Positions 1 through 64,000 of a stretch of DNA of 64,000 bases are shown here, piece by piece; within the stretch, counting starts at the first letter, position 1, and every line of letters starts with the position of its first letter. The notes under the pieces are model-generated. The model worked only from the letters and a program-made list of their open reading frames with translations, made no database searches and was not told the origin of the DNA. Source of the stretch: Tagaea sp. (GTDB taxonomy: Bacteria; Pseudomonadota; Alphaproteobacteria; CACIAM-22H2); contig CBDIIB010000005.1 in assembly GCA_965279525.1 (NCBI GenBank), positions 1,440,001-1,504,000 on the forward strand. The letters are read 5' to 3'. The translations under genes were made by a program, and so were the position numbers.

Positions 1-1
1 C

Positions 2-181
2 GACGAGCAGATCGTGCACGGGCTGACGCGCGCCCTCTGGCATCCGAACAACCGGCGCACGCTCGACGCCAATGCCGGGATCGGCCGGTTCCTGCGCCCT
101 GAATCGGCGATCGACGGACTGGGCTTCCAGCTCCATCCCGGTGCGGCACTTTATTATACGGAAAGCGGCCTGCTGCGCTGA
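2..181 (+). CDS. C-terminal fragment of a TAXI-family TRAP transporter solute-binding protein (5' end outside window)
   Basis: Frame 2 reads DEQIVHGLTRALWHPNNRRTLD...GLGFQLHPGAALYYTESGLLR*. The LHPGAxxYY ending is typical of TAXI receptors. Confidence 0.75.
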   Translation, partial: DEQIVHGLTRALWHPNNRRTLDANAGIGRFLRPESAIDGLGFQLHPGAALYYTESGLLR

Positions 182-194
182 AGGCGGCGGTGTC

Positions 195-920
195 TCAGTC
201 CTCGGCCGCAACGTGCCCTGCGCGCGCGCGCAGGGCTTCGAGCACCATGCGCCAGTGGCCGACGCCCGGCCGGTCGCCACGCGTCTCGGCGATGTCGAGC
301 TGCTGGCCCGCATAAGGCCGCGCCTTGGCGCCGAGGCGATCGGCGATCAGGCTGGCGGCCCGCGCGGCCGCCAGCCAACGCGCATCGCAGCCGAACGTGT
401 CGAATGCCGGGTCCGGTTCCCGGATGGGTGCGCCCCGCCGGTGCAGCTGCACGACCAGATACTCGAAAGGCACAGGCAGACCCGCCTCGGCCGTTCCCGG
501 CAGCAGCAGGCCCGGGCGATCCGCCAGATGCGCCACGAGCGCCTGTCCGGTCCCGCGCGACTCCGCGACGATCTCCAGCCGGTCGATCTGCGACCATGCC
601 AGGGGCGGCAGATCGGCGGCCGCGTCGTGGATGCCATGGCGGTCGAACGCGACATAGGCGGTCAACCCGCGCGTCGTACACCAGACCAGCCCGCCCGCCG
701 ACCCCAGGACGAGCGAGGCCAGCAGCATCGGCGTCAGGTTCGCATCGACAGCGACCGACAGTCCGGCAGCCAGAAGTCCGGCGAGCGAAGCAAGGCCGAC
801 CGCCAGGCGGGTCGTGCGGCGTAGCGGTCGCACGCGGATGCGCATTCCATCCTCGGGAAGGTCCAGTTCGAGGGCGGACTGTTCGCGGCCGGTTGCCGGT
901 GCTTGCGGCGGGGAAATCAT
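195..920 (-). CDS. Hypothetical membrane protein (two N-terminal TM segments)
   Basis: ATG at 920 overlaps the GST stop (ATGA). Hydrophobic stretches LAVGLASLAGLLAAGLSV and MLLASLVLGSAGGLVW. Confidence 0.65.
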   Translation of the reverse strand: MISPPQAPATGREQSALELDLPEDGMRIRVRPLRRTTRLAVGLASLAGLLAAGLSVAVDANLTPMLLASLVLGSAGGLVWCTTRGLTAYVAFDRHGIHDAAADLPPLAWSQIDRLEIVAESRGTGQALVAHLADRPGLLLPGTAEAGLPVPFEYLVVQLHRRGAPIREPDPAFDTFGCDARWLAAARAASLIADRLGAKARPYAGQQLDIAETRGDRPGVGHWRMVLEALRARAGHVAAED

Positions 921-1585
921 CGAGCCCGATCCGGATCCTCGTATTTCGCGATCGTCCATGGTTCGGCTTCGGCGGCCTTGACCCATTCGATCATGAAGGG
1001 ATGGGTCCAGACGGCCTCGACATAGGCCTTCGTCGCCGGTGCGATTTCCGGCTCCCACGTCCGCAGGCGCGCCACGACCGGGGCATACATCGCATCGGCA
1101 AAGCCGAACCTTGCCCCGAAAAGGAATGGCCCGCCGGCGCCGTAGCGCTTGCGTGTATCGCCCCACAGCGCTTCGAGACGCGCGATGTCGGCAAGGGCAT
1201 CCGGCGTGCCGCCCTTGCCGGGGAAACGGCGCCGCACATTCATCCACATCGCCTTGCGAAGCTCGCCGAAGCCGGCGTGCATTTCTGCGGAGATCGAGCG
1301 TGCGTACGCCCGCGCCGCGGCATCCGCTGGCCAGAAAGCAGCGGGGGAGAGTTCTGCCAGATGCTCGCCGATCGCCAGCGACTCCCACAGGGGTGCGCCA
1401 TCCACCGTCACATAGGGAACCTTGCCCGTCGGGCTGCGCGCGGCGATCCATGCCTTCCAGTCTGGCGTGTCCATCGGATGGACTTCCTCGCGGAACGGCA
1501 GGCCGGTGAGCTTGCAGGCGAGCCAGCCGCGCAAGGACCACGACGAATAGGCCTTGTTGCCGAGATAGATCACGATGTCGGGCAT
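917..1585 (-). CDS. Glutathione S-transferase family protein
   Basis: N-terminal IGNKxYSSWSLR-type motif (LGNKAYSSWSLRGW), SPTGKVP, ESLAIGEHL and FGFADAMYAPV. Confidence 0.93.
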   Translation of the reverse strand: MPDIVIYLGNKAYSSWSLRGWLACKLTGLPFREEVHPMDTPDWKAWIAARSPTGKVPYVTVDGAPLWESLAIGEHLAELSPAAFWPADAAARAYARSISAEMHAGFGELRKAMWMNVRRRFPGKGGTPDALADIARLEALWGDTRKRYGAGGPFLFGARFGFADAMYAPVVARLRTWEPEIAPATKAYVEAVWTHPFMIEWVKAAEAEPWTIAKYEDPDRAR

Positions 1586-1689
1586 GGCCCGGAGCCTCCA
1601 CAAATCTTACGCGAAGGCGCAGCTTTCCAGTCTTGCCCGATTGGGGCAAGCTCGATCCGCATTCTCCCGCGCAAAGGATCCGTGCCGAC

Positions 1690-3102
<1,413 letters not shown>

Positions 3103-3119
3103 CGGTGCTTGCCCGGCGT

Positions 3120-3554
3120 TCAGAGCCGGGCGAGATCCTCGATCGCGTCCAGCACCATGCCTGTCCCGGCGGCGATGAGCAGGACGTCGAGGCCGACACG
3201 GACCAGCTTCGCGCCGATCGGCACGTCGAGCCGGGAGCGCAGGTCGGACGGCAGATCGAAAAAGACGACGTCGCCGGGCAGACGTTGCCCCTTGGCCCAT
3301 TTCTTCGCCTGCCCGGGCGGCTGGCAGCCGTTGTTCTTCTTGGCAAGACCGGGCGGGCACCGGCCGCTCTTCAGCACCGAGCCGAAATATTCGCGTATCA
3401 GCGCCTGGTCGGACGCGCCGATGGTGATGCTGACCGACGTGCCTTGGGTACCTGCCCGCCCGGCATTTCCCTTGCCGCGGCCGGGCTGGTCGGCGAAGGC
3501 CGACCCGGCAACAAGCAGCGCAAGCGCAAGCATCGCGGCGAATGACTTCGGCAT
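3120..3554 (-). CDS. Exported RcnB-like small protein (CPPGLAKK family)
   Basis: Signal peptide ending in AFA, followed by the CPPGLAKKNNGCQPPGQAKKW motif. Confidence 0.75.
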   Translation of the reverse strand: MPKSFAAMLALALLVAGSAFADQPGRGKGNAGRAGTQGTSVSITIGASDQALIREYFGSVLKSGRCPPGLAKKNNGCQPPGQAKKWAKGQRLPGDVVFFDLPSDLRSRLDVPIGAKLVRVGLDVLLIAAGTGMVLDAIEDLARL

Positions 3555-3700
3555 GGTGTCTCCTCGCTCCTCGGAGCGTCAACTGGCCGGAATAGAACGT
3601 ATCTGCCGCGACTTTGTTCCGGCGGGAACGGTCGCGGCATCGATGCCGGGAATTTGCGTTCGCCTGGGATCAGGCGGGCGTCTGCGTGCCGGTCCGCGCC

Positions 3701-4690
3701 TCAGCGCGTCAGGCTCCACTCCGAATCCTGCGGGAAGTGGCGGGCGATGAAACGGTAGGTAATGCGCACGAGCTTGTCCATGCGGCCGTCGCGCTCGAGC
3801 GCCACGCCTTCCCATGCGACGAGGATCTCGTCCCACAGCATGAAGCGCTGGTGCAGCTCGTCGCGCTTCGAGCGGATGTAGTTGATCGTCTCGCGCAGGC
3901 GCTTCAGCGCGTTGAAGACTTCGCCCGTGTTGGCGTCGATCTGCAGGAAGATGCCGGAAATGTCCTCGACCGGCTTCTTCATCAGGATGCGGATGCGGCC
4001 GACTTCGTCCTGCACGCCGCGCTCGCGCTTGTAGGCCGCGAACAGCACGTTGAAGCCGCCATAGATCTTCTGGATCTTCTGGAAGCGCTCGCGCAGGGCC
4101 TCGATATAGGACGTCTCGCGCGCCAGCTGCTCGATCATCTCGACGATCTGGTTCTTGTTGGCGCGCCCGAGACCGAGCTTCTCGGCCAGAAGCTCGAAGG
4201 CTTCCTGGATCTTCTTCTTGGTTTCCGGGTTGTTGGCGAGCCCGTCCAGCTCGGTACCGTCGCCGACCTCGACCGGCTTGCCCGACATCCAGCTGATGAT
4301 CTGCATGGAGATGCGTGCGTTGGCGCGCGCGATATGGTGCGGTTCGACGCGCCACGAGGCCGTGCCGTCGAGGATCTCGGCCGGGATGCAGTCGCCGGGC
4401 AGGATGCGCTTGACGAACTTCATCGACTTCTCGGCGATGTCGAGAAGCTTGGCGTCCTCGCTGTCCTTGGGGATCTGGAACTGGATCTTGACCGCTTCGA
4501 TCGGCAGGGCGGCCATGATGTCGCCCAGCGGCACGTGCAGGCAGACCGAATCGCCATCCTTGCCGAATCCGAAATACGCCCCCTTCACCTGGAAGACCGC
4601 ATGGTCGAAGGAAAAGACCTTCGACTTGTCGGCTTTCTTGGGTGGAGGAAGTTCGCTTGGAACTTCCGCTTTTGCTTCGGCCTCAGACAT
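3701..4690 (-). CDS. Hypothetical protein, 329 aa, helical/coiled-coil C-terminal half
   Basis: Host-like codon usage and natural composition. No family recognised. Confidence 0.8.
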   Translation of the reverse strand: MSEAEAKAEVPSELPPPKKADKSKVFSFDHAVFQVKGAYFGFGKDGDSVCLHVPLGDIMAALPIEAVKIQFQIPKDSEDAKLLDIAEKSMKFVKRILPGDCIPAEILDGTASWRVEPHHIARANARISMQIISWMSGKPVEVGDGTELDGLANNPETKKKIQEAFELLAEKLGLGRANKNQIVEMIEQLARETSYIEALRERFQKIQKIYGGFNVLFAAYKRERGVQDEVGRIRILMKKPVEDISGIFLQIDANTGEVFNALKRLRETINYIRSKRDELHQRFMLWDEILVAWEGVALERDGRMDKLVRITYRFIARHFPQDSEWSLTR

Positions 4691-4771
4691 CAGGACTGAC
4701 GATTTTCTCCGCTATGACGAGGATATAGCCCCCTTTTTGCCTTGGTACAATGCCGCGCCGCCGGTGCCCGT

Positions 4772-5697
4772 TCAATAGCCGTTGGCCCGGTCGACGCGGT
4801 TGAGCAGCGGCTGCCCGGCAATAAAGCGGCGGATATTGTCGACGACCTGCGGGACGGCCGTGCGCGGATCGGTCAGGCTTGCAATATGCGGGGTCAGCGT
4901 GACCTGCGGATGGCTCCAGTAGGGGTGTCCGGCAGGGAGCGGCTCGGGCGACGTCACGTCGAGGGTGGCATGCGCCAAATGGCCGCTGTCGAGGGCCGAA
5001 AGCAGGTCGCCGTCCACGACATGGCCGCCGCGGGCGATGTTGACGACATACGCACCCTTCGGCAGTGCGGCAAAGGCGCGGGCGTCGAGGACACCCCTTG
5101 TGGCGTCGGTCAGCGGCAGCACGCAGATCAGGATGTCGGTGCGCGCCAGGAAAGGCTGCCAGCCCATGGCGCCCGCGAAAGACGCGATCCCCGGGATTGT
5201 ATGTCCGCCGCGCGACCAGCCGGCGACATCGAATCCGAGGCCGGCGATCGCCCGGGCAATGGCCCCGCCGATCTCGCCGACCCCGGCGATGCCGACGCGC
5301 CGGTTGGCGGTCGACGGCGCCTGCATCGGGTGCCAGTCGCCGGCACGCTGGAAGGCGTCGTACTCGACCATCTGCCGGTGGTAGCGCAGCGTGGCCCACA
5401 GCGCGTACTCGACCATGCCGGTCGTCAGCGAGGGATCGACGAGCCGCACGAAAGGCAGATGCGTCGGGAACTCCGGATCGCCGAGCAGGTGGTCGATGCC
5501 GGCGCCGAGCGACGAGACGAGCTTCAGGTTCGGAAACTGGCGAAGCGTCCCCGGCGGGTACTTCCATACGGCCGCGAACTCGATCGATGCGGGATCGCCC
5601 ACATCGGGGAATGCGACGAATTCGATGTCGGGTGCCAGTTCGGCGAAGGCGGCCCGCCAGGGTTCGACGCGGTCGGTCGAGGAAATGAACAGCAGCT

Positions 5698-5701
<4 letters not shown>
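4772..5701 (-). CDS. ghrA: Glyoxylate/hydroxypyruvate reductase A (D-2-hydroxyacid dehydrogenase)
   Basis: GTG start overlaps the yejF stop. Motifs SLGAGIDH, GVGEIG, NIARG, LDV and TPHIAS. Confidence 0.88.
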
Positions 5702-7334
<1,633 letters not shown>

Positions 7335-7338
<4 letters not shown>

Positions 7339-8375
7339 TTGTCGAGGTCGATCCGGAAGGTCTTGCGGGGGTCGAAGGCGTCGCGCACCGCCTCGCCGAC
7401 GAATACCAGCAGCGACAGCATGATGGCGAGCGTGAAGAAGGCGGTAAGACCGAGCCACGGCGCGCTCAGGTTGGATTTACCCTGCGCCAGCAGTTCGCCG
7501 AGCGAGGCCGAGCCGACCGGCAGGCCGAAGCCGAGGAAGTCGAGCGAGGTCAGCGCCACCACCGAACCCGACAAGATGAAGGGCATGAAGGTCAGCGTGG
7601 CGACCATCGCGTTGGGCAGGACATGGCGGAACATGATGAGCGCGTCGGAAGCACCCAACGCCCGCGCCGCGCGCACATAGTCGAAGTTGCGCGCGCGCAG
7701 GAACTCCGCGCGCACGACGCCGACCAGCCCCATCCAGCCGAACAGCAGCAGCAGGCCGAGCAGCCAGCCGAAGGTCGGCTCGACGAACGCGGCGAGAATG
7801 ATCAGCATGTAGAGCTGCGGCAGCCCGTCCCAGATCTCGATGAAGCGCTGGAAGGCGAGATCGACCCACCCGCCGTAATAGCCCTGGATGGCGCCGGCGA
7901 TGACGCCGACGATCGAGGAAAGGATCGTCAGCGTCAGGCCGAAAAGCACCGAGATGCGGAAACCGTAGATCAGGCGCGCGACGACGTCGCGCCCCTGGTC
8001 GTCGGTTCCCAGCCAGTTTTCGGCCGATGGCGGGGCCGGGGCGGGGACCGGCAGGTCGAGATTGACGGTGCGGTAGGAGAAACGCACCGGCGGCCACAGG
8101 ATCCAGCCTTTCGCATCGATCAGTGCGGCGACTTCCGGGTCGCGGTAGTCGGCCGCCGTCTCGAATTCGCCGCCGAAAGCCGTCTCCGGATAGGCTTTCG
8201 CGAACGGGAAATAGAAGGCGCCGTCGTAGCGCACGAGAACGGGCCGGTCGTTGGCGATCAGCTCGCCGGCCAGCGACAGCCCGAACAGCGCCAGGAAGAT
8301 CCACAGCGACCACCAGCCGCGCCGGTTGGCGCGGAAATTCGCGAACCGCCGGCGGTTGAGCTCGTCGAGCTTCAT
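7335..8375 (-). CDS. yejE: Peptide ABC transporter permease (YejE-like)
   Basis: [34 protein letters not shown] and EAA loop [13 protein letters not shown] coupling on both sides. Confidence 0.92.
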
Positions 8376-9460
8376 TGGCGCCGCTCGAAATCGATGCGCG
8401 GATCGACGAACGTGTAGGCGACGTCCGACACGATCTTCATGACGAGGCCGAGCAGCGTGAAGAAATAGAGCGTGGCGAACATCAGCGGGTAGTCGCGGTT
8501 GATCGCCGCCTCGAAGCCGAGCAGGCCCAGCCCGTCGAGCGAGAAGATGATCTCGATCAGCAGGGAGCCCGTGAAGAAGATCGATACGAGGGCGGCCGGG
8601 AAGCCGGCGATGACGATCAGCATCGCGTTGCGGAAGACGTGCCCGTAGAGCACGCGCCGCTCGGGCAGGCCCTTGGCGCGCGCGGTGATGACGTACTGCT
8701 TGCCGATCTCGTCGAGAAACGAGTTCTTGGTGAGCATGGTGAGGCTGGCGAAACCGCCGATGGTCATCGCCAGCACCGGCAGGACCATGTGCCACGCATA
8801 GTCCAGCGCCTGGCGCCACCAGGGCATGTCCGCGAACCCTTCCGAAACGAGCCCGCGCAGCGGGAAGATGTCGAAGAACCGTCCGCCCGCGAACAGCACG
8901 ATCAGCAGCACCGCGAACAGGAAGCTCGGGATCGCGTAGCCCACGATGATGGCGCCGGACGTCCACACGTCGAAGCGCGTGCCGTCGCGCACGGCCTTGC
9001 GGATGCCCAGCGGGATCGACACGAGATAGACGATCAGCGTCGTCCACAGGCCCAGCGACAGCGAGACCGGCATCTTCTCGAGAACGAGGTCGACGATCGG
9101 CCGGTCCTTGAAGAACGAGCGGCCGAAATCGAATGTCGCGTACTTGCCGAGCATGGTGAGGAAACGCTCGACCGGCGGCCTGTCGAAGCCGAACTCGCGC
9201 TCGAGCTCCTTGATGAGCGCCGGGTCGATGCCGCGCGCCCCCCGGTAGCCCTGCTCGCCGGCGCGGGTCTCGCGCACCTGCACTTCCGAGCCGCCGCCGG
9301 AAACGCGCAAGGTCGGATCGGTCGACACGCCGCGCAGCTCGGCCAGCACCACGTCGATCGGGCCGCCCGGTGCGGCCTGGATGATCGCGAAATTGACGAC
9401 CATGATGCCCAGCAGCGTGGGCACGATCAGCAGCAGGCGTCGGAAGAGGTAGCCGATCAT
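8372..9460 (-). CDS. yejB: Peptide ABC transporter permease (YejB-like)
   Basis: [18 protein letters not shown] and [22 protein letters not shown]. Confidence 0.93.
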
Positions 9461-9469
9461 GCGTCTGCG

Positions 9470-11311
9470 TTACCGGCCGCGGCGCGCGCGAAGGGCGGCA
9501 TCCTTGGCCGGGTCGACCCACCAGGCCGTCCAGTCGTAACCGTTCTTGCTGGCCGTGGCAGGCCAGCCGAACCGGTCCCAGGCGGCCACGCGGTCGACGG
9601 CCATGTACCAGTTCGGGATCACCCAATGGCCCCACTGCAGCGTGCGGTCGAGTGCGCGCGTGCGCTGGACAAGGCTCTCGCGGTCGGGAGCCGCGATCAG
9701 CAGCTCGACGAGCTCGTCGACGACGGGATCCTTGATGCCGACCGAGTTGCGCGAACCTTTCTGGTCGGCGCGGTCGGAACTCCAGAACTCGCGCTGCTCG
9801 TTGCCCGGCGACTCCGACTGGCCCCAGCCGCCGACGATCATGTCGTAGTCGAAATCGTCGGTCCGGCTCTGGTACTGCGCGACGTCGATGCTGCGGATGC
9901 GCGCGTCGATGCCCAAGCGCTTGAGGTTCGCCACGAACGGGCCCAGCACGCGCTCGAAGGCGCTCTGGTTCTGGTAGATCAGGATCTCGAAGCCCATCTG
10001 CCGTCCGCTTGCGTCGACCAGCTTCTGGTCGGCGATCCGCCAGCCGGCTTCGCGCAGCAGGCGCGTGGCTTCGCGGATGCCGTCGCGGATGTTGCCGGTC
10101 CCGTCCGTCTTCGGCGGCTGGTATTCGGTCGTGAAGATCTCCGGCGGCAGCTTGTCCTTGAAGCGCTCGAGGATCGCCTTTTCCTCGCCCTGCGGCAGCC
10201 CGCGCGCGGCAAGGTCGGAGTTGTCGAAATAGCTGCGCGTGCGCGTGTAGGAGTCGAAGAACAGGTTCTTGTTCGACCACTCGAAGTCGAACGCGTACCC
10301 CAGTGCCTGGCGCACGCGCCGGTCGTCGAAGGGCTTGCGCCGCGCGTTCATGACCAGCGCCTGCATGCCGGCCACGCGCTTTTCCGGGATCTCGATCTTG
10401 CGGAACAGCCCGTCGCGGAAGGCCGGCGTGTCATAGCCCTGCGCCCAGATGCGCGCGGTATTCTCCGCGCGCAGGTCGTAGTTGCCGGCAAGGAAGGCTT
10501 CCTGCGCGATGGTCGGATCGCGGAACCATTCGTAGCGCAGCACGTCGAAATTATACCGGCCGCGGTTCGTCGCGAGATCGCGCGCCCAGTGATCTGCCAC
10601 GCGGCGCAGGGCCACGGTGCGGCCCAGCTCGAAGCTCTCGATGCGGTAGGGGCCCGAGCCCAGCGGCGGCTCGGTCAGCGGCCGGTCGAACTCCTTGCCC
10701 TCCCACCATTTGCGCGACAGCACGGGAACCTGGCCGACGATCAGCGCCAGCTCGCGGTTCACGCCGCTGCCGAAGACGAAGCGCACCTTGCGCGGCCCCG
10801 TCTTCTCCACCTTCGCGACGTCGGCGTAGTAGGCGCGGTAGAACGGCCGGCCCTTGGACTTCAGCGTCTCGAATGTCCAGATGACGTCTTCGGGCTCGAT
10901 GGCCGATCCGTCGTGGAACCGCGCGCCGGGGCGAAGGGCAAACTCGACCCACGAGCGGTCGGCCGGTGTCTCGACCGTTTCGCAGATCAGGCAGTACATC
11001 GTGAAGGGCTCGTCGTCGGAGCCGACCATCAGCGTCTCGATCGTGAGGCCGACAACGCCCGAGGCCACGCCGCGGATGATCCACGGATTGAAGCTGTCGA
11101 AGGTGCCCACCGCGTGCTGGCGCACGTCGCCGCCCTTGGGGGCATCTGGATTGACGTGGTCGAAATTCCGGAAGCCGGCGGGATACTTGATGTCGCCGTG
11201 CATGGCGATCGCGTGCTTGGGGCCGGTGCCCGGCGCAAGGGTCTGGGCGCCCGCCGGCAGGGCGAACGACAGGGTCAGGGCGGCGGCAAGCAGGGGCAGG
11301 CGGACGGTCAA
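9470..11311 (-). CDS. yejA: Peptide ABC transporter substrate-binding protein (YejA-like, SBP family 5)
   Basis: Probable TTG start after GAGGGAG RBS. Signal peptide, HAIAMHG, NPDAPKGG, FDSFNP and PLGSGPY. Confidence 0.9.
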   Translation of the reverse strand: MTVRLPLLAAALTLSFALPAGAQTLAPGTGPKHAIAMHGDIKYPAGFRNFDHVNPDAPKGGDVRQHAVGTFDSFNPWIIRGVASGVVGLTIETLMVGSDDEPFTMYCLICETVETPADRSWVEFALRPGARFHDGSAIEPEDVIWTFETLKSKGRPFYRAYYADVAKVEKTGPRKVRFVFGSGVNRELALIVGQVPVLSRKWWEGKEFDRPLTEPPLGSGPYRIESFELGRTVALRRVADHWARDLATNRGRYNFDVLRYEWFRDPTIAQEAFLAGNYDLRAENTARIWAQGYDTPAFRDGLFRKIEIPEKRVAGMQALVMNARRKPFDDRRVRQALGYAFDFEWSNKNLFFDSYTRTRSYFDNSDLAARGLPQGEEKAILERFKDKLPPEIFTTEYQPPKTDGTGNIRDGIREATRLLREAGWRIADQKLVDASGRQMGFEILIYQNQSAFERVLGPFVANLKRLGIDARIRSIDVAQYQSRTDDFDYDMIVGGWGQSESPGNEQREFWSSDRADQKGSRNSVGIKDPVVDELVELLIAAPDRESLVQRTRALDRTLQWGHWVIPNWYMAVDRVAAWDRFGWPATASKNGYDWTAWWVDPAKDAALRARRGR

Positions 11312-11437
11312 GGCAAAGCTCCCTCGGGGCACGCAGGCGTTCCTTGTATCATGGCGCGAATGCACGGCAAAAAAAGGGCCGAATTGCATTCCCGGGGTAT
11401 GCCATGCGACTTTCCGGGGCGGAGGAACTGCCCGGAA

Positions 11438-12208
11438 ATGACCCAGAAAGCACATGCGAACTACCCGAGCCTTGCCGGCCGGACCGTCTTCGTCACCGGC
11501 GGGGGTGGCGGTATCGGGGCCGCGACCGTCACCGCCTTTGCAGCACAGGGCGCCAAGGTCGGGTTCTGCGACATCCAGCCCGGCCCTTCGAAGGCGCTGG
11601 TCGCCGAGATCGCCGCCCGCGGCCAGACCGCCCATTTCGAGGAATGCGACCTTCGCGACATCGAAGCCTTGCGTCGGGCCGTCGCGGCCGTGCGCGCGAA
11701 GTTCGGGCCCGTCACGATCCTCGTCAACAACGCGGCCCATGACGACCGGCACGATTTCCTCTCCGTCACGCCCGAATACTGGGACGACCGCATCGCGGTC
11801 AACCTGAAGCACGCCTATTTCGCCGCCCAGGCCGCAATCCCCGACATGCGCGCGGCGGGCGGCGGCGCCATCGTCAATTTCGGCTCGGTCTCGTGGATGT
11901 CCGGCTCTGCCGATCTCTCGGCCTACGCGACGGCCAAATCGGCCGCGCACGGGCTGACGCGCGTGCTGGCCCGCGAGTTCGGGCCCGACAACATCCGCGT
12001 CAACTGCGTGGTGCCGGGCTGGATCATGACCCAGCGCCAGGTCGAGAAGTGGCTGACGCCGGAAGGCGAGAAGCTGATCGAGGAGCGCCAGTGCCTGAAG
12101 CGCAAGCTGGTGCCCGACGACATCGCGCGCACGGTGCTGTTCCTGGCCTCCGACGAGGCGGGCGGGATCACCAACCAGTCGCTGATCGTCGATGGCGGCT
12201 GGGTCTAG
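11438..12208 (+). CDS. SDR oxidoreductase, D-xylose/sugar dehydrogenase-like
   Basis: GGAGG RBS. ANYPSLAGRTVFVTGGGGGIG, NNAAHDDRH, YxxxK (YATAK) and VPGWIMTQRQ. Confidence 0.88.
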   Translation: MTQKAHANYPSLAGRTVFVTGGGGGIGAATVTAFAAQGAKVGFCDIQPGPSKALVAEIAARGQTAHFEECDLRDIEALRRAVAAVRAKFGPVTILVNNAAHDDRHDFLSVTPEYWDDRIAVNLKHAYFAAQAAIPDMRAAGGGAIVNFGSVSWMSGSADLSAYATAKSAAHGLTRVLAREFGPDNIRVNCVVPGWIMTQRQVEKWLTPEGEKLIEERQCLKRKLVPDDIARTVLFLASDEAGGITNQSLIVDGGWV

Positions 12209-12991
12209 CTAGCCTGCCAGCAGACCCAGTGCCGCCGCGTGCGTGCGCCGGTCGCCGGCAGCGATCACGCGCCCGTCGCTCGAAAGATCGAGCCGCCGGC
12301 CGCGCCAGTCGGTCATGATGCCGCCCGCACCTTCGATGACGGGGGCGACCGCCGCATAGTCGTAGACCTGCAGGCTGGCCTCGATGTCGAGATCGGCGAA
12401 GCCTGACGCGACGAGGCCGTAGGCGTAGCAGTCGCCGCCGTACATCGGCAGCTTGACCTTCTCGCGCACGCGCTCGAAGGCCGGGAAGTGTTCCTTGAAC
12501 ATCAGCGGCGACGAGCAATAGAGCGTGGCGAGCTTCAGCTCCGCGCACGCGCGCACCTGCACGTCTTTCGTCGTGCCGTCGCGAAGGCGATGCGTCGTGC
12601 GCCGGCCCTTCACGCCCACCCAGCGCTCGCCGACCGCCGAGCAGTCGATCACGCCAAGTTCGGGTACGCCGTCGATGGCGAGTGCGACCAGCGTGCCGAA
12701 CATCGGCCGGCCGGAGATGAACGACTTGGTGCCGTCGATCGGGTCGAGCACCCACACGCGGCCCGACGAAGCGCGCTCGCGCCCGAACTCCTCGCCGATG
12801 ATGCCGTCTTCGGGGCGCTCGCGCGCGAGCATCTCGCGCATGGCCTGTTCGGCCCCGCGGTCGGCGATCGTCACGGGCGATTCGTCCGCCTTGTCGTCGA
12901 CGGCGACGGCCGTGCGGAAATACTGGAGTGCGATCTTGCCGGCCGCGTCGGCAAGCCGGCCGGCAAGTTCGACGTCTGCGTCGGTGACCAT
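12209..12991 (-). CDS. hisN: Histidinol-phosphatase (inositol monophosphatase family)
   Basis: SPVTIADR, GEE, WVLDPIDGTKSFISG and GGDCYAY. Confidence 0.88.
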   Translation of the reverse strand: MVTDADVELAGRLADAAGKIALQYFRTAVAVDDKADESPVTIADRGAEQAMREMLARERPEDGIIGEEFGRERASSGRVWVLDPIDGTKSFISGRPMFGTLVALAIDGVPELGVIDCSAVGERWVGVKGRRTTHRLRDGTTKDVQVRACAELKLATLYCSSPLMFKEHFPAFERVREKVKLPMYGGDCYAYGLVASGFADLDIEASLQVYDYAAVAPVIEGAGGIMTDWRGRRLDLSSDGRVIAAGDRRTHAAALGLLAG

Positions 12992-13120
12992 ACTAACTAG
13001 CTCGATGCTTACGGTGGTTTGTCATGATTAGCAGTGAACCTTCGAATGTATGCTTCATGCGCTTTCGCAAGCAATGCTTAGATTGTGCTTCCCGCAATAC
13101 TGAGTCATCGCGATCTAAAA

Positions 13121-14485
13121 TCAACTGGCACCAACTAAAGTTGCGGGAAGGTAATTCGCAACGAGCAACAGGATAGTTAAGGAAACAGCGAGTATAGATA
13201 GCCCAACCGCAGACTCAGTTGCAGCGCTCTTGAGCCTGGATGTTCGCAAAATCCGCTGTCCAGTGTCAGATCGAACAGCTGCCGCAACCTCTTCTAACCA
13301 ACCGCTGAGATTCCCAATCGGTGGCGCAATGAGGTTGGATTTTTGAAATTTGGCGACTGCATCGCCATAAATATTCATTCTATTTAGTGCATGCTGTGCA
13401 TTAAATGCGCGTTTGCGGATCCGCGGAGCGATTTCGCGGCGTATCAAACTGGCATCAACTTTATACTTAAGCGCGAGCATCGCTATACTTGGTGGTATGA
13501 CGGATGAATCTAAGTCGACGTCAAGGAGCCACGATACCGCCTCTTCAGGCTTTTCGTTGAGTAGCGCTGAGAGGAACCGTAGTATTTCATCGGTAAGTAT
13601 AACTTCATCCGAATCGACTGCGGACAATTCAATATCCCGGTAGTAGCGTGCCGACGGGATCTCAGATCCCACCTGAAACCTTTTCGACATTTCTGCACTA
13701 TCAATTAGTCCGCGCAGAGCAGACCAAAATAGATCAGAAACACCTAACTTTATTTGCCTTGGCTCTTCTGATCTAGCAGTGTTGATGCCTTGGAGCGCTA
13801 TTGCAATTCCTGCAATGAACGAAATCACCCCAGCAATAAACGTTAAGAACTTTGCCGGAAGCAGCACCGCTTCGGAAAGACCGATACGAGATGCAACAAG
13901 TGTGAATAGTGTTTTTTCGGTAGCAGCAACATCTGGGTAGGCAACCAAAGGCCAAGATATCCCCTCAATTCGTGCCGTAATCGATATCGTTCTTACGTCG
14001 ATTCTTCCAGCAGCCAGAATTAAAAATGAAATCGAGTCATTCGAGTTTAGAAGGTTATGGGCAACTTCGATGCTCTTCTCATCATACTTCAATGAAGCGT
14101 CTAACCTTGGAGGATTGGTGCCAACTAGCTCCGCTTTAACAATGCGACCAGTCGAAAATTCTAACTTAACTGGCGCCTCGATTTCATTTTTACGGATTGA
14201 TGATTTTCCGGTGTTTCTTAGGACAATATTGATTTGCGTCGGATCTTGGACGGGCTGCCCCAGATATCGAATCTCGATGTCAGCAGGCCGCGAAATCGCC
14301 GATGCCAAAAGGGACTGAGCTTGACTGATCTCGATAGTGATTTGCCGATTGGCGCTAAACTGATCTGCGACGTAGATATAAGCAGAGAAAATTAAAGTTA
14401 AAATTCCAGCCCATGCACCTAACTTCTCAATCGACCGCTTGTCTATCGAGCTCCTGCCGGGTGCTGTTCCATTTTCGTCGGCCAT
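13121..14485 (-). CDS. Orphan multi-pass membrane protein in a low-GC islet
   Basis: 454-codon ORF filling a visibly AT-rich segment. Hydrophobic segments near residues 22-40, 200-232 and the C-terminus. Confidence 0.75.
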   Translation of the reverse strand: MADENGTAPGRSSIDKRSIEKLGAWAGILTLIFSAYIYVADQFSANRQITIEISQAQSLLASAISRPADIEIRYLGQPVQDPTQINIVLRNTGKSSIRKNEIEAPVKLEFSTGRIVKAELVGTNPPRLDASLKYDEKSIEVAHNLLNSNDSISFLILAAGRIDVRTISITARIEGISWPLVAYPDVAATEKTLFTLVASRIGLSEAVLLPAKFLTFIAGVISFIAGIAIALQGINTARSEEPRQIKLGVSDLFWSALRGLIDSAEMSKRFQVGSEIPSARYYRDIELSAVDSDEVILTDEILRFLSALLNEKPEEAVSWLLDVDLDSSVIPPSIAMLALKYKVDASLIRREIAPRIRKRAFNAQHALNRMNIYGDAVAKFQKSNLIAPPIGNLSGWLEEVAAAVRSDTGQRILRTSRLKSAATESAVGLSILAVSLTILLLVANYLPATLVGAS

Positions 14486-14600
14486 CGATCACCGAGAAAT
14501 TCTTATAGTTGTAACGTTATACTACAAAGTATTGAATGAAAATAGATATCGCCATTTCAAACCAAACCCGAAGAAATTATTTGATCGCAAAATTATCGAC

Positions 14601-15473
14601 CTAGCGCGTTGGGACGGGCTTGGGCCCCGAATAGTCGTAGAAGCCGCGCTTGGTCTTGCGGCCGAGCCACCCGGCCTCGACATACTTCACCAGCAGCGGG
14701 CAGGGGCGGTACTTCGAATCCGAAAGCCCGTCGTACAGCACATGCATGACGGCAAGGCAGGTATCCAGACCAATGAAGTCGGCAAGTTCGAGCGGGCCCA
14801 TCGGATGGTTGGTGCCTAGCTTCATCGCCGTGTCGATCGATTCGACCGAACCCACGCCTTCGTACAGCGTGTAGACGGCCTCGTTGATCATCGGCAGCAG
14901 GATGCGGTTGACGATGAAGGCCGGGAAATCCTCGGCCGTGGCCGACGTCTTGCCGAGCTTGGCGGTCAGTTCCTTGACCTGCTCGTAGGTCTCGTTCGAC
15001 GTGGCGATGCCGCGGATCAGCTCGACCAGCTGCATGATTGGCACGGGGTTCATGAAGTGCATGCCCATGAACTGCGCGGGCCGGTCGGTGGAAGCACCCA
15101 GGCGCGTGATCGAGATCGAAGATGTATTGGAAGCTAGCAGCGCACTCTTCTTCAGGTGCGGGCAGAGCTTCTTGAAGATCTCGCGCTTGACCGCTTCGTT
15201 CTCGGTCGCCGCCTCGATGACGAGGTCGGCATCGGAGAAGAGCGAGAAGTCGGTGCCTGTGGCGATATGCGCGAGCGCCGCGTCCTTCGCGGCCTGGGTC
15301 ATGGCCCCCTTCTTGATCTGGCGGTCCATGTTGCCGCCGATCGTCGCCAGCGCCTTGGGCAGCGCTTCGGGGTTGGCGTCGGCCAGCCGCACGTCGAAGC
15401 CGTTCATGGCGCAGACATGGGCGATGCCGTTGCCCATCTGGCCCGCGCCGATCACACCGATCTTCTGGATCAT
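14601..15473 (-). CDS. hbd: 3-hydroxybutyryl-CoA dehydrogenase
   Basis: GAGQMG, IEAATE, SNTSS, HFMNP and GWLGRKT. Confidence 0.95.
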   Translation of the reverse strand: MIQKIGVIGAGQMGNGIAHVCAMNGFDVRLADANPEALPKALATIGGNMDRQIKKGAMTQAAKDAALAHIATGTDFSLFSDADLVIEAATENEAVKREIFKKLCPHLKKSALLASNTSSISITRLGASTDRPAQFMGMHFMNPVPIMQLVELIRGIATSNETYEQVKELTAKLGKTSATAEDFPAFIVNRILLPMINEAVYTLYEGVGSVESIDTAMKLGTNHPMGPLELADFIGLDTCLAVMHVLYDGLSDSKYRPCPLLVKYVEAGWLGRKTKRGFYDYSGPKPVPTR

Positions 15474-15495
15474 CTTGTTCCCCTGAAAAGTCGAA

Positions 15496-16437
15496 CTATT
15501 TGCGCGCCGGCAAGGCGGCCGTCAGCTCGGGCACGAGCTTGAAGAGATCGCCCACCACGCCGTAGTCGGCGATCTGGAAGATGGGCGCTTCCTCGTCCTT
15601 GTTGACCGCGACGATGACCTTCGAGCCCGACATGCCGGCCAGATGCTGGATGGCGCCCGAAATGCCGATCGCCACGTAAAGATCCGGTGCAACTACCTTG
15701 CCGGTCTGGCCGACCTGGTAGTCGTTGGGCGCGAAGCCGGCATCCACGGCCGCGCGGCTGGCACCCACGGCGGCCCCCAGCTTGTCGGCGAGCGGCTCGA
15801 GATACGTCTTGAAGTTCTCGCCCGACGCCATGCCGCGTCCGCCCGAGACGACGATCTTGGCAGCCGTCAGTTCCGGGCGTTCGGACTTCGACAGTTCCTG
15901 CTTCACGAACTTCGTGAGGCCGCTTTCGGCGGCGCCCGCAGCCGCCTCGACCGGGGCCGAACCGCCGAGGGATGCGGCCGGGAACGCGGTCACGCGCACC
16001 GTGATGATCTTGATCGTGTCCTTGGACTGGACGGTCGCGAGTGCGTTGCCGGCATAGATCGGGCGCACGAAGGTGTCCGAACTCTCGACCGCGATGATGT
16101 CGGAGACCTGCATCACGTCGAGCAGGGCGGCCACGCGCGGCATCAGGTTCTTGCCCTGCGTCGTCGCGGCCATCAGCAGGTGCGTGCGGCCGGCGGCGAG
16201 CTTGACCAGCAGCGGCGCCATGTTTTCGGGCAGCGAATTGGCGAGCGACGCGTCGTCGGCATGCAGCACCTTGCCGATGCCGGCGATCTTCGCGGCTTGC
16301 TCGGCTACGGCGGAAGCACCGGAACCGGCGACGAGCACGTCGACCGGCACGCCGAGTTTCAGGGCCGCGGAAACCGCGTTGAGCGTGGAGGGGCGCAGGG
16401 CCGAACCGTCATGCTCGGCGATCACGAGAGCGGACAT
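15496..16437 (-). CDS. etfA: Electron transfer flavoprotein alpha subunit
   Basis: [17 protein letters not shown] and [29 protein letters not shown]. Confidence 0.97.
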
Positions 16438-16438
16438 G

Positions 16439-17188
16439 TCAGATCACCTTCGCTTCGGTCTGCAGCTTCGTCACCAGCGTTGCGATGTCTGGCAGCTTGA
16501 CGCCGCCGGCGCGCTTGGGCGGTTCCTCGACCTTGAGCGTGACGAGGCGGGGGGCGACGTCGACGCCGAGCGCATCGGGCGTCACCGTCTCGATCGGTTT
16601 CTTCTTCGCCTTCATGATGTTGGGAAGGCTCGCGTAGCGCGGCTCGTTGAGGCGCAGGTCGGTCGTGACGACCGCCGGCAGCTTCGTGGAAATCGTCTCG
16701 AGGCCGCCGTCGACCTCGCGCACCACTTCCATTGTGTCGCCGGCGGGCGAGATCTTCGACGCGAACGTGCCCTGCGGCCAGCCCAGCAACGCGGCCAGCA
16801 TCTGGCCCGTCTGGTTGCAGTCGTCGTCGATCGCCTGCTTGCCGAGGATGACGAGCCCGGGCTGCTCCTTGTCGACCAGCGCCTTCAGGCACTTGGCCAC
16901 CGCGAGCGGTTGGAGTTCGCCGTCGCTCTGCACGAGGATGCCGCGGTCGGCCCCCATAGCGAGGGCGGTGCGCAGCGTCTCCTGGCACTGGGCAACACCC
17001 AGCGAGACCGCGACCACTTCGGTCGCAATGCCCTTTTCCTTCAGGCGGACGGCTTCCTCGATCCCGATCTCGTCGAACGGGTTCATCGACATCTTGACGT
17101 TGGCGAGCTCGACGCCCGACTTGTCGGCCTTCACGCGGATCTTGACGTTGTAGTCGACAACCCGCTTGACCGCGACCAGCACTTTCAT
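16439..17188 (-). CDS. etfB: Electron transfer flavoprotein beta subunit
   Basis: [26 protein letters not shown] and [18 protein letters not shown]. Confidence 0.97.
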
Positions 17189-17272
17189 CTCGGAAATCCG
17201 CACCTTTCGAATGACGGCAGAAGGTGCCGGACAATAGGTGCTGGGCCGCTTTGCGTCAACGTGCCGGGCGGC

Positions 17273-17839
17273 TCAGGTGCGGTTCTTGCCGGGCACCCAC
17301 AGCACGTCGCCCGCCCCGTCGCCGTTGGCATGGCGCGAGAGCACAAACAGATGGTCCGACAGGCGGTTGATGTAGCGGATCGCGGCGGGGTTGACTGTCT
17401 CGGTCGTGGCCAGGCGCACGATCTCGCGCTCGGCACGCCGCGCCACGGTGCGCGCCAGATGCAGGTGGGTGGCGACGGCAGAGCCGCCGGGCAGGATGAA
17501 GGAGTCGAGCGGGGCGAGCTTCGCGTTCATCGCGTCGATCTCGCGCTCGAGACGCTCGACTTGCGCCTCGCTGACGCGCAGCGGCGGATATTTGGGATCG
17601 GCCACCTCGGGCGTGCACAGGTCCGCCCCAAGGTCGAACAGGTCGTTCTGGATCGCAGCCAGCATCGCATCGATGCCGCCTTGCGCATGCAGGCGCGCGA
17701 TGCCGATGCAGGCGTTGGCTTCGTCGACCGTGCCGTAGGCCGCCACGCGCGCGTCGAACTTCGGCACGCGCGTGCCGTCGCCAAGCGACGTCTGACCGGT
17801 GTCGCCGCCCTTGGTGTAGATGCGCGTGAGCTTAACCAT
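17273..17839 (-). CDS. ATP:cob(I)alamin adenosyltransferase (PduO type)
   Basis: IYTKGGDTG, AYGTVDEAN, ARTVARRAER and YINRLSD. Confidence 0.95.
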   Translation of the reverse strand: MVKLTRIYTKGGDTGQTSLGDGTRVPKFDARVAAYGTVDEANACIGIARLHAQGGIDAMLAAIQNDLFDLGADLCTPEVADPKYPPLRVSEAQVERLEREIDAMNAKLAPLDSFILPGGSAVATHLHLARTVARRAEREIVRLATTETVNPAAIRYINRLSDHLFVLSRHANGDGAGDVLWVPGKNRT

Positions 17840-18044
17840 GGGTGTTGCGCAGCCAGGCGTAGAGGGCGAGCAGCGCCAGCGCCAATGCCTGCAGCCCCAC
17901 GCGCCAGCGCATCATGCGGTTGCCGTGGCGGCGGTTGAAATCGCCGCCCTGCGCCACGCCGCCAAGGCCGGTGAACAGCGAGGCGACCACGCCAAGCACG
18001 ACGAGGCCGATCACGTAGGGCAGGACCTTGAGGACGATCTCCAT
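17832..18044 (-). CDS. HIG1-domain twin-transmembrane small protein
   Basis: Two TM helices around GNRMMRWRVGLQ, in its usual position upstream of the PduO-type gene. TTG at 18050 is an alternative start. Confidence 0.85.
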   Translation of the reverse strand: MEIVLKVLPYVIGLVVLGVVASLFTGLGGVAQGGDFNRRHGNRMMRWRVGLQALALALLALYAWLRNTHG

Positions 18045-18077
18045 CGCCAATTACCTAGTGCGCGCCGGGCGCCGCGT

Positions 18078-18347
18078 CTAGCGCCGCTTGAAGCGGAAGT
18101 CGCCGCGCGCGTCCTCGAGCTCGCCCAGCAGGGCAAGCAGGGCCTTGAATTTGGGGCCGATCGCGGCACCGGCCTTTGCCGCACCCCGCCAGACGATCTC
18201 GAACGGGCCGGGCACGTCGCGCAGCAGCACGTCCCACAGTGCATCGAGATTGGACGAGAAATAAGCAGGGAACGCGAGGTCGGCAGCGAGCTTCGCGTAG
18301 ACCTTCTCCATGCTGTCGTGGGTCTCGTCGAGCCGGGCGCGCTTCAT
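18078..18347 (-). CDS. Barstar family RNase inhibitor
   Basis: FPAYFSSNLDALWDVL matches the barstar YYGENLDALWDCL motif. ATGA-coupled to the RNase gene. Confidence 0.92.
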   Translation of the reverse strand: MKRARLDETHDSMEKVYAKLAADLAFPAYFSSNLDALWDVLLRDVPGPFEIVWRGAAKAGAAIGPKFKALLALLGELEDARGDFRFKRR

Positions 18348-18781
18348 CGCGGAACCTCGCGGAATGTGGCGTAGTGATCGACCGTGACATAGACAAGCCG
18401 GTCGCTGGAGAAGACGAGACGCCTGGCATTGCGCCGCCCGCAGTCGAAATCGAGATCAGCCTCGGTCCAGCGCCGGCCGGGCGCTGCCGGCAGGCGACCT
18501 TCGCGGTTGGAGAAGCGGTCGCCGCCGATGGCGCGGCCGTCCGCGACGCGGCACAGATCGTCGCCCGGCCGCCAGCCCAGCTTCGCGGCCGCGTTCTTGT
18601 CGATGTAGCGGGTGGCCGGAAGGCGGCCGGTCTCGCGCACGCTGCGAACCGTCTCGACGAAGCCGTCCACGTCGGAAAGCCGCATCTCGCGCGCGAAACG
18701 CCGCCAGTCGGCCTCGCCGGCCGATGCCGGCAGCGCCAACGCGACAAGTGCGGCGACGAGGACGGCGAGAAAGCGGCGCAT
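18344..18781 (-). CDS. Secreted barnase-like guanyl-specific ribonuclease
   Basis: Signal peptide ending in ASA. IGGDRFSNREGRLP...WTEAD...RRNARRLVFSSD...DHY aligns with the barnase C-terminal half. Confidence 0.92.
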   Translation of the reverse strand: MRRFLAVLVAALVALALPASAGEADWRRFAREMRLSDVDGFVETVRSVRETGRLPATRYIDKNAAAKLGWRPGDDLCRVADGRAIGGDRFSNREGRLPAAPGRRWTEADLDFDCGRRNARRLVFSSDRLVYVTVDHYATFREVPR

Positions 18782-18782
18782 C

Positions 18783-20414
18783 TCAGTTCCGCTTCTCCAA
18801 GAGGCCGCGCACGATCACCTGCGCCTGGATCTCGGCCGCCCCTTCGAAGATGTTGAGGATGCGCGCGTCGGCGAGCAGGCGCGAGGCGGCGTATTCCTCG
18901 GCATAGCCGTTGCCGCCGTGGATCTGCACGCAGTCGTCGGCGGCGGTCCAGGCCGCGCGCGCGGCGACGAGCTTGGCCATCCCGGCTTCCACGTCGCAGC
19001 GCTTGCCTTCGTCCTTGGCGCGCGCGGCGGCCCGGGTCAGCACGCGCGCGATCGTCGTCTCGACCGCCATCATCGCGATCTTGGCATGCACGCGCGGGAA
19101 GGCGACGATGGCCTTGCCGAACTGCTTGCGCTGGCGCGCGTAAGATAACGCTTCGAGCGTGGCGGCTTCCGCCACGCCCACGGCGCGCGCGGCCGTCTGG
19201 ATGCGCGCGGATTCGAACGTCGCCATCAGCTGGCGGAAGCCTTCGCCCTCGGTCCCGCCGAGCAGGCCGTCTGCCGGTACGGCGAATCCGTCGAAGGCAA
19301 GCTCGTATTCCTTCATGCCGCGATAGCCGAGCGTGCGGATCTCGCTGCCCGTCAGGCCCGCGACGGGGAAGGGATCGGTATCGGTGCCACGGGGCTTGGG
19401 TGCCAGGAACATCGAAAGCCCGCGATGGTCCTTCGATGCCGGATCAGTGCGTGCCAGCACGGTCATCAGGTCGGCGCGTGCGGCATGCGTGATCCAGGTC
19501 TTGGCACCCGTGATGCGCCACACGGCCCCGTCGCGCACCGCGCGCGTGCGAATCGAGCCGAGATCGGAACCGGTATCCGGCTCGGTGAACACGGCCGTGG
19601 GCAGGCACGAGCCGTCGGCGATCTTCGGCAGCCAGTGCGCGCGCTGCGAATCCGTGCCGCCCAGCCGCACCAGTTCGCTGGCGATCTCCGAGCGCGTGGC
19701 AAGCGAACCGGTGGCGAGGTGGGCGCGCGACAGCTCCTCGCTCGTCGTGCACATCGCGATCTTGCCCAGCCCCGATCCGCCGTACTCTTCGGGCACGCAC
19801 AGGCCGAACACGCCCAGCTCCGCCAATCCTTCGACGACCGACAGCGGGATGATCGCGTCGTCGCGGTGCCAGGCTTGGGCAAACGGATCGATCTTCGCCG
19901 CGGCGAAGCGCCGCAGCTGGCTGCGCATCTCGGCCAGTGTTTCGTCCGCTTCGTCGGCATCCGGTGCGATCGAACCGTCGAGAAGGGCGACAAGTGCCGC
20001 GCGCGCCGCGGCAAGATCGTCGCCGGCCAGGAACGAGGCGACCGCCGGGTCGGCGGCAAGTGCAGCCGCCTCGGCGGCGAGGCCCATTTCGGCGGGGCGC
20101 AGCGTCTCGTTCTGCGCCAGCGGCAGGCCGAAGGCGAGGCGGGCGAGATATTCGCCGAATCCCAGCCGAAGGATCGCAGGCACGCGCGCGTCGCTGCGGC
20201 CCTGGCCGGCAAGCGTGTCGGCCCACCGCGCCAGGCCGTCGAGGGCGGCCACGCTCGCGGCAAGCCACGCGAAGCCGTGTGCCGCACTCTGGTGGGTTTC
20301 CAGTATTGCCGGATCGACCCGGCCGTCGCGCACGAGCAGGTGCACGAACCGCGCGCGGGCGGCGGATTCGTAGCGGCGGGCGGCGGCAAGCGCCTCTTCG
20401 GTGCGGCGATCCAT
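18783..20414 (-). CDS. Acyl-CoA dehydrogenase, (2S)-methylsuccinyl-CoA dehydrogenase-like
   Basis: ~150-aa N-terminal extension (HQSAAHGFAW), LPTAVFTEPDTGSDL, LGYRGMKEY and LNIFEGAAEIQA, all typical of Mcd-type ACADs. Confidence 0.85.
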   Translation of the reverse strand: MDRRTEEALAAARRYESAARARFVHLLVRDGRVDPAILETHQSAAHGFAWLAASVAALDGLARWADTLAGQGRSDARVPAILRLGFGEYLARLAFGLPLAQNETLRPAEMGLAAEAAALAADPAVASFLAGDDLAAARAALVALLDGSIAPDADEADETLAEMRSQLRRFAAAKIDPFAQAWHRDDAIIPLSVVEGLAELGVFGLCVPEEYGGSGLGKIAMCTTSEELSRAHLATGSLATRSEIASELVRLGGTDSQRAHWLPKIADGSCLPTAVFTEPDTGSDLGSIRTRAVRDGAVWRITGAKTWITHAARADLMTVLARTDPASKDHRGLSMFLAPKPRGTDTDPFPVAGLTGSEIRTLGYRGMKEYELAFDGFAVPADGLLGGTEGEGFRQLMATFESARIQTAARAVGVAEAATLEALSYARQRKQFGKAIVAFPRVHAKIAMMAVETTIARVLTRAAARAKDEGKRCDVEAGMAKLVAARAAWTAADDCVQIHGGNGYAEEYAASRLLADARILNIFEGAAEIQAQVIVRGLLEKRN

Positions 20415-20463
20415 GCGCGCATGCTATAGAGCGTTTTCGCGTTCCACCACAAGCGGACCCGCC

Positions 20464-21309
20464 ATGTCGTTTCTCGACCGAATCGCCGAGTGCAATGCCC
20501 ACGATCCCGCCGCCTACCGCCCGCTGACCTGTGCGGGTCACGCGATCGGCGCTGTCCGGCATCGGCTGGCCGAGCGACTGCGCGACTTCCCGAACGTCTT
20601 CGCGGTCTCGCAAAGTGCCGTCCATCTGTCGGATGCGTTCAAGGATGCCGACCAGCGCAGCCAGGCGGTCGAGCGCGTGGTGCGCGTGCTGGAAGCCGAC
20701 GGCATCGTGCGCGGCCGGCGCGACGAGGCCTATCCGGTGCTGGTCAATTGGGGCGAGGCGCCGCTGCTGCGAATCGAGCGCGCGGCGGCCCCGCATTTCG
20801 GGATCCGTTCGTATGGCGTGCACATGACGGGATATGTGCGCACGCAAGACGGCCCGCTGATCTGGGTGGCGCGGCGTGCCAGGAACAAGCCCACATATCC
20901 CGGCATGCTCGACAACACGGTCGCCGGGGGGCAGCCCGTCGGTCTCGGGCTCCACGACAACATGGTCAAGGAGTGTTGGGAGGAAGCCGGCATCCCCGAG
21001 GAACTCGCGCGCAAGGCGGTGTGCACGGGTGCCATCACCTACCGGATGGATGCCGAGGACGGCCTGAAGCCCGATGTGCAGTTCTGCTTCGATCTGGAAC
21101 TGCCCGCCGATTTCGTGCCGCGCAACACCGACGGCGAGATCGACGAGTTCTTCGCGTGGCCGTGGCGCAAGGCCGCCGAGGTCGTTTCCGAGACGCGCGA
21201 ATTCAAGTTCAACTGCAATCTCGTGCTGATCGATTTCTTCGTGCGCCACGGGCTGGTCGATCCGGGTCGTGCCGACTATCTCGACATTGTCGCCGGTCTG
21301 CGTCGCTGA
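20464..21309 (+). CDS. NUDIX hydrolase with N-terminal DUF4743-type domain
   Basis: ERAAAPHFG, GVHMTGY and LDNTVAGG...KECWEEAGI (Nudix box). Confidence 0.88.
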   Translation: MSFLDRIAECNAHDPAAYRPLTCAGHAIGAVRHRLAERLRDFPNVFAVSQSAVHLSDAFKDADQRSQAVERVVRVLEADGIVRGRRDEAYPVLVNWGEAPLLRIERAAAPHFGIRSYGVHMTGYVRTQDGPLIWVARRARNKPTYPGMLDNTVAGGQPVGLGLHDNMVKECWEEAGIPEELARKAVCTGAITYRMDAEDGLKPDVQFCFDLELPADFVPRNTDGEIDEFFAWPWRKAAEVVSETREFKFNCNLVLIDFFVRHGLVDPGRADYLDIVAGLRR

Positions 21310-21337
21310 TAGCTTTCCGGCAATCCTGGAGGAACGC

Positions 21338-22168
21338 ATGCCCGTCGCCGACATGAGCCTGACCGAGGCGGAGATCGCCGCGTTCCATCGCGACGGCTAC
21401 GTGCTGCGCCGCGCGCTGTTCGCGCCCGAAGAGATCGCGATGCTCTCCGACGCGATCGTCAACGATCCGGCGATCGCGAAGAACACCTATGTGCGGCCCG
21501 ACAGCAAGGGGGCATCGACCGAGCTCGCGTTGTGGAACCATCCCGGCGACGACGTGTTCGGCGCCGTCGCGCGCTCGGCGCGAATCGTCGATTCGATGGA
21601 GAAGCTTCTCGGCGGCGAGGTCTATCACTGGCATTCGAAGCTGACGATGAAGCGTCCGAAAGTCGGCGGTGCGTGGGATTGGCACCAGGATTACGGCTAC
21701 TGGTACAAGAACAACTGCCTGTTCCCGCTGATGGCGAGCGTGTTCATCTCGGTCGATCCGTCGACACGCGAGAACGGCTGCCTCGAGGTGCTGAAGGGTT
21801 CGCACCATCTGGGGCGGCTCGAGCATGGCGTCGTCGGCGGGCAGGTGGGTGCCGACATGGAGCGCGTCGAGGCGGCGCTGAAGGTGCTCGAGCACGTTTA
21901 CGTCGAGCAGGCGCCGGGCGACGCGCTGTTCTTCCATTCCAACACGCTGCACACGTCGGGGCAGAACAGGTCGGACAAGTCGCGCAACGTTCTGCTGTGC
22001 TGCTACAACGCGGCGCGCAACAGCCCGTTCCGCGAGACCTCGCACCCGTCGTATCGCAAACTCCACAAGCTGCCCGACGGCGCCGTCCTCGCGTCGGCCG
22101 CGCGCACGACGGTCGGGCAGGATTTCTACCGGCCGGCCCCGCGCGTGCCGGCACCGGCCAAGGGCTGA
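21338..22168 (+). CDS. Phytanoyl-CoA dioxygenase family (2OG-Fe(II)) protein
   Basis: GGAGG RBS. WHQDYGYW, NGCL, GSH and FHSNTLHTS...R. Confidence 0.9.
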   Translation: MPVADMSLTEAEIAAFHRDGYVLRRALFAPEEIAMLSDAIVNDPAIAKNTYVRPDSKGASTELALWNHPGDDVFGAVARSARIVDSMEKLLGGEVYHWHSKLTMKRPKVGGAWDWHQDYGYWYKNNCLFPLMASVFISVDPSTRENGCLEVLKGSHHLGRLEHGVVGGQVGADMERVEAALKVLEHVYVEQAPGDALFFHSNTLHTSGQNRSDKSRNVLLCCYNAARNSPFRETSHPSYRKLHKLPDGAVLASAARTTVGQDFYRPAPRVPAPAKG

Positions 22169-22350
22169 GACGATAGCCGCGCAAGCGGGATCGGGACGCG
22201 GGCTTCCTGCGATGCCGCCGGGTCGGGCGCAGGCGGCCCGTGGATCAGCCATGCGAGTCCGTCGACGAGCACACGCAGCGTGACCGCCAGAGTTCCGATG
22301 CCGAACGGCAGGGCGAAATAGATCGCGATGGCGACAAGGAAATTGGACAT
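22126..22350 (-). CDS. Small hypothetical membrane protein
   Basis: GAAAGG RBS-like site, hydrophobic N-terminus and AT-rich upstream region. The 3' end overlaps the convergent dioxygenase gene by 43 nt. Confidence 0.5.
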   Translation of the reverse strand: MSNFLVAIAIYFALPFGIGTLAVTLRVLVDGLAWLIHGPPAPDPAASQEARVPIPLARLSSQPLAGAGTRGAGR

Positions 22351-22411
22351 TGGCGAGCCTTTCGGCAGGCAGAATAGTAAAATTTACAATTAATTTTAAT
22401 CAAACTCAATT

Positions 22412-23248
22412 TTATATCGTAAACCCAAGATCGATAACGATTTTCCGGGGATCTTCGCCTGCTGCCCGTAGGTCGGCGAGGCGGGTCGAACCAAGGCGCT
22501 TGGCCAGCCGCTTGCCGTCGGCGTCGAGCAGCAACCGATGGTGCTGATAGGCCGGCACGTCGAGGCCCAGCAGGGCCTGTAGCAGGCGATGCAGGTGGGT
22601 GGCGACGAACAGGTCGGTGCCGCGCGTGACGAGGTCGATGCCCTGTACATGGTCGTCGTGCACGACGGCCAGATGATAGCTCGCCGGGAATTCCTTGCGC
22701 GCGAGCACGGCATCGCCGAGTGCTTCGGGCGTGGCGCGCTGCGTGCCTGCATCGCGGTCGTGCCAGTCGAGCGGCCCGGTCTGCGAAACAGCCTTCGCGA
22801 CATCGAGGCGCAGCGCATAGGCGGCCCCCGATGCCACGCGCGTGGCGACATCGTCGGCACTGCGGTGCCGGCAGGTGCCCGGATAGATCGCGCCATCGCC
22901 GTGCGGGGCGCCGCCGGCCGCCTCGATCTCGCGCGCGATGTCGGCGCGCGTGCAGAAGCATTTGTAGAGAAGCCCCTTGGCCTCGAGTTTGGCTAGTGCT
23001 GCGGCATACTCGGCCATGTGGTCGGACTGGCGGCGCACCGGGCGCTCCCAGTCGAGCCCGAGCCAGGCGAGATCCTCGAGGATGCCGGCCTCGAACTCCG
23101 GCCGGCAGCGCGTGCGGTCGGTATCCTCGATCCGCAGCAGGAAACGCCCGCCGGCGTCGCGCGCGGCCTGCCGCGCGAACAGCGCCGAGAAGGCGTGGCC
23201 GCGATGCAGCCGTCCGGTGGGCGAGGGGGCGAATCGCGTGACGGTCAT
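22412..23248 (-). CDS. gluQ: Glutamyl-Q tRNA(Asp) synthetase
   Basis: RFAPSPTGRLHRGH, LRIEDTD, CFCTR, YPGTC and KRLAKR. Short and lacks the anticodon-binding domain. Confidence 0.92.
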   Translation of the reverse strand: MTVTRFAPSPTGRLHRGHAFSALFARQAARDAGGRFLLRIEDTDRTRCRPEFEAGILEDLAWLGLDWERPVRRQSDHMAEYAAALAKLEAKGLLYKCFCTRADIAREIEAAGGAPHGDGAIYPGTCRHRSADDVATRVASGAAYALRLDVAKAVSQTGPLDWHDRDAGTQRATPEALGDAVLARKEFPASYHLAVVHDDHVQGIDLVTRGTDLFVATHLHRLLQALLGLDVPAYQHHRLLLDADGKRLAKRLGSTRLADLRAAGEDPRKIVIDLGFTI

Positions 23249-23292
23249 TGCGTTCTCGACAGTAGCATGGCCGCACTGGTACCAAATCGCGC

Positions 23293-23964
23293 ATGGCGTT
23301 TTTCGAACTCGACGGGCCGCGACTGGCCCCGCAGGCCGGCGGCAAGGCGAAAAGCCTTGTCGTGTTGCTGCATGGGCTGGGAGCGGACGGCAACGATCTC
23401 ATCTCGCTGGCACCCTTGTGGGCGCGCGTGCTGCCGAACACGGCATTCGTCTCACCGCATGCACCCTTCCCGTGCGACATGGCGCCCTATGGCCGGCAAT
23501 GGTTCAGCCTTCTCGACCGCACGCCCGCACGCGTGCTGGCGGGCGTCCAGGCGGCAGCCCCCATCCTCGATTCGTTCCTCGATGCCGAACTGGCGCGTCA
23601 CGACCTGCCGCCCGAACGCATGGCGCTGGTGGGATTCAGCCAGGGCACGATGATGTCGCTGTTCGTCGCCCCGCGCCGCGCGGTCGCGATCGCCGGCGTG
23701 GTCGGATTCTCGGGCGCCCTCGTCGGCGCCGAACTGATGGCGACCGAAGCGCGTTCGCGTCCGCCCGTCCTGCTCGTGCATGGCGACGCCGATCCGGTCG
23801 TGCCGTTCGAGCGCATGGCGCAGGCGGCCTCGGCGCTCGACGCCGCGGGCATCGCGGTCGAGACGCTGGCCTGCCCCGATCTCCCGCATTCGATCGACGA
23901 GGCGGGCCTGCAGGCGGGTGCCGAATTCCTGGTCGAGCGGCTGGGCACCACGCTCGCCGCGTGA
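23293..23964 (+). CDS. Phospholipase/carboxylesterase (alpha/beta hydrolase)
   Basis: LHGLG, GFSQG nucleophile motif, HGDADPVVP and a catalytic His in LPHSI. Confidence 0.92.
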   Translation: MAFFELDGPRLAPQAGGKAKSLVVLLHGLGADGNDLISLAPLWARVLPNTAFVSPHAPFPCDMAPYGRQWFSLLDRTPARVLAGVQAAAPILDSFLDAELARHDLPPERMALVGFSQGTMMSLFVAPRRAVAIAGVVGFSGALVGAELMATEARSRPPVLLVHGDADPVVPFERMAQAASALDAAGIAVETLACPDLPHSIDEAGLQAGAEFLVERLGTTLAA

Positions 23965-24020
23965 GCGCCGACGTCATCGCGCTGCAACATGCTGGATATT
24001 GTGTTCCGTCGCCGGATCGC

Positions 24021-24038
24021 CTATCAATTGATTGATAG
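24021..24038. promoter_or_regulatory. Operator-like palindrome
   Basis: CTATCAAT-TG-ATTGATAG is a perfect 8-bp inverted repeat, AT-rich, ~90 bp upstream of the HNH gene. Confidence 0.5.
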
Positions 24039-24126
24039 TTTTGCGTCGAATCTCGTGCCGTGGCTCGCCCGGACCTGAACGACAAGGGCGGCTGCCGCAC
24101 CGGAAACGGAGGCGGAGGGGTCGCGC

Positions 24127-24765
24127 GTGAGTCTGCAATCGTTTCATCCGCTGAGCGAGCCGCTCGATCCGGCGCATGTGCCGTTCGTTCCCGTGAACGG
24201 CCATTCGGTCAATGCCGAAGCCTGCCCCGCCCTCGTCCTCAACGCCGATTTCCGCCCGCTCTCGTATTTCCCGCTGTCGGTCTGGTCGTGGCAGGACGCG
24301 ATCAAGGCGGTCTACCAGGACCGCGTCAACGTCGTGCACGAGTACGACCGCATCGTGCGCTCGCCTTCCCAGGCGTTCCGGCTGCCGTCGGTCATCTCGC
24401 TGAAAGAGTACGTGCCCGCCGCGCGCCGCCCGGCCTTCACGCGCTTCAACGTGTTCCTGCGCGACCGCTTCGAGTGCCAATATTGCGGTGACGGGTTCCC
24501 TGCCCCCGAGCTCACCTTCGACCACGTGATCCCGCGCTCGCGTGGCGGCCGCACGACATGGACGAACGTCGTGACGGCCTGTTCGTGCTGCAATCTGGTC
24601 AAGGGCAGCCGGCTGCCGAACGAGGCGAAGATGTTCCCGCGCAACAAGGCGGTGCAGCCGACCTCGACCGAGCTGCAGGAAAACGGCCGCGCCTTCCCGC
24701 CCAACTACCTGCACGAGAGCTGGCGCGACTTCCTCTACTGGGACACGGAACTGGATCCGATCTAG
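24127..24765 (+). CDS. HNH endonuclease (McrA-like, zinc-binding)
   Basis: ALVLNAD, CQYCG, TFDHVIPRSRGG and NVVTACSCCNLVKG. Start codon uncertain. Confidence 0.9.
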   Translation: MSLQSFHPLSEPLDPAHVPFVPVNGHSVNAEACPALVLNADFRPLSYFPLSVWSWQDAIKAVYQDRVNVVHEYDRIVRSPSQAFRLPSVISLKEYVPAARRPAFTRFNVFLRDRFECQYCGDGFPAPELTFDHVIPRSRGGRTTWTNVVTACSCCNLVKGSRLPNEAKMFPRNKAVQPTSTELQENGRAFPPNYLHESWRDFLYWDTELDPI

Positions 24766-26189
24766 CGCTTCACCGGGCCGAAGCGCAGCGTCAGGTTTCC
24801 GCCGAGCCAGGTCGACGCGAGTGCACGGCCGCGCACGCGGTCGACCGTGGCGGCGAGTTTCTCGTCTTCGTGGCGGGCGAGATAGATCTCGGCCCACGCG
24901 TAGGCGGACGGCGACACGAGTTCCGAACCCACGCCCTCTTGGGCAACGCCCGCGCGCTTCGCGATCGGCTCGGGATCCTCGAGACCGTCGCGCGTGAAGG
25001 CGGCGAGCCTTGCCAGCGCATCGCCGGCCTGTTCCGAAAGCTCGATGCCGTTGGCCGCGGCAAGCGCGTCGGCCAGCACCAGCGGCTCCAGCGCGAAGCG
25101 GTGATAGTGGAGAGCCTTCGAGCGGCGCGCCAGTTCGCGCGGCAGCGAACCGTCGGCGGCGACGGCGGACAGCGCACCCTTGGTGGCGGCGATGCCCCAG
25201 TCGAACAGGGCCGCGTCGTCCGTCGCGATCGCGGCGGCAAGTACGGCGAGGGCGGCCCAGTTCAGGTGGTTGTTCTGCTCGGCGAAGGGCTTTCGCGCAT
25301 AGTCGGGAACCGTCGCCCAGGCGAGGTCGCGCAGCCAGCCCTCGATGCGGGCGCGCGTGTCGGCTTCGATTTCGGGCGCGTCGGCCAGCAGCGCGTAGTT
25401 AAGCGCTAGCGTGGCGAGCGTCCATTTGCGCTCGAAAGCCCCCTGCATCGTGGCCCGGCCCAGCAGGGCGCCTTCGCCGGCCCACCGGTCGAGCCAGCCG
25501 GCCATGCACGCGGCGACCGCCGGGTTGCGCGGGCTGGCACCAAGATAGCGGTCGCCCATGCGCGCTATGCCACTGGCAAGTGCGGCCAGCGGCGCCGCGG
25601 CGCGGTTGCGCGCGGCGAGCGCTTCGGGATCGACGATCGAAAAGCTCGGATCGTCGCGCCGGTAGAACGTCTCGACCGTCACGTCGCGCAACGGGGCCGG
25701 CGGTTCGGCGCACACGAAGGTTCCCGCGATCCGGCCGCCGACGGCTTCGCGGCGCGAGTCGATCACCGGCAGTCGCGTGAAGGGCGGCTCGATGCCCGCC
25801 GCGGGTGCGCCATCGAGCGCCACCTTGCATCTGCGCGGGCCGCGCATGCCTTCGGCGCGCAGGCGGCCATCTTCGACCCGGCCCTCGTAGAGGACGGACT
25901 TGACGGTGTCGGCGCGATAGCTGCCCTCGATGCGCACGCCGCCGTCGGGGTCGACGCTGCCGGAGAGAGCTTCCGAGCCGTCCTCGTCCGGAATGCCGCG
26001 CTGGAGGGTGAAGCGCCCGTCGCGCACGACGACCGCGATGGTCTGCCGGAAGCCGGGTCCCGAACCGATGCCGGCACATTCGACGGTGCCGCGATAGGCC
26101 CCGTCGCCGGACGACGCGGCCTGCGCGCCCGTGGCGGCAAGCGACATCAGCATGGCAATGGCGGCGGGTGCCCGGATCATGGCGGCCAA
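24762..26189 (-). CDS. Secreted alginate lyase family protein (AlgL/PL5-like) with an extra N-terminal domain
   Basis: Signal peptide, the QNNHLNW (NNH) catalytic motif, and DGSLPRELARRSKALHYHRFALEPL. Confidence 0.82.
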   Translation of the reverse strand: MAAMIRAPAAIAMLMSLAATGAQAASSGDGAYRGTVECAGIGSGPGFRQTIAVVVRDGRFTLQRGIPDEDGSEALSGSVDPDGGVRIEGSYRADTVKSVLYEGRVEDGRLRAEGMRGPRRCKVALDGAPAAGIEPPFTRLPVIDSRREAVGGRIAGTFVCAEPPAPLRDVTVETFYRRDDPSFSIVDPEALAARNRAAAPLAALASGIARMGDRYLGASPRNPAVAACMAGWLDRWAGEGALLGRATMQGAFERKWTLATLALNYALLADAPEIEADTRARIEGWLRDLAWATVPDYARKPFAEQNNHLNWAALAVLAAAIATDDAALFDWGIAATKGALSAVAADGSLPRELARRSKALHYHRFALEPLVLADALAAANGIELSEQAGDALARLAAFTRDGLEDPEPIAKRAGVAQEGVGSELVSPSAYAWAEIYLARHEDEKLAATVDRVRGRALASTWLGGNLTLRFGPVKR

Positions 26190-26213
26190 GTTAGCCGGCC
26201 GGGCGCCACCGGT

Positions 26214-26387
26214 CTATGCCTCGAGCGCGACCAGCTTTGCCTGTGCGGCCGCGATGTGTTCGAGAAGTTCCTCGCGCGTCACGCCGTCGCGGGCCATCAC
26301 GGCCCGGGTGAGGGGATCGTCGAGAAGTTCGCCGAGGTGGGGTTCCTCGTCGAGACGCAGTTTTCTGTTCGGTTCCGGCTTCGACAT
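26214..26387 (-). CDS. Small hypothetical protein (57 aa)
   Basis: EPHLGELLDDPLTRAVMARDGVT resembles a small alphaproteobacterial protein motif. Host-like codons. Confidence 0.65.
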   Translation of the reverse strand: MSKPEPNRKLRLDEEPHLGELLDDPLTRAVMARDGVTREELLEHIAAAQAKLVALEA

Positions 26388-26457
26388 GCCCGCGTTATCG
26401 CCGCCAAGCGTGGCGAAATCGGGGCGGTTCCGGGAATTTATTGTCTCAGTACGATGC

Positions 26458-27012
26458 TCAGATCCGCGACGAGAGCCAGATCGCCAGCCGCGAGCCGGCC
26501 TTGATGGCGCCGGAGAGCACCTCGTAGCCCGGTGCGCCGAGCGCGTCATGCGAAAGGGCCTCGTCGCGATGCTCGACTTCCTCGCGGCGGAACTCCTCGA
26601 GCGTGGCCTTGAGGGCGGCTTCGGTCTCGGGCAGCGCATCGATCTGCTCGCGATAATGCTCGTCGATCACTTCCTCGACCGCGACCGTGCAGGCCATCGC
26701 GGCCTTGGGGCCCAGCAGGGCGGTCGCCGCCCCCAGCGCGAAGCCGGCAGCGTGCCAGAAAGGCTGCAGCAGCGTGGGGCGCGCGTGGCGCTCGGGCAGC
26801 AGCTTCTCGAATGTGTCGAGATGGCGGCGTTCCTGCTGGACCATGTGCGCGATGGCGGCACCGGCAGCGCTGTCGCGGCCGAGCACGGCAAGCTGGCCTT
26901 CGTAGATGCGCACGGCGCCGTACTCGCCGGCATGGTCGACGCGCAGCACGCGGTCGACCAGCTTGTCGCCGGCCGGCTCGCCGGGCAGTCCCATCGTGCG
27001 GGCGTGGTCCAT
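26458..27012 (-). CDS. coq7: Demethoxyubiquinone hydroxylase (Coq7 family, di-iron)
   Basis: RVDHAGEYGA, ExxH, AMACTVAVEEVIDEHY and EEVEH. Confidence 0.93.
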   Translation of the reverse strand: MDHARTMGLPGEPAGDKLVDRVLRVDHAGEYGAVRIYEGQLAVLGRDSAAGAAIAHMVQQERRHLDTFEKLLPERHARPTLLQPFWHAAGFALGAATALLGPKAAMACTVAVEEVIDEHYREQIDALPETEAALKATLEEFRREEVEHRDEALSHDALGAPGYEVLSGAIKAGSRLAIWLSSRI

Positions 27013-27014
27013 CT

Positions 27015-27518
27015 TCAATCTCCGTCGCGTGCGCGGGCGGCGCCCAGGGCTGCGAGTGCCGCAAGACCAAGGGCCGCGAAGAAATTGTAGCCTGCCATCG
27101 ACAGGCCGAACAGCGTCCAGGCCGGCTCGTCGCAGCGCACGACGGGTGCGCTGAGCAGGCGCGCGCGCAGTTCCTCGAGGCTAGCCGATGCAGGCCTTGT
27201 CCCGCCGCATTCGGATGTCCCTTCCCACCATTTGGACTCGACCCCGACATGGAAGGCGGCGATGCCGGCATCGACGACGAGGCACGCGGCTGCCAGCGCC
27301 AGCAGGGCCGCGGCGAGGCGCCGGTTGGAGCCGGCGACGAGTGCTGCGACGAGGGCGAGCGGGATCGCTGCCCAGTAGGGATAGCGCTGCCAGTAGCACA
27401 GCACGCATGGTGCGAGCCCGCCCAGATGCTGGAAGGCGAGAGCGGTGCCGAGCACGGCGGCACTGCCGAGGGCGACGGCGGCGGCAAGCGTGCGGGCGGG
27501 CAGGTCGGGGACGATCAT
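27015..27518 (-). CDS. Disulfide bond formation protein B family
   Basis: GGAGG RBS. PCVLCYWQR, HVGVE, a second Cys pair (EC...RCD) and FGLSMAGYN. Confidence 0.9.
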   Translation of the reverse strand: MIVPDLPARTLAAAVALGSAAVLGTALAFQHLGGLAPCVLCYWQRYPYWAAIPLALVAALVAGSNRRLAAALLALAAACLVVDAGIAAFHVGVESKWWEGTSECGGTRPASASLEELRARLLSAPVVRCDEPAWTLFGLSMAGYNFFAALGLAALAALGAARARDGD

Positions 27519-27568
27519 GCCTCCGGAACATAGGCCGGATGCGCCCCGCCGCCCAAGCCCGTCGGCAG

Positions 27569-27596
27569 TTGACCCGGGCGATTTGGCCCCTATGAT
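27569..27596 (+). promoter_or_regulatory. Putative sigma70 promoter of tRNA-Leu
   Basis: TTGACC-16 nt-TATGAT followed by a GC-rich discriminator, ~23 nt before the tRNA. Confidence 0.55.
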
Positions 27597-27619
27597 CCGC
27601 GCCGACCGTCCGGCCCGGT

Positions 27620-27705
27620 GCCCCAGTGGCGAAACGGTAGACGCGGCAGACTCAAAATCTGTTGCCCGCAAGGGCATGTTGGTTCAAGTCCGACCTGGGG
27701 CACCA
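27620..27705 (+). tRNA. tRNA-Leu (anticodon CAA)
   Basis: Acceptor stem GCCCCAG/CTGGGGC, anticodon arm GCAGA-CT-CAA-AA-TCTGT, long variable arm GCCCGCAAGGGC, T-loop GTTCAAG and encoded CCA. Confidence 0.96.
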
Positions 27706-27744
27706 CCGGCTACCGCCGCCCTTCGAGTGTGGCGGCAGACGGCA

Positions 27745-28320
27745 ATGCGGAATAATCTCGACGGCAAGATCAATCGCCCCGGTGCGAATTCGTTGAACGG
27801 TCCGTCGATCCAGATTCCGGAGCTTCCGGCCGCGGCCGTCCATCCGGACTTCCGCGTCTTCTACGACTATTGGCGCAAGGCAGCGCCGCCGGCTTCACTG
27901 CCCGGCCGCCAGCACATCGACCCGCTGGTCGACATCCCGCAGATCATCGCCAGCGTCGTGCTCTACGACGTGGTTCCCGACGAAGCGGGACCGCGCTTCC
28001 GCATCCGCGTGGCGGGCGAGATGCTGGTCGACATCATGGGCTCGGCCCCCGCCGGCCGCTTCATCGACGAGTTCGTGCTGCCTGCGCGCCGCGCCCAGGT
28101 CAACGCGGCGCTGGCCGAGGTCGCGCGCGAGCGCATCGCGCATTACTGGGAAAACCAGATGTGGACCGCCGGGCGCCAGTACATCCGCATGCAGCGGCTG
28201 GCGCTGCCGCTGGCGCGCGACGGGTGCAATGTCGACATGGTCTTTTCGTGCCACGTGCGCGTCGAGGCGACCGCCGACGAGGCCGACGCGGCGCGTGCAC
28301 TCGCCGGACTTGGCGGCTAA
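27745..28320 (+). CDS. Stand-alone PAS domain protein (PAS_5-like)
   Basis: YDYW...LPGRQHIDP, FRIRVAG and RLALPLARDG are typical of alphaproteobacterial PAS_5 proteins. Start approximate. Confidence 0.8.
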   Translation: MRNNLDGKINRPGANSLNGPSIQIPELPAAAVHPDFRVFYDYWRKAAPPASLPGRQHIDPLVDIPQIIASVVLYDVVPDEAGPRFRIRVAGEMLVDIMGSAPAGRFIDEFVLPARRAQVNAALAEVARERIAHYWENQMWTAGRQYIRMQRLALPLARDGCNVDMVFSCHVRVEATADEADAARALAGLGG

Positions 28321-28352
28321 AGTCCGTCGGAATTTTCCAGCAGGACGGACAG

Positions 28353-29432
28353 ATGAAAAATCGCAACTACCGCATCGCGGTGATTCCCGGCGACGGGATC
28401 GGCAAGGAAGTCGTGCCCGAAGGCGTGCGGGCACTGCGCGCGGCTTCCGCGAAATTCGGCTTCGACCTGAAGCTCGACGATTTCGGTTTCGCGAGCTGCG
28501 ACTATTGGGCCAAGCACGGCAAGATGATGCCGGACGACTGGAAGGCGCAGATCGGTGGCCATGATGCGCTGTTCTTCGGCGCCGTGGGCTGGCCCGACAT
28601 CGTGCCCGACCACGTTTCGCTGTGGGGATCGCTGCTGCAGTTCCGCCGCGAGTTCGACCAGTACGTGAACCTGCGCCCGGTGCGCCTGATGCCCGGCGTG
28701 CCGTGCCCGCTGGCCGGCCGCAAGCCCGGCGACATCGACATGTACGTGGTGCGCGAGAACACCGAGGGCGAGTACACGTCGCTGGGCGGCACGATCTTCC
28801 CGGGCACCGAGCGCGAGATGGTCGTCCAGGAAACCGTGTTCACGCGCATCGGCGTCGACCGCATCCTGCGCTACGCGTTCGAACTGGCGAAGAAGCGCAA
28901 GCGCAAGAAACTCACGTCCGCCACCAAGTCGAACGGCATCTCGATCTCGATGCCGTACTGGGACAGCCGCGTGAAGGAGATGTCGAAGGCGTATCCCGAA
29001 ATCGCCGTCGACCAGTACCATATCGACATCCTGACCGCGCACTTCGTGCTCAATCCCGACCGCTTCGACGTGGTCGTGGCGTCGAACCTGTTCGGCGACA
29101 TCCTCTCCGATCTCGGGCCCGCCTGCACCGGCACGATCGGCATCGCCCCCTCGGCCAACATCAACCCGGAGCGCAAGTTCCCCTCGCTGTTCGAGCCGGT
29201 GCATGGTTCCGCCCCCGACATCGCGGGCAAGGGCATCGCCAATCCGGTCGGCCAGATCTGGACGGCCGCGATGATGCTCGAGCATCTGGGTGAGAGCGAA
29301 GCGGCACAGGCCATCGAGAAGGCGGTCGAGAAATCGCTATCCGATCCCGCCACGCGCACGCGCGACCTTGGCGGAAAACTTGGGACGGAAGAGTGCGGCA
29401 AGGCGGTCGCCGCGTTGATCGGGAGCGCATGA
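28353..29432 (+). CDS. Tartrate dehydrogenase/decarboxylase (beta-decarboxylating dehydrogenase, TtuC/DmlA-like)
   Basis: PGDGIGKEV, PDHVSLWG, RENTEGEY, SATKSNG, NLFGDILSD and EPVHGSAPDIAG. Confidence 0.93.
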   Translation: MKNRNYRIAVIPGDGIGKEVVPEGVRALRAASAKFGFDLKLDDFGFASCDYWAKHGKMMPDDWKAQIGGHDALFFGAVGWPDIVPDHVSLWGSLLQFRREFDQYVNLRPVRLMPGVPCPLAGRKPGDIDMYVVRENTEGEYTSLGGTIFPGTEREMVVQETVFTRIGVDRILRYAFELAKKRKRKKLTSATKSNGISISMPYWDSRVKEMSKAYPEIAVDQYHIDILTAHFVLNPDRFDVVVASNLFGDILSDLGPACTGTIGIAPSANINPERKFPSLFEPVHGSAPDIAGKGIANPVGQIWTAAMMLEHLGESEAAQAIEKAVEKSLSDPATRTRDLGGKLGTEECGKAVAALIGSA

Positions 29433-30376
29433 TGGCGGGCGAAGCGAAGAAGGGCCGCAAGGTCATCATCACCTGTGCGGTCACGGGGGCCATCCACACG
29501 CCATCGATGTCGCCCTATCTGCCGGTGACGCCGCAGGAGATCGCGGAGGCGGCACTGGGCGCGGTCGAGGCGGGGGCGGCGATCGTCCATCTGCACGCGC
29601 GCGATCCCAAGACCGGCAAGCCCGACCAGTCGCCCGAGGCGTTCGCCCCCTTCCTCAAGGTCATCAAGCAGTCGTCGAACTGCGTGGTGAACCTGACGAC
29701 CGGCGGCTCGCCGACGATGCTGGTGGAAGAGCGGCTGAAGCCGGCGGCCACGTTCAGGCCGGAAGTCGCCTCGCTCAACATGGGCACGATGAACTTCGCA
29801 CTGTTTCCCATGCTGGAGCGCTTCAAGGACCTGAAGCACGACTGGGAGCGCCCCTATCTGGAAGGCTCGCGCACCGGCTTCTTCAAGAACACGTTCGCGG
29901 ACATCGAGCTCATCCTGCGCACCTGCGCGGACAACGGCACGCGCTTCGAGATCGAGTGCTACGACATCGGGCATCTCTACACGCTGGCGCACTTCGTCGA
30001 GAAGGGCCTGGTGAAGCCGCCGTTCTTCGTGCAGTCGGTGTTCGGCATCCTGGGCGGCATCGGCACGCATCCCGAGGACGTGCTGCACATGAAGCGCACC
30101 GCCGACCGGCTGTTCGGCGATGCCTATCGCTGGTCTGTGCTGGGGGCCGGGCGCCACCAGTTGGCAATCGCCGCACAGGCCGCCGCGATGGGCGGCAACG
30201 TGCGCGTCGGCCTCGAGGACTCGCTGTGGATCGGCCCGGGCCAGCTTGCGAAAACCAACGCCGAGCAGGTGACGCGCGTGCGCGGAATCATCGAGGGGCT
30301 GGGCCTGTCGGTCGCGACGCCCGACGAGGCCCGCGAGATCCTCGCCCTCAAGGGCGGCGACAAGGTGGGGTTCTGA
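29429..30376 (+). CDS. Beta-keto acid cleavage enzyme (BKACE/DUF849, 3-keto-5-aminohexanoate cleavage-like)
   Basis: IITCAVTG, HLHARD, TTGG, SLNMG and RVGLED. ATGA overlap with the upstream gene. Confidence 0.92.
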   Translation: MMAGEAKKGRKVIITCAVTGAIHTPSMSPYLPVTPQEIAEAALGAVEAGAAIVHLHARDPKTGKPDQSPEAFAPFLKVIKQSSNCVVNLTTGGSPTMLVEERLKPAATFRPEVASLNMGTMNFALFPMLERFKDLKHDWERPYLEGSRTGFFKNTFADIELILRTCADNGTRFEIECYDIGHLYTLAHFVEKGLVKPPFFVQSVFGILGGIGTHPEDVLHMKRTADRLFGDAYRWSVLGAGRHQLAIAAQAAAMGGNVRVGLEDSLWIGPGQLAKTNAEQVTRVRGIIEGLGLSVATPDEAREILALKGGDKVGF

Positions 30377-30378
30377 CG

Positions 30379-31266
30379 ATGGCCGAGTTCCGCCCGTCCG
30401 CGCGCGTGGCGTGCGTGCAGTACGGCCAGGGTGCCATCGACAGCTACGAGGCGTTCGAGGAGAAGCTCGGCTATTTCGTGCGCGTGGCGGCAAGCTACCG
30501 CGCCGATTTCGTCGTGTTCCCCGAGATGTTCACGCTGCAGCTTTTGACCGTGAAGCATCGCGGCGTGCCGCCCGCACAGGTCGTCGCGGGCCTCGACGCC
30601 TACACCGCGCGTTTCAAGACGAGCCTTGCCACGCTTGCCAAGCGCCACAAGATCCATATCTGCGGCGGCTCGCACTTCCTGCGCGACGAGAAGGGCGTGC
30701 CCCGCAACGTGTCGTTCCTCGCGATGCCCGACGGCAATCTCCACGCACAAGCCAAGATCCACGCCACGCCGAGCGAGCGCGAGACCTGGGGCATCGTCGG
30801 CGGCGACACGGCGATGCCGGTGATGACCGCGTTCGGCCCGGTCGCCGTCACGGTCTGCTACGACGTCGAGTTCCCCGAGCTGCAGCGCCATCTGGTCGAC
30901 GAGGGCGCACGGCTGATCCTCGTGCCGTTCTGCACCGACGATCGTCGCGGCTACATGCGCGTGCGCCACTGTGCGCAGGCGCGCGCGGTCGAGAACCAGT
31001 GCTATCTGGCGCTGGCCGGCAACGTGGGCAATCTCCCGTTCGTCGAGAACATGGACATCCAGTACGCCGAGAGCTGCCTGGTGGCACCGTGCGACGTGCC
31101 CTTCGCGCGCGACGGGCTGGTCGAGATCGCCCCGGCGGGAATCGAGACGGTGATCTTCGCCGATCTCGATCTCGCAGCTCTCGACGCCGCGCGCGCCGGC
31201 GGCACCGTGCGCAACCTCGCCGACCGGCGCGCCGATCTGTATGGCAGCGGCTGGAAGCAACAATAG
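30379..31266 (+). CDS. Carbon-nitrogen hydrolase (nitrilase superfamily)
   Basis: E-K-C catalytic triad in FPE, QAKIH and VCYDVEFPE, plus ARAVENQ. Confidence 0.92.
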   Translation: MAEFRPSARVACVQYGQGAIDSYEAFEEKLGYFVRVAASYRADFVVFPEMFTLQLLTVKHRGVPPAQVVAGLDAYTARFKTSLATLAKRHKIHICGGSHFLRDEKGVPRNVSFLAMPDGNLHAQAKIHATPSERETWGIVGGDTAMPVMTAFGPVAVTVCYDVEFPELQRHLVDEGARLILVPFCTDDRRGYMRVRHCAQARAVENQCYLALAGNVGNLPFVENMDIQYAESCLVAPCDVPFARDGLVEIAPAGIETVIFADLDLAALDAARAGGTVRNLADRRADLYGSGWKQQ

Positions 31267-31377
31267 GTTACGACCGGTTACCGTAACATATTTATCCCGT
31301 TGAAGTTGCACACTTGTAACCGGACGAGTACTTCGTGCAACGCATGTTTTGCGGCACTACTTTCCGAACATATTCAC

Positions 31378-31435
31378 TTGTCAAAGAGCACGGCGGACCT
31401 TCGGAGATATTGAAGGAACCCGTTCCGGTTGTCAA
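31378..31435 (-). promoter_or_regulatory. sigma70-type promoter followed by a boxA-like antitermination motif
   Basis: Minus strand reads TTGACA (31435-31430), a 17-nt spacer, CAATAT (31412-31407), then TGCTCTTTGACAA (31390-31378). Confidence 0.6.
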
Positions 31436-31458
31436 GAAAATAGGCCCACATACCCTCT

Positions 31459-31542
31459 CCCTCACCCCTCCCTCTCCCGCAAGCGGGGAGAGGGGGACGT
31501 TCTTGTCCCCTCTCCCCTCCGGGGAGAGGGCTAGGGTGAGGG
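31459..31542. repeat. Double-hairpin palindromic element, copy 1 (left of DUF559 gene)
   Basis: CCCTCACCC...GGGTGAGGG termini enclose two CCCTCTCCC-loop-GGGAGAGGG hairpins and a GGAC..GTCC core. Confidence 0.9.
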
Positions 31543-31589
31543 GAAGTTGCAGGATCTCGGTACATCCTTTAATTGTCCCACATGCCACG

Positions 31590-32031
31590 ATGCTCCGCGA
31601 ATTCGCGCGACGGATGCGCCGGGAACCGACGCTGGCGGCAGCGCCAGTTGTGGTGGATGCTGCGCGACCGGCGACTCGCCGGTTTCAAGTTCCGCCGCCA
31701 GGTCCCGGTCGGCCCCTATGTCCTCGACTTCCTGTGCAAGGACGCCAAGCAAATTGCTCTCGCGATCGAGGCGGATGGCGACCAGCATGCGGACTCATCC
31801 GCCGATGTGGCGCGTACGGCGTGGCTGACCGCGAACGGCTACCGCGTGCTGCGCTTCTGGAACGGCGAGATCCTGTCGAATCCGGAAGGAGTGTACGAAG
31901 CGATACTGGCGGCGCTCAGAGGCGAGTGTTACGAGGTATCAATCACCCTCACCCTAGCCCTCTCCCGCAAGCGGGAGAGGGGACAAGACCGGTGCATTCC
32001 CCTCTCCCCTTGCGGGAGAGGGCTAGGGTGA
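31590..32031 (+). pseudogene. DUF559 / Vsr-like endonuclease gene with a +1 frameshift
   Basis: MLREFARRMRREPTLA continues in another frame as RQLWWMLRDRRLAGFKFRRQVPVGPYVLDF...IEADGDQH...GYRVLRFWN. Removing C31639 restores ...PTLAERQLW... Confidence 0.85.
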
Positions 32032-32034
32032 GGG
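31946..32034. repeat. Double-hairpin palindromic element, copy 2 (right of DUF559 gene)
   Basis: CCCTCACCCTAGCCCTCTCCCGCAAG...CTTGCGGGAGAGGGCTAGGGTGAGGG, a 26-bp terminal inverted repeat. Confidence 0.92.
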
Positions 32035-32607
32035 GTGTGTCGCCAGCTTCGTCGGCTTCAGCCGGTCGCGCTGTCTTGCTGTCTCCGCGTCTTCCGGCGG
32101 GGCGGGGAGGCGGCGTTTGGCTTCGTGGATGATCTGTTCGGCGACGAGGTCGACGAGTTCGTCGCCTGTCTTCACGAGCGCGGCGGCCAGTTCGGACCCG
32201 AGCAGTGCCCGCACGGTGCGTTCGACATCCTCGGGCACCCGGCCGACGATGCGCTTGCCGTCGAGGTCGTGCAGCTTCACGCGGTGGACGAAGATGTGCA
32301 GGTTGCGCAGTGCGCGCAGCAAGGGCGCGTCGAGCCTGGCGATGCGCGCGTTGTAATCGCCACGATGGAAGGCGTAGCACTCGCTTCCTGCGATCGCGAT
32401 GGCGCACGTGGCGCGCGGGGCGCGTTCCACCAGTGCGGTCTCGCCGAACAGGCGGCCCTCGACCAGCTCGTCGAGCACGATCTCGCGCGGCTCCCTTGCG
32501 TGGAACAGCTTCACCTTGCCGGTCTTGAGGAGGAAGGCGTCGTTGCCCAGTTCCCCTTCGCGGAAGACGTACGTGCCGGCGATGTATTTGCGAACGAGTT
32601 CTTGCAT
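32023..32607 (-). CDS. Cyclic nucleotide-binding domain protein
   Basis: VFREGELG, GKVKL and LFGETALVERAPRATCAIA (phosphate-binding cassette). The stop codon lies inside repeat copy 2. Confidence 0.85.
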   Translation of the reverse strand: MQELVRKYIAGTYVFREGELGNDAFLLKTGKVKLFHAREPREIVLDELVEGRLFGETALVERAPRATCAIAIAGSECYAFHRGDYNARIARLDAPLLRALRNLHIFVHRVKLHDLDGKRIVGRVPEDVERTVRALLGSELAAALVKTGDELVDLVAEQIIHEAKRRLPAPPEDAETARQRDRLKPTKLATHPSP

Positions 32608-32658
32608 TGCCCCCGGTTCCGAGGGCAAGTGTCGGCCAAACCTGTTTCCGAACTGTTA

Positions 32659-34476
32659 ATGCCGCCGCTTCTGATCCTCCAGGACATACGTGTCGCCTTC
32701 GGCGACCCGCCCTTGCTCGACGGTGCCACCCTCGCGGTCGGCCCGGGCGAACGGCTGGCGCTTGTCGGGCGCAACGGCTCGGGCAAGTCGACGCTGCTCA
32801 AGATTGCGGCAGGGTTTGTCACGCCGGACGGCGGGACACGCTTCGTCCAGCCCGGTACCACGATGCGCTACCTGCCGCAGGAACCCGACCTCACCGGCTT
32901 CGACACCACACTTGCGTATGTCGAGGCGGGGCTGGTCGGCGACCAGGACCATTACCGCGCGCGCTACCTGCTTGAGCGCCTCGGCCTGACCGGGGAGGAA
33001 AACCCCGCCCATCTGTCGGGCGGCGAAGCGCGCCGGGCAGCCCTCGCGCGCGTGCTGGCCCCGTCGCCCGACATCCTGCTGATGGACGAGCCGACCAACC
33101 ATCTGGACCTGCCGGCCATCGCGTGGCTGGAAGCCGAACTCGCGAGCTTGCGCGGCGCCATGGTGACGATCAGCCACGACCGGCGCTTCCTGCAATCGCT
33201 GTCGCGCGCGATGGTGTGGCTCGACCGCGGCACCACGCGCCGGCTCGAACAGGGCTTTTCCGCGTTCGAGGAATGGCGCGACGACATTCTCACGCAGGAA
33301 GAAACGCAAGCCCACAAGCTCGTGCGCAAGATCGCGCGCGAGGAGGACTGGCTGCGCTACGGCGTGACCGCCAGGCGCAAGCGCAACGTGAAGCGGCTGG
33401 GCGACCTGCACGCCTTGCGCAAGCAGCGGCGTGAGCGCGTGGCCGCCGCCGGCAAGGCGACGATGTCGGCCTTCGCGGCCGATGGCTCCGGCACGCTCGT
33501 CATCGCGGCCGACGGTGTCACGAAGGAATATGGCGGCATCGCCGTCGTGCGTGATTTCTCGATCCGCATCCTGCGCGGCGACCGCATCGGCATCGTCGGC
33601 CCCAACGGGGCTGGCAAGACGACGCTGCTCAACATGCTGGTGGGTCAGCTTGCGCCCGACACCGGCGACGTGCGGCTGGGCACCGGCCTTGCGATGGTCA
33701 CGCTCGACCAGCGGCGCGAATCGCTCGACCCCGAGATGAGCCTTGCCGACACGCTGACCGGCGGGCACGGCGAGACCGTGTCGGTCGGCGGCACCACGCG
33801 CCACGTGCTGGCCTACATGAAGGACTTTCTCTTCGCCGCCCCGCAGGCGCGCACGAAGATGGCGGCGCTGTCGGGCGGCGAACGCGGCCGCGCGATGCTG
33901 GCACGCGCATTGGCGAAGCCCTCGAACCTGCTGGTGCTCGACGAGCCGACCAACGATCTCGACATCGAAACACTCGATCTGCTGCAGGAAGTGCTCGCCG
34001 AGTATACCGGCACCGTGCTTGTCGTCAGCCACGACCGCGACTTCCTCGACCGCGTGGCCACGTCCACCATCGTCGCCGAGGGCGACGGGCTGTGGCGCGA
34101 ATATGCCGGCGGCTATACCGACATGCTCGCCCAGCGCGGGCGCGGCGTGGAGGCGAAGTCGGTCCCGGTGTCGCTTGCCCCCACGCGCACGCCGGAAAAG
34201 CCGCGCGCGTCGAACGAACCGAAGAAGCGCATGGGCTTCAAGCAGAAGCACGCGCTCGAAACGCTGCCGGGCCGGATGGAAAAGCTGCGCGCCGCGATCG
34301 TCGCGGCGAACGCCGCGTTGGCCGATGCCGGTCTCTACGCGCGCGACCGCGCGGCATTCGACCGGCACACCGCTGCCCTCGCCAAGGCCGAAGCCGATCT
34401 GGCGGCCGCGGAAGACGAGTGGCTGGAGCTGGAGATGCTGCGCGAAGAGATCGAGAACCCCTCACCCTCACCCTAA
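32659..34476 (+). CDS. uup: ABC-F family ATPase (Uup-like)
   Basis: GRNGSGKS and GPNGAGKT, two LSGGE and DEPTN sets, GVTARRKRN linker and C-terminal coiled coil. Confidence 0.9.
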   Translation: MPPLLILQDIRVAFGDPPLLDGATLAVGPGERLALVGRNGSGKSTLLKIAAGFVTPDGGTRFVQPGTTMRYLPQEPDLTGFDTTLAYVEAGLVGDQDHYRARYLLERLGLTGEENPAHLSGGEARRAALARVLAPSPDILLMDEPTNHLDLPAIAWLEAELASLRGAMVTISHDRRFLQSLSRAMVWLDRGTTRRLEQGFSAFEEWRDDILTQEETQAHKLVRKIAREEDWLRYGVTARRKRNVKRLGDLHALRKQRRERVAAAGKATMSAFAADGSGTLVIAADGVTKEYGGIAVVRDFSIRILRGDRIGIVGPNGAGKTTLLNMLVGQLAPDTGDVRLGTGLAMVTLDQRRESLDPEMSLADTLTGGHGETVSVGGTTRHVLAYMKDFLFAAPQARTKMAALSGGERGRAMLARALAKPSNLLVLDEPTNDLDIETLDLLQEVLAEYTGTVLVVSHDRDFLDRVATSTIVAEGDGLWREYAGGYTDMLAQRGRGVEAKSVPVSLAPTRTPEKPRASNEPKKRMGFKQKHALETLPGRMEKLRAAIVAANAALADAGLYARDRAAFDRHTAALAKAEADLAAAEDEWLELEMLREEIENPSPSP

Positions 34477-34552
34477 CCCTCTCCCGCAAACGGGAGAGGG
34501 GACAAGAGTGAGCGTCCCCCTCTCCCCTCCGGGGAGAGGGCCGGGGTGAGGG
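34465..34552. repeat. Double-hairpin palindromic element, copy 3 (solo, between convergent uup and pirin)
   Basis: CCCTCACCCTAACCCTCTCCCGCAAACGGGAGAGGG-GACAAGAGTGAGCGTC-CCCCTCTCCCCTCCGGGGAGAGGGCCGGGGTGAGGG. Confidence 0.9.
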
Positions 34553-34559
34553 GTGGCCC

Positions 34560-35411
34560 TCAGAACTTCCCCGCCCGATAATCCTCGATCGCCTGGCGGA
34601 TCTCGGCTTCGGTGTTCATCACGAACGGGCCGTATTTGGCGACGGGTTCGCCCAGCGGCTTGCCGGCCACGAGGATGACGCGGGCGGGTTCGTCGCCGGT
34701 GCGCAACGTCACGCGGTCGCCCGCCGACAGCACGCCCATCTCGCCCTTCGACAACGGCGTGGGGCCGGCGACGGCGACACCTTCATAGACATAGAGGAAC
34801 GCGTTGTGTCCGGTGGCGACGGGTACGGCGATGCTCGCCTGCGGGGCGAGCGTCACGTCCAGATAGAGCGGCTCGGTCGCACCGGTGCGGACCGGACCCG
34901 CTGCACCGGCATAGCGCCCGGCGATCACCTTGACGCTCGAACCGTCGCCAAGCTCCACGACCGGCATCGCGTCGGCCGGCAGGTCCTGGTAGGCGGGTTC
35001 GCACATCTTGTCGGCTGCGGGCAGATTGACCCACAGCTGGAAGCCGCGCATCAGCCCTTCTTCCTGTTCGGGCATTTCCGAATGCACGATGCCGCGCCCG
35101 GCGGTCATCCACTGCACCGAACCGGGGCCAAGCAGGCCCACGTTGCCCTTGTTGTCGCCGTGGCGCATGCGCCCGTCGAGCATGTACGTGACCGTCTCGA
35201 AGCCGCGGTGCGGATGGTCGGGGAAGCCGGCGAGATAGGCATCCGGATCGTCCGAGCCGAACTCGTCGAGCATCAGGAACGGGTCGAGGTCGGGCAGGGC
35301 CCGCGTGCCGATCACGCGCGTGAGACGCACGCCGGCCCCGTCGCTGGTCGGCTGGCCCTTCACGATGCGGGCGACGGCGCGTTCGCGCAGGTCGGAGGCG
35401 ATGTCGGTCAT
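34560..35411 (-). CDS. Pirin family protein
   Basis: DPFLMLDEF, FPDHPHRGFETVTY, WMTAGRGIVHSE and GPFVMN. Confidence 0.95.
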   Translation of the reverse strand: MTDIASDLRERAVARIVKGQPTSDGAGVRLTRVIGTRALPDLDPFLMLDEFGSDDPDAYLAGFPDHPHRGFETVTYMLDGRMRHGDNKGNVGLLGPGSVQWMTAGRGIVHSEMPEQEEGLMRGFQLWVNLPAADKMCEPAYQDLPADAMPVVELGDGSSVKVIAGRYAGAAGPVRTGATEPLYLDVTLAPQASIAVPVATGHNAFLYVYEGVAVAGPTPLSKGEMGVLSAGDRVTLRTGDEPARVILVAGKPLGEPVAKYGPFVMNTEAEIRQAIEDYRAGKF

Positions 35412-35618
35412 GGTCGGATCCTTCGCAAGGTTCGCCGGATATTTGGGCGTTCCGCGACAGTTTTGCCAGATGCAGGCCCGCAACGCACCGTTCGCATGGC
35501 AGCAATGATGCACCCGAACCGTCACATTCCGGCTCGATTCTTGCGATAGACTGGCTTCCAAGTTGGGGAGTGAAGCGCATCTGCCATGTCCGTCTCCGGA
35601 CGAAGGGAAGATGTGCCA

Positions 35619-36152
35619 ATGCTTTACTATCGCAAGCTTCGCAGCTTCGACGCCGCCGATTTCGAAGCGCACCTGCTGAAGCTGGACGCGGCCGACCGGC
35701 GTGCCCGCTTTTCGGGCAACGTTTCCGACGCGGTCGTGGCGGCCCATGCCGCATCCGTCGACTGGCCTTCCGCCTGCCTGCTCGGCTGTTTTGACGGCAC
35801 GCTGCTGTGCGCGGTCGCCGAACTGCATGCCGACGGGAACCTTGCCGCGCGCGGCGGCGAATTCGCCGTGACGGTCGCACCCGCCTATCGCAACCGCGGT
35901 GTGGGGAGCGAGCTTCTGCGCCGCACGATCCTGCTGGCGCGCAACCGGATGATCGGCCGGCTGCACATGATCTGCCTGATCGACAACCAGCCGATGCGCC
36001 GCATGGCCGACAAGTTCCACGGCCAGCTCGATTTCGAGGACGGCCAGGTGTGGGCGAAGCTCGCCGTGCCCTATCCCGATCCGATGTCGCTGTTCTCGGA
36101 AGCCTATGCCGAAGGGATGGGGCTCGCCGCCGCGATGGGGGCCGCGCGGTAG
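35619..36152 (+). CDS. GNAT family N-acetyltransferase
   Basis: DRRARF, EFAVTVAPAYRNRGVG (motif A) and DNQPMRRMA. Confidence 0.85.
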   Translation: MLYYRKLRSFDAADFEAHLLKLDAADRRARFSGNVSDAVVAAHAASVDWPSACLLGCFDGTLLCAVAELHADGNLAARGGEFAVTVAPAYRNRGVGSELLRRTILLARNRMIGRLHMICLIDNQPMRRMADKFHGQLDFEDGQVWAKLAVPYPDPMSLFSEAYAEGMGLAAAMGAAR

Positions 36153-36154
36153 AT

Positions 36155-37717
36155 TCAGCCCGCCGTCTGGAACCGCGCGAGGAACTCGGCGAACGGCATC
36201 GGCCTTCCGAAATGCCAGCCTTGCGCGAACCGGACGCCGTGCTCGCGCAGGAACTGCGCCTGGGCTTCGGTCTCGACGCCCTCGGCGATCATCTCGAGCT
36301 TGAGGGACTTGGCCATCTCGATGATGTGGTGCACGACCTGGCTTGTCGCGGCCTCGGTGCCGATCGTGTCGACGAACGACTTGTCGATCTTCAGATAGTC
36401 GATCTCGAAACTCTCGAGCGACGACAGGCTCGAATAGCCGGTGCCGAAATCGTCGATGGCGACCCGCAGCCCCGCCGCGCGCAGCCGCCGGACGATGGCG
36501 CCCGCCAGCTTCGGGTCCGTGAAGCCGCGCTCGGTCGCCTCGACGATGAGATTGCCCGGCGCCGCCGCCGTCGCTTCGACCAGCCGTTCGAGCAGGGCGA
36601 CGGTCGTTTGCGAATGCAGGTCCTGCGACGACAGGTTTATGCCGATATGCAGGTTCGGATGCGTGCGGAACAGGCCGGCTGCGTCGCGGGCGACGAGTTT
36701 GACGACGCGCTCGGTGACGCGCTGGATCAGCCCGGCCCGCTCGGCCACCGGTATGAAGATGTCGGGCCGGACGGTCTCGCCGCCGCGCCGGCGCCAGCGG
36801 ATCAGCGCCTCGGCGCCGACCCATCGGCCGGTGCCGAGTTCCACGATCGGCTGATAGTGAAGGTGGAACTCGTCGTGCTTCAGGGCCGAGCGGATCACGG
36901 CCGGCATCGCAAGCTGGAGCCGCGCCAGGAACACGACGGCCGCCAGCAGGACCAGCCCGGCCGCCACGCCCACCGGCACGAGGATCTTCGTCGTCTCCCA
37001 CACGCGGTCGTCCAGCCGCGCGCGCGGCAGGGCGGCGATGGTGCCGATGTGGTAGCGCTTCGACGCGACGATGGCCACGATGCGGTCGCCTTCCACGAAC
37101 ACGGCCTCGGACCGGTCGCCGAGCCGGGCGACCCACTCGGGATGGATGTAGCCGCGCGAGGCCAGCACCCGGCGCTGGCCGCCCGACAGCGTCGCAAGCG
37201 AGATGTCGGCATCCACGGTCGTCACGTCGATGGGCAGATCCTTGTGGATGATCGCGGCGAATCCGTCCTGCTCGACCACCATGAACTTTTGCCCGGGTGC
37301 GAACGGAAACTCGACATTGATCCGGATTTTGGCACCCGCGGGCTGGACGACATCGACTTCGCCGAGCTGGAGGCGACTGCCATCGTTGCTGATCGACGAG
37401 CAGACGAATTCGTTTCCCGAGACGTGGCCGATGGCCTGGAGATAGCTCGACCCGATGTCGATCTCCTTCATCAGCGCGATCGCCTTGTCCGAGCACGGGT
37501 CCGTGCTGACGGCGTCGACGAGCCGGCCGATTCCGGACACGAGCTGGTCGGCGGTGCTGTCCGATCTCGACAGGGCGTCGCGCGCATAGACGAGCGCCAG
37601 ATCGGTCTCGGCGCGAAGCCCCTGCCGTTTCGCGAGTTCGAGCGCCAGCAGGACGGGTGCCGCGATCGCGGCGGCCCCGACGACCAGCGTCAGGAGCAAG
37701 GCGGCCCTTTTCTCCAT
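36155..37717 (-). CDS. CSS-motif EAL-domain c-di-GMP phosphodiesterase (PdeC/YjcC-like)
   Basis: TM-periplasmic domain-TM architecture with PCS and [34 protein letters not shown] and QGW motifs are intact. Confidence 0.92.
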
Positions 37718-37908
37718 CGAGCTCCACCGCGGGTTGCCGGAATTCTTCGGACCGGGTCATGCCTGTCGGATCGAGCGCTATTTTCTGGCTTCCGTCACCA
37801 CGCTATATCTTCCCGATCGGGACACATAGCGGGATTTCCCCGATCGCGGGGCCGGCGCGCCAGATTGCGCTTGCCCCTGCGGCGGCAAAACCGGTATCCG
37901 CTTGCCGC

Positions 37909-38466
37909 ATGATCCGCACGACAGTCCATCTCATCCGCCACGGCCAGTCCCAGTTCAACGCCGCGTTCGACAGCATCAAGCGCATCGATCCGATGATCTT
38001 CGATCCGCGCCTGACCGAACTGGGACGCGCGCAGGCCGCGGCCCTTGCCGATCGCGCGCGCTGGGCGAAGGTCGAACTCGTCGTCGCCTCGCCGCTGACG
38101 CGCGCGATCGAGACCGCCCATCTCGCCTTCGACGGACACACGGCCCCCTTTCGCGTCGAGGCGCTGCACCGCGAGCGTGCCGAGCATTCGGGCGACATCG
38201 GCCGGCGCACGCAGGCACTGAAGGCCGATTTCCCGCATCTGGATTTCGACCATCTCGACGATCCGTGGTGGCATCACGATCCGGCCCGTCCCGACGCGAT
38301 CGCGGTCGAGAGCGAGGACCATCTGCTGGCGCGCGTGGAAACGTTCCGCGACTGGCTTGTCCAGCGGCGCGAGCGCGAGATCGCGGTCGTGGGCCACGGC
38401 ACGTTCCTCAACCGGCTTACCGGCAGGCATTTCCAGAACTGCGAAGTCCTGACGCTGGAGTTCTAG
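37909..38466 (+). CDS. Histidine phosphatase family protein
   Basis: LIRHGQS, SPLTRA and VVGHG. Confidence 0.9.
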   Translation: MIRTTVHLIRHGQSQFNAAFDSIKRIDPMIFDPRLTELGRAQAAALADRARWAKVELVVASPLTRAIETAHLAFDGHTAPFRVEALHRERAEHSGDIGRRTQALKADFPHLDFDHLDDPWWHHDPARPDAIAVESEDHLLARVETFRDWLVQRREREIAVVGHGTFLNRLTGRHFQNCEVLTLEF

Positions 38467-38520
38467 ACAGCCCGGGCTCCACGGCCGATGATGTCCGCCT
38501 TTCCCATCGTGGAGGCCGAC

Positions 38521-38850
38521 ATGCGCGGAATGCGGGTTTTCTTCGTCGCGACCGGGCTTTGCATCGCGGGACTTTCGCCAGCACTCGCCGATGCGATCGA
38601 CGGCGACTGGTGTTCGCCCAACGGCGCGCGGCATCTCTCCATCGACGGCCCGCGCATCGTCACTCCCACCGGTGCACGCATCGAGGGCAGCTACACGCGG
38701 CATACATTCGACTATGTCGCGCCGGCACGCGAACCCGAAGCGGGCAAGCGCGTCGAGATGCGCCTGATGGGCGAAACAGCGGTACAGTTCAGACCCGACG
38801 GCGAAAGCCAAGCGCAGATCTGGCGGCGATGCGCACGTCCCAATAGTTGA
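38521..38850 (+). CDS. Hypothetical exported protein
   Basis: Signal peptide ending in ALA, DAIDGDWC and a C-terminal WRRC. The two Cys could form a disulfide. Confidence 0.75.
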   Translation: MRGMRVFFVATGLCIAGLSPALADAIDGDWCSPNGARHLSIDGPRIVTPTGARIEGSYTRHTFDYVAPAREPEAGKRVEMRLMGETAVQFRPDGESQAQIWRRCARPNS

Positions 38851-39166
38851 GCGGTACTCTCAAAAGCGCGGATTTCCTCGGTTTTTGAAGATCGACCGTC
38901 GCGCAACATCGATTCTATCGGCATTTTCACAATTTTCCTGCTTGCCAAGATTCGGGCGAAGCGGCATACCGAGTCTCAACCGCATGGCCGATTCGCCATC
39001 GAGTCGCCCTTCAAGGCGCTTCGAACGGATCGTCCAGCGGCGGCGCGTACGCCAACCGGGATGTCCCCGACCTGGCGCGCGCGACGTCCCGCCCCCGAGG
39101 GTCTCCGCGCCCGCGTTGCGAGGACCGTCGACAACCAAGAACCCTCAAGAGGAGGCCTATCCTCAA

Positions 39167-39457
39167 ATGGCCGAGAAGCAAGAAGTTGTGACGCTGAAGG
39201 CGATCGCTTACGAGCTCGCCGAGAAGCACGAGATCTCCAAGAAGCAGTCGGTCGAAGTCCTCGACGGCTTCGTGGCTGCCCTGACGAAGAGCCTCAAGAA
39301 GGGCGCGAAGATCCGCGTTCCGGGCCTGGGCATCTTCCAGGTGCGCAAGCGCCCGGCCCGCATGGGCCGCAACCCGGCGACGGGCGAAGCCATCAAGATC
39401 AAGGCGTCGAAGAAGGTTGCCTTCCGCGCTGCCAAGGATCTCAAGGAAGCGGTCTGA
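39167..39457 (+). CDS. HU family DNA-binding protein
   Basis: GAGGAGG RBS. GLGIFQVRKRPARMGRNPATGE...FRAAKDLKEAV. Confidence 0.95.
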   Translation: MAEKQEVVTLKAIAYELAEKHEISKKQSVEVLDGFVAALTKSLKKGAKIRVPGLGIFQVRKRPARMGRNPATGEAIKIKASKKVAFRAAKDLKEAV

Positions 39458-39487
39458 GCTTTCTTCTGATTTGATCTGACGACGTTC

Positions 39488-39526
39488 GAGGGGCGCGGGA
39501 TTTCGATCTCGCGCCCTTCTTCGTTT
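39488..39526 (+). terminator. Intrinsic terminator after the HU gene
   Basis: GAGGGGCGCGGGAT-TTCG-ATCTCGCGCCCTTC hairpin followed by TTCGTTT. Confidence 0.7.
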
Positions 39527-39537
39527 GGGGGTGCCGG

Positions 39538-39906
39538 ATGATGCTGAGTTACGTGATGCAGGGCACGAACGACCCGGAAGCGGCGTTCGCCTTCTACGAC
39601 GCGGTCCTCGCCCCGCTCGGCTATGTGCGCGGGGCCGGCACGCGTGGCTACGGGCCGCCGGGTGGCCCGCTCGAATTCTGGGTCGGCCGGCCCTTCGACG
39701 GCAAGCCGCACAATGTCGGCAATGGCTCGATGGTGTGCTTCATTGCACCCAGCCGTGCGGCCGTCGACGCCTTCCACGCCGCGTGCCTTGCCAATGGCGG
39801 CACGGATGAAGGCCCGCCAGGCATCCGGCGCTATGCCGCCGACTGGTACGCCGCCTACGCCCGTGACCGCGACGGCAACAAGCTGAGCGCGGTTTTCCGG
39901 GGTTGA
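39538..39906 (+). CDS. VOC/glyoxalase family protein
   Basis: FYDAVL, GNGSMVCF, VDAFH, DEGPPGIR and YARDRDGNKL. Confidence 0.88.
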   Translation: MMLSYVMQGTNDPEAAFAFYDAVLAPLGYVRGAGTRGYGPPGGPLEFWVGRPFDGKPHNVGNGSMVCFIAPSRAAVDAFHAACLANGGTDEGPPGIRRYAADWYAAYARDRDGNKLSAVFRG

Positions 39907-40029
39907 TGCCGCCCCTTGTATCCGACTACATTCGACCCCGCGCGCGGCACAACAGGGGCGAAACCCGCCGTCGCGCGCCCCGATCCTGACCGTCAGTGGC
40001 AGGCGTGGAAACCTGGGAGCGAAACGAAA

Positions 40030-41085
<1,056 letters not shown>

Positions 41086-41092
41086 GACGGTT

Positions 41093-41119
41093 TCCGGCCG
41101 GGTTTTGCGCCCGGCCGGA
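41093..41119. terminator. Stem-loop after the MalK-like gene
   Basis: TCCGGCCGGG-7 nt-CCCGGCCGGA, a 10-bp stem. No U-tract. Confidence 0.4.
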
Positions 41120-41182
41120 CGACCGCTAGGGAACGGGGGCCTCCGGGTGTAGAATTCCTCTCCTTCAGGGGAGGGACGCGCC

Positions 41183-41542
41183 ATGGCCTTGCCGGTTCCC
41201 GGTACCCGTTCGAAGCTCGCGATCCACGTCGCCGCCGGTGCCGCCGCCGACGACAAGAGCGTCATCGTCAAGCTGGTCGGGGTCACGCTGGTCTTCATCA
41301 CGGTGATGGGGATCATCGGCTATGTCGTGACCCGCTTTCCCGAACTGCTGACGGACGACAGCATCGCCGTCGTCGACGGCGTGGCCGTCAGCGTGCCCGA
41401 CGAACGCAATGCCGGGGAGTCGCAGACCTACCGCTGCCGGATGAGCAAGGAATTCGTCATGGAGCCGAACTCGACCCGCGTCAGCACGACCGTCACGCGG
41501 ACGGCCTGCGGCTACGAAAACACGGCCGGCCCGTCGCGATGA
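41183..41542 (+). CDS. Hypothetical single-pass membrane protein
   Basis: GGGAGG RBS, one TM helix (LVGVTLVFITVMGIIGYVV) and two Cys in the C-terminal part. Confidence 0.7.
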   Translation: MALPVPGTRSKLAIHVAAGAAADDKSVIVKLVGVTLVFITVMGIIGYVVTRFPELLTDDSIAVVDGVAVSVPDERNAGESQTYRCRMSKEFVMEPNSTRVSTTVTRTACGYENTAGPSR

Positions 41543-41622
41543 TGGGGGCGTTAACCGCCTGATCCGCAAAGCCGCCTCGCCGTCGCCGCACGCCCGCCGC
41601 ATTCGCGTGTAGAATCCGGCCT

Positions 41623-43740
41623 ATGACGAGTCGCTCGCCCGGATCCCGCGCGCGCCGCGAGCCGCGCCTGGGGCGCGAGGCGGCGGAAGACGACGCGCGC
41701 GAAGAAGGTCTGCGCGCCGACCCCGACGCGCGCGCGCGCCCCTCGCGCGGCCCGAAGCGCGCGAAGAAGGCGAAGAAGCCGGGCACCGTCAGGTGGCGCA
41801 AGCTCGGTTCCCTCGCGGTCAAGTGGGGCGCGGTCGCGTCGATCTGGGGCGCCATCGCCGTCGCCGGCGTGCTCGCGGCCTTCTGGATCACGCTGCCGCC
41901 GATCGACGCGATCAACAAGTTCGAACGCCGGCCAAGCCTCACGTTCGTCGACGGTGGCGGCGAGACGGTCGCCACCTACGGCGATCTCTATGGCGGGCTC
42001 GTGCGCCTCGACGAGATGCCGCCGTGGCTGCCGATGGCCGTGCTCGCGACCGAGGACAGGCGCTTCTACGCGCATTTCGGCATCGATCCGCAGGGGCTGG
42101 CGCGCGCGGCCCTCGCCAATTTCCGCGCGGGCCGCGTCGTGCAGGGCGGCTCGACGATCACCCAGCAGCTCGCCAAGAACGTGTTCCTGACGAACGACCG
42201 CAGCTACAAGCGCAAGGTGCAGGAGATGCTGCTCGCCTTCCGGCTCGAGCGCGCCCTCTCCAAGGACGAGATCCTGACGATCTATCTCAACCGCGTCTAT
42301 CTGGGCGCCGGCACCTATGGCGTGGAGGCAGCGTCGCGGCGCTATTTCGGCAAGTCGGCGCGCGAGGTCAACGCGCACGAGGCCGCGATCGTGGCGGGCC
42401 TGCTGAAAGCGCCCTCGCGCCTTGCTCCCACCGCCAGCATCGAGCGTGCGCGCGACCGTGCGAGCGACGTGCTCGACAACATGGTCGAGGCGGGGTTCCT
42501 GACGCCCGCCCAGCGCGCGGCCGCCGCGCGCCTGCCGATCGCCTCGGCGGGCGCCACGGTGGCGCAACGCGGCAACCGCTATTTCACCGACTGGCTCGCC
42601 GAGCAGGTGCAGGGCTTCGTCGGCTACCAGGCGCAGGATCTCGTCGTCGTCACGACGATGGATGCGCGCCTGCAGCGCGTGGCGGAAACGGCGCTGGAAG
42701 ACATCCTCGCACGCGAGGGCCCCAAGGTCGGCGTCGGGCAGGGCGCTTTCGTGCTGATGCGCCCGGACGGCGCCGTGCAGGCGATGGTCGGCGGGCGCGA
42801 CTATGCGAAGAGCGCTTTCAACCGCGCGGTCGATGCGCGCCGCCAGCCGGGCTCCGCGTTCAAGGCGTTCGTCTATCTCGCCGCCGCCGAGCAGGGCCTG
42901 CGGGCGGACGAAAGCATCGCCGATACGCCCATCCAGCTCGCCACATGGCGGCCACGCAATTTCGACAACAAGGTGTTCGGCGAGATTTCCATCCGCGATG
43001 CCTACGCGCGGTCGGTCAACACGGCCGCCGTGCGCGTGGCCCAGCGCGTGGGCGTCGACAATGTCGTGCGCGAGGCGCGGGCCCTTGGCATCTCCTCGCC
43101 GATCCCGCGCAACCTCTCGATCGCGCTGGGCACGTCGGAAGTAAGCCTGCTCGAACTGACGGGCGCCTACGCTTCATTCGCCAACGGCGGCAACGGCGTG
43201 CTGCCGCACGCGATCCTCGAGATCCGCGATCCGTCGGGCAAGCCGCTCTACCGGCGGGCGGGCTCCGGCCCCGGCCAGGTGATGACGCCGGCCGCCCTCG
43301 CCACGATGACGGACCTGATGCAGGCCGTGGTCACGCAAGGCTCGGGCCGGGCGGCGTCGCTGGGCGACCGGCCGGTCGGCGGCAAGACCGGCACCACCAA
43401 CGACTATCGCGACGCGTGGTTCGTCGGCTTCACGTCCGACTATGTCGGCGGGGCGTGGTTCGGCAACGACGACGGCGACGAGATGGAGCGCACGACCGGC
43501 GGCTCGCTGCCGGCACGCCTGTGGAAGGCCGTGATGCTCGAGGCGCACAAGGGCATGCCGGTGAAAGCGCTGCCCGGTGCGGTCGTGCCCGAAGCGCCGG
43601 GCTGGTTCGCGCGCCTGATCGGCAGCTTCCCGGCATCGGCGCCCGCTTCGCCGGCACCCGTACCCGCCGCGAACGCGACACCGACCGGCAACTACGACTT
43701 CGCCAACGACCCGCTGCTGCGCCAGAACCAGAACCGCTGA
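41623..43740 (+). CDS. Class A penicillin-binding protein (PBP1A family)
   Basis: Transglycosylase motifs EDRRFYAH, GGSTITQQL and RKVQE. Transpeptidase motifs SAFK, SVN and KTG. Confidence 0.95.
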   Translation: MTSRSPGSRARREPRLGREAAEDDAREEGLRADPDARARPSRGPKRAKKAKKPGTVRWRKLGSLAVKWGAVASIWGAIAVAGVLAAFWITLPPIDAINKFERRPSLTFVDGGGETVATYGDLYGGLVRLDEMPPWLPMAVLATEDRRFYAHFGIDPQGLARAALANFRAGRVVQGGSTITQQLAKNVFLTNDRSYKRKVQEMLLAFRLERALSKDEILTIYLNRVYLGAGTYGVEAASRRYFGKSAREVNAHEAAIVAGLLKAPSRLAPTASIERARDRASDVLDNMVEAGFLTPAQRAAAARLPIASAGATVAQRGNRYFTDWLAEQVQGFVGYQAQDLVVVTTMDARLQRVAETALEDILAREGPKVGVGQGAFVLMRPDGAVQAMVGGRDYAKSAFNRAVDARRQPGSAFKAFVYLAAAEQGLRADESIADTPIQLATWRPRNFDNKVFGEISIRDAYARSVNTAAVRVAQRVGVDNVVREARALGISSPIPRNLSIALGTSEVSLLELTGAYASFANGGNGVLPHAILEIRDPSGKPLYRRAGSGPGQVMTPAALATMTDLMQAVVTQGSGRAASLGDRPVGGKTGTTNDYRDAWFVGFTSDYVGGAWFGNDDGDEMERTTGGSLPARLWKAVMLEAHKGMPVKALPGAVVPEAPGWFARLIGSFPASAPASPAPVPAANATPTGNYDFANDPLLRQNQNR

Positions 43741-43749
43741 GCGCTTGCG

Positions 43750-44808
43750 TCAGATCGCGCGCGCGGCCATCGGCGGCAGGTACTTGTCGGTCCACAGGTC
43801 GGCGACCGCGGGCTTGCGCGGCAGTTCCATGGCGCCCGCGACCTGGTCGATGCCGCGCGCGAAGCGGGCCGGGTCGAGCGTGCCGATGCCCAGCCGCTTC
43901 GAGTGGTCGTTGACGACCTGGTTGGCGAGCAGCCATTTCAGCCGGTCGATTTCCAGCGGCTTGTCGACGAGACCGTCGACGGCGCCCAGCGCGTTGACCG
44001 CGTCCTCGGGCTTGGCGATCGCGTCGCGCCACGCCTTGACGAAGGCGGCCACGACGCCGGGCACCAGCTTCTCGTTCTCGCGCAGGAACTTGCGCGAGAC
44101 CACGAGGCCGTTCGAATAGAAGTCGAGATTGTAATCCGAGAAATAGAGGAACTTGACGTCCTCGCGCTTGATGCCGACGCGCAGCAGGTTGAACAGCGTC
44201 GTCGAATCGAAGCCGGTCACGGCGTCGACGCGGCCTTGCGCAAGGGAGGCTTCCCGCAATGACAGGTCGATCGCGTCGACCTGGATCTTCGACCGGTCGA
44301 TGCCGGTCGACTGCACGAAGGCCGGCAGCAGAAGAAACCCTGCGTCGGTCGGGGGTGCCCCCAGCTTCTTGCCTTCGAGATCCTTGGGCTTGGAGATGCC
44401 CGACTTGGCAAGGCTGATGATCGAGATCGGCGAGCGCGTGTAGAGGGCCGCGATCGCGATGGGCGCGTTCTGCGGGTTGCGCGCGGCAAACTGCACGAGC
44501 ACCGTGAAATCGCTGAAGCCGAAATCGTAGGTCTCGCTCGCCACGCGCTGGATCGAATCGCCGGCCCCGCGCGAAGGGTCGAGTGTGGCTTCCACGCCCG
44601 CTTCGGCAAAATAGCCCTTCGCGGCGGCGAGGAAAAAGGCGGCATTCGAGCCGTCGCGCGGGGCATTGAGCGTGATGCGGATCGGCACGCGGCTCTGGGC
44701 GCGAAGGGCGGGGGCGGCCAGCGTGGCGATGCCGGCGGCACCGGCGGCCAGCAGAATGCGGCGGCGCGACAGGGGCTTGGCGGTCGGCAGGCGCTTGTCT
44801 ATCGTCAT
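43750..44808 (-). CDS. NMT1/THI5-like ABC substrate-binding protein with Tat signal
   Basis: GGAGGAAG RBS, SRRRIL Tat-like signal, AAAKGYFAEAGV and PKDLEGKKLG. Confidence 0.88.
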   Translation of the reverse strand: MTIDKRLPTAKPLSRRRILLAAGAAGIATLAAPALRAQSRVPIRITLNAPRDGSNAAFFLAAAKGYFAEAGVEATLDPSRGAGDSIQRVASETYDFGFSDFTVLVQFAARNPQNAPIAIAALYTRSPISIISLAKSGISKPKDLEGKKLGAPPTDAGFLLLPAFVQSTGIDRSKIQVDAIDLSLREASLAQGRVDAVTGFDSTTLFNLLRVGIKREDVKFLYFSDYNLDFYSNGLVVSRKFLRENEKLVPGVVAAFVKAWRDAIAKPEDAVNALGAVDGLVDKPLEIDRLKWLLANQVVNDHSKRLGIGTLDPARFARGIDQVAGAMELPRKPAVADLWTDKYLPPMAARAI

Positions 44809-44879
44809 CGGAACTTCCTCCAGTCGGACGCGCGGACGGTTCCCCGAAGCGGGATGTCCGGCAAGGCGCTGCAAGATCC

Positions 44880-45944
44880 ATGACAGACCATTCCCGCCGC
44901 GCATCGGTGCTTTGCCTGTCCTTGCCGCGCGTCGACGATCTTGCGGCACTCGATGCGGCCCTCGGTGCCGGGCTACCCGCCGCACGCGATGTGGTGGCGT
45001 TGCTCGCCAAGACGCAGGGCGACGGCGGGCCGGCCGACACGTCGCGCGCGGCCTTCGTCGCGGCGGCGAAGAAGTGCCTCGCCCGGCATCTGGGGATGCG
45101 CGCCTCGGATGTCGAATCGCGAATCGCGTTCGTCGTGTCGGGCGGCATCGAGGGGGCGAGTGCGCCGCACATGATCGTGCTGTCGCGAAGCGCTTCGCAG
45201 GCACCGCCGCGCGGCAAGGCGCTGGCGATCGGCCGGCATGTGTCTGCCCCGCTGCCGGCGAAGGACACGGGCCGCGTTACGCAGATCGACGCCGCCGCCG
45301 CGGCCGTGCGCGCCGCACTCGCCGACGGCGGGCTTTCGCCCGTTGACGCGCACCTCGTGCTCATCAAGGGCCCGGCCGGCGACGGGGCCGCCGGGATCGC
45401 CGCCGCGCGCGCGGCGACCGCACTGGGGGCGGGCGTGGCGCTGGGCGAATTCTCCCTTGCCGGCGCGCGCAAGGCATGGCGGACGCGCGACATGACAACG
45501 TGGAGTGCGCGCGTCGCGGTTTCGTCGGCCGCCGAGTTCCCGTGCCACGAGGTCGTCGTGCTGGGCAATGCCAGGGGCTGGAGCGGGACCTTACGCATCG
45601 CGCATCGCGCGATGGCCGATCTCGTCGATCTCAGATCGGTCGTCGAAGCACTTGGCGAACTCGGCCTGCGCGCGGCGCCGCAGCTTTCGCAAGGCGCACG
45701 CAAGCGCCTCGTCGCATCCATCGCCAAGGGCGGGCCGCCGCCGGGCGAAATGCTGCGCGGCGTGCCGATGGGACTTGCCAGCGACCAATCGCAGCCCGCG
45801 TTCCGCCGCGTGCGCGGCGCGCTTGCCGGCACCATCGTTGCGGCGACCGGCGAGCCGTTCACGTTTGTTTCAGGCGGCGCCGAACACCAGGGCCCGCCGG
45901 GCGGCGGACTGGTCGCGTTCGTGGCGCGCAGGAAACGGCGTTAG
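44880..45944 (+). CDS. Ring-opening amidohydrolase (AtzD/barbiturase family), divergent
   Basis: AKTQGDG (cf. GKTEGNG), VSGGIEG..PH, IKGP and C-terminal FVSGGAEHQGPPGGG. Confidence 0.85.
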   Translation: MTDHSRRASVLCLSLPRVDDLAALDAALGAGLPAARDVVALLAKTQGDGGPADTSRAAFVAAAKKCLARHLGMRASDVESRIAFVVSGGIEGASAPHMIVLSRSASQAPPRGKALAIGRHVSAPLPAKDTGRVTQIDAAAAAVRAALADGGLSPVDAHLVLIKGPAGDGAAGIAAARAATALGAGVALGEFSLAGARKAWRTRDMTTWSARVAVSSAAEFPCHEVVVLGNARGWSGTLRIAHRAMADLVDLRSVVEALGELGLRAAPQLSQGARKRLVASIAKGGPPPGEMLRGVPMGLASDQSQPAFRRVRGALAGTIVAATGEPFTFVSGGAEHQGPPGGGLVAFVARRKRR

Positions 45945-47158
45945 CGCTTCGTGAAAGGCCTCACCAGAAAGACGAGGCTCGCCGTCAGCGCCAGCGCGCA
46001 GCCCAGCACCAGCGCGGCGAGTACCACCGGCGTGCCGGCATGCAGCCAGCCGAACGCGATGCCGACGAGGGCGGCCGAGCCCATCTGGATGAAGCCCATC
46101 AGCGCCGAGGCCGATCCCGCCATGTGCGGATAGGGGCCGAGCGCGCCGCCTTGCGCGTTGGGCATGTTGATCCCCATGCCGAGCACGAAGACGGCCATCG
46201 GGAAAACGAGGAATGCCGCCCCGACCACGTCGGGCGTGGCGAGGCCCGTCAGTGCCACCGCCAGCATGCCGGCACCGCCCGCGACGTTGATCGCGGCGCC
46301 CAGCACCAGCATGCGGTCGATGCCGAGGCGCATCGTCAGGTGCGTGGCGATCTGCGCACCGATGAAATAGCCGACCACGCACATGACGAAGTACCAGCTG
46401 TACACGTCGGGGCTGAGACCCAGATCGTCGATCAGCACGAAGGACGAGCCGGAGATGAACGCGAACAGCCCGCTATAGCCGGCCGACACGCAAAGCGCGT
46501 AGCCCAGATAGCGTCGGTCGGCGAGCAGCGTGGCGTAGTTGCGAAGCATGCGGACAGGATCGAGCGCGCTCGCGTCGCGCAAGCGGTTGGTCTCGACCAG
46601 TTTCCACGCCAGCAGTGCGAGCAGCACGGTGGCGAAGAGGACGAGCAGCGAGAAGTTCCACCGCCAGCCGAAATTTACCTCGACGATGCCGCCCAGCACC
46701 GGGCCGATGGCCGGTGCGAACGCCATCACCGAGCCCACGAGGGCGAGCATGCGTGCCGCCCCTTCGCGCCCGTAGACGTCGCGCACGATGGCCCGGCCCA
46801 GCACGACGCCGGCGCACGCCCCGGTGGCCTGCAGGGCGCGCGCCACGATCAGCTGGTCGATGCTGCCCGCGAACGCGCACGCGACCGAGGCCACGACATA
46901 GATCGCGATCCCGCCGATCACCACCGGCCGGCGGCCGAAGCGGTCGGACAGCGGCCCGTAGACGAGCTGGGCGAATGCGAACGCGACCATGTACATCGAC
47001 AGCGTGAGCTGCGTGCCGGCGACGTCGGCCGCAAGGTCGCGCCCGATGGCCGGCAGCGAGGGCAGATAGAGATCGGTCGACAGCGGCCCGATCGCGACGA
47101 GGGCGATGATCAGGCCCAGCAACATGCGGCCGGCGACAGGTGGCGGGGCAGGATTCAC
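45941..47158 (-). CDS. Bcr/CflA family MFS efflux transporter
   Basis: DLYLPSLP and GPLSDRFGRRPV. GTG start overlaps the paralog stop. Confidence 0.92.
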   Translation of the reverse strand: MNPAPPPVAGRMLLGLIIALVAIGPLSTDLYLPSLPAIGRDLAADVAGTQLTLSMYMVAFAFAQLVYGPLSDRFGRRPVVIGGIAIYVVASVACAFAGSIDQLIVARALQATGACAGVVLGRAIVRDVYGREGAARMLALVGSVMAFAPAIGPVLGGIVEVNFGWRWNFSLLVLFATVLLALLAWKLVETNRLRDASALDPVRMLRNYATLLADRRYLGYALCVSAGYSGLFAFISGSSFVLIDDLGLSPDVYSWYFVMCVVGYFIGAQIATHLTMRLGIDRMLVLGAAINVAGGAGMLAVALTGLATPDVVGAAFLVFPMAVFVLGMGINMPNAQGGALGPYPHMAGSASALMGFIQMGSAALVGIAFGWLHAGTPVVLAALVLGCALALTASLVFLVRPFTKR

Positions 47159-48363
47159 GCGGCCTTCTTCTCGGCCGGCCGGGCCAGCACGAAATAGCCG
47201 AACGCCGTGAGCAGGCCGCCGGCGCACACGCCAAGTGCGGTGGACAGCGGCGTGCCGTCGGACAGGGCGGCCACGCCGACGGTGCCCGCCGCCGCGATGG
47301 TCATCTGCAGGAAGCCTTGCAAGGCGGCCGCCGCACCCGCGATGCGCGGGAAGGGCTGCATGGCGTTGGCCATCGCGTTGGGCATCGCGAGACCGAAGCC
47401 GAACGTGAACACCATCATCGGGGCGACGACCGTGACGGGGTTCGAAAGCCCGGCGAGGACGAAAGCGACGAACGCGATGCCGGACACCGCACAGATCGCC
47501 GAGCCGGTGGCGACGAGCCGCGAGCCGGCAGCACGGTGTGCCATCCGGCTTGCCACGGCCGATCCCGCCAGGAAGCCGATCACCGTGAAGCCCGGCACGA
47601 AACCGAACATCGCCGGCGACACGCCGAACATGTCGATGAACACGAACGGGATGCCGGTCGTGTAGGCCATCAGGCCGGTGAACGTGCCCGACATCGTCAG
47701 CGCGTAGCCGACGTAAGTCCGGCTTCCCAGCAGCGTGCCGAACGAACGCAGCAGGCGCATCGGCTCCAGCGCATGCGGATCGGGATTGCGGTTGGACTCG
47801 TCGAGCCGCAGATACGTGGCCACCGCCACGATCACGGCGAAAAGTGCGAGCACCAGGAACGCGGCCCGCCAGCCGAACCAGGTCTGGAGCTGGCCGCCGA
47901 GGATCGGTGCCAGTGCCGGCCCCACCGCGATCGCCATGCCGATATAGGCAAGCGTGCGCGCGGCTTCGTTGCGTTCGAACCGGTCGCGCGTGACGGCGCG
48001 CGAGACGGTGGCGCCGACGCACGCGCCGATCCCCTGCACGCCGCGCGCGAGGATCAGCGCCCAGATGTTGGGTGCGAGCGCGCAGGCGAGCGTGCCGGCG
48101 AGATAGACGCCGATGCCCGCGAACAGGATCGGCCGGCGGCCGAACCGGTCGGACAGCGGCCCCCAGACGAGCTGCGAGAGCGCGAAGCACGCGAGATAGA
48201 GCGTCATCGTCAGCTTGACCTGCTCGGGCGGAGCCGCGAGCGCTTCGGTCAGCGAGGGCAGCGAGGGGATGTACATCGAGATCGTCATCTGCCCGAGCAT
48301 CACCATCGAGGTGAGCAGGACGATGGTTCCGGGCGTGGCCCGGGCCGCCGGCGTCTCAGCCAT
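47155..48363 (-). CDS. Bcr/CflA family MFS efflux transporter
   Basis: MYIPSLP, GPLSDRFGRRPI and multiple TM helices. Confidence 0.92.
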   Translation of the reverse strand: MAETPAARATPGTIVLLTSMVMLGQMTISMYIPSLPSLTEALAAPPEQVKLTMTLYLACFALSQLVWGPLSDRFGRRPILFAGIGVYLAGTLACALAPNIWALILARGVQGIGACVGATVSRAVTRDRFERNEAARTLAYIGMAIAVGPALAPILGGQLQTWFGWRAAFLVLALFAVIVAVATYLRLDESNRNPDPHALEPMRLLRSFGTLLGSRTYVGYALTMSGTFTGLMAYTTGIPFVFIDMFGVSPAMFGFVPGFTVIGFLAGSAVASRMAHRAAGSRLVATGSAICAVSGIAFVAFVLAGLSNPVTVVAPMMVFTFGFGLAMPNAMANAMQPFPRIAGAAAALQGFLQMTIAAAGTVGVAALSDGTPLSTALGVCAGGLLTAFGYFVLARPAEKKAA

Positions 48364-49111
48364 GACGCAGCAGCTTCGCGCCGTTTTCGGCAAGCCATGC
48401 GCGCGGGCCCGACACGTCGCCGGCAAGTTCGGCCACCAGCGCCCAAAACGCGGGTCCGTGGTTCATGTGGCGCAGGTGTGCCACCTCGTGCGCCACGACA
48501 TAGTCGAGCACGTCGGGCGGCGCCAGCACGAGGCGCCAGGAAAAGGCGAGCGTGCCGTCGGACGCGGCACTGCCCCAGCGCGTGCGCGGATCGGCGATGC
48601 GCACGGCCTTGAGCTTGCGCCCGATGCCCTGCGACAGCGCATGCGCCTTGGCTGTCAGGATCGTGCGGGCCTGGCGCTTGAGCCAGTCGCGCACGCGGCG
48701 CGCGACGAACTCGGGCGCACCGCCGACCAGCAGTGTGTCGCCGTCGCGCTTCGTCAGCCGGCCGGAGACGTGGCGTACGGTGAGATTCGTGCCCTGGAAA
48801 TCGAAGCGCGTGCCGCAGGCGAACTCGACGCGCGCGGGCACGGCCGCCAGGCGCGCGCGCAGCCAGTCGCCCTGCCGGCGCGCGAAGCGCAGACCTTCCT
48901 CGACCGGCGTGTGCCACGGCACGGTCAATGCGATGGCCCCGTCGGCGGCATCGACGCGCACCGAGATGCGCCGGGCGCGCGGGTTGCGGCGCACGCGCAC
49001 GTCGGTGGTTTCGCCGGGCGCGAGGAGACCTTCGACCGCGACGGTCTTGTCGCGGCCGTCGGTCGGGCGTTTGCCGCGCGGCTTGGGAAACAGGATGCTC
49101 AAAAGGCCCAC
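48356..49111 (-). CDS. YgjP-like (DUF45/M48) zinc-dependent protein
   Basis: TRWGS and DYVVAHEVAHLRHMNHGPAFW. Confidence 0.9.
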   Translation of the reverse strand: MGLLSILFPKPRGKRPTDGRDKTVAVEGLLAPGETTDVRVRRNPRARRISVRVDAADGAIALTVPWHTPVEEGLRFARRQGDWLRARLAAVPARVEFACGTRFDFQGTNLTVRHVSGRLTKRDGDTLLVGGAPEFVARRVRDWLKRQARTILTAKAHALSQGIGRKLKAVRIADPRTRWGSAASDGTLAFSWRLVLAPPDVLDYVVAHEVAHLRHMNHGPAFWALVAELAGDVSGPRAWLAENGAKLLRHG

Positions 49112-49179
49112 AAAACGTTTTTAGGGGCTTGCTCGTGACCGGCGCAAGCGTCGATGATGCGGCAGGGAGAAACGCAAAA

Positions 49180-49962
49180 ATGCCAGTCCTGAAACCAAAC
49201 CAGCTCAAGCGCCGGCTCGCCGGCGGTCGCAAGGCCTTCGGTGCCTGGCTGCACACCGCCAGCCCGATGGCCGTCGAAGTGCTTTCCGGCGTGGGCTACG
49301 ACGCGCTGATCATCGACAACGAGCACGGGCCCGCCAGCCTGCAGGCCACGCACGCGATGCTCCAGGCGAGCGTGCCCTACGACCTTGGCATCGGCGTGCG
49401 CGTGCCCATCGGCGATCCGGTCTATTTCAAGCAGCTTCTCGACATGGGTGCCGACAGCGTCATGGTGCCGATGATCCACAATGCCGACCAGGCGCGTGCG
49501 GTCGTCGATGCCTGCCGCTATCCGCCCAAGGGCTCCCGCGGCATCGGGCCGTGGCGCGCGATGGCCAACGGCGTGTCGATCGACGACTACCGCGCGCACA
49601 TGGCCGAGAACCTCTTCATCATGGTGCAGATCGAATCGGTCGAGGCGATGGCGAATGCCGAGGCGATCGCGCGCGTCGACGGCATCGACCTGCTCGTCAT
49701 CGGCCCCAACGACCTGTCGGGCTCGATGGGCATCGTGGGCCAGTTCGACCACCCGGACCATCTCGCCGCGATGGACCGCATCCTTGCCGCCGCGACCAAG
49801 GCGGGCAAGCCGTGCTGCACCGTTCCTTACGGCAAGTTCAGCACGGGCGCCCTGTTCCAGCGCGGCTACTCGTTCATCATCGCGTCGACCGAATACACGC
49901 TGATGCGCCGTTCGGCCCTGGCCGAGATCGCGGATGCCAAGAAGGCAATGGGCAACGGCTAG
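49180..49962 (+). CDS. HpcH/HpaI aldolase family protein
   Basis: DNEHG, LDMGA, YPPKGSRG, QIES and GPNDLS. Confidence 0.92.
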   Translation: MPVLKPNQLKRRLAGGRKAFGAWLHTASPMAVEVLSGVGYDALIIDNEHGPASLQATHAMLQASVPYDLGIGVRVPIGDPVYFKQLLDMGADSVMVPMIHNADQARAVVDACRYPPKGSRGIGPWRAMANGVSIDDYRAHMAENLFIMVQIESVEAMANAEAIARVDGIDLLVIGPNDLSGSMGIVGQFDHPDHLAAMDRILAAATKAGKPCCTVPYGKFSTGALFQRGYSFIIASTEYTLMRRSALAEIADAKKAMGNG

Positions 49963-49965
49963 CGT

Positions 49966-51228
49966 CTAGCGGCGCGGGACGCGGGCTTTCTTCGGTTTCG
50001 TGAACGTCGCGACCAGTTCGAGGTGGCCGGTCCACAGGAACTGGTCCACGGGGACCACGCGCGCCAGCGTATAGCCGCCATCCACCAGCACGCGCGCGTC
50101 GCGCGCGAAGCTCGCCGGATTGCACGACACCGCCACGACGACGGGCACCGACGAGGCGGCCAGATACGTCGCCTGTTCGCGCGCACCCTCGCGCGGCGGA
50201 TCGAAGATCGCCGCGTCGTATTCGTCGAGCTCTTCCACCAGCAGCGGCCGGCGTTCGAGATCGCGCGCCTCGCACGTCACGCGGCCCGCGCGGAAGCCGG
50301 CGCGGGCCCCGGCCTGCATGGCGGCACTGGCGGCGGCATCGCCCTCGACCGCGTGCACGCGACCGGTGAGCGGGAACGAGAACGTGCCGAGCCCGGCATA
50401 GAGATCGACGATGCGCTTGGCGCGGCCGACCGAGGCCGCGATCTCCGACGCGATCGCAAGCTCGGCGGGGCGCGCGGCCTGCAGGAAGGCGCCGGGTGGC
50501 GGCACCACTTCGACCGTGCCGAACGACACGCGCGGGCTTTCGTGCAGCACGACGATTTCGGGTTCCTCGCCCGTCTCGCGCCGCCAGGCGATGCGCACGA
50601 TGCCGTTGGCTGCGGCGAAGTCGGCGAGCGAGGCGCGCTTGCGCGCGTCGGGGCTGCGCCCGGTGAGCAAGAGGTCGATGCCGTTGTCGGCGGCCGTCAC
50701 GTGGATGTCGAAGGTTTCGGCGGGGCGCAGGAAATCGACAAGGAACGCGCGCAGTGCCGGCAGCAGCGACACGATCTTCGGCAGCAGCACGAGACACGAA
50801 TCGATGTCGACGAGTTCGGTGCTTCCCTCGGTGTGGAAGCCGAGCGTCACGCCGCCTTGCGTGCGCAGGGCCGAAAGCTCCGCGCGCCGGCGTGTACCAC
50901 CGGCGATGCGCAGCATCGGCGCGGGTGCGATGTCGAGACCGCGCGCGGACAGCGCCGCGACGAGCAGCCCCTGCTTCCACGCGACGTAAGAGGCTTCGGC
51001 CAGATGCTGCACGGCGCAGCCGCCGCACGCATGGAAATGCGGGCACGGCGGATCGACGCGGTCGGGCGCCTTGGTCAGGATCTCGACCGCGCGCGCGCGG
51101 TCCTTGCCGAAGCGCTGCGCGCGCACGCGCTCGCCGGGCAGGGCGCCGGGCACGAAAAGCGGGCCGTCGGCGACGCCGTCGCCGCTTGCGCCCAGCTTGC
51201 GGATTTCAAGTTCGACCGTTTCTTCCAT
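49966..51228 (-). CDS. rlmD: RNA (uracil-C5)-methyltransferase, RlmD/TrmA family
   Basis: Fe-S motif CPHFHACGGC, FLQ, DLYAGLGTF, DPPREG, VSCNP and DQF...HLE. Confidence 0.88.
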   Translation of the reverse strand: MEETVELEIRKLGASGDGVADGPLFVPGALPGERVRAQRFGKDRARAVEILTKAPDRVDPPCPHFHACGGCAVQHLAEASYVAWKQGLLVAALSARGLDIAPAPMLRIAGGTRRRAELSALRTQGGVTLGFHTEGSTELVDIDSCLVLLPKIVSLLPALRAFLVDFLRPAETFDIHVTAADNGIDLLLTGRSPDARKRASLADFAAANGIVRIAWRRETGEEPEIVVLHESPRVSFGTVEVVPPPGAFLQAARPAELAIASEIAASVGRAKRIVDLYAGLGTFSFPLTGRVHAVEGDAAASAAMQAGARAGFRAGRVTCEARDLERRPLLVEELDEYDAAIFDPPREGAREQATYLAASSVPVVVAVSCNPASFARDARVLVDGGYTLARVVPVDQFLWTGHLELVATFTKPKKARVPRR

Positions 51229-51565
51229 GGGGGGCGAGGTGTAGCCGCGATCCGGGCGGCGGCGAAGCGAAACCTCTGCCGGCCCCGGGACTTGACAGGT
51301 TTTGCCCGGCGGCCCCGGTTTTGCCGCGACCCGACCGCGTCCCGGCCGGCCGAGGGCGGATTACCAAATGAAATCAATGGCCGACGCGATGGGATGGGAA
51401 AGGCGACTCGGCCCCCGACGCGAGGCCGCGACCCCGAGCCATTTCCCTCAACCTATTGAAATAACTTGGAATACCAAATTTCCCAAAATCCGATTGGCGG
51501 GGGGGGAGGGGGCGTGTTACGCAAAAACCGTCAGGAAAGCGAAGTCTTCATAGCCTTCGCGCCGT

Positions 51566-51735
51566 GTTGTCCGGGCGGGACATCAGGCTCCGACGTGCCG
51601 ATGGGGTGCCGGCGGTCTTCGCGAGGGGGCCGTCGGCACCACCTCGCCCCAAATCCACAAAAAATCTCCCAAAAATGAAGAGGCGCCAGGGGCGATCTTG
51701 CGATCGGCCGTTGTCCGGGCGGGACAAAGGGCTCC
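51566..51735. repeat. 26-nt imperfect direct repeat containing a hairpin (51566-51591 and 51710-51735)
   Basis: GTTGTCCGGGCGGGACA-tca-GGCTCC versus GTTGTCCGGGCGGGACA-aag-GGCTCC (23/26 identical). Confidence 0.85.
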
Positions 51736-52490
51736 CTGACGCCTCGCGAGGACCGTCGAAGCGGGCGTGCACGCCGCGCATCCGACACCACCGACACCCC
51801 GCTCTCGCGGACCGCCGGCCGCCCCATGGCAGCCAAAAACCCGGGTCTTCCCTCGGGGGGCCTGCTTCGCACGTCCGGTCAGGCCCTGGTCCGCCCGATT
51901 CCGTCCGCGTCCCCCCGACGAGGGCTCCGGCGGCCACGCGCGGCCATCCAGAACCCGAACCCGAGACGTCCGACCCTTGCCTGCAAACGCGGTCCCAGAC
52001 CTGACCCGGGCCTCGCGCGAGCTTCGATCGACGGCGCTTTGAGCACCTGCCTTTCGTGCCTCGCAGCCGGTCCGCCGGTCGCGGGTTCCTGAACCCCTGT
52101 GGTCCGCCCCGCCGTCACCGCCGTACCCGCCGATCCCTTGCGGGACCCTCGTGACCCCGACCGTCGGCCTGGATCCCCGCGCCCGCGCGGATCCGTCGAC
52201 GCCGTCCCTTCCCGCTGCACCGGCCTGTCCCCAGGGGAACCGGCCGGCCGTCTTGAAGGGAATGGAGTTGCCACCTTCCGCCCGGCTTGCGCCGTGCTTC
52301 CGGCGACCGCTCCGGCGCAACGCCCCGACCCCGTCCTTCCCGCGCCGCCACCCTTTCGGGGCCGGCTCCTGCCAGTGGATCGCGTCCTAGCTACCGGACA
52401 CGCTGGAGAAGGATCGCTGCCGTCTTGTCGCGCCTCGCTTTCGCTTACCGGAAACGATGGTCTCAAAGCCGCGCATCGCCGCCAATCCCA
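51672..52490 (-). ncRNA. Candidate large structured non-coding RNA (~800 nt), family unknown
   Basis: No credible ORF. The minus strand is G-rich with several GNRA-capped hairpins and helices that need G.U pairs on that strand only. A 12-bp closing helix is followed by a U-run. The 5' end is approximate. Confidence 0.55.
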
Positions 52491-52508
52491 ATCGCCCGCG
52501 CACGGTCA

Positions 52509-52575
52509 GAATCTTGTTGATGGAATCCCGCGTTGATCACAATCCACACACAGGCGATCCACAGGTCTGTCCACA
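52509..52575. promoter_or_regulatory. Cluster of DnaA-box-like 9-mers and GANTC sites
   Basis: CAATCCACA (52540), CGATCCACA (52555) and CTGTCCACA (52567) in the same orientation. GAATC at 52509 and 52523. Confidence 0.45.
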
Positions 52576-52728
52576 GCGTTTTGTTCGCAGCCGCGGTAAG
52601 CTTCTCGCCCGACGCGCCAAACCCATCAATTGACGCGCCGGTATGCAGGGTCTAAATCCTTAAGCCTGCCGGGAAGAATTGCGAAGGCCGTCGAATACCG
52701 GCCACGCAATCAGGAAGACCGAGGGGCC

Positions 52729-53148
52729 ATGGCCGCAGAATCCAAGAGTTCCGCCAAACCGCATCCGCGACCGCTATCGCCGCACCTGCAGGTCTACCGC
52801 CCGCAGATGACGTCGATCCTGTCGATCACCCACCGCGCCACCGGCGTGGCGCTGGCGGTCGGCACGCTGATGCTGACGTGCTGGCTGGTCGCCGCGGCGA
52901 CGGGCGAAACGCCCTTCGCGCGCGTCAACGCGTTCCTAGGATCGGGCATCGGCATGGTGCTGCTGTTCGGCTGGTCGGTGGCGCTTTTTTATCACCTCGC
53001 CAACGGCATCCGGCACCTGTTCTGGGATGCGGGCTACGGCTTCGACCTGCCGACGATGGAAAAATCGGGCTGGGCCGTAATCGCGTTCACGGCCGCCGCG
53101 ACGATCCTCGCCTGGGCGCTGGGCCTTGCCGTGCTGGGAGGGCGCTAG
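52729..53148 (+). CDS. sdhC: Succinate dehydrogenase cytochrome b556 subunit
   Basis: RPLSPHLQVY, SITHRATG and HLANGIRHLFWD. Confidence 0.96.
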   Translation: MAAESKSSAKPHPRPLSPHLQVYRPQMTSILSITHRATGVALAVGTLMLTCWLVAAATGETPFARVNAFLGSGIGMVLLFGWSVALFYHLANGIRHLFWDAGYGFDLPTMEKSGWAVIAFTAAATILAWALGLAVLGGR

Positions 53149-53150
53149 AC

Positions 53151-53543
53151 ATGGACACCGGAAAATCGCTCCGCTCGCCGCTCGGGCGCGCGCGCGGTCT
53201 TGGCTCCGCCAAGGACGGCACGCATCACTGGTGGGCGCAGCGCGTCACGGCGATCGCGCTCATTCCGCTGACGGTGTGGTTCGTCGCCAGCGTCATCAGT
53301 CTCGTCGGCGCACCGCTGATCGAGCTGCAGGCGTGGGCCGCCTCGCCGGTCGTCGCCGTACTGCTGATGATCCTCGTCGTCGCGACATTCCAGCACGCGC
53401 GGCTGGGTGTGCAGGTCGTGATCGAGGACTATGTCCATCATGAAGGGCTGAAGGTCGCCTTGCTGCTCGCGGTCAACGGGGCCTCGTTGCTGTTCGGCGC
53501 CGTCGCCGTCTTCTCGATCCTCAAGCTCGCTTTCGGAGGCTGA
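53151..53543 (+). CDS. sdhD: Succinate dehydrogenase membrane anchor subunit
   Basis: GLGSAKDGTHHWWAQR and HARLGVQVVIEDY. Confidence 0.96.
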   Translation: MDTGKSLRSPLGRARGLGSAKDGTHHWWAQRVTAIALIPLTVWFVASVISLVGAPLIELQAWAASPVVAVLLMILVVATFQHARLGVQVVIEDYVHHEGLKVALLLAVNGASLLFGAVAVFSILKLAFGG

Positions 53544-53546
53544 TCC

Positions 53547-55361
53547 ATGCCCGATGCTTCGTCCCCGTCGCTGGGCGGACAGGCCTACAAGGTCGTCGAC
53601 CACCAGTACGACGTCGTCGTCGTGGGAGCCGGCGGTGCGGGCCTGCGCGCCACGTTCGGCATGGCGGCCAAGGGCCTGAAGACCGCGTGCATCTCGAAGG
53701 TGTTCCCGACGCGCAGCCACACGGTTGCCGCACAGGGCGGGATCTCGGCGGCGCTGGGCAACATGGGTGCCGATGACTGGCGCTGGCACATGTACGACAC
53801 GGTCAAGGGTTCCGACTGGCTCGGCGACCAGGATTCGATCGAGTACATGTGCAAGGAAGCCATCCCGGCGATCATCGAGCTCGAGCATTACGGCGTGCCG
53901 TTCAGCCGCACGACCGAGGGCAAGATCTACCAGCGCCCGTTCGGCGGCATGACCACCGATTACGGCAAGGGTGTCGCCCAGCGCACCTGCGCTGCCGCCG
54001 ACCGCACCGGCCACGCGATCCTGCACACGCTCTACCAGCAGAGCCTCAAGAACAACGCCGAGTTCTTCATCGAGTATTTCGCCCTCGACCTCATCATGGA
54101 CGAGGAAGGCCAGTGCCGCGGCGTGATGGCGTGGAACCTGCTGGACGGCACGCTGCACCGCTTCCACGCACACCTCGTCGCACTCGCCACCGGCGGCTAC
54201 GGGCGTGCCTATTTCTCGGCGACCTCGGCGCACACCTGCACGGGCGACGGCAACGCGATGGCGCTGCGCGCCGGATTGCCGCTGCAGGACATGGAATTCA
54301 TCCAGTTCCACCCGACCGGCATCTACGGGGCGGGCTGCCTGATCACCGAAGGCTCGCGCGGCGAAGGCGGGTACCTCACCAACTCCAACGGCGAGCGCTT
54401 CATGGAGCGCTATGCGCCGTCGGCCAAGGATCTCGCCTCGCGCGACGTCGTCAGCCGCGCGATGACGATGGAGATCCGCGAGGGCCGCGGCGTGGGCAAG
54501 GAGAAGGACCATATCCATCTCCATCTCGAGCATCTCGACGCCAAGCTGCTGCACGAGCGCCTGCCCGGCATTTCGGAAACCGCGAAGATCTTCGCCAATG
54601 TCGACGTGACGAAGGAGCCGATCCCCGTCCTGCCGACCGTGCACTACAACATGGGCGGCATCCCGACCAACCACCGCTGCGAAGTCGTCACGATGAAGAA
54701 CGGCACCGCCACCGTGGTGCCCGGCCTGATGGCGATCGGCGAGGCGGCGTGCGTGTCGGTGCATGGCGCGAACCGTCTGGGTTCCAACTCGCTGCTCGAT
54801 CTCGTCGTGTTCGGGCGCGCGGCCGCGATCCGGGCGGCCGAGCTCGTCCAGCCCGGCACGCCGCACAAGCCACTGCCCAAGAATGCGGGCGATTCGTGCC
54901 TCGCGCGCTTCGACAAGATGCGCCACGCCAAGGGTCCCGCACCCACGGCCGTTCTGCGCGCCGAGATGCAGCGCATCATGCAGAACAACTGTGCGGTCTA
55001 CCGCACGGGCGACGTGCTCGCCGAAGGCTCGAAACTGATCGCGCAGACCTTCGCCAAGAACGGCGACATCGGCGTCACCGACCGCTCGCTGGTGTGGAAC
55101 TCCGACCTTGTCGAGTCGCTCGAGTACGACAACCTGATCGCGCAGGCGGTGGTCACGCTGGAGTCGGCGTTGAACCGCAAGGAAAGCCGTGGTGCGCACG
55201 CCCGCGAGGACTATCCCAACCGCGACGACAAGGACTGGATGAAGCACTCGATCGCGTGGCTCGACGCCAAGGGCAATGTCGATTTCGCCTACCGCCCCGT
55301 CGTGCTGACCTCGCTGACCAACGAAGTGCAGTCCTTCCCGCCCAAGGCGCGCGTCTACTGA
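53547..55361 (+). CDS. sdhA: Succinate dehydrogenase flavoprotein subunit
   Basis: [16 protein letters not shown] (covalent FAD His), QFHPTG, HYNMGG and [10 protein letters not shown]. Confidence 0.98.
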
Positions 55362-55387
55362 AGTTCCCGAAAGGCTGAGCGATCCCC

Positions 55388-56164
55388 ATGGCCGAATTCA
55401 CGCTTCCCGCCAACTCGAAGGTCCAGACCGGCAAGACGTTCCCGCCGCCGGCCGGCGCCACGCGGACCAAGACGTTCAAGATCTACCGCTGGGACCCGGA
55501 CACGGGTGCGAACCCGCGCGTCGATGTCTACACGCTCGATCTCGACCAGACCGCGCCGATGGTTCTCGACGCGCTGATCAAGATCAAGAACGAGATCGAC
55601 CCGACGCTGACCTTCCGCCGCTCGTGCCGCGAGGGCGTGTGCGGGTCGTGCGCGATGAACATCGACGGCACCAACACGCTCGCCTGCACCAAGGGCATCG
55701 ACGAGTGTGCCGGCGACGTGAAGATCTATCCCTTGCCGCACATGCCGGTCATCAAGGACCTGGTGCCCGATCTCAGCCAGGCCTACGCGCAGCTGCGCTC
55801 GATCGAGCCGTGGCTGAAGAGCGAGACGCCGCCGCCCGACCGCGAGCGCCCGCAGAGCCCGGAAGAGCGCGCCAAGCTCGACGGCATGTGGGAATGCATC
55901 CTGTGCTTCTGCTGCTCGACCTCGTGCCCGAGCTACTGGTGGAACGCCGACCGCTATCTGGGGCCGGCCGTGCTGCTGCAGGCCTATCGCTGGATCGCCG
56001 ACAGCCGCGACGAGGCGACGGGCGAACGGCTCGACAATCTCGAGGATCCGTTCCGCCTCTATCGCTGCCACACGATCATGAACTGCACGAAGACGTGCCC
56101 GAAGAGCCTCAACCCCGCCAAGGCGATCGCCGAGATCAAGAAGCTGATGATCGCGCGCCAGTAA
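55388..56164 (+). CDS. sdhB: Succinate dehydrogenase iron-sulfur subunit
   Basis: [22 protein letters not shown] and [12 protein letters not shown]. Confidence 0.98.
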
Positions 56165-56202
56165 CGGCGCAGGCACGCCGAAAGAAAACGGGCGCACAAA
56201 AG

Positions 56203-56240
56203 AAAACGGGCGGGACCTTTTCCAGGTCCCGCCCGTATTT
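56203..56240. terminator. Bidirectional intrinsic terminator after sdhB
   Basis: AAA-ACGGGCGGGACCT-TTTCC-AGGTCCCGCCCGT-ATTT, a 13-bp perfect stem. Confidence 0.8.
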
Positions 56241-56260
56241 CGTTGCGGCCGACGGTATTG

Positions 56261-56374
56261 CTATTCGGCCTGCTGGGCTGGCGCCTGGGCGCGCGCCTTG
56301 CCGTCTTCGGCCATCATCTGGAGGCCGGCGACGCCAAGGGTGAAGGCGAGAATGAGAAGGGCGAAAAGACGCAT
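56261..56374 (-). CDS. Putative small exported/membrane peptide (37 aa, below the ORF-track cutoff)
   Basis: MRLFALLILAFTLGVAGLQMMAEDGKARAQAPAQQAE*. GGAG upstream; ends just before the terminator. Confidence 0.5.
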   Translation of the reverse strand: MRLFALLILAFTLGVAGLQMMAEDGKARAQAPAQQAE

Positions 56375-56390
56375 CGGGGCCGGCTCCGGC

Positions 56391-56636
56391 TCAGGGGTAA
56401 CGGACGAGCTTCCAGACGCACGACTTCTTGTCGTACGCCGGCATGCGCGTGCCCTTCGGGAACGACGAGCGGCCCGATGGGGTTCCCTGGCTTTCCCAGA
56501 TCCCGCTTTCCGGGCAGGTCTGGCCGGTCACGATCAGCGTGCCGATCGGCATCTTGTTGGACGGTGCGGCCCCGGGCTTCCCCGGCATGCCTGGTCTGGG
56601 TGGTAGTGCCATTGCATTCCTCTGGCGGCCGAACAT
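56391..56636 (-). CDS. Small hypothetical protein (81 aa) with a TGxxCPESGxW motif
   Basis: GAAAGG RBS and strong upstream promoter. Pro/Gly-rich N-terminus followed by TGQTCPESGIW...KGTRMP...WKLVRY. Confidence 0.7.
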   Translation of the reverse strand: MFGRQRNAMALPPRPGMPGKPGAAPSNKMPIGTLIVTGQTCPESGIWESQGTPSGRSSFPKGTRMPAYDKKSCVWKLVRYP

Positions 56637-56708
56637 GGACTGGCCTTTCTTTTTAGTCAGATAGGCTAGATTCTCGAAACGCACAACATCGAAGCGGATT
56701 TAAAGAAT

Positions 56709-56735
56709 ATTATACCAGATTCGTTAATAGGTCAA
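56709..56735 (-). promoter_or_regulatory. sigma70-type promoter with extended -10
   Basis: Minus strand reads TTGACC...GAATC-TGG-TATAAT (TGn-TATAAT) in an AT-rich patch. Confidence 0.65.
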
Positions 56736-56779
56736 CTCAGCCAGCCGCTTCAACCTTTTGAAAAACATACAAATTATGC

Positions 56780-57259
56780 TCAGCTTCGGGGATTCCGGCG
56801 CTTCGGCACGGAATATTTGCGCGGTAAAAGCACGTCCACGGGCACCCCGACCGGTCCGTCCTCGCCGGGAACGATGACCTTGGAGCCCGGTGCGAAATCC
56901 GAAAGCATCTCGCGGCAGATGCCGCACGGGCTGACGATGCGGATCGTGCGGTCGCTCTCGGCCGGGCGCGGATGGCGCACCGACACGATCGTCTCGATGT
57001 CGCTCTCGCCCTCGGCGATGGCGCGGCCCAGCGCCACGGCTTCCGCGCACACCGACGCGCGGCCGACATAGGTGTCGAGATGGACGGCCGTGTAGACGCG
57101 CCCCGAGCGCGTGCGCAGTGCCGAGCCGATATGATGGCGGTTCTCGGAATAGAGCCTGGCGATCGCGGCGCGCGCTGCCTCCACCAGTTCGAGATCGGCG
57201 GCAGTGACCGGCGTGCCGCCACCATTGCCGTTGGGGCCTTCGTCGTTCTCCCTGCTCAT
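56780..57259 (-). CDS. Cytidine deaminase family protein (blasticidin S deaminase-like)
   Basis: VCAEAVALG and SPCGICRE (Cys3 zinc site). ATGA-coupled to the upstream gene. Confidence 0.85.
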   Translation of the reverse strand: MSRENDEGPNGNGGGTPVTAADLELVEAARAAIARLYSENRHHIGSALRTRSGRVYTAVHLDTYVGRASVCAEAVALGRAIAEGESDIETIVSVRHPRPAESDRTIRIVSPCGICREMLSDFAPGSKVIVPGEDGPVGVPVDVLLPRKYSVPKRRNPRS

Positions 57260-57657
57260 TCGGCCAGCGACTCCAGATGTTCCATGTCGTCGTCGGAAAA
57301 GCCGAAATGGTGGCCGATCTCGTGGATCATCACGTGGCGCACGAGCGTGTAGAGATCCTCGCCGGTCTCGCACCAGTAGTCGAGCAGCGGCCGGCGGTAG
57401 AGGAAGATCATGTCGGGCTGGGTGCGCAACGTGGACGTGGATTCGCGGATCATGTCGACGCCGCGATAGAGGCCCATGATCTCCCACGGGCTCTCCAGGT
57501 CCATCTCCTTCTCGGTCTCCTCGTCGCAGAAATCCTCGACGCGCAGCACGATGTTGCCGGCATGCTTGCGCAGTTCGGCCGGAATCGTCGTCATCGCCTT
57601 TTCGGCGAGACGTTCGATCTCGGCAAGATCGGGTGCTGGACGCGGCGGCTCGGACAT
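57256..57657 (-). CDS. Minimal zincin metallopeptidase family protein
   Basis: [15 protein letters not shown] and HEIGHHFG. Confidence 0.9.
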
Positions 57658-57721
57658 GATCGGCTCGAAGCCTAGCGCGCGGCGAACGGCCGTGCCAAGC
57701 GACGTCGGGGGAGAAGCAGGC

Positions 57722-58009
57722 ATGGCCGGACGACTTCAGGGGCCCGCACGCAACGAAGCGCTTGCCGGGCTCGACGGCTGGGCGGAACTGCCCGACCGCG
57801 ACGCGATCGCGAAATCCTACAGGTTCGCGGATTTCAACGCCGCCTTCGCCTTCATGACGCGCGTGGCGCTGAAGGCCGAGAAGATGGATCACCATCCCGA
57901 GTGGTTCAACGTCTACAGCAAAGTCGATGTCGTGCTGTCCACGCACGATGCCGGCGGGCTGACGATGCGCGACATCGAGTTGGCGAAGTTTATGGACGGG
58001 GTTGCCTGA
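57722..58009 (+). CDS. phhB: Pterin-4-alpha-carbinolamine dehydratase
   Basis: [14 protein letters not shown] and THDAGGLT. Confidence 0.93.
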
Positions 58010-58012
58010 CGT

Positions 58013-58603
58013 TCAGACGGGCGCCAGCCGCGCGCTCGGATGCACGAGCGGCTTGTACCCGGCCTTCAGCACCGCGACCGTGCCTTCGGGCGTCAGCGCT
58101 TCGATCTGGCCTTCGGGGATTTCCGCCGGCGTGTAGCCGGTGTGCGACCAGCGCCACGCCTTGGCGTCCCATTTGAGATACGCCGCATCGTCGTGCGCGT
58201 ACATGGCCCCATCGGGCAGCTCGCCGAAGGTCGCGGGCCACGGGCGGCGGCGGTCGGCGGCGAGCGCGTTGTCGAGCTTCGTCGCGTCGGCCTTCTTGCC
58301 GGGCCACAGCTTCAGGAAACTGTCATAGGCCGCGCGCCGGCATTCGGCGCACGGGCGATGGCCGGCGGCCAGCGCCGTCACCTCGTCGAGGAAGAACAGC
58401 TCGGTATAGTGGCCGGGCTGCATGATGCGCCGCTTGCGGCCCTTGAAGGCGAGCTGGCAGATCAGCCAGCGCTTCTCGCGCGTCGCCTCGACCTCGAGGA
58501 CGCGCCCTTCGCCGTGCAGGCAGCCGCGATTGCCCATCAAAAGGCCGCGCGCGGGATCGGCCTCGATCGTCGAGAAGGGCGTGACGCGGTTGCGCAGCGT
58601 CAT
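58013..58603 (-). CDS. Hypothetical protein with an Ada-like Cys motif
   Basis: NRVTP, GNRGCLH and YTELFFLDEVTALAAGHRPCAECRR. ATGA-coupled to the SDR gene. Confidence 0.8.
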   Translation of the reverse strand: MTLRNRVTPFSTIEADPARGLLMGNRGCLHGEGRVLEVEATREKRWLICQLAFKGRKRRIMQPGHYTELFFLDEVTALAAGHRPCAECRRAAYDSFLKLWPGKKADATKLDNALAADRRRPWPATFGELPDGAMYAHDDAAYLKWDAKAWRWSHTGYTPAEIPEGQIEALTPEGTVAVLKAGYKPLVHPSARLAPV

Positions 58604-59361
58604 TTGGGTCCCATGCGGATGGCGCCGTCGAGGCGCACGGTCTCGCCGTTCAGCATCGTGTTGGCCAGGAAGTGCATCACGAGGGCCGCGTACTCGTCCG
58701 GCCGGCCGAAGCGCGACGGGAACGGCACCTGTGCGGCGAGGCTGTCCTGCACGGGCTGCGGCATGCCCAGCAGCATCGGCGTGCCGAACAGGCCGGGGGC
58801 GATCGTCATGACGCGGATGCCCGACTTGGCGAACTCGCGCGCGGCGGGCAGCGTCAGCGCCGCGACCCCGCCCTTCGACGCGGCATAGGCCGCCTGGCCG
58901 ATCTGCCCTTCGAACGCGGCGACCGAGGCGGTCATCACGACAAGGCCGCGTTCGCCGTCGGCGTTGGCGCCAAGCGCCTGCATGTCGGCGGCCGCGAGGC
59001 GCATCATGTTGAAGGTGCCGATCAGGTTGATCTCGATCGTGCGGCGGAACGCGTCCAGCGCCATCGGACCTTCCTTGCCGACGATGCGCGCGGCCGGGGC
59101 CACGCCCGCACAATTGACCAGCACGCGCGCCGCCCCGTGCGCCTCGCGCGCCTGTTTCACGCACGCGGTCGCGGCATCGGCCGACGACACGTCGCAGGCA
59201 AGGGCGAGCCCGCCGATCTCGGCAGCCACGCGCTTTGCCGCATCGAGATTGACGTCGAGGACGGCGACTTTCGCACCCGCCTTGGCAAGGGCGCGCGCCG
59301 TGCCTTCGCCGAGGCCCGAGCCGCCGCCCGTCACGATCGCCGCTTCGCCCTTGATGTCCAT
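58600..59361 (-). CDS. SDR, type II 3-hydroxyacyl-CoA dehydrogenase-like (HSD17B10-like)
   Basis: TGGGSGLG, NCAG, ASVAAFEGQIGQAAYAASKGG and LNGETVRLDGAIRM. Confidence 0.93.
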   Translation of the reverse strand: MDIKGEAAIVTGGGSGLGEGTARALAKAGAKVAVLDVNLDAAKRVAAEIGGLALACDVSSADAATACVKQAREAHGAARVLVNCAGVAPAARIVGKEGPMALDAFRRTIEINLIGTFNMMRLAAADMQALGANADGERGLVVMTASVAAFEGQIGQAAYAASKGGVAALTLPAAREFAKSGIRVMTIAPGLFGTPMLLGMPQPVQDSLAAQVPFPSRFGRPDEYAALVMHFLANTMLNGETVRLDGAIRMGPK

Positions 59362-59429
59362 GGCTTGATTCCTTCCGCGTGGCGGTCCAGTTTCCAGCTC
59401 CCTCCTAGCGGATTCGAGGATGGCCGCCA

Positions 59430-59873
59430 ATGACCGCATTTTCACTCGCCGGCGTGCCGCGTGCGGCCGTCTGGCTCGGCTTCGGCGGGCTGCTGCCGTT
59501 CTGGCTCGCGGTCGCCGCGATCTGGGCGAACCCGGAGGCGGCGTCGTTCGCCCTCTCGGCACAGCTTGCCTATGGCGCCGTCATCCTGTCGTTCCTGGGC
59601 GGCGTGCACTGGGGGCGCGCCCTCGCGGGTCCCGGGGAGCCGGTGCCGGGCTGGAGCGTGGTGCCGGCCTTGCTGGGCTGGCTTGCCGCCGCGTGGATGG
59701 AGCCGGCGCCGGCGCTGATCCTGCTGATCGTCGGCTTCTGGGCCGCGTTCACCGTGGACATGCGCGCCGTCGCCGCGGGCCGCTTTCCGGGCTGGTACCT
59801 GCAATTGCGCCGGCCCTTGTCGGCACTCGTGGTGCTGGCCCTCGCCTTCAGTCTGCTGGCGGTCTGGTCCTGA
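59430..59873 (+). CDS. DUF3429-like membrane protein
   Basis: LGFGGLLPF, YGAVILSFLGGVHWG and PGWYLQLR. Confidence 0.85.
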   Translation: MTAFSLAGVPRAAVWLGFGGLLPFWLAVAAIWANPEAASFALSAQLAYGAVILSFLGGVHWGRALAGPGEPVPGWSVVPALLGWLAAAWMEPAPALILLIVGFWAAFTVDMRAVAAGRFPGWYLQLRRPLSALVVLALAFSLLAVWS

Positions 59874-60759
59874 CGCCGAGCGCCGCCTCGCGCCGCGCGA
59901 TATAGAGCGTGCTCGAAACGATGATCGCGGCCCCGGCAAGCGTGTACATGTCGAGCGCTTCGCCGAACACGAACAGGCCGAACGCGGCGGCCAGCACCAT
60001 GCGGCCGTAATCGACCGGCTCGATCGCGGTCGCTTCGGCGATCCGGTAGGCGCGCATCGTGCAGAACTGCCCGCCCGCCCCCATGGCCCCCAGTGCTGCC
60101 GCCCCGGCCCATTCCACCGGCTCGGGCCAGCGCCACACCGCGAGTGCCGGTCCCAGCGACACGAGCGTGGAGAACACGCTGAACCAGAAGACCGTGCACA
60201 CGGCCGTCTCGGTGGCACTCAGGCGCTTGATCGACACCGTCACGCACGCGACGAAGAAACCGCTGAGCAGCGCCACCAGCGCGAACGGGTCGAGCACGCC
60301 CGCACCCGGGCGCACCATGACGACGACGCCCAGGAACCCCACCGCCGTCGCCGTCCAGCGCCGCCAGCGCACGATCTCGCCCAGCATCGTCACCGCGAGC
60401 ACCACGACGAAAAGCTGGCGCACATAACCAAGCGCCACCGCGTCGGCGATCGGCAGGTGCGTGATGGCGATGAACCCGGTCGCCATCGCGGCATAGCCAA
60501 GGATCGTGCGCGCGAAATGCGCGCCGAGGCGCCGTGTGGCGATCTGCGCGAGGCCGCCGGTGCCCAGCACGATCGGGGCGATGATGAAGAGCGCGAACAT
60601 GCAGCGGAAGAACGCGAGCTGCAACGGGTGCATCGTCGAGCCCAACGCCTTGATCAGCGCCTCCATGCTGCCGAACAGCAGCATCGCCGCGAAGGCCCAC
60701 AGGCAGCCGCGCGTGTTGCCGGGCAGGGCCAGGGCCCAGCTCGAAAGCCGCGCGCGCAT
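59848..60759 (-). CDS. DMT (EamA) family transporter
   Basis: FFRC, GEIVRWRRWTATAVGFLGV and multiple TM helices. Confidence 0.9.
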   Translation of the reverse strand: MRARLSSWALALPGNTRGCLWAFAAMLLFGSMEALIKALGSTMHPLQLAFFRCMFALFIIAPIVLGTGGLAQIATRRLGAHFARTILGYAAMATGFIAITHLPIADAVALGYVRQLFVVVLAVTMLGEIVRWRRWTATAVGFLGVVVMVRPGAGVLDPFALVALLSGFFVACVTVSIKRLSATETAVCTVFWFSVFSTLVSLGPALAVWRWPEPVEWAGAAALGAMGAGGQFCTMRAYRIAEATAIEPVDYGRMVLAAAFGLFVFGEALDMYTLAGAAIIVSSTLYIARREAALGVRTRPPAD

Positions 60760-61646
60760 CACCCGCCACCCACGGCGGGCGCCTTGCCCAGTCTGATCTC
60801 GCGATAGGCGATATAGAGCGTGGCGCCGATCAGGATCGCGGAGCCTGCGAGCGTCCAGCCGTCGGGCACCTCGGCGAAGAACAGCCAGCCATAGAGGATC
60901 GCGAAGACGAGGCGCAGATAATCGTACGGCACGACGGCCGACGCCTCGGCCGCGCGGAAGGCCTTCAGCGCCATCCACTGCCCGGTGCTTGCCGAAGCGC
61001 CGATGCCGGCGAGCAGCGCAAGCTCGGTCCAGGTCGGCGTCTGCCACACGAGAAGTGCGGGGCCCAGGCTCGCGATCGACGTGACGATGCCGAAATAGGC
61101 CATGATCGTCGCGTTCTTCTCGCTGCCCTGCAGCTTCTTGACCAGCACGATCACGTCGGCGATCAGGAAGGCGCCCAGCAGGGCCGCGACATGCGCCAGC
61201 TCGAACGTCTGGGTGCCCGGCCGCACGATCACGACGACGCCCAGGAACCCCACCGCCGTCGCCGACCAGCGCCGCCAGCCGACCAGTTCGCCAAGGAACG
61301 TCGCGGCCAGCACGACCGCGAACAGCGGCTTGGCGAACGAGATGGCGGTCGCGTCGGCAAGCGGCAGGCGCGTGAGCGCGTACATGCCGCAGAACATGCC
61401 CGACACGCCGACAAGGGCGCGCACGACGTGCAGGCCCGGCCGCCCTGTCAGGAAAAGTGCCGTGCCGCCGCGCAGGACGAACGGCAGCACGACGAGAAGC
61501 CCGAAGACGCAGCGGAAGAACGCGATCTCGAACGAGTCGAGCCGCATGCCGAGCAGCTTGACGATGGCGCCCTGCGCCGAGAACACGATGCCCGAGGCGA
61601 TCATCCACAAGGCACCTTCGAGATTGCGCCGGCCCGCCTCGTTCAT
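60759..61646 (-). CDS. DMT (EamA) family transporter
   Basis: FFRC, GELVGWRRWSATAVGFLGV and FAEVPD. Confidence 0.9.
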   Translation of the reverse strand: MNEAGRRNLEGALWMIASGIVFSAQGAIVKLLGMRLDSFEIAFFRCVFGLLVVLPFVLRGGTALFLTGRPGLHVVRALVGVSGMFCGMYALTRLPLADATAISFAKPLFAVVLAATFLGELVGWRRWSATAVGFLGVVVIVRPGTQTFELAHVAALLGAFLIADVIVLVKKLQGSEKNATIMAYFGIVTSIASLGPALLVWQTPTWTELALLAGIGASASTGQWMALKAFRAAEASAVVPYDYLRLVFAILYGWLFFAEVPDGWTLAGSAILIGATLYIAYREIRLGKAPAVGGG

Positions 61647-62584
61647 GCCGGCGGCTCGGGCTTGCGCACGGGCGGCGTGCGGCCAAGCTCGGCGGCCTTG
61701 CGCGCGATATAGGCCTCGCGCTGGGCGATGTAGAACGTCGATCCGATGATCACGCCGCCGCCGATCCACGTATAGATGTCGGGCTGCTCGGCGAAGATGA
61801 AATAGGCCATCGTGGCCGAGATCGGCAGGCGCGCGAACTCGAACGGCAGCACGTATGAGGCTTCGCACGCGGCCATCGCGCGCGTGAAGCACTGGTGGCC
61901 GACCGTGGCGCATGCGCCCAGGACGCCGACCAGCATCAGCGCGTCCGCCGACGGCCAGCGCCAGACGAACAGCGCCGGCAGCAACGCCACCGGCAGCATG
62001 TAGAGCGACATGTAGACGATGATGACGTTCGCGTTGTCGGTGCGCGTGAGCTGCTTGACCGTGATCGCGTTCCAGCCGCCAAGGGCCGCCGACGCGAGCA
62101 CCAGCAGGTGCGCGAATTCGAGATCGCCGAACCCCGGCCGGATGACGATCATGGCGCCCGAAAGGCCGATCAGCGTGGCGGTCCAGCGCCGGGCGCGCAC
62201 GACTTCGCCCAGCAGCAATGCTGCGGCCGCCGTGGCGAACAGCGGCGAGGTGAAGCCCAGCGCCGTCGCCTCCGCGATCTCGAGGCTGGCAAGGCCGGTG
62301 AACCAGCACAGCATCGACGCGTAGCCGAGCATCGAGCGGCTCAGATAGAGCTTGTGGCTGGCGGTGGCGAGTGCGCCGATCCCTGCGCGCATCACCCACG
62401 GCATCATGAAGGCAACGCCGATCGCGACGCGGAAGAACGAGATCTGGAACGGGTGCAGCTCGAAGCTCAGCGCCCGGATGATGATGTTCATCCCCGCGAA
62501 AGCGGCGGCGGCGACGGTCATCAGGATGGCACCCTGGATCGGGCCGGGCAGGCCCCGGTACCGGTCGCGCGACCCCTCGAACAT
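61643..62584 (-). CDS. DMT (EamA) family transporter
   Basis: FFRV, GEVVRARRWTAT and FAEQPD. Confidence 0.9.
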   Translation of the reverse strand: MFEGSRDRYRGLPGPIQGAILMTVAAAAFAGMNIIIRALSFELHPFQISFFRVAIGVAFMMPWVMRAGIGALATASHKLYLSRSMLGYASMLCWFTGLASLEIAEATALGFTSPLFATAAAALLLGEVVRARRWTATLIGLSGAMIVIRPGFGDLEFAHLLVLASAALGGWNAITVKQLTRTDNANVIIVYMSLYMLPVALLPALFVWRWPSADALMLVGVLGACATVGHQCFTRAMAACEASYVLPFEFARLPISATMAYFIFAEQPDIYTWIGGGVIIGSTFYIAQREAYIARKAAELGRTPPVRKPEPPA

Positions 62585-62695
62585 GCGGGCGAATTCCTCT
62601 CCGCCGGCAGGTTAGCCCAGCCGTGCCGCGCGCGCGCGGTTATTTCCCGTCAATGCAGGATTGCCCGATGCACAGGTCTCGGCATGAGGGACCGG

Positions 62696-63325
62696 TCAGG
62701 CGACGAGCTTCGCCTCGGTCGCTTTGCGGAATTCGGCGTCGGTCACGCCGTCGGCCAGCTCGACGAGCTTGAGGCCGCCGGGCACCACGTCCATCACGCC
62801 GAGATTCGTGATGATCCGGTTGACCACGGCCTTGCCGGTCAGCGGCAGCGTGCACGCCTTCAGGACCTTGGATTCGCCGGCCTTGTTGGTGTGGTCCATC
62901 ACCACCACGACGCGGCCCACGCCGGCGACGAGGTCCATCGCCCCGCCCATGCCCTTGACGAGCTTGCCCGGGATCATCCAGTTGGCGAGGTCGCCGTTTT
63001 CCGACACTTCCATGGCGCCGAGGATCGCCATCGCGATCTTGCCGCCGCGGATCATCGCGAAGCTCTGCGCGGAATCGAAGAACGACGTCTGCGGCAGCTC
63101 GGTGATCGTCTGCTTGCCGGCATTGATGAGGTCGGGGTCTTCCTCGCCCTCGAACGGGAACGGGCCCATGCCGAGCATGCCGTTCTCCGACTGCAGCGTC
63201 ACTTCCACGCCCTCGGGAATGTAGTTGGACACCAGCGTCGGGATGCCGATGCCGAGATTGACGTACCAGCCGTCCTGCAGTTCCTTGGCGGCGCGTGCGG
63301 CCATCTGATCGCGGTTCCAGGGCAT
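62696..63325 (-). CDS. scoB: 3-oxoacid CoA-transferase subunit B
   Basis: [24 protein letters not shown] (catalytic Glu) and GMGGAMDL. Confidence 0.93.
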
Positions 63326-63336
63326 TTGCTTTCTCC

Positions 63337-64000
63337 TCAGGCCGCGCGCTTGCGGGTGGTGCGCTGTTCGATGCGCTTCTCGTGCTTGCCCTGCACGATG
63401 CGGTGCACGTAGATGCCGGGCAGATGGATATGGTCGGGATCGAGCGCGCCCAGCGGCACGATCTCCTCGACCTCGGCCACGCAGACCTTGCCGCAGGTCG
63501 CGGCCGGCGGATTGAAGTTGCGCGCGGCCTTGCGGAACACGAGGTTGCCCGACGGATCGGCCTTCCACGCCTTGACGATGGAAAGGTCGGCGACGTAGCT
63601 GCGCTCGAGAATGTAGGTCTGGCCGTCGAACTCCTTGTGCTCCTTGCCCTCCGCGATCACGGTGCCGACACCGGTGCGCGTGTAGAAGCCGGGAATGCCG
63701 GCGCCGCCCGCGCGCATGCGCTCGGCCAGCGTGCCCTGCGGATTGAATTCGAGTTCGAGCTCGCCTGCGAGATACTGGCGCATGAACTCCGCGTTCTCGC
63801 CCACGTAGGACGAGACCATCTTCTTGACCTGGCGCGTGCCGAGCAGGATGCCGAGGCCGAAGCCGTCGACGCCCGCGTTGTTGGACGCGATCGTCAGGTT
63901 CTTGGTGCCGGCATCGCGGATCGCCGCGATCAGCAGCTCGGGGATGCCGCACAGGCCGAAGCCGCCGGCGGCGATCTGCATCCCGTCGAACAGCAGGCCA
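63337..64000 (-). CDS. scoA: 3-oxoacid CoA-transferase subunit A (5' end outside window)
   Basis: [23 protein letters not shown] and ARNFN. Confidence 0.93.

What the first reader, a model, noticed from the sequence alone, without database searches (positions are those of the whole stretch)
51530..51735. Possible convergent partner sRNA with a hairpin complementary to the large RNA's 3' domain
Seen: just beyond the end of the candidate large RNA is a 16-bp hairpin, GGTGCCGGCGGTCTTC-GCGA-GGGGGCCGTCGGCACC (51605-51640). Its four G.U pairs and GNRA loop work only on the PLUS strand, the opposite polarity. Upstream of it is GTTGTCCGGGCGGGACATCAGGCTCC (51566-51591), a 23/26 direct repeat of 51710-51735, which lies inside the large RNA's terminal domain. 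Inference: a plus-strand ~110-nt RNA would carry UGUCC-GGGCG-GGACA while the minus-strand RNA carries UGUCC-CGCCC-GGACA. These loops are complementary and could form a kissing complex extending to a ~26-bp duplex, giving a two-RNA system encoded tail-to-tail. Alternative: the repeat is a duplicated protein-binding site on DNA or on one RNA.
Basis: partly seen in the sequence, partly recalled or inferred. Interest (0 to 1): 0.7.

Follow-up and report, generated by a model that had tools for sequence, protein, structure and literature searches.

The report
Small RNA facing a large RNA
A conserved gene for a small RNA of about 118 bases sits tail-to-tail with a gene for a large structured RNA and carries a mirror copy of that RNA's end piece, so the small RNA probably pairs with and controls the large one.

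Summary
In detail: the 16-bp GNRA-capped hairpin (51605-51640) and the 23/26 direct repeat (51566-51591 / 51710-51735) are there. Window 51485-51645 is best read as a promoter plus a ~118-nt plus-strand small RNA, made of a three-way junction, an invariant GCCGAUGG linker and a terminal hairpin. G.U pairs and folding energy place it on the plus strand. In sister genera the terminal hairpin is followed by a U-tail. It converges on a ~750-765-nt structured RNA on the minus strand (about 52430 to 51680). RNA-library contigs from three studies hold that large RNA. It ends in a terminator-like three-way junction containing the second repeat copy.

The small RNA is a direct DNA duplicate of that end domain, read from the other strand, so the two RNAs are complementary. 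Contiguous complementarity is 17-20 nt in this genus. In most sister genera it is a further 19-21 nt at the small RNA's 5' end. The pair occurs in 13 of 15 genera of the order. In other alphaproteobacterial families the same promoter motif abuts the large RNA's end.

Pairing itself is not shown, and expression of the small RNA is not shown. There are exceptions: two species keep the small RNA without the large one, and two genera have lost the loop match. Neither RNA is in Rfam 15.

The parts
51485..51527 (+). Promoter-like conserved block of the small RNA gene. It contains an A-tract (AAAATCC, 51485-51491), a -35-like TTGGCG (51494-51499), a G-rich spacer whose length but not sequence is conserved, and an extended -10-like TGTTACGCA (51515-51523).
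   Evidence: Conservation starts abruptly at 51485 in 29 distinct sequences. The distance from the AAAT anchor to GTCAGG is 42-45 nt in 17 of 19 loci of several genera; in 2 loci the search expression found no anchor. Its role as a promoter is inferred. The simple sigma-70 scan found none.
51528..51645 (+). Predicted small RNA, about 118 nt. The 5' end is inferred near 51528-51530. The 3' end is inferred just after the hairpin; this genus has no U-tail.
   Evidence: Covariance model R1 matches 51527-51646 at 138 bits. The alignment fold gives -49.9 on the plus strand against -27.1 on the minus strand, and the single-sequence energy is lower on plus in 28 of 29. 97.7% of cells are paired and the covariation score is 0.177 against 0.103 in shuffles, with 0 of 500 shuffles reaching it.
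51529..51595 (+). Three-way junction of the small RNA. P1 is CGUCAGG (51529-51535) with CCGACG (51590-51595). The X hairpin is GCGAAG...CUUCGC (51539-51560). The Y stem-loop is GCC/GGC (51561-51563 / 51586-51588) enclosing UGUCC-GGGCG-GGACA (51568-51582), with the loop at 51573-51577. This is repeat copy 1.
   Evidence: RNAalifold structure. The first P1 pair is C-G in 19, U-A in 9 and C.A in 1. The sixth X pair is G-C in 17, A-U in 3 and unpaired in 9. Y stems covary across genera while the loop is kept.
51597..51604 (+). Single-stranded linker GCCGAUGG. CCGAUGG is invariant in the genus and kept in most sister genera.
   Evidence: Invariant columns in 29 of 29 sequences. Present in 5 of the 6 sister-genus matches shown. 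Function unknown.
51605..51640 (+). Terminal 16-bp hairpin (HP3) with a GNRA loop. This is the hairpin of the finding.
   Evidence: 8 of 16 pair positions carry G.U cells that are valid only on the plus strand. One position, the outermost pair, has A.C in 7 sequences. One further position reads C.A in 3 sequences; I take this as an alignment shift at the GAAA loops. The loops are GCGA, GCAA and GAAA. In sister genera a U-run follows the hairpin.
51646..51679 (.). Variable spacer. It is A-rich on the plus strand, so it is the U-rich tail of the large RNA on the minus strand.
   Evidence: Not conserved in sequence or length: 31-121 nt in most loci, 443 nt in L122 and 730-1170 nt in L026, L069 and L096. 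The T-rich run follows the closing helix on the minus strand in 25 of 25 sequences.
51680..51745 (-). 3'-terminal three-way junction, or terminator, of the large RNA. A 12-bp closing helix (GAGGCGUCAGGG / CCCUGGCGCCUC) encloses the Y' stem-loop (UUGUCC-CGCCC-GGACAA, 51727 down to 51711, loop 51721-51717; repeat copy 2) and the X' hairpin CGAUC-GCAA-GAUCG (51706 down to 51693).
   Evidence: RNAalifold on 25 sequences. X' loops are GCAA, GAAA or GCGA, which are GNRA only on the minus strand. One closing pair is U-A in 17 and U.G in 8, and the U.G is valid only on the minus strand. An RNA-library contig starts at 51680.
51680..52431 (-). Large structured non-coding RNA, about 750-765 nt. This is the partner or target.
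   Evidence: Contigs of three RNA libraries from three studies cover 51680/51706 to 52416-52427. One whole 717-nt contig equals 51706-52422, and one contig end at 52427 is followed by adapter letters. 22 distinct sequences measure 762-808 nt. There are 140 consensus pairs, 47 with compensatory changes. The strand test favours minus. There is no Rfam match and no Pfam match for the ORFs.
51791..51831 (-). Hairpin inside the large RNA that resembles, in the same sense, the small RNA's linker plus HP3.
   Evidence: Inverted repeat I1 joins 51596-51636 with 51791-51831: 41 nt, 73% complementary on DNA. On the minus strand the hairpin has GNRA loops GAGA, GAAA and GCAA. I saw the resemblance only in this genus and did not follow it up.

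Best explanation
Window 51485-51645 holds a promoter and a gene for a ~118-nt small RNA read on the plus strand. It converges on a ~750-765-nt structured non-coding RNA read on the minus strand, with about 35 nt between their ends.

The small RNA gene is a diverged direct DNA duplicate of the large RNA's 3'-terminal three-way junction (closing helix, X hairpin, Y hairpin). The duplicate includes a promoter motif that, in several other alphaproteobacterial families, lies directly against that 3' domain and points into it. Because the copy is read from the opposite strand, the small RNA is antisense-like to the large RNA's terminator domain.

Proposed mechanism (inferred): the GGGCG loop of the small RNA's Y hairpin docks on the CGCCC loop of the large RNA's Y' hairpin. 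Pairing then spreads to 17-20 bp in this genus. In most sister genera the small RNA's 5' end (19-21 nt) also invades the 3' strand of the terminator helix and the X' hairpin. This unfolds the protective 3' structure and so sets 3'-end formation, stability or amount of the large RNA.

Shown by comparison: both genes, their opposite polarity, their folds, and the conserved complementarity. Inferred: transcription start, 3' end, pairing and its consequence. The small RNA probably has a further role, because two species keep it without the large RNA.
For: 1. The small RNA gene is real and lies on the plus strand.
- The gap region matched in 20 of 20 genomes of the genus, and the alignment shows the block as its best-conserved part.
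- On 29 sequences the fold has 36 pairs with 97.7% of cells paired. The covariation score is 0.177 against 0.103, and 0 of 500 shuffles reach it.
- In HP3, 8 pair positions carry G.U that is valid only on the plus strand.
- The alignment fold gives -49.9 on plus against -27.1 on minus, and single-sequence folds are lower on plus in 28 of 29.
- Model R1 finds full-length matches in 6 genomes of 4 other genera. In those, HP3 is followed by a U-run.
- The promoter anchor lies 42-45 nt from GTCAGG in 17 of 19 loci.

2. The large RNA is on the minus strand.
- The alignment fold gives -152.9 against -99.6, and single-sequence folds are lower on minus in 22 of 22.
- GNRA loops closed by stems number 158 against 34.
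- The terminator-like junction is followed by a U-rich tail.
- RNA-library contigs cover it.

3. Complementarity is kept.
- Of the 18 loci of 11 genera scored, 17 show a contiguous run of 14-21 nt (Watson-Crick plus G.U) with the last ~130 nt of their own large RNA; L131 (G021) has only 11 nt at the Y site beside its 20-nt 5' run.
- In sister genera Y stems covary (GUCC/GGAC, AUCC/GGAU, GCCC/GGGC, CGUCC/GGACG) while the GGGCG loop stays.
- In family f73 the small RNA's 5' end follows that family's own X sequence.
- In G063 the large RNA has no detectable small RNA, and there both complementary segments have diverged.

4. Cofolding of the small RNA with the large RNA's 3' domain gains -17 to -45 kcal/mol. 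Shuffled small RNAs gain a mean of -4 to -10. The real value beats all 30 shuffles in 6 of 8 loci.

5. The same promoter motif lies 42-44 nt from the module, on the opposite strand, in families f176 (2 genomes), f143, f105, f77 and f82.
Against: - G006 and G008 (94% and 96% complete) keep an intact small RNA about 160-170 nt from the sdhC start region but have no large RNA anywhere. Pairing with the large RNA therefore cannot be its only role.
- In G060 the small RNA's Y hairpin has no GGGCG loop, although the large RNA keeps CGCCC.
- In G059 the large RNA's Y' loop differs, although the small RNA keeps GGGCG, and the genes lie 1.9 kb apart.
- The flanks of the two repeat copies vary independently. 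The invariant core therefore gives no true covariation within the genus.
- Two of the five measures are not above shuffles: pairs with change on both sides (35 of 500 shuffles reach the observed value) and further pair types (269 of 500).
- The three-way junction itself is strand-neutral: the fold is lower on plus in 15 of 29.
- HP3 has no U-tail in this genus, and the simple scans found no promoter or terminator.
- In families f130, f51, f69 and f173 no partner was seen within 1.3 kb.
- In 2 of 8 loci the cofolding gain did not beat the best shuffle.
- Related genomes are not independent samples.
Confidence: 0.5

Rival explanations
1. These are two independent RNAs that do not interact. The small RNA is an ordinary trans-acting regulator, or a protein-binding RNA, with other targets. 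Its likeness to the large RNA's end is only the trace of an old duplication, and each hairpin loop is kept for its own reasons.
For: - The small RNA is kept intact where the large RNA is absent, in G006 and G008.
- The loop match is lost in G060 and G059 although both RNAs persist.
- The invariant GCCGAUGG linker has no complement in the large RNA's end domain.
- Large RNAs of families f130, f51, f69 and f173 show no partner within 1.3 kb.
Against: - An old duplicate under no joint constraint should decay. Yet runs of 14-21 nt persist in 17 of the 18 loci scored, while the rest of the small RNA diverges.
- Read from opposite strands the two copies are different RNA sequences. One shared RNA-binding factor therefore cannot explain why both stay invariant.
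- In f73 the seed follows that family's own target sequence.
- The 3' domain diverges where no small RNA is found, in G063.
Confidence: 0.25
2. The repeats act on DNA. The palindrome TGTCC-N5-GGACA, and in sister genera the 19-nt repeat starting GTCAGG, are binding sites for a regulator that controls the two convergent genes. RNA complementarity is then a by-product.
For: - Both copies always lie in the same orientation on one DNA strand.
- The core is a perfect 5+5 palindrome, and both stems and the spacer are invariant in the genus.
- Sister genera carry three direct copies of the 19-nt motif.
Against: - In sister genera the half-sites of copy 1 change in a hairpin-preserving way (AUCC/GGAU, GCCC/GGGC, UCCUC/GAGGA, GUUC/GAGC). 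Meanwhile the non-palindromic centre stays. That is the pattern of an RNA stem-loop, not of a dimeric DNA site.
- Y' in g31 has a change that gives U.G on the minus strand but C.A on the plus strand.
- The distance between the copies ranges from 140 nt to 1.9 kb.
- Both copies lie inside folded, transcribed domains.
Confidence: 0.1
3. The plus-strand transcript is not a discrete small RNA. It is the start of a longer read-through RNA that runs antisense across the end of the large RNA, giving cis-antisense control or transcriptional interference. Alternatively it is an old leader of the sdhCDAB operon.
For: - HP3 has no U-tail in this genus.
- In five other families the same promoter motif abuts the large RNA's end and would give a fully overlapping antisense RNA.
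- In G006 and G008 the block lies directly upstream of sdhC, in the same direction.
Against: - Sister genera have clear U-tailed terminators right after HP3.
- sdhC has its own conserved promoter-like element downstream of the block in all loci aligned, including G006 and G008.
- No conserved complementarity to the sdhC leader was found in the 10 of 15 loci that could be scored.
- The spacer after HP3 is unconserved and holds insertions of up to 1.9 kb.
Confidence: 0.15

Closest known systems
Antisense RNAs of plasmid copy-number control (RNAI/RNAII of ColE1, CopA/CopT of R1); recalled, not searched here
   Same: A small, highly folded RNA recognises its target by loop-loop kissing between complementary hairpin loops. 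Pairing then spreads into a longer duplex. Stems and loops are frozen in both partners.
   Different: Those RNAs are read from the same DNA as their target, overlap it and match it perfectly. Their target is a primer or a messenger leader. Here the two genes do not overlap in this genus. Complementarity comes from a neighbouring direct DNA repeat and is partial (17-20 nt). The target is the terminator domain of a large non-coding RNA. No plasmid is involved.
Convergent type I toxin-antitoxin pairs whose RNAs meet at their 3' ends (txpA/RatA and bsrG/SR4 of Bacillus subtilis); recalled, not searched here
   Same: The genes lie tail-to-tail. The small RNA pairs with the 3' end of the partner RNA. 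The expected outcome is cleavage or destabilisation of the partner.
   Different: Those pairs overlap physically and the target encodes a small toxic peptide. Here I found no conserved reading frame: Pfam gave 0 families for 5 frames, single-base insertions and deletions occur between close relatives, and the alignment has many short gaps. The target is a ~760-nt structured RNA.
Large ornate bacterial non-coding RNAs (OLE, GOLLD, ROOL)
   Same: The partner RNA is of similar size, highly structured and rich in GNRA loops. It is abundant in RNA libraries and its function is unknown.
   Different: There is no Rfam match to any of them. It occurs in Alphaproteobacteria next to sdhC, not in prophages or Firmicutes. 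As far as I recall, none of those classes has a dedicated complementary small RNA. The one paper surfaced (PMC12286853, abstract only) describes RNA-only homo-oligomers.
Target-derived origin of antisense regulators (plant microRNA genes born from duplicated target fragments); recalled
   Same: The regulator appears to be a duplicated piece of its own target, read in the opposite sense.
   Different: This is a bacterial case. The duplicate is direct on the DNA and has its own opposing promoter. The link is by analogy only.

Membership tests
Any Rfam 15 RNA family | A covariance-model match at or near the family's gathering score | tested here: not met
   The window at gathering scores gave only one tRNA, elsewhere. 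Window 51000-53400 at E up to 10 gave three weak unrelated hits, none on the small RNA or the end domain. Five sister-genus loci at E up to 1 gave two weak unrelated hits.
Cis-encoded (overlapping) antisense RNA | The transcript overlaps its target on the opposite strand of the same DNA | tested here: not met
   In this window the predicted small RNA ends near 51645 and the large RNA's contigs start at 51680. Sister genera have separate terminators 31-1900 nt apart. In families f176, f143, f105, f77 and f82 the promoter motif abuts the module, so the overlapping form may exist there. Transcript ends were not measured.
Trans-acting base-pairing small RNA with an intrinsic terminator (Hfq-type architecture) | Own promoter, a single-stranded or loop seed, and a terminal GC-rich hairpin followed by a U-run | tested here: inconclusive
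   The promoter-like block and the terminal hairpin are present. The U-run is absent in this genus but present in most sister genera. Chaperone binding cannot be tested here.
Kissing-loop antisense pair | Complementary hairpin loops in the two RNAs that stay complementary across relatives | tested here: inconclusive
   The loops are GGGCG and CGCCC in 11 genera with both RNAs. The match is lost in G060 (small RNA loop changed) and G059 (large RNA loop changed). No double change that restores the loop match was seen, so the pattern is conservation rather than covariation.
Type I toxin-antitoxin | The target RNA encodes a small, conserved, usually hydrophobic toxic peptide | tested here: inconclusive
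   No Pfam family for the 5 longest frames. Single-base insertions and deletions occur between near-identical contigs, and the 22-sequence alignment has many short gaps. Short frames under 40 codons were not examined one by one.
Intrinsic terminator (for the hairpin 51605-51640) | A GC-rich stem-loop followed directly by a U-run on the transcribed strand | tested here: not met
   In the window the hairpin is followed by ACCUCGCCCC, and the terminator scan found 0 sites. The homologous hairpin in sister genera does meet the definition.

The most novel reading that the evidence does not exclude
The small RNA and the large RNA form an old two-part system of Alphaproteobacteria. In it, a new widespread large structured RNA is governed at its terminator domain by an RNA born from a duplicate of that domain. 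In some families this partner would be an overlapping antisense transcript; in this order it is a free-standing convergent small RNA. A bolder version is that the two RNAs assemble into one working particle, the small RNA clamping the large RNA's 3' end, rather than one merely repressing the other.
Probability: 0.3. Interest if true: 0.85.

Novelty: new variant of a known kind. Interest (0 to 1): 0.7.

Why it matters
Large structured bacterial RNAs of unknown function are rare, and their roles are a long-standing open question. Here one such RNA comes with a dedicated small partner complementary to its end domain. It is abundant enough to be assembled from small environmental RNA libraries. 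It is present in 14 of 15 genera of its order, and its end module turns up in other alphaproteobacterial families. The partner gives an experimental handle. Removing or over-producing a 118-nt RNA, or mutating five loop bases, should change the large RNA if the model holds, and that may reveal what the large RNA does. The locus also looks like a clear bacterial case of a regulator made by duplicating a piece of its own target. Overlapping and free-standing forms appear to survive in different families.

Tried and rejected
- **Rfam.** No family matches either RNA.
- **RNA libraries.** The three metatranscriptome contig sets laid (X9, X12, X5) do not cover 51485-51645. These are contigs without strand information. 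A ~118-nt RNA is easily lost in such libraries, so this says nothing either way about the small RNA's expression.
- **Coding reading.** Five frames in the gap, including a 70-codon frame over the small RNA, have no Pfam family. A 25-codon frame starting at the AUG in the linker is broken by a 1-nt insertion in relatives. Both readings were rejected.
- **sdhC leader or regulator.** sdhC has its own conserved promoter-like element. No conserved complementarity between the small RNA and the sdhC leader was found in the 10 of 15 loci where a leader could be defined. A 15-nt run in the window is not conserved.
- **Whole-length duplexfold.** It gave -142.5 against -127.2 (sd 4.0) for shuffles. This is a poor test in GC-rich RNA because it ignores internal structure, so cofolding replaced it.
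- **Simple scans.** The promoter and terminator scan found 0 of each in 51200-52760. The terminal junction has too long a loop for that scan.
- **Earlier notes of this scan.** Nothing on this locus.
- **Literature.** 'Tagaea' gave 11 papers, none on RNA by title or abstract start. 'large noncoding RNA', GOLLD, ROOL and Alphaproteobacteria gave 6 papers, 5 listed, none relevant. I read listings only. My statement that these RNAs are not described in print rests on these two searches and on Rfam. Supplements were not available.
- **Passing ideas dropped.** RNase P, tmRNA and 6S RNA were considered and dropped for lack of any Rfam hit.

Full report
**Setting.** The finding lies in a 1.4-kb gene-free gap. 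On one side is a rumA-like methyltransferase gene (49966-51228, minus strand). On the other is the succinate dehydrogenase operon: sdhC from about 52732, sdhA at 53547-55361 and sdhB at 55388-56164, all on the plus strand. Record titles of matching genomes name the organism group as Tagaea, an alphaproteobacterial genus known mostly from metagenome-assembled genomes.

- The hairpin GGTGCCGGCGGTCTTC-GCGA-GGGGGCCGTCGGCACC is at 51605-51640.
- The 26-nt direct repeat is at 51566-51591 and 51710-51735, with 23 of 26 identical.
- Its 16-nt core is exact in both copies and occurs nowhere else exactly in the 4.35-Mb genome.
- The 15-nt core is exact in 34 of 50 genomes of the order, always as one or two copies on one strand. 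The reversed control pattern gave no hit.

**The large RNA is real and lies on the minus strand.**
- Contigs from three RNA libraries of three different studies cover only 51680/51706 to 52416-52427. One complete 717-nt contig equals 51706-52422. One contig end at 52427 runs into adapter letters. Contigs carry no strand information.
- Twenty-two distinct sequences from the genus measure 762-808 nt.
- Their consensus fold on the minus strand has 140 pairs, 47 with compensatory changes.
- A strand test favours minus. The alignment fold gives -152.9 against -99.6 kcal/mol. Single-sequence folds are lower on minus in 22 of 22. Stem-closed GNRA loops number 158 against 34.
- The RNA ends in a three-way junction at 51745 down to 51680. 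A 12-bp closing helix encloses a Y' stem-loop (repeat copy 2, loop CGCCC) and an X' hairpin. The X' loop is GCAA, GAAA or GCGA, which are GNRA only on the minus strand. One closing pair alternates U-A with U.G, which is valid only on the minus strand. A U-rich tail follows in 25 of 25 sequences.
- No Rfam family matches. The long frames have no Pfam family.

**The small RNA gene.**
- The gap region matched in 20 of 20 genomes of the genus and in 0 of 20 outside it. The alignment shows that 51485-51645 is its best-conserved part.
- In 29 distinct sequences, conservation begins abruptly at 51485. It starts with an A-tract, a -35-like TTGGCG and a spacer conserved in length but not in sequence. 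An extended -10-like TGTTACGCA follows, and then GTCAGG at 51530.
- The consensus fold on the plus strand has three parts. The first is a three-way junction: P1 (CGUCAGG with CCGACG), an X hairpin, and a Y stem-loop that is repeat copy 1 with loop GGGCG. The second is an invariant single-stranded GCCGAUGG. The third is the 16-bp hairpin of the finding.
- On 24 distinct rows, 97.7% of cells are paired against 94.0% in shuffles. The covariation score is 0.177 against 0.103. For both, 0 of 500 shuffles reach the observed value.
- Two other measures are not above shuffles. For pairs changed on both sides, 35 of 500 shuffles reach the observed value. For further pair types, 269 of 500 do.
- Polarity comes from the hairpin. 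Eight of its 16 pair positions carry G.U that would be mismatches on the minus strand. Only the outermost pair shows the reverse pattern. The loops are always GNRA on the plus strand.
- The alignment fold gives -49.9 on plus against -27.1 on minus, and single folds are lower on plus in 28 of 29. The three-way junction alone is strand-neutral, at 15 of 29.

**Sister genera settle the gene's existence.**
- The covariance model built from the genus found full-length matches in six genomes of four other genera.
- Motif searches and reading of the loci extended this to 13 of 15 genera of the order.
- In 17 of 19 loci read, the promoter-like anchor lies 42-45 nt before GTCAGG. In the other 2 my search expression found no anchor.
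- In most sister genera the terminal hairpin is followed by a U-run, so it is an ordinary intrinsic terminator on the plus-equivalent strand. This genus has lost the U-run, so how its small RNA ends is open.
- The large RNA's end module is present in 14 of 15 genera. The single hit in the fifteenth, g22 (G047), looks like chance.
- The genes are always convergent, 31 nt to 1.9 kb apart, and lie next to sdhC in most loci checked.

**How the two RNAs relate.**
- On the DNA, the small RNA's junction and the large RNA's end junction are collinear direct repeats. Each has a closing strand containing CGTCAGG, then an X hairpin, a Y hairpin and the closing strand.
- Read from opposite strands, they are complementary.
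- I scored contiguous complementarity (Watson-Crick plus G.U) between each small RNA and the last ~130 nt of its own large RNA in 18 loci of 11 genera.
  - In this genus the run is 17-20 nt over the Y hairpin.
  - In nine sister genera there is a 19-21-nt run between the first 20 nt of the small RNA and positions 14-33 from the large RNA's 3' end. That target is the 3' strand of the terminator helix plus the 3' arm of X'.
  - In most of these there is also a 13-18-nt run at Y. One genus (g26) has only 11 nt at the 5' end but 14 at Y.
- Y stems of the small RNA covary among genera while the GGGCG loop stays. That is the behaviour of an RNA hairpin with a sequence-specific loop, not of a palindromic DNA site.
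- Cofolding predicts a net gain of -17 to -45 kcal/mol. Shuffled small RNAs gain a mean of -4 to -10. The real value beats all 30 shuffles in 6 of 8 loci.

**Exceptions.**
- G006 and G008 keep an intact small RNA close to the sdhC promoter region. They have no large RNA at the locus or elsewhere. Their nearest relatives have the large RNA, so these look like two separate losses.
- In G060 the small RNA's Y hairpin lacks GGGCG. Its 21-nt 5' match remains.
- In G059 the large RNA's Y' loop is different and the genes are 1.9 kb apart. The 5' motif and its target remain.
- In G063 the large RNA has no detectable small RNA, and both complementary segments have diverged.
- Within the genus the flanks of the two repeat copies vary independently, so the proposed 26-bp duplex is not conserved.
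- These cases mean that pairing with the large RNA cannot be the small RNA's only role. They also mean that the loop match is conserved rather than shown to covary.

**Beyond the order.**
- A pattern for the end module hit 23 of 401 sampled genomes of the class. Three were in the own family. Of the 20 outside it, I fetched 18 loci from 17 genomes. I set aside the hits in G295, G225 and G098 as chance.
- In the great majority of these loci the flank adjoining the module is richer in G on the strand that ends in the module, as in this genus.
- In families f176 (2 genomes), f143, f105, f77 and f82, the same promoter-like motif as in the small RNA gene lies 42-44 nt from the module on the opposite strand. 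The motif-to-GTCAGG distance is the same as in the small RNA genes. I read this partly by eye. It would give an overlapping antisense transcript.
- Family f73 has a free-standing small RNA gene 174 nt away. Its 5' end follows that family's own X sequence.
- Families f130, f51, f69 and f173 showed no partner within 1.3 kb.
- The simplest history, which is inferred, is that the free-standing small RNA gene is a duplicate of an antisense promoter together with the end module.

**Verdict.** Its picture of a convergent partner small RNA with a complementary hairpin is largely borne out by comparative evidence, and the picture gains a second, longer pairing site in sister genera. Still missing are direct evidence that the small RNA is made, that the two RNAs bind, and what binding does. 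The mechanism I commit to is loop docking followed by invasion of the terminator junction, which would control the large RNA's 3' end or stability. I hold the pairing model at about 0.5.

Noticed in passing
window 51680-52431 (minus strand): A structured non-coding RNA of about 750-765 nt that is absent from Rfam 15. RNA-library contigs of three studies hold it. Its end module is present in 14 of 15 genera of the order and in at least ten other alphaproteobacterial families. It usually lies next to sdhC within the order.
   Followed up: partly
window 52558-52564 and 52570-52576: Two direct TCCACAG repeats, reminiscent of DnaA boxes, lie about 100 nt upstream of the large RNA's promoter region. 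They are conserved in the loci that have the large RNA and missing in G006 and G008, which lack it.
   Followed up: no
window 52440-52470 (minus strand): A conserved block (TTTGAGACC ... GGTAAGCGAAAGCGAG on the minus strand) lies just upstream of the large RNA's 5' end. It has a -35-like TTGAGA but no good -10, so another sigma factor or 5' processing may be involved.
   Followed up: no
window 52650-52680: An sdhC promoter-like element, TTGACG-N16-CTAAAT, lies about 90 nt before the start codon. It is conserved in all loci aligned, including those without the large RNA.
   Followed up: partly
L026/L061 (G001), L069, L096: Insertions of 730-1170 nt separate the small RNA gene from the large RNA's end. 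In G001 the start of the end module is duplicated on both sides of the insert, and a plus-strand hairpin with a T-run follows the first copy.
   Followed up: no
L133 (G065) and L023 (G020), spacer between the two RNA genes: Short tandem repeats fill the spacer. L133 has about four copies of a ~21-nt unit and L023 has several copies of a ~17-nt unit.
   Followed up: no
window 51791-51831 and 51596-51636: The small RNA's linker and terminal hairpin resemble, in the same sense, a hairpin inside the large RNA. This appears as a 41-nt inverted DNA repeat, 73% complementary. I saw it only in this genus, and its origin is unexplained.
   Followed up: partly
window 51500-51507: The promoter-like spacer of this genome has one more G than the other members of the genus, making it 18 nt instead of 17.
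   Followed up: no
L150 and L151 (G290, family f73): This genome carries two copies of the large RNA's end module on different contigs. A small RNA gene was seen beside only one of them.
   Followed up: no

Follow-up and report, generated by a model that had tools for sequence, protein, structure and literature searches.

Few bacterial RNAs longer than 500 nt are densely structured and conserved, and each new class of large structured RNA has opened new biochemistry. To our knowledge, every large structured bacterial RNA whose role has been worked out is a ribozyme, the core of a ribonucleoprotein or an RNA-only assembly. OLE (RF01071), GOLLD (RF01998) and ROOL (RF03087) are large ornate bacterial ncRNAs (PMC12286853, PMC3413148). 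All three are reported as RNA-only assemblies. CcnA, a Caulobacter cell-cycle ncRNA, has a gene tied to replication-control DNA elements (PMC8959179), and the smtA motif is an orphan large ncRNA candidate from GC-rich intergenic screens (PMC11109978).

The locus described here lies in a 64,000-nt stretch of Tagaea sp. DNA, called the window, in the gap between rlmD (TrmA/RlmD-type methyltransferase Pfam match, E 1.3e-6) and sdhC (Sdh_cyt Pfam match, E 1.9e-36). Its minus strand from about 52476 to 51672 is best explained as a single-copy gene for a ~0.8-kb (~805 nt) ncRNA with a conserved many-helix fold, which we term module 1; the probability that we attach to this reading is about 0.85, and it refers to the shown core of module 1 only. 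The RNA very probably belongs to an undescribed family, whose members measure ~0.55–0.8 kb and occur in three alphaproteobacterial families.

Fold, covariation and RNA-library coverage of module 1

The first-pass annotation of the window had proposed a large minus-strand structured ncRNA of unrecognised family, and fold energy, covariation and negative searches for known RNA families and coding signal all support this proposal. The folding energy of the minus strand is -452.1 kcal/mol (z -3.79), which none of 20 dinucleotide shuffles equals; for the plus strand, z is +1.43 and 19 of 20 shuffles do as well. The minus strand is also G-rich, as had been noticed, with a plus-strand GC skew of -0.18 to -0.22 in every 200-nt interval from 51800 to 52499.

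Covariation among homologues is strong in three separate sequence sets. Consensus structures were obtained with MAFFT and RNAalifold, are incomplete in variable parts of module 1, and were compared with a slid control in which the partners of each pair were shifted, which is fairer than shuffling. In 23 Tagaea-genus sequences, the 146 consensus pairs leave 96.9% of cells paired against 34.1–47.8% when slid, and 46 pairs carry double changes against 10–16 (255 against 19–60 cells). The corresponding figures are 88.8% of cells paired against 37–51%, and 72 against 23–37 double-change pairs, for eight sequences from seven other genera of the family, and 91.8% against 41–50%, and 51 against 18–30, for 11 sequences from two other alphaproteobacterial families. 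The covariation score was matched by 0 of 500 shuffles in each set, a control that exaggerates significance because the alignment rows are related. G.U occupies 331 and A.C 27 of the 3343 cells in the Tagaea-genus set (201 vs 32 and 185 vs 31 in the other two), and this excess of G.U far above A.C fixes the minus strand as the RNA strand.

The architecture very probably comprises a 5′ hairpin cluster, two domains with long-range closing helices and a 3′ three-way junction. The 5′ hairpin cluster (52344..52402, minus strand) opens with the CGUGUCC/GGACGCG helix, present as previously read (52402-52396 with 52387-52381), continues with UCC-ACUGGCA-GGA (52379-52367), whose ACUGGCA loop is invariant, and ends with a GAAA-capped helix (52366-52344) that contains the CCCC-GAAA-GGGU hairpin at 52361-52350. 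Double changes affect four pairs of helix 130-138/143-153 of this cluster and two of the three pairs of helix 117-119/127-129. Downstream of it lies the hairpin CGGC-GCAA-GCCG (52294-52283). The central domain (51966..52202, minus strand) is closed by a covarying long-range helix, GCGUC 52202-52198 with GACGU 51970-51966 (GC 15/AU 8; UA 19/CG 4), and contains the hairpin GGUCCC-GCAA-GGGAUC (52147-52132) and a helix of 52064-52051 with 52030-52017. Its helix 9 has double changes in two of five pairs with 100% of cells paired, and its helix 14 in four of six pairs. The 3′ central domain (51813..51972, minus strand) is formed by CUCGGG 51965-51960 and CCCGGG 51845-51840 around three nested helices, followed by a hairpin at 51834-51817; here GGGUUCU/GAGCCC (51956-51950 with 51927-51922) surrounds a GCGCG-capped hairpin. 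All the helices that the earlier reading had listed and that were found in place show compensatory changes among relatives, except two that are invariant. One of its proposals did not survive: the long-range pair GACGGCG (52206-52200)/CGCCGUC (52036-52030) is complementary in the window's own clade only and is lost in the two other Tagaea clades; the local partner of CGCC 52036-52033 is GGUG 52047-52044. The predicted long-range helices are not all the same in the three sequence sets, and several differ.

Module 1 ends in a three-way junction with a U-run (51671..51745, minus strand). As described earlier, a 12-bp helix, P1 (51745-51734 with 51691-51680), closes the junction and is directly followed by UUCAUUUUU (51679-51671). 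Within it stand hairpin A (51732-51707, GCC..UUGUCC-CGCCC-GGACAA..GGC) and hairpin B (51706-51693, CGAUC-GCAA-GAUCG), the latter also on record from the first reading. The GC-rich P1 and UUCAUUUUU are conserved in all three sets, and the junction helices show zero double changes in them while the rest of module 1 covaries. The junction keeps an invariant sequence in three families, whereas all other helices drift with compensating changes; most likely, therefore, a protein or ligand recognises the junction by its sequence and uses it as a handle. P1 closes a junction instead of a simple loop, and a simple terminator scan finds 0 sites; we infer that junction and U-run may serve together as intrinsic terminator and binding handle. 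The predicted 3′ end near 51672 agrees with the original placement; the 5′ end is likely at about 52476 and not at 52490 (module 1, 51672..52476, minus strand, 3′ end at the U-run).

The stretch is also represented in environmental RNA. Part of it occurs in 14 runs on record as RNA, and contigs were placed for three of these and for one run that is probably DNA. Metatranscriptome contigs from RNA libraries of three studies cover 51706-52427, with strand and ends not readable from contigs; one contig lies on module 1 along its whole 717 nt, and in two of the RNA runs the depth is zero on the flanks 51100-51648 and 52442-52900. The RNA-library contigs do not cover 52428-52476, 51672-51705 or any part of module 2 (see below), and the alignment has an indel at 51706, a point at which an assembly graph would branch. 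The libraries come from bioreactor, mine-drainage and sediment samples. Its presence there suggests that module 1 RNA is produced in nature, and abundantly enough for contigs to be assembled.

The upstream zone and candidate initiator boxes

The unit is wider than the first-pass annotation saw: a candidate operator/promoter zone precedes the large RNA, and a further, small RNA follows it. Three TGTGGA words (52543..52575, minus strand; 52575-52570, 52563-52558 and 52548-52543) lie upstream of the candidate promoter and are degenerate DnaA-box-like words, each with two mismatches from TTATCCACA, the DnaA box consensus. All 16 Tagaea-genus loci with module 1 and a complete gap retain the words; of two loci that lack module 1, one has decayed words and the other none. 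Outside Tagaea, a DnaA box with at most one mismatch occurs in 20 of 20 loci, against 0.05 expected in the 550-nt upstream zone, and a perfect TGTGGATAA box in 14 of 20, against 0.014 expected. Within Tagaea, the numbers are four of 15 and 0 of 15. At this locus, the window's own genome has no box within one mismatch of TTATCCACA, so DnaA control here is extrapolated from relatives.

Downstream of the words, conserved blocks on the minus strand mark a candidate promoter zone (52483..52521): the word ATCAACAAG (52521-52513), a -35-like TTCTGA (52511-52506), a 17-nt spacer and a -10-like GGATTG (52488-52483). Other genera have CTTGKY-N17-TATTGY at this place. As a simple sigma-70 scan of the locus returned 0 promoter sites, we infer the promoter from these blocks. 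The DnaA-box words raise the tentative idea, to which we give somewhat less than even odds, that RNA output might follow the state of the replication initiator through DnaA-type control.

Upstream DnaA-box words that are conserved in three families, a G-rich RNA strand and junction stems conserved as sequence, beyond pairing, as in a DNA site, would also fit a locus that matters mainly as DNA, either as a DnaA-binding or titrating site or as an R-loop-prone, transcribed G-rich element linked to replication control (datA/DARS-like or origin-like), with the RNA as a by-product. We consider this very improbable, as dozens of helices keep pairing via double changes with G.U far in excess of A.C, which only selection on a folded RNA explains, and as the locus, at 1.4917 Mb of the contig, does not lie at the origin. 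An assignment as oriC was accordingly rejected: the cumulative GC skew has its bottom at 0.9–1.3 Mb, hemE and dnaA are found at 1.231 and 0.763 Mb, respectively, and the best cluster of loose DnaA boxes is elsewhere. Across the gap, G+C is 56–74%, where an oriC would have an A+T-rich unwinding element.

Neighbours, distribution and module 2

Module 1 is present in one copy in the window's genome and in one copy per genome in those examined. A covariance model, R1, built on its 3′ central domain (51813..51972), finds it once in the window's genome and also in 18 of the 20 further genomes of the genus that were searched; the two genomes without it are 94% and 96% complete, so module 1 is dispensable there. 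When applied to 29 genomes from 14 other genera of the family, R1 did not detect module 1, which is a miss of the model under strict filters and not absence, and diverged homologues in other genera were then found by position and junction word. Wider sampling by the exact junction word covered 400 genomes of the class, 400 of the phylum and three families, and the word together with hairpin A is present in three families. A match in the phylum sample lacks junction closure and was ascribed to chance, as were two contig records from Bacillota and Actinomycetota MAGs that match the pattern. Among 34 metagenome contigs matching the pattern, 23 have no BLAST likeness to module 1 and were likewise set aside as chance; 22 of these were scored with R1, none better than E 0.4.

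Downstream of module 1 lies a second small conserved RNA of ~165 nt, module 2 (51482..51648, minus strand), which a model, R2, matches at 51488-51645 (E 7.7e-49). A long hairpin stands at its 5′ end; its junction is a paralogue of the module 1 junction and has the same GGAGCC..UGUCCCGCCCGGACAAC words, and a C-rich tail and AUUUUGGG complete the RNA. R2 matches in 19 of 20 other Tagaea-genus genomes and in 10 of 29 genomes, from seven of 14 other genera of the family. Covariation in module 2 is weak, as its five double-change pairs were reached by 51 of 500 shuffles. In 150 genomes of other families, R2 gave two weak matches (E 0.0016 and 0.0068) in coding-like DNA without the motif or sdhC, which we judge false. 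Pairing of the C-rich tail with the sdhC ribosome site amounts to only 6 bp by eye, and other clades do not conserve the tail; this candidate was dropped.

The arrangement of the two modules bears on whether module 1 acts in cis, either as the 5′ UTR of rlmD or as a long leader that is processed to free module 2. The position beside sdhC is syntenic across Tagaea's family. Module 2 begins ~25–200 nt after module 1 within the family, and in the window and its close kin rlmD follows in the same orientation, both of which a leader or precursor could explain. However, the next gene downstream is convergent in far Tagaea kin and in other genera, and in two other alphaproteobacterial families the neighbours are unrelated genes, with neither sdhC nor module 2 nearby, a variability that does not fit a cis-leader or riboswitch. 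Moreover, the GC-rich 12-bp helix and U-run end module 1 in all sets, two genomes of the genus carry an insertion of ~600 nt between the modules, two Tagaea-genus genomes keep module 2 where module 1 is gone, and module 1 occurs without module 2 in two other alphaproteobacterial families. A cis-acting leader is therefore as hard to sustain as a DNA site. Since rlmD is downstream only in close kin and each module occurs without the other, module 1 would instead be its own transcription unit.

In size and helix-rich build, module 1 resembles an ORF-less group II intron, which would suit the RNA of a mobile ribozyme or retroelement that has decayed or lacks an ORF (a group II or I intron, retron RNA or transposon-nuclease guide RNA). 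Neither an intron model nor any other relevant Rfam model matches: Rfam 15 finds only the tRNA at 27620 in the whole window at gathering score, two chance-level matches (15.4 and 14.3 bits) in the gap at E<=10, nothing relevant in 10 loci of Tagaea's family and no match in six loci of two other families. This negative result, which agrees with the failure of the first reading to recognise a family, includes OLE, GOLLD, ROOL, HEARO, raiA, 6S, tmRNA, SRP and riboswitches. With a single, intergenic and syntenic copy, no ORF of a known family and no reverse transcriptase or nuclease ORF in the gap, the group II intron was rejected, and a mobile origin in general is highly improbable; the candidate promoter zone and the terminator-like end also speak against it. 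RNase P RNA was likewise excluded, as RF00010 matches contig 5:36880-37269 (293.7 bits) and not this locus; the 6S RNA of the window's genome is located elsewhere.

Stop-free stretches of 195–245 codons on the minus strand might point to a protein-coding gene or pseudogene of odd composition, but such stretches are expected in DNA with 73% G+C. In the module 1 stretch, no frame has GC3 well above GC2, variable columns show no 3-periodicity (0.646/0.653/0.667 by position mod 3), and indels do not follow a triplet rule (0/6, 0/15, 3/27, 1/27, 1/25 and 1/15 divisible by three). The longest open stretch shifts frame and strand among relatives, and five ORFs of the gap, whose ORFs had been described as lacking motifs, have no Pfam match. 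No coding signal is thus seen by periodicity, indels or Pfam, and a coding origin is scarcely credible. Chance hairpins, a caveat already raised by the earlier annotation because high-GC DNA folds well by chance, can be dismissed, as dinucleotide shuffles fold worse on one strand only and conservation and covariation in three sequence sets refute them.

Possible function and comparison with known systems

Module 1 as a structured RNA has unusually strong comparative support, with three sequence sets that each covary. In the mechanism that we propose, a promoter near 52511-52483 would start transcription; immediately upstream of it lie the DnaA-box-type words, which most relatives have as perfect boxes and the window as degenerate TGTGGA words. 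Transcription would stop at the 12-bp GC-rich P1 and U-run (51691-51671). Once folded, the RNA would form a stable machine that acts in trans, with protein or as RNA only (a scaffold or ribozyme), and would be neither a base-pairing regulator nor an mRNA leader; we give even odds to such a trans-acting machine, judging by sequence. No partner protein, ligand or catalytic motif of module 1 was found. Module 2, with its paralogous junction, may share the junction-binding partner of module 1. A more elaborate scheme seems unlikely at present: a large ornate RNA class of at least three alphaproteobacterial families whose synthesis is set by DnaA, whose junction is a protein or ligand sensor or dock, and which, as a ribozyme or self-assembling machine, might couple replication or growth state to another process, with module 2 as competitor or partner for the same junction-binding factor.

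Several experimental handles are at hand. The gene is defined and has a putative promoter and terminator, and two Tagaea-genus genomes are natural knock-outs; the invariant junction offers a bait for partners, the paralogous small RNA is adjacent, and the conserved DnaA-box words are a testable regulatory input.

In the literature, no paper on Tagaea RNAs was found, the 13-nt hairpin word of the locus was not found in any paper, and CcnA was the only case found for a DnaA box with an ncRNA. The main texts of two intergenic-screen papers do not mention sdhC or Rhodospirill*, although their supplements may list motifs; in one of them (PMC11109978), the terms succinate dehydrogenase and Alphaproteobacteria are absent from the main text as well. 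The smtA motif of that paper resembles module 1 as a long GC-rich structured intergenic region without cis-regulatory logic.

Among the known systems, module 1 shares with RNase P RNA (RF00010) and group II introns (RF00029) its size class, multi-domain fold, long-range closing helices and GNRA loops. Unlike group II introns, it has no exons, no intron ORF and a single copy, and unlike RNase P RNA it stands apart from the genome's genuine RF00010 match of 293.7 bits. CcnA is reportedly small, base-pairs with the ctrA and gcrA mRNAs and has its gene at the origin, whereas module 1 is 0.55–0.8 kb long, highly structured, away from the origin and without evident target pairing. Both are alphaproteobacterial ncRNAs, and the candidate DnaA words of module 1 would correspond to the replication-control DNA elements to which the CcnA gene is tied. 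Module 1 also resembles OLE, GOLLD and ROOL: it is ~0.6–0.8 kb and non-coding, has many covarying helices with GNRA or UUCG caps, is seen in environmental RNA libraries and has a function that is not evident from sequence. Module 1 differs in matching none of their Rfam models, in having no known oligomer or protein partner and in its host range of three families of Alphaproteobacteria. It differs further in its chromosomal setting, where a single copy occupies a syntenic position downstream of DnaA-box words and next to a small paralogous RNA, and in its 3′ end, which is an invariant junction.

A strand-specific fold between rlmD and sdhC

The gap between rlmD (49966-51228, minus strand; TrmA/RlmD-type methyltransferase Pfam match) and sdhC (52732-53148, plus strand; Sdh_cyt Pfam match) is 1503 nt long and carries module 1, a large structured RNA on the minus strand (approximately 52476-51672). 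That strand had been described as G-rich in the first-pass annotation, which agrees with a plus-strand GC skew of about -0.19 over 51800-52499. Folded as minus-strand RNA, 52490-51672 reaches -452.1 kcal/mol (z -3.79), matched by 0/20 dinucleotide shuffles, whereas the plus strand gives a z of +1.43; comparison of the two strands favours the orientation first proposed. All but one of the hairpins in the first-pass annotation were found at the coordinates given there.

A BLAST search with the gap matches 20/20 genomes of the same genus versus 0/20 outside it, and public records sharing the locus bear titles that name Tagaea, most of them MAGs. Six metagenome contigs and 17 species-genome sequences make up the Tagaea alignment of 23, from which RNAalifold derives a consensus of 146 pairs. 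Standard pairs occupy 96.9% of cells, compared with 34.1-47.8% in slid controls, where the 3′ partners are displaced by 1-3 columns, and the pairing check gives the same outcome in two further sequence sets. Both sides change in 46 pairs (255 cells) versus 10-16 pairs (19-60 cells) in the slid controls, and the covariation score is reached by 0/500 shuffles. The excess of G.U (331 cells) over A.C (27 cells), together with a consensus energy of -156 kcal/mol versus -105 for the reverse complement, fixes the minus strand. Compensatory changes among relatives support the proposed GAAA-, GCAA- and GCGCG-capped hairpins and the CGUGUCC/GGACGCG helix. The suggested long-range pairing of GACGGCG with CGCCGUC does not hold in two of the three Tagaea clades; the long-range helix that is supported joins 52202-52198 to 51970-51966.

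The terminal junction, module 2 and distribution

Module 1 ends in a three-way junction (51745-51680, minus strand) followed by the U-run UUCAUUUUU. Across all the sequence sets the junction helices have zero double changes, in contrast to the covariation of the remainder of module 1. Downstream lies module 2, a second, small conserved RNA of some 165 nt (51648-51482, minus strand; mean identity 83% over 19 genomes). It consists of a long hairpin plus a three-way junction alignable with the module 1 junction, the two sharing the words GGAGCC..UGUCCCGCCCGGACAAC. Judged by this alignment, the module 2 junction is paralogous to the module 1 3′ end. Paired cells in module 2 reach 92.9% versus 35-46% when slid, and its covariation is weak (five double-change pairs, a count equalled by 51/500 shuffles). 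The modules are separable, since two genomes of the Tagaea genus, 94% and 96% complete, are missing module 1 but retain module 2 some 210 nt from sdhC, and two others carry some 600 nt inserted between the modules.

Several smaller features accompany this arrangement. Module 2 contains the near-identical words CCGGCACC and UCGGCAC, either of which is able to pair with the same 5′ word; in one and the same clade both carry A in place of C. Other clades have a G/C hairpin where module 2 here has its C-rich tail. The loci with the insertion (L021:800-1500, L036:480-700) have a partial second junction copy, comprising the last hairpin and 3′ strand, just 5′ of module 2, as if the terminator end had been duplicated by the insertion. 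One genus (L100:2900-3000) has four tandem words of about 27 nt (AAAACCCAGTCCGGGTTCTG...) between the module 1 U-run and module 2. A third conserved block follows module 2 at 51330-51400 (minus-strand reading, CCGAGUCGC ... CGCGUCGGCCAUUGAUUU); it occurs in all Tagaea-genus loci regardless of the next gene, and a related word, CGCGUCGNUGGCGGAAAAC, is found in several other genera. The stretch 51293-51337 (minus strand) weakly resembles the Rfam COG3860 motif, well below threshold (14.3 bits, where the gathering score is 42.5; E 3), and includes AAACCUGUCAAG, conserved across Tagaea-genus loci.

The distribution figures come from samples and exact-word searches rather than a census, and are lower bounds. 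R2, the covariance model of module 2, matches 19/20 other Tagaea-genus genomes and 10/29 genomes in 7/14 other genera of the family. The retrieved stretch includes sdhC at 8/10 of the other-genus loci, and at five of the ten a gap poor in ORFs separates the match from a divergent sdhC, at a distance of 1.1-1.25 kb. Eight of these loci contain a diverged module 1 (614-688 nt) with the same terminal junction and U-run, and eight such sequences yield 172 consensus pairs (88.8% paired versus 37-51% slid; 72 double-change pairs versus 23-37). Across 400 genomes of the class, the exact junction word occurs in seven (own family 2/2, second family 3/3, third family 2/2), and its reversed-pattern control in none; the sole additional match in a 400-genome phylum sample was judged to be chance. 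Within the second and third families the word is present in 7/11 and 6/13 genomes, in single copy each. There the module 1 RNA measures about 0.55-0.65 kb, sdhC is not its neighbour, and module 2 is absent within 3 kb; 11 sequences give 118 pairs (91.8% paired versus 41-50% slid; 51 double-change pairs versus 18-30). By eye, the inner word CCGGGCGGNAGG is common to all three families.

The upstream region and DnaA boxes

Upstream of module 1 are three TGTGGA words (52575-52543), the conserved word ATCAACAAG (52521-52513) and a weak -35/-10-like pair (52511-52506 and 52488-52483) that may serve as its promoter; a consensus scan called no promoter. Relatives have DnaA boxes where the window has TGTGGA words. 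The zone compared lies 450-1000 nt ahead of the junction, and the remainder of these loci supplies the expected numbers. Outside Tagaea, 20/20 loci have in this zone a box that differs from TTATCCACA at one position at most (0.05 expected per zone) and 14/20 a perfect TGTGGATAA (0.014 expected); 14/20 likewise combine a box in reverse orientation with a forward box-like word located 40-52 nt further downstream. Tagaea boxes are degenerate (perfect 0/15, within one mismatch 4/15). Such boxes speak for one rival explanation, a DNA-level DnaA or R-loop element, but the covarying RNA pairs speak against it and it is judged very unlikely. Of the two loci lacking module 1, one has boxes that are further decayed and the other has none, which links the boxes with the RNA rather than with sdhC.

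A replication origin at this locus (1.4917 Mb) is ruled out by GC skew, whose cumulative curve has its minimum at contig position 0.9-1.3 Mb, by the positions of hemE (1.231 Mb) and dnaA (0.763 Mb), and by a box cluster elsewhere. That cluster, the densest in the genome at loose stringency (contig 5 near 1177075, five in 220 bp, up to two mismatches), lies on the flat bottom of the skew curve 54 kb from hemE, which makes it a candidate origin. The likely sdhC promoter (52620-52660, plus strand) combines TTGACG, complement of the conserved CGTCAATTG, with TAAAT, complement of GGATTTAGACC; loci that include the sdhC end of the gap keep both words.

RNA libraries, possible role and relation to known RNAs

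Part of the module 1 stretch was found in 14 runs on record as RNA. Three of these, from three studies (bioreactor, mine drainage and sediment), were mapped together with one probable DNA run, all of them in the form of contigs. The RNA-library contigs are confined to 51706-52427; one, of 717 nt, maps in its entirety, and the ends of the rest fall at 52416-52427 and at 51706, the latter an alignment indel site where assemblies would break. In two runs 51100-51648 and 52442-52900 have no depth at all, whereas the probable DNA run continues through. Module 1 sequence thus occurs in RNA libraries without its flanks, in contigs that carry no strand, ends or level. A leader or precursor is a second rival, likewise judged very unlikely. 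A remnant of a mobile ribozyme is a further, even less likely alternative; the stretch is single copy in its own genome. As to a coding gene, the conserved protein-coding signal that was sought is absent: no reading frame in the gap has the GC3-over-GC2 signature of the flanking genes, five gap ORFs match zero Pfam families, variable columns are even by position modulo three (0.646/0.653/0.667), multiple-of-three indels against six relatives number 0/6, 0/15, 3/27, 1/27, 1/25 and 1/15, and the longest open stretch differs in frame and strand from species to species. Chance, the weakest rival, is contradicted by the slid and shuffled controls. Module 1 is shown to be a conserved, strand-specific, non-coding multi-domain fold that is present in RNA libraries.

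Module 1 would be an independent gene with a promoter under DnaA-type control, its transcript terminated by the junction-closing helix and U-run and its product a stable trans-acting RNA. The invariant junction may bind a protein or ligand, a partner that module 2 could share. By size and helix density module 1 would belong with the large ribozymes or ribonucleoproteins and not with regulators that act by base pairing; neither a catalytic motif nor a partner was found.

At gathering score, Rfam reports only a tRNA across the whole window, and at E<=10 only two chance-level matches in the gap; elsewhere in the genome, a truncated alpha-tmRNA match (contig 5:1-45, 24.5 bits, below cut-off) probably reflects a tmRNA gene spanning a contig break. 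The cmscan check thus assigns module 1 to no known family, and Rfam 15 has no match in relatives' loci of the three families. Literature searches found no paper on Tagaea RNAs and none containing a module 1 hairpin word, and the main text of two genome-wide screens for structured intergenic RNAs does not mention it. Module 1 is therefore treated as an undescribed RNA family. By covariance models, the sole test available, it is a member of none of the known large ornate RNAs, with which it shares only a loose likeness of size and structure and an occurrence in RNA libraries from the environment.
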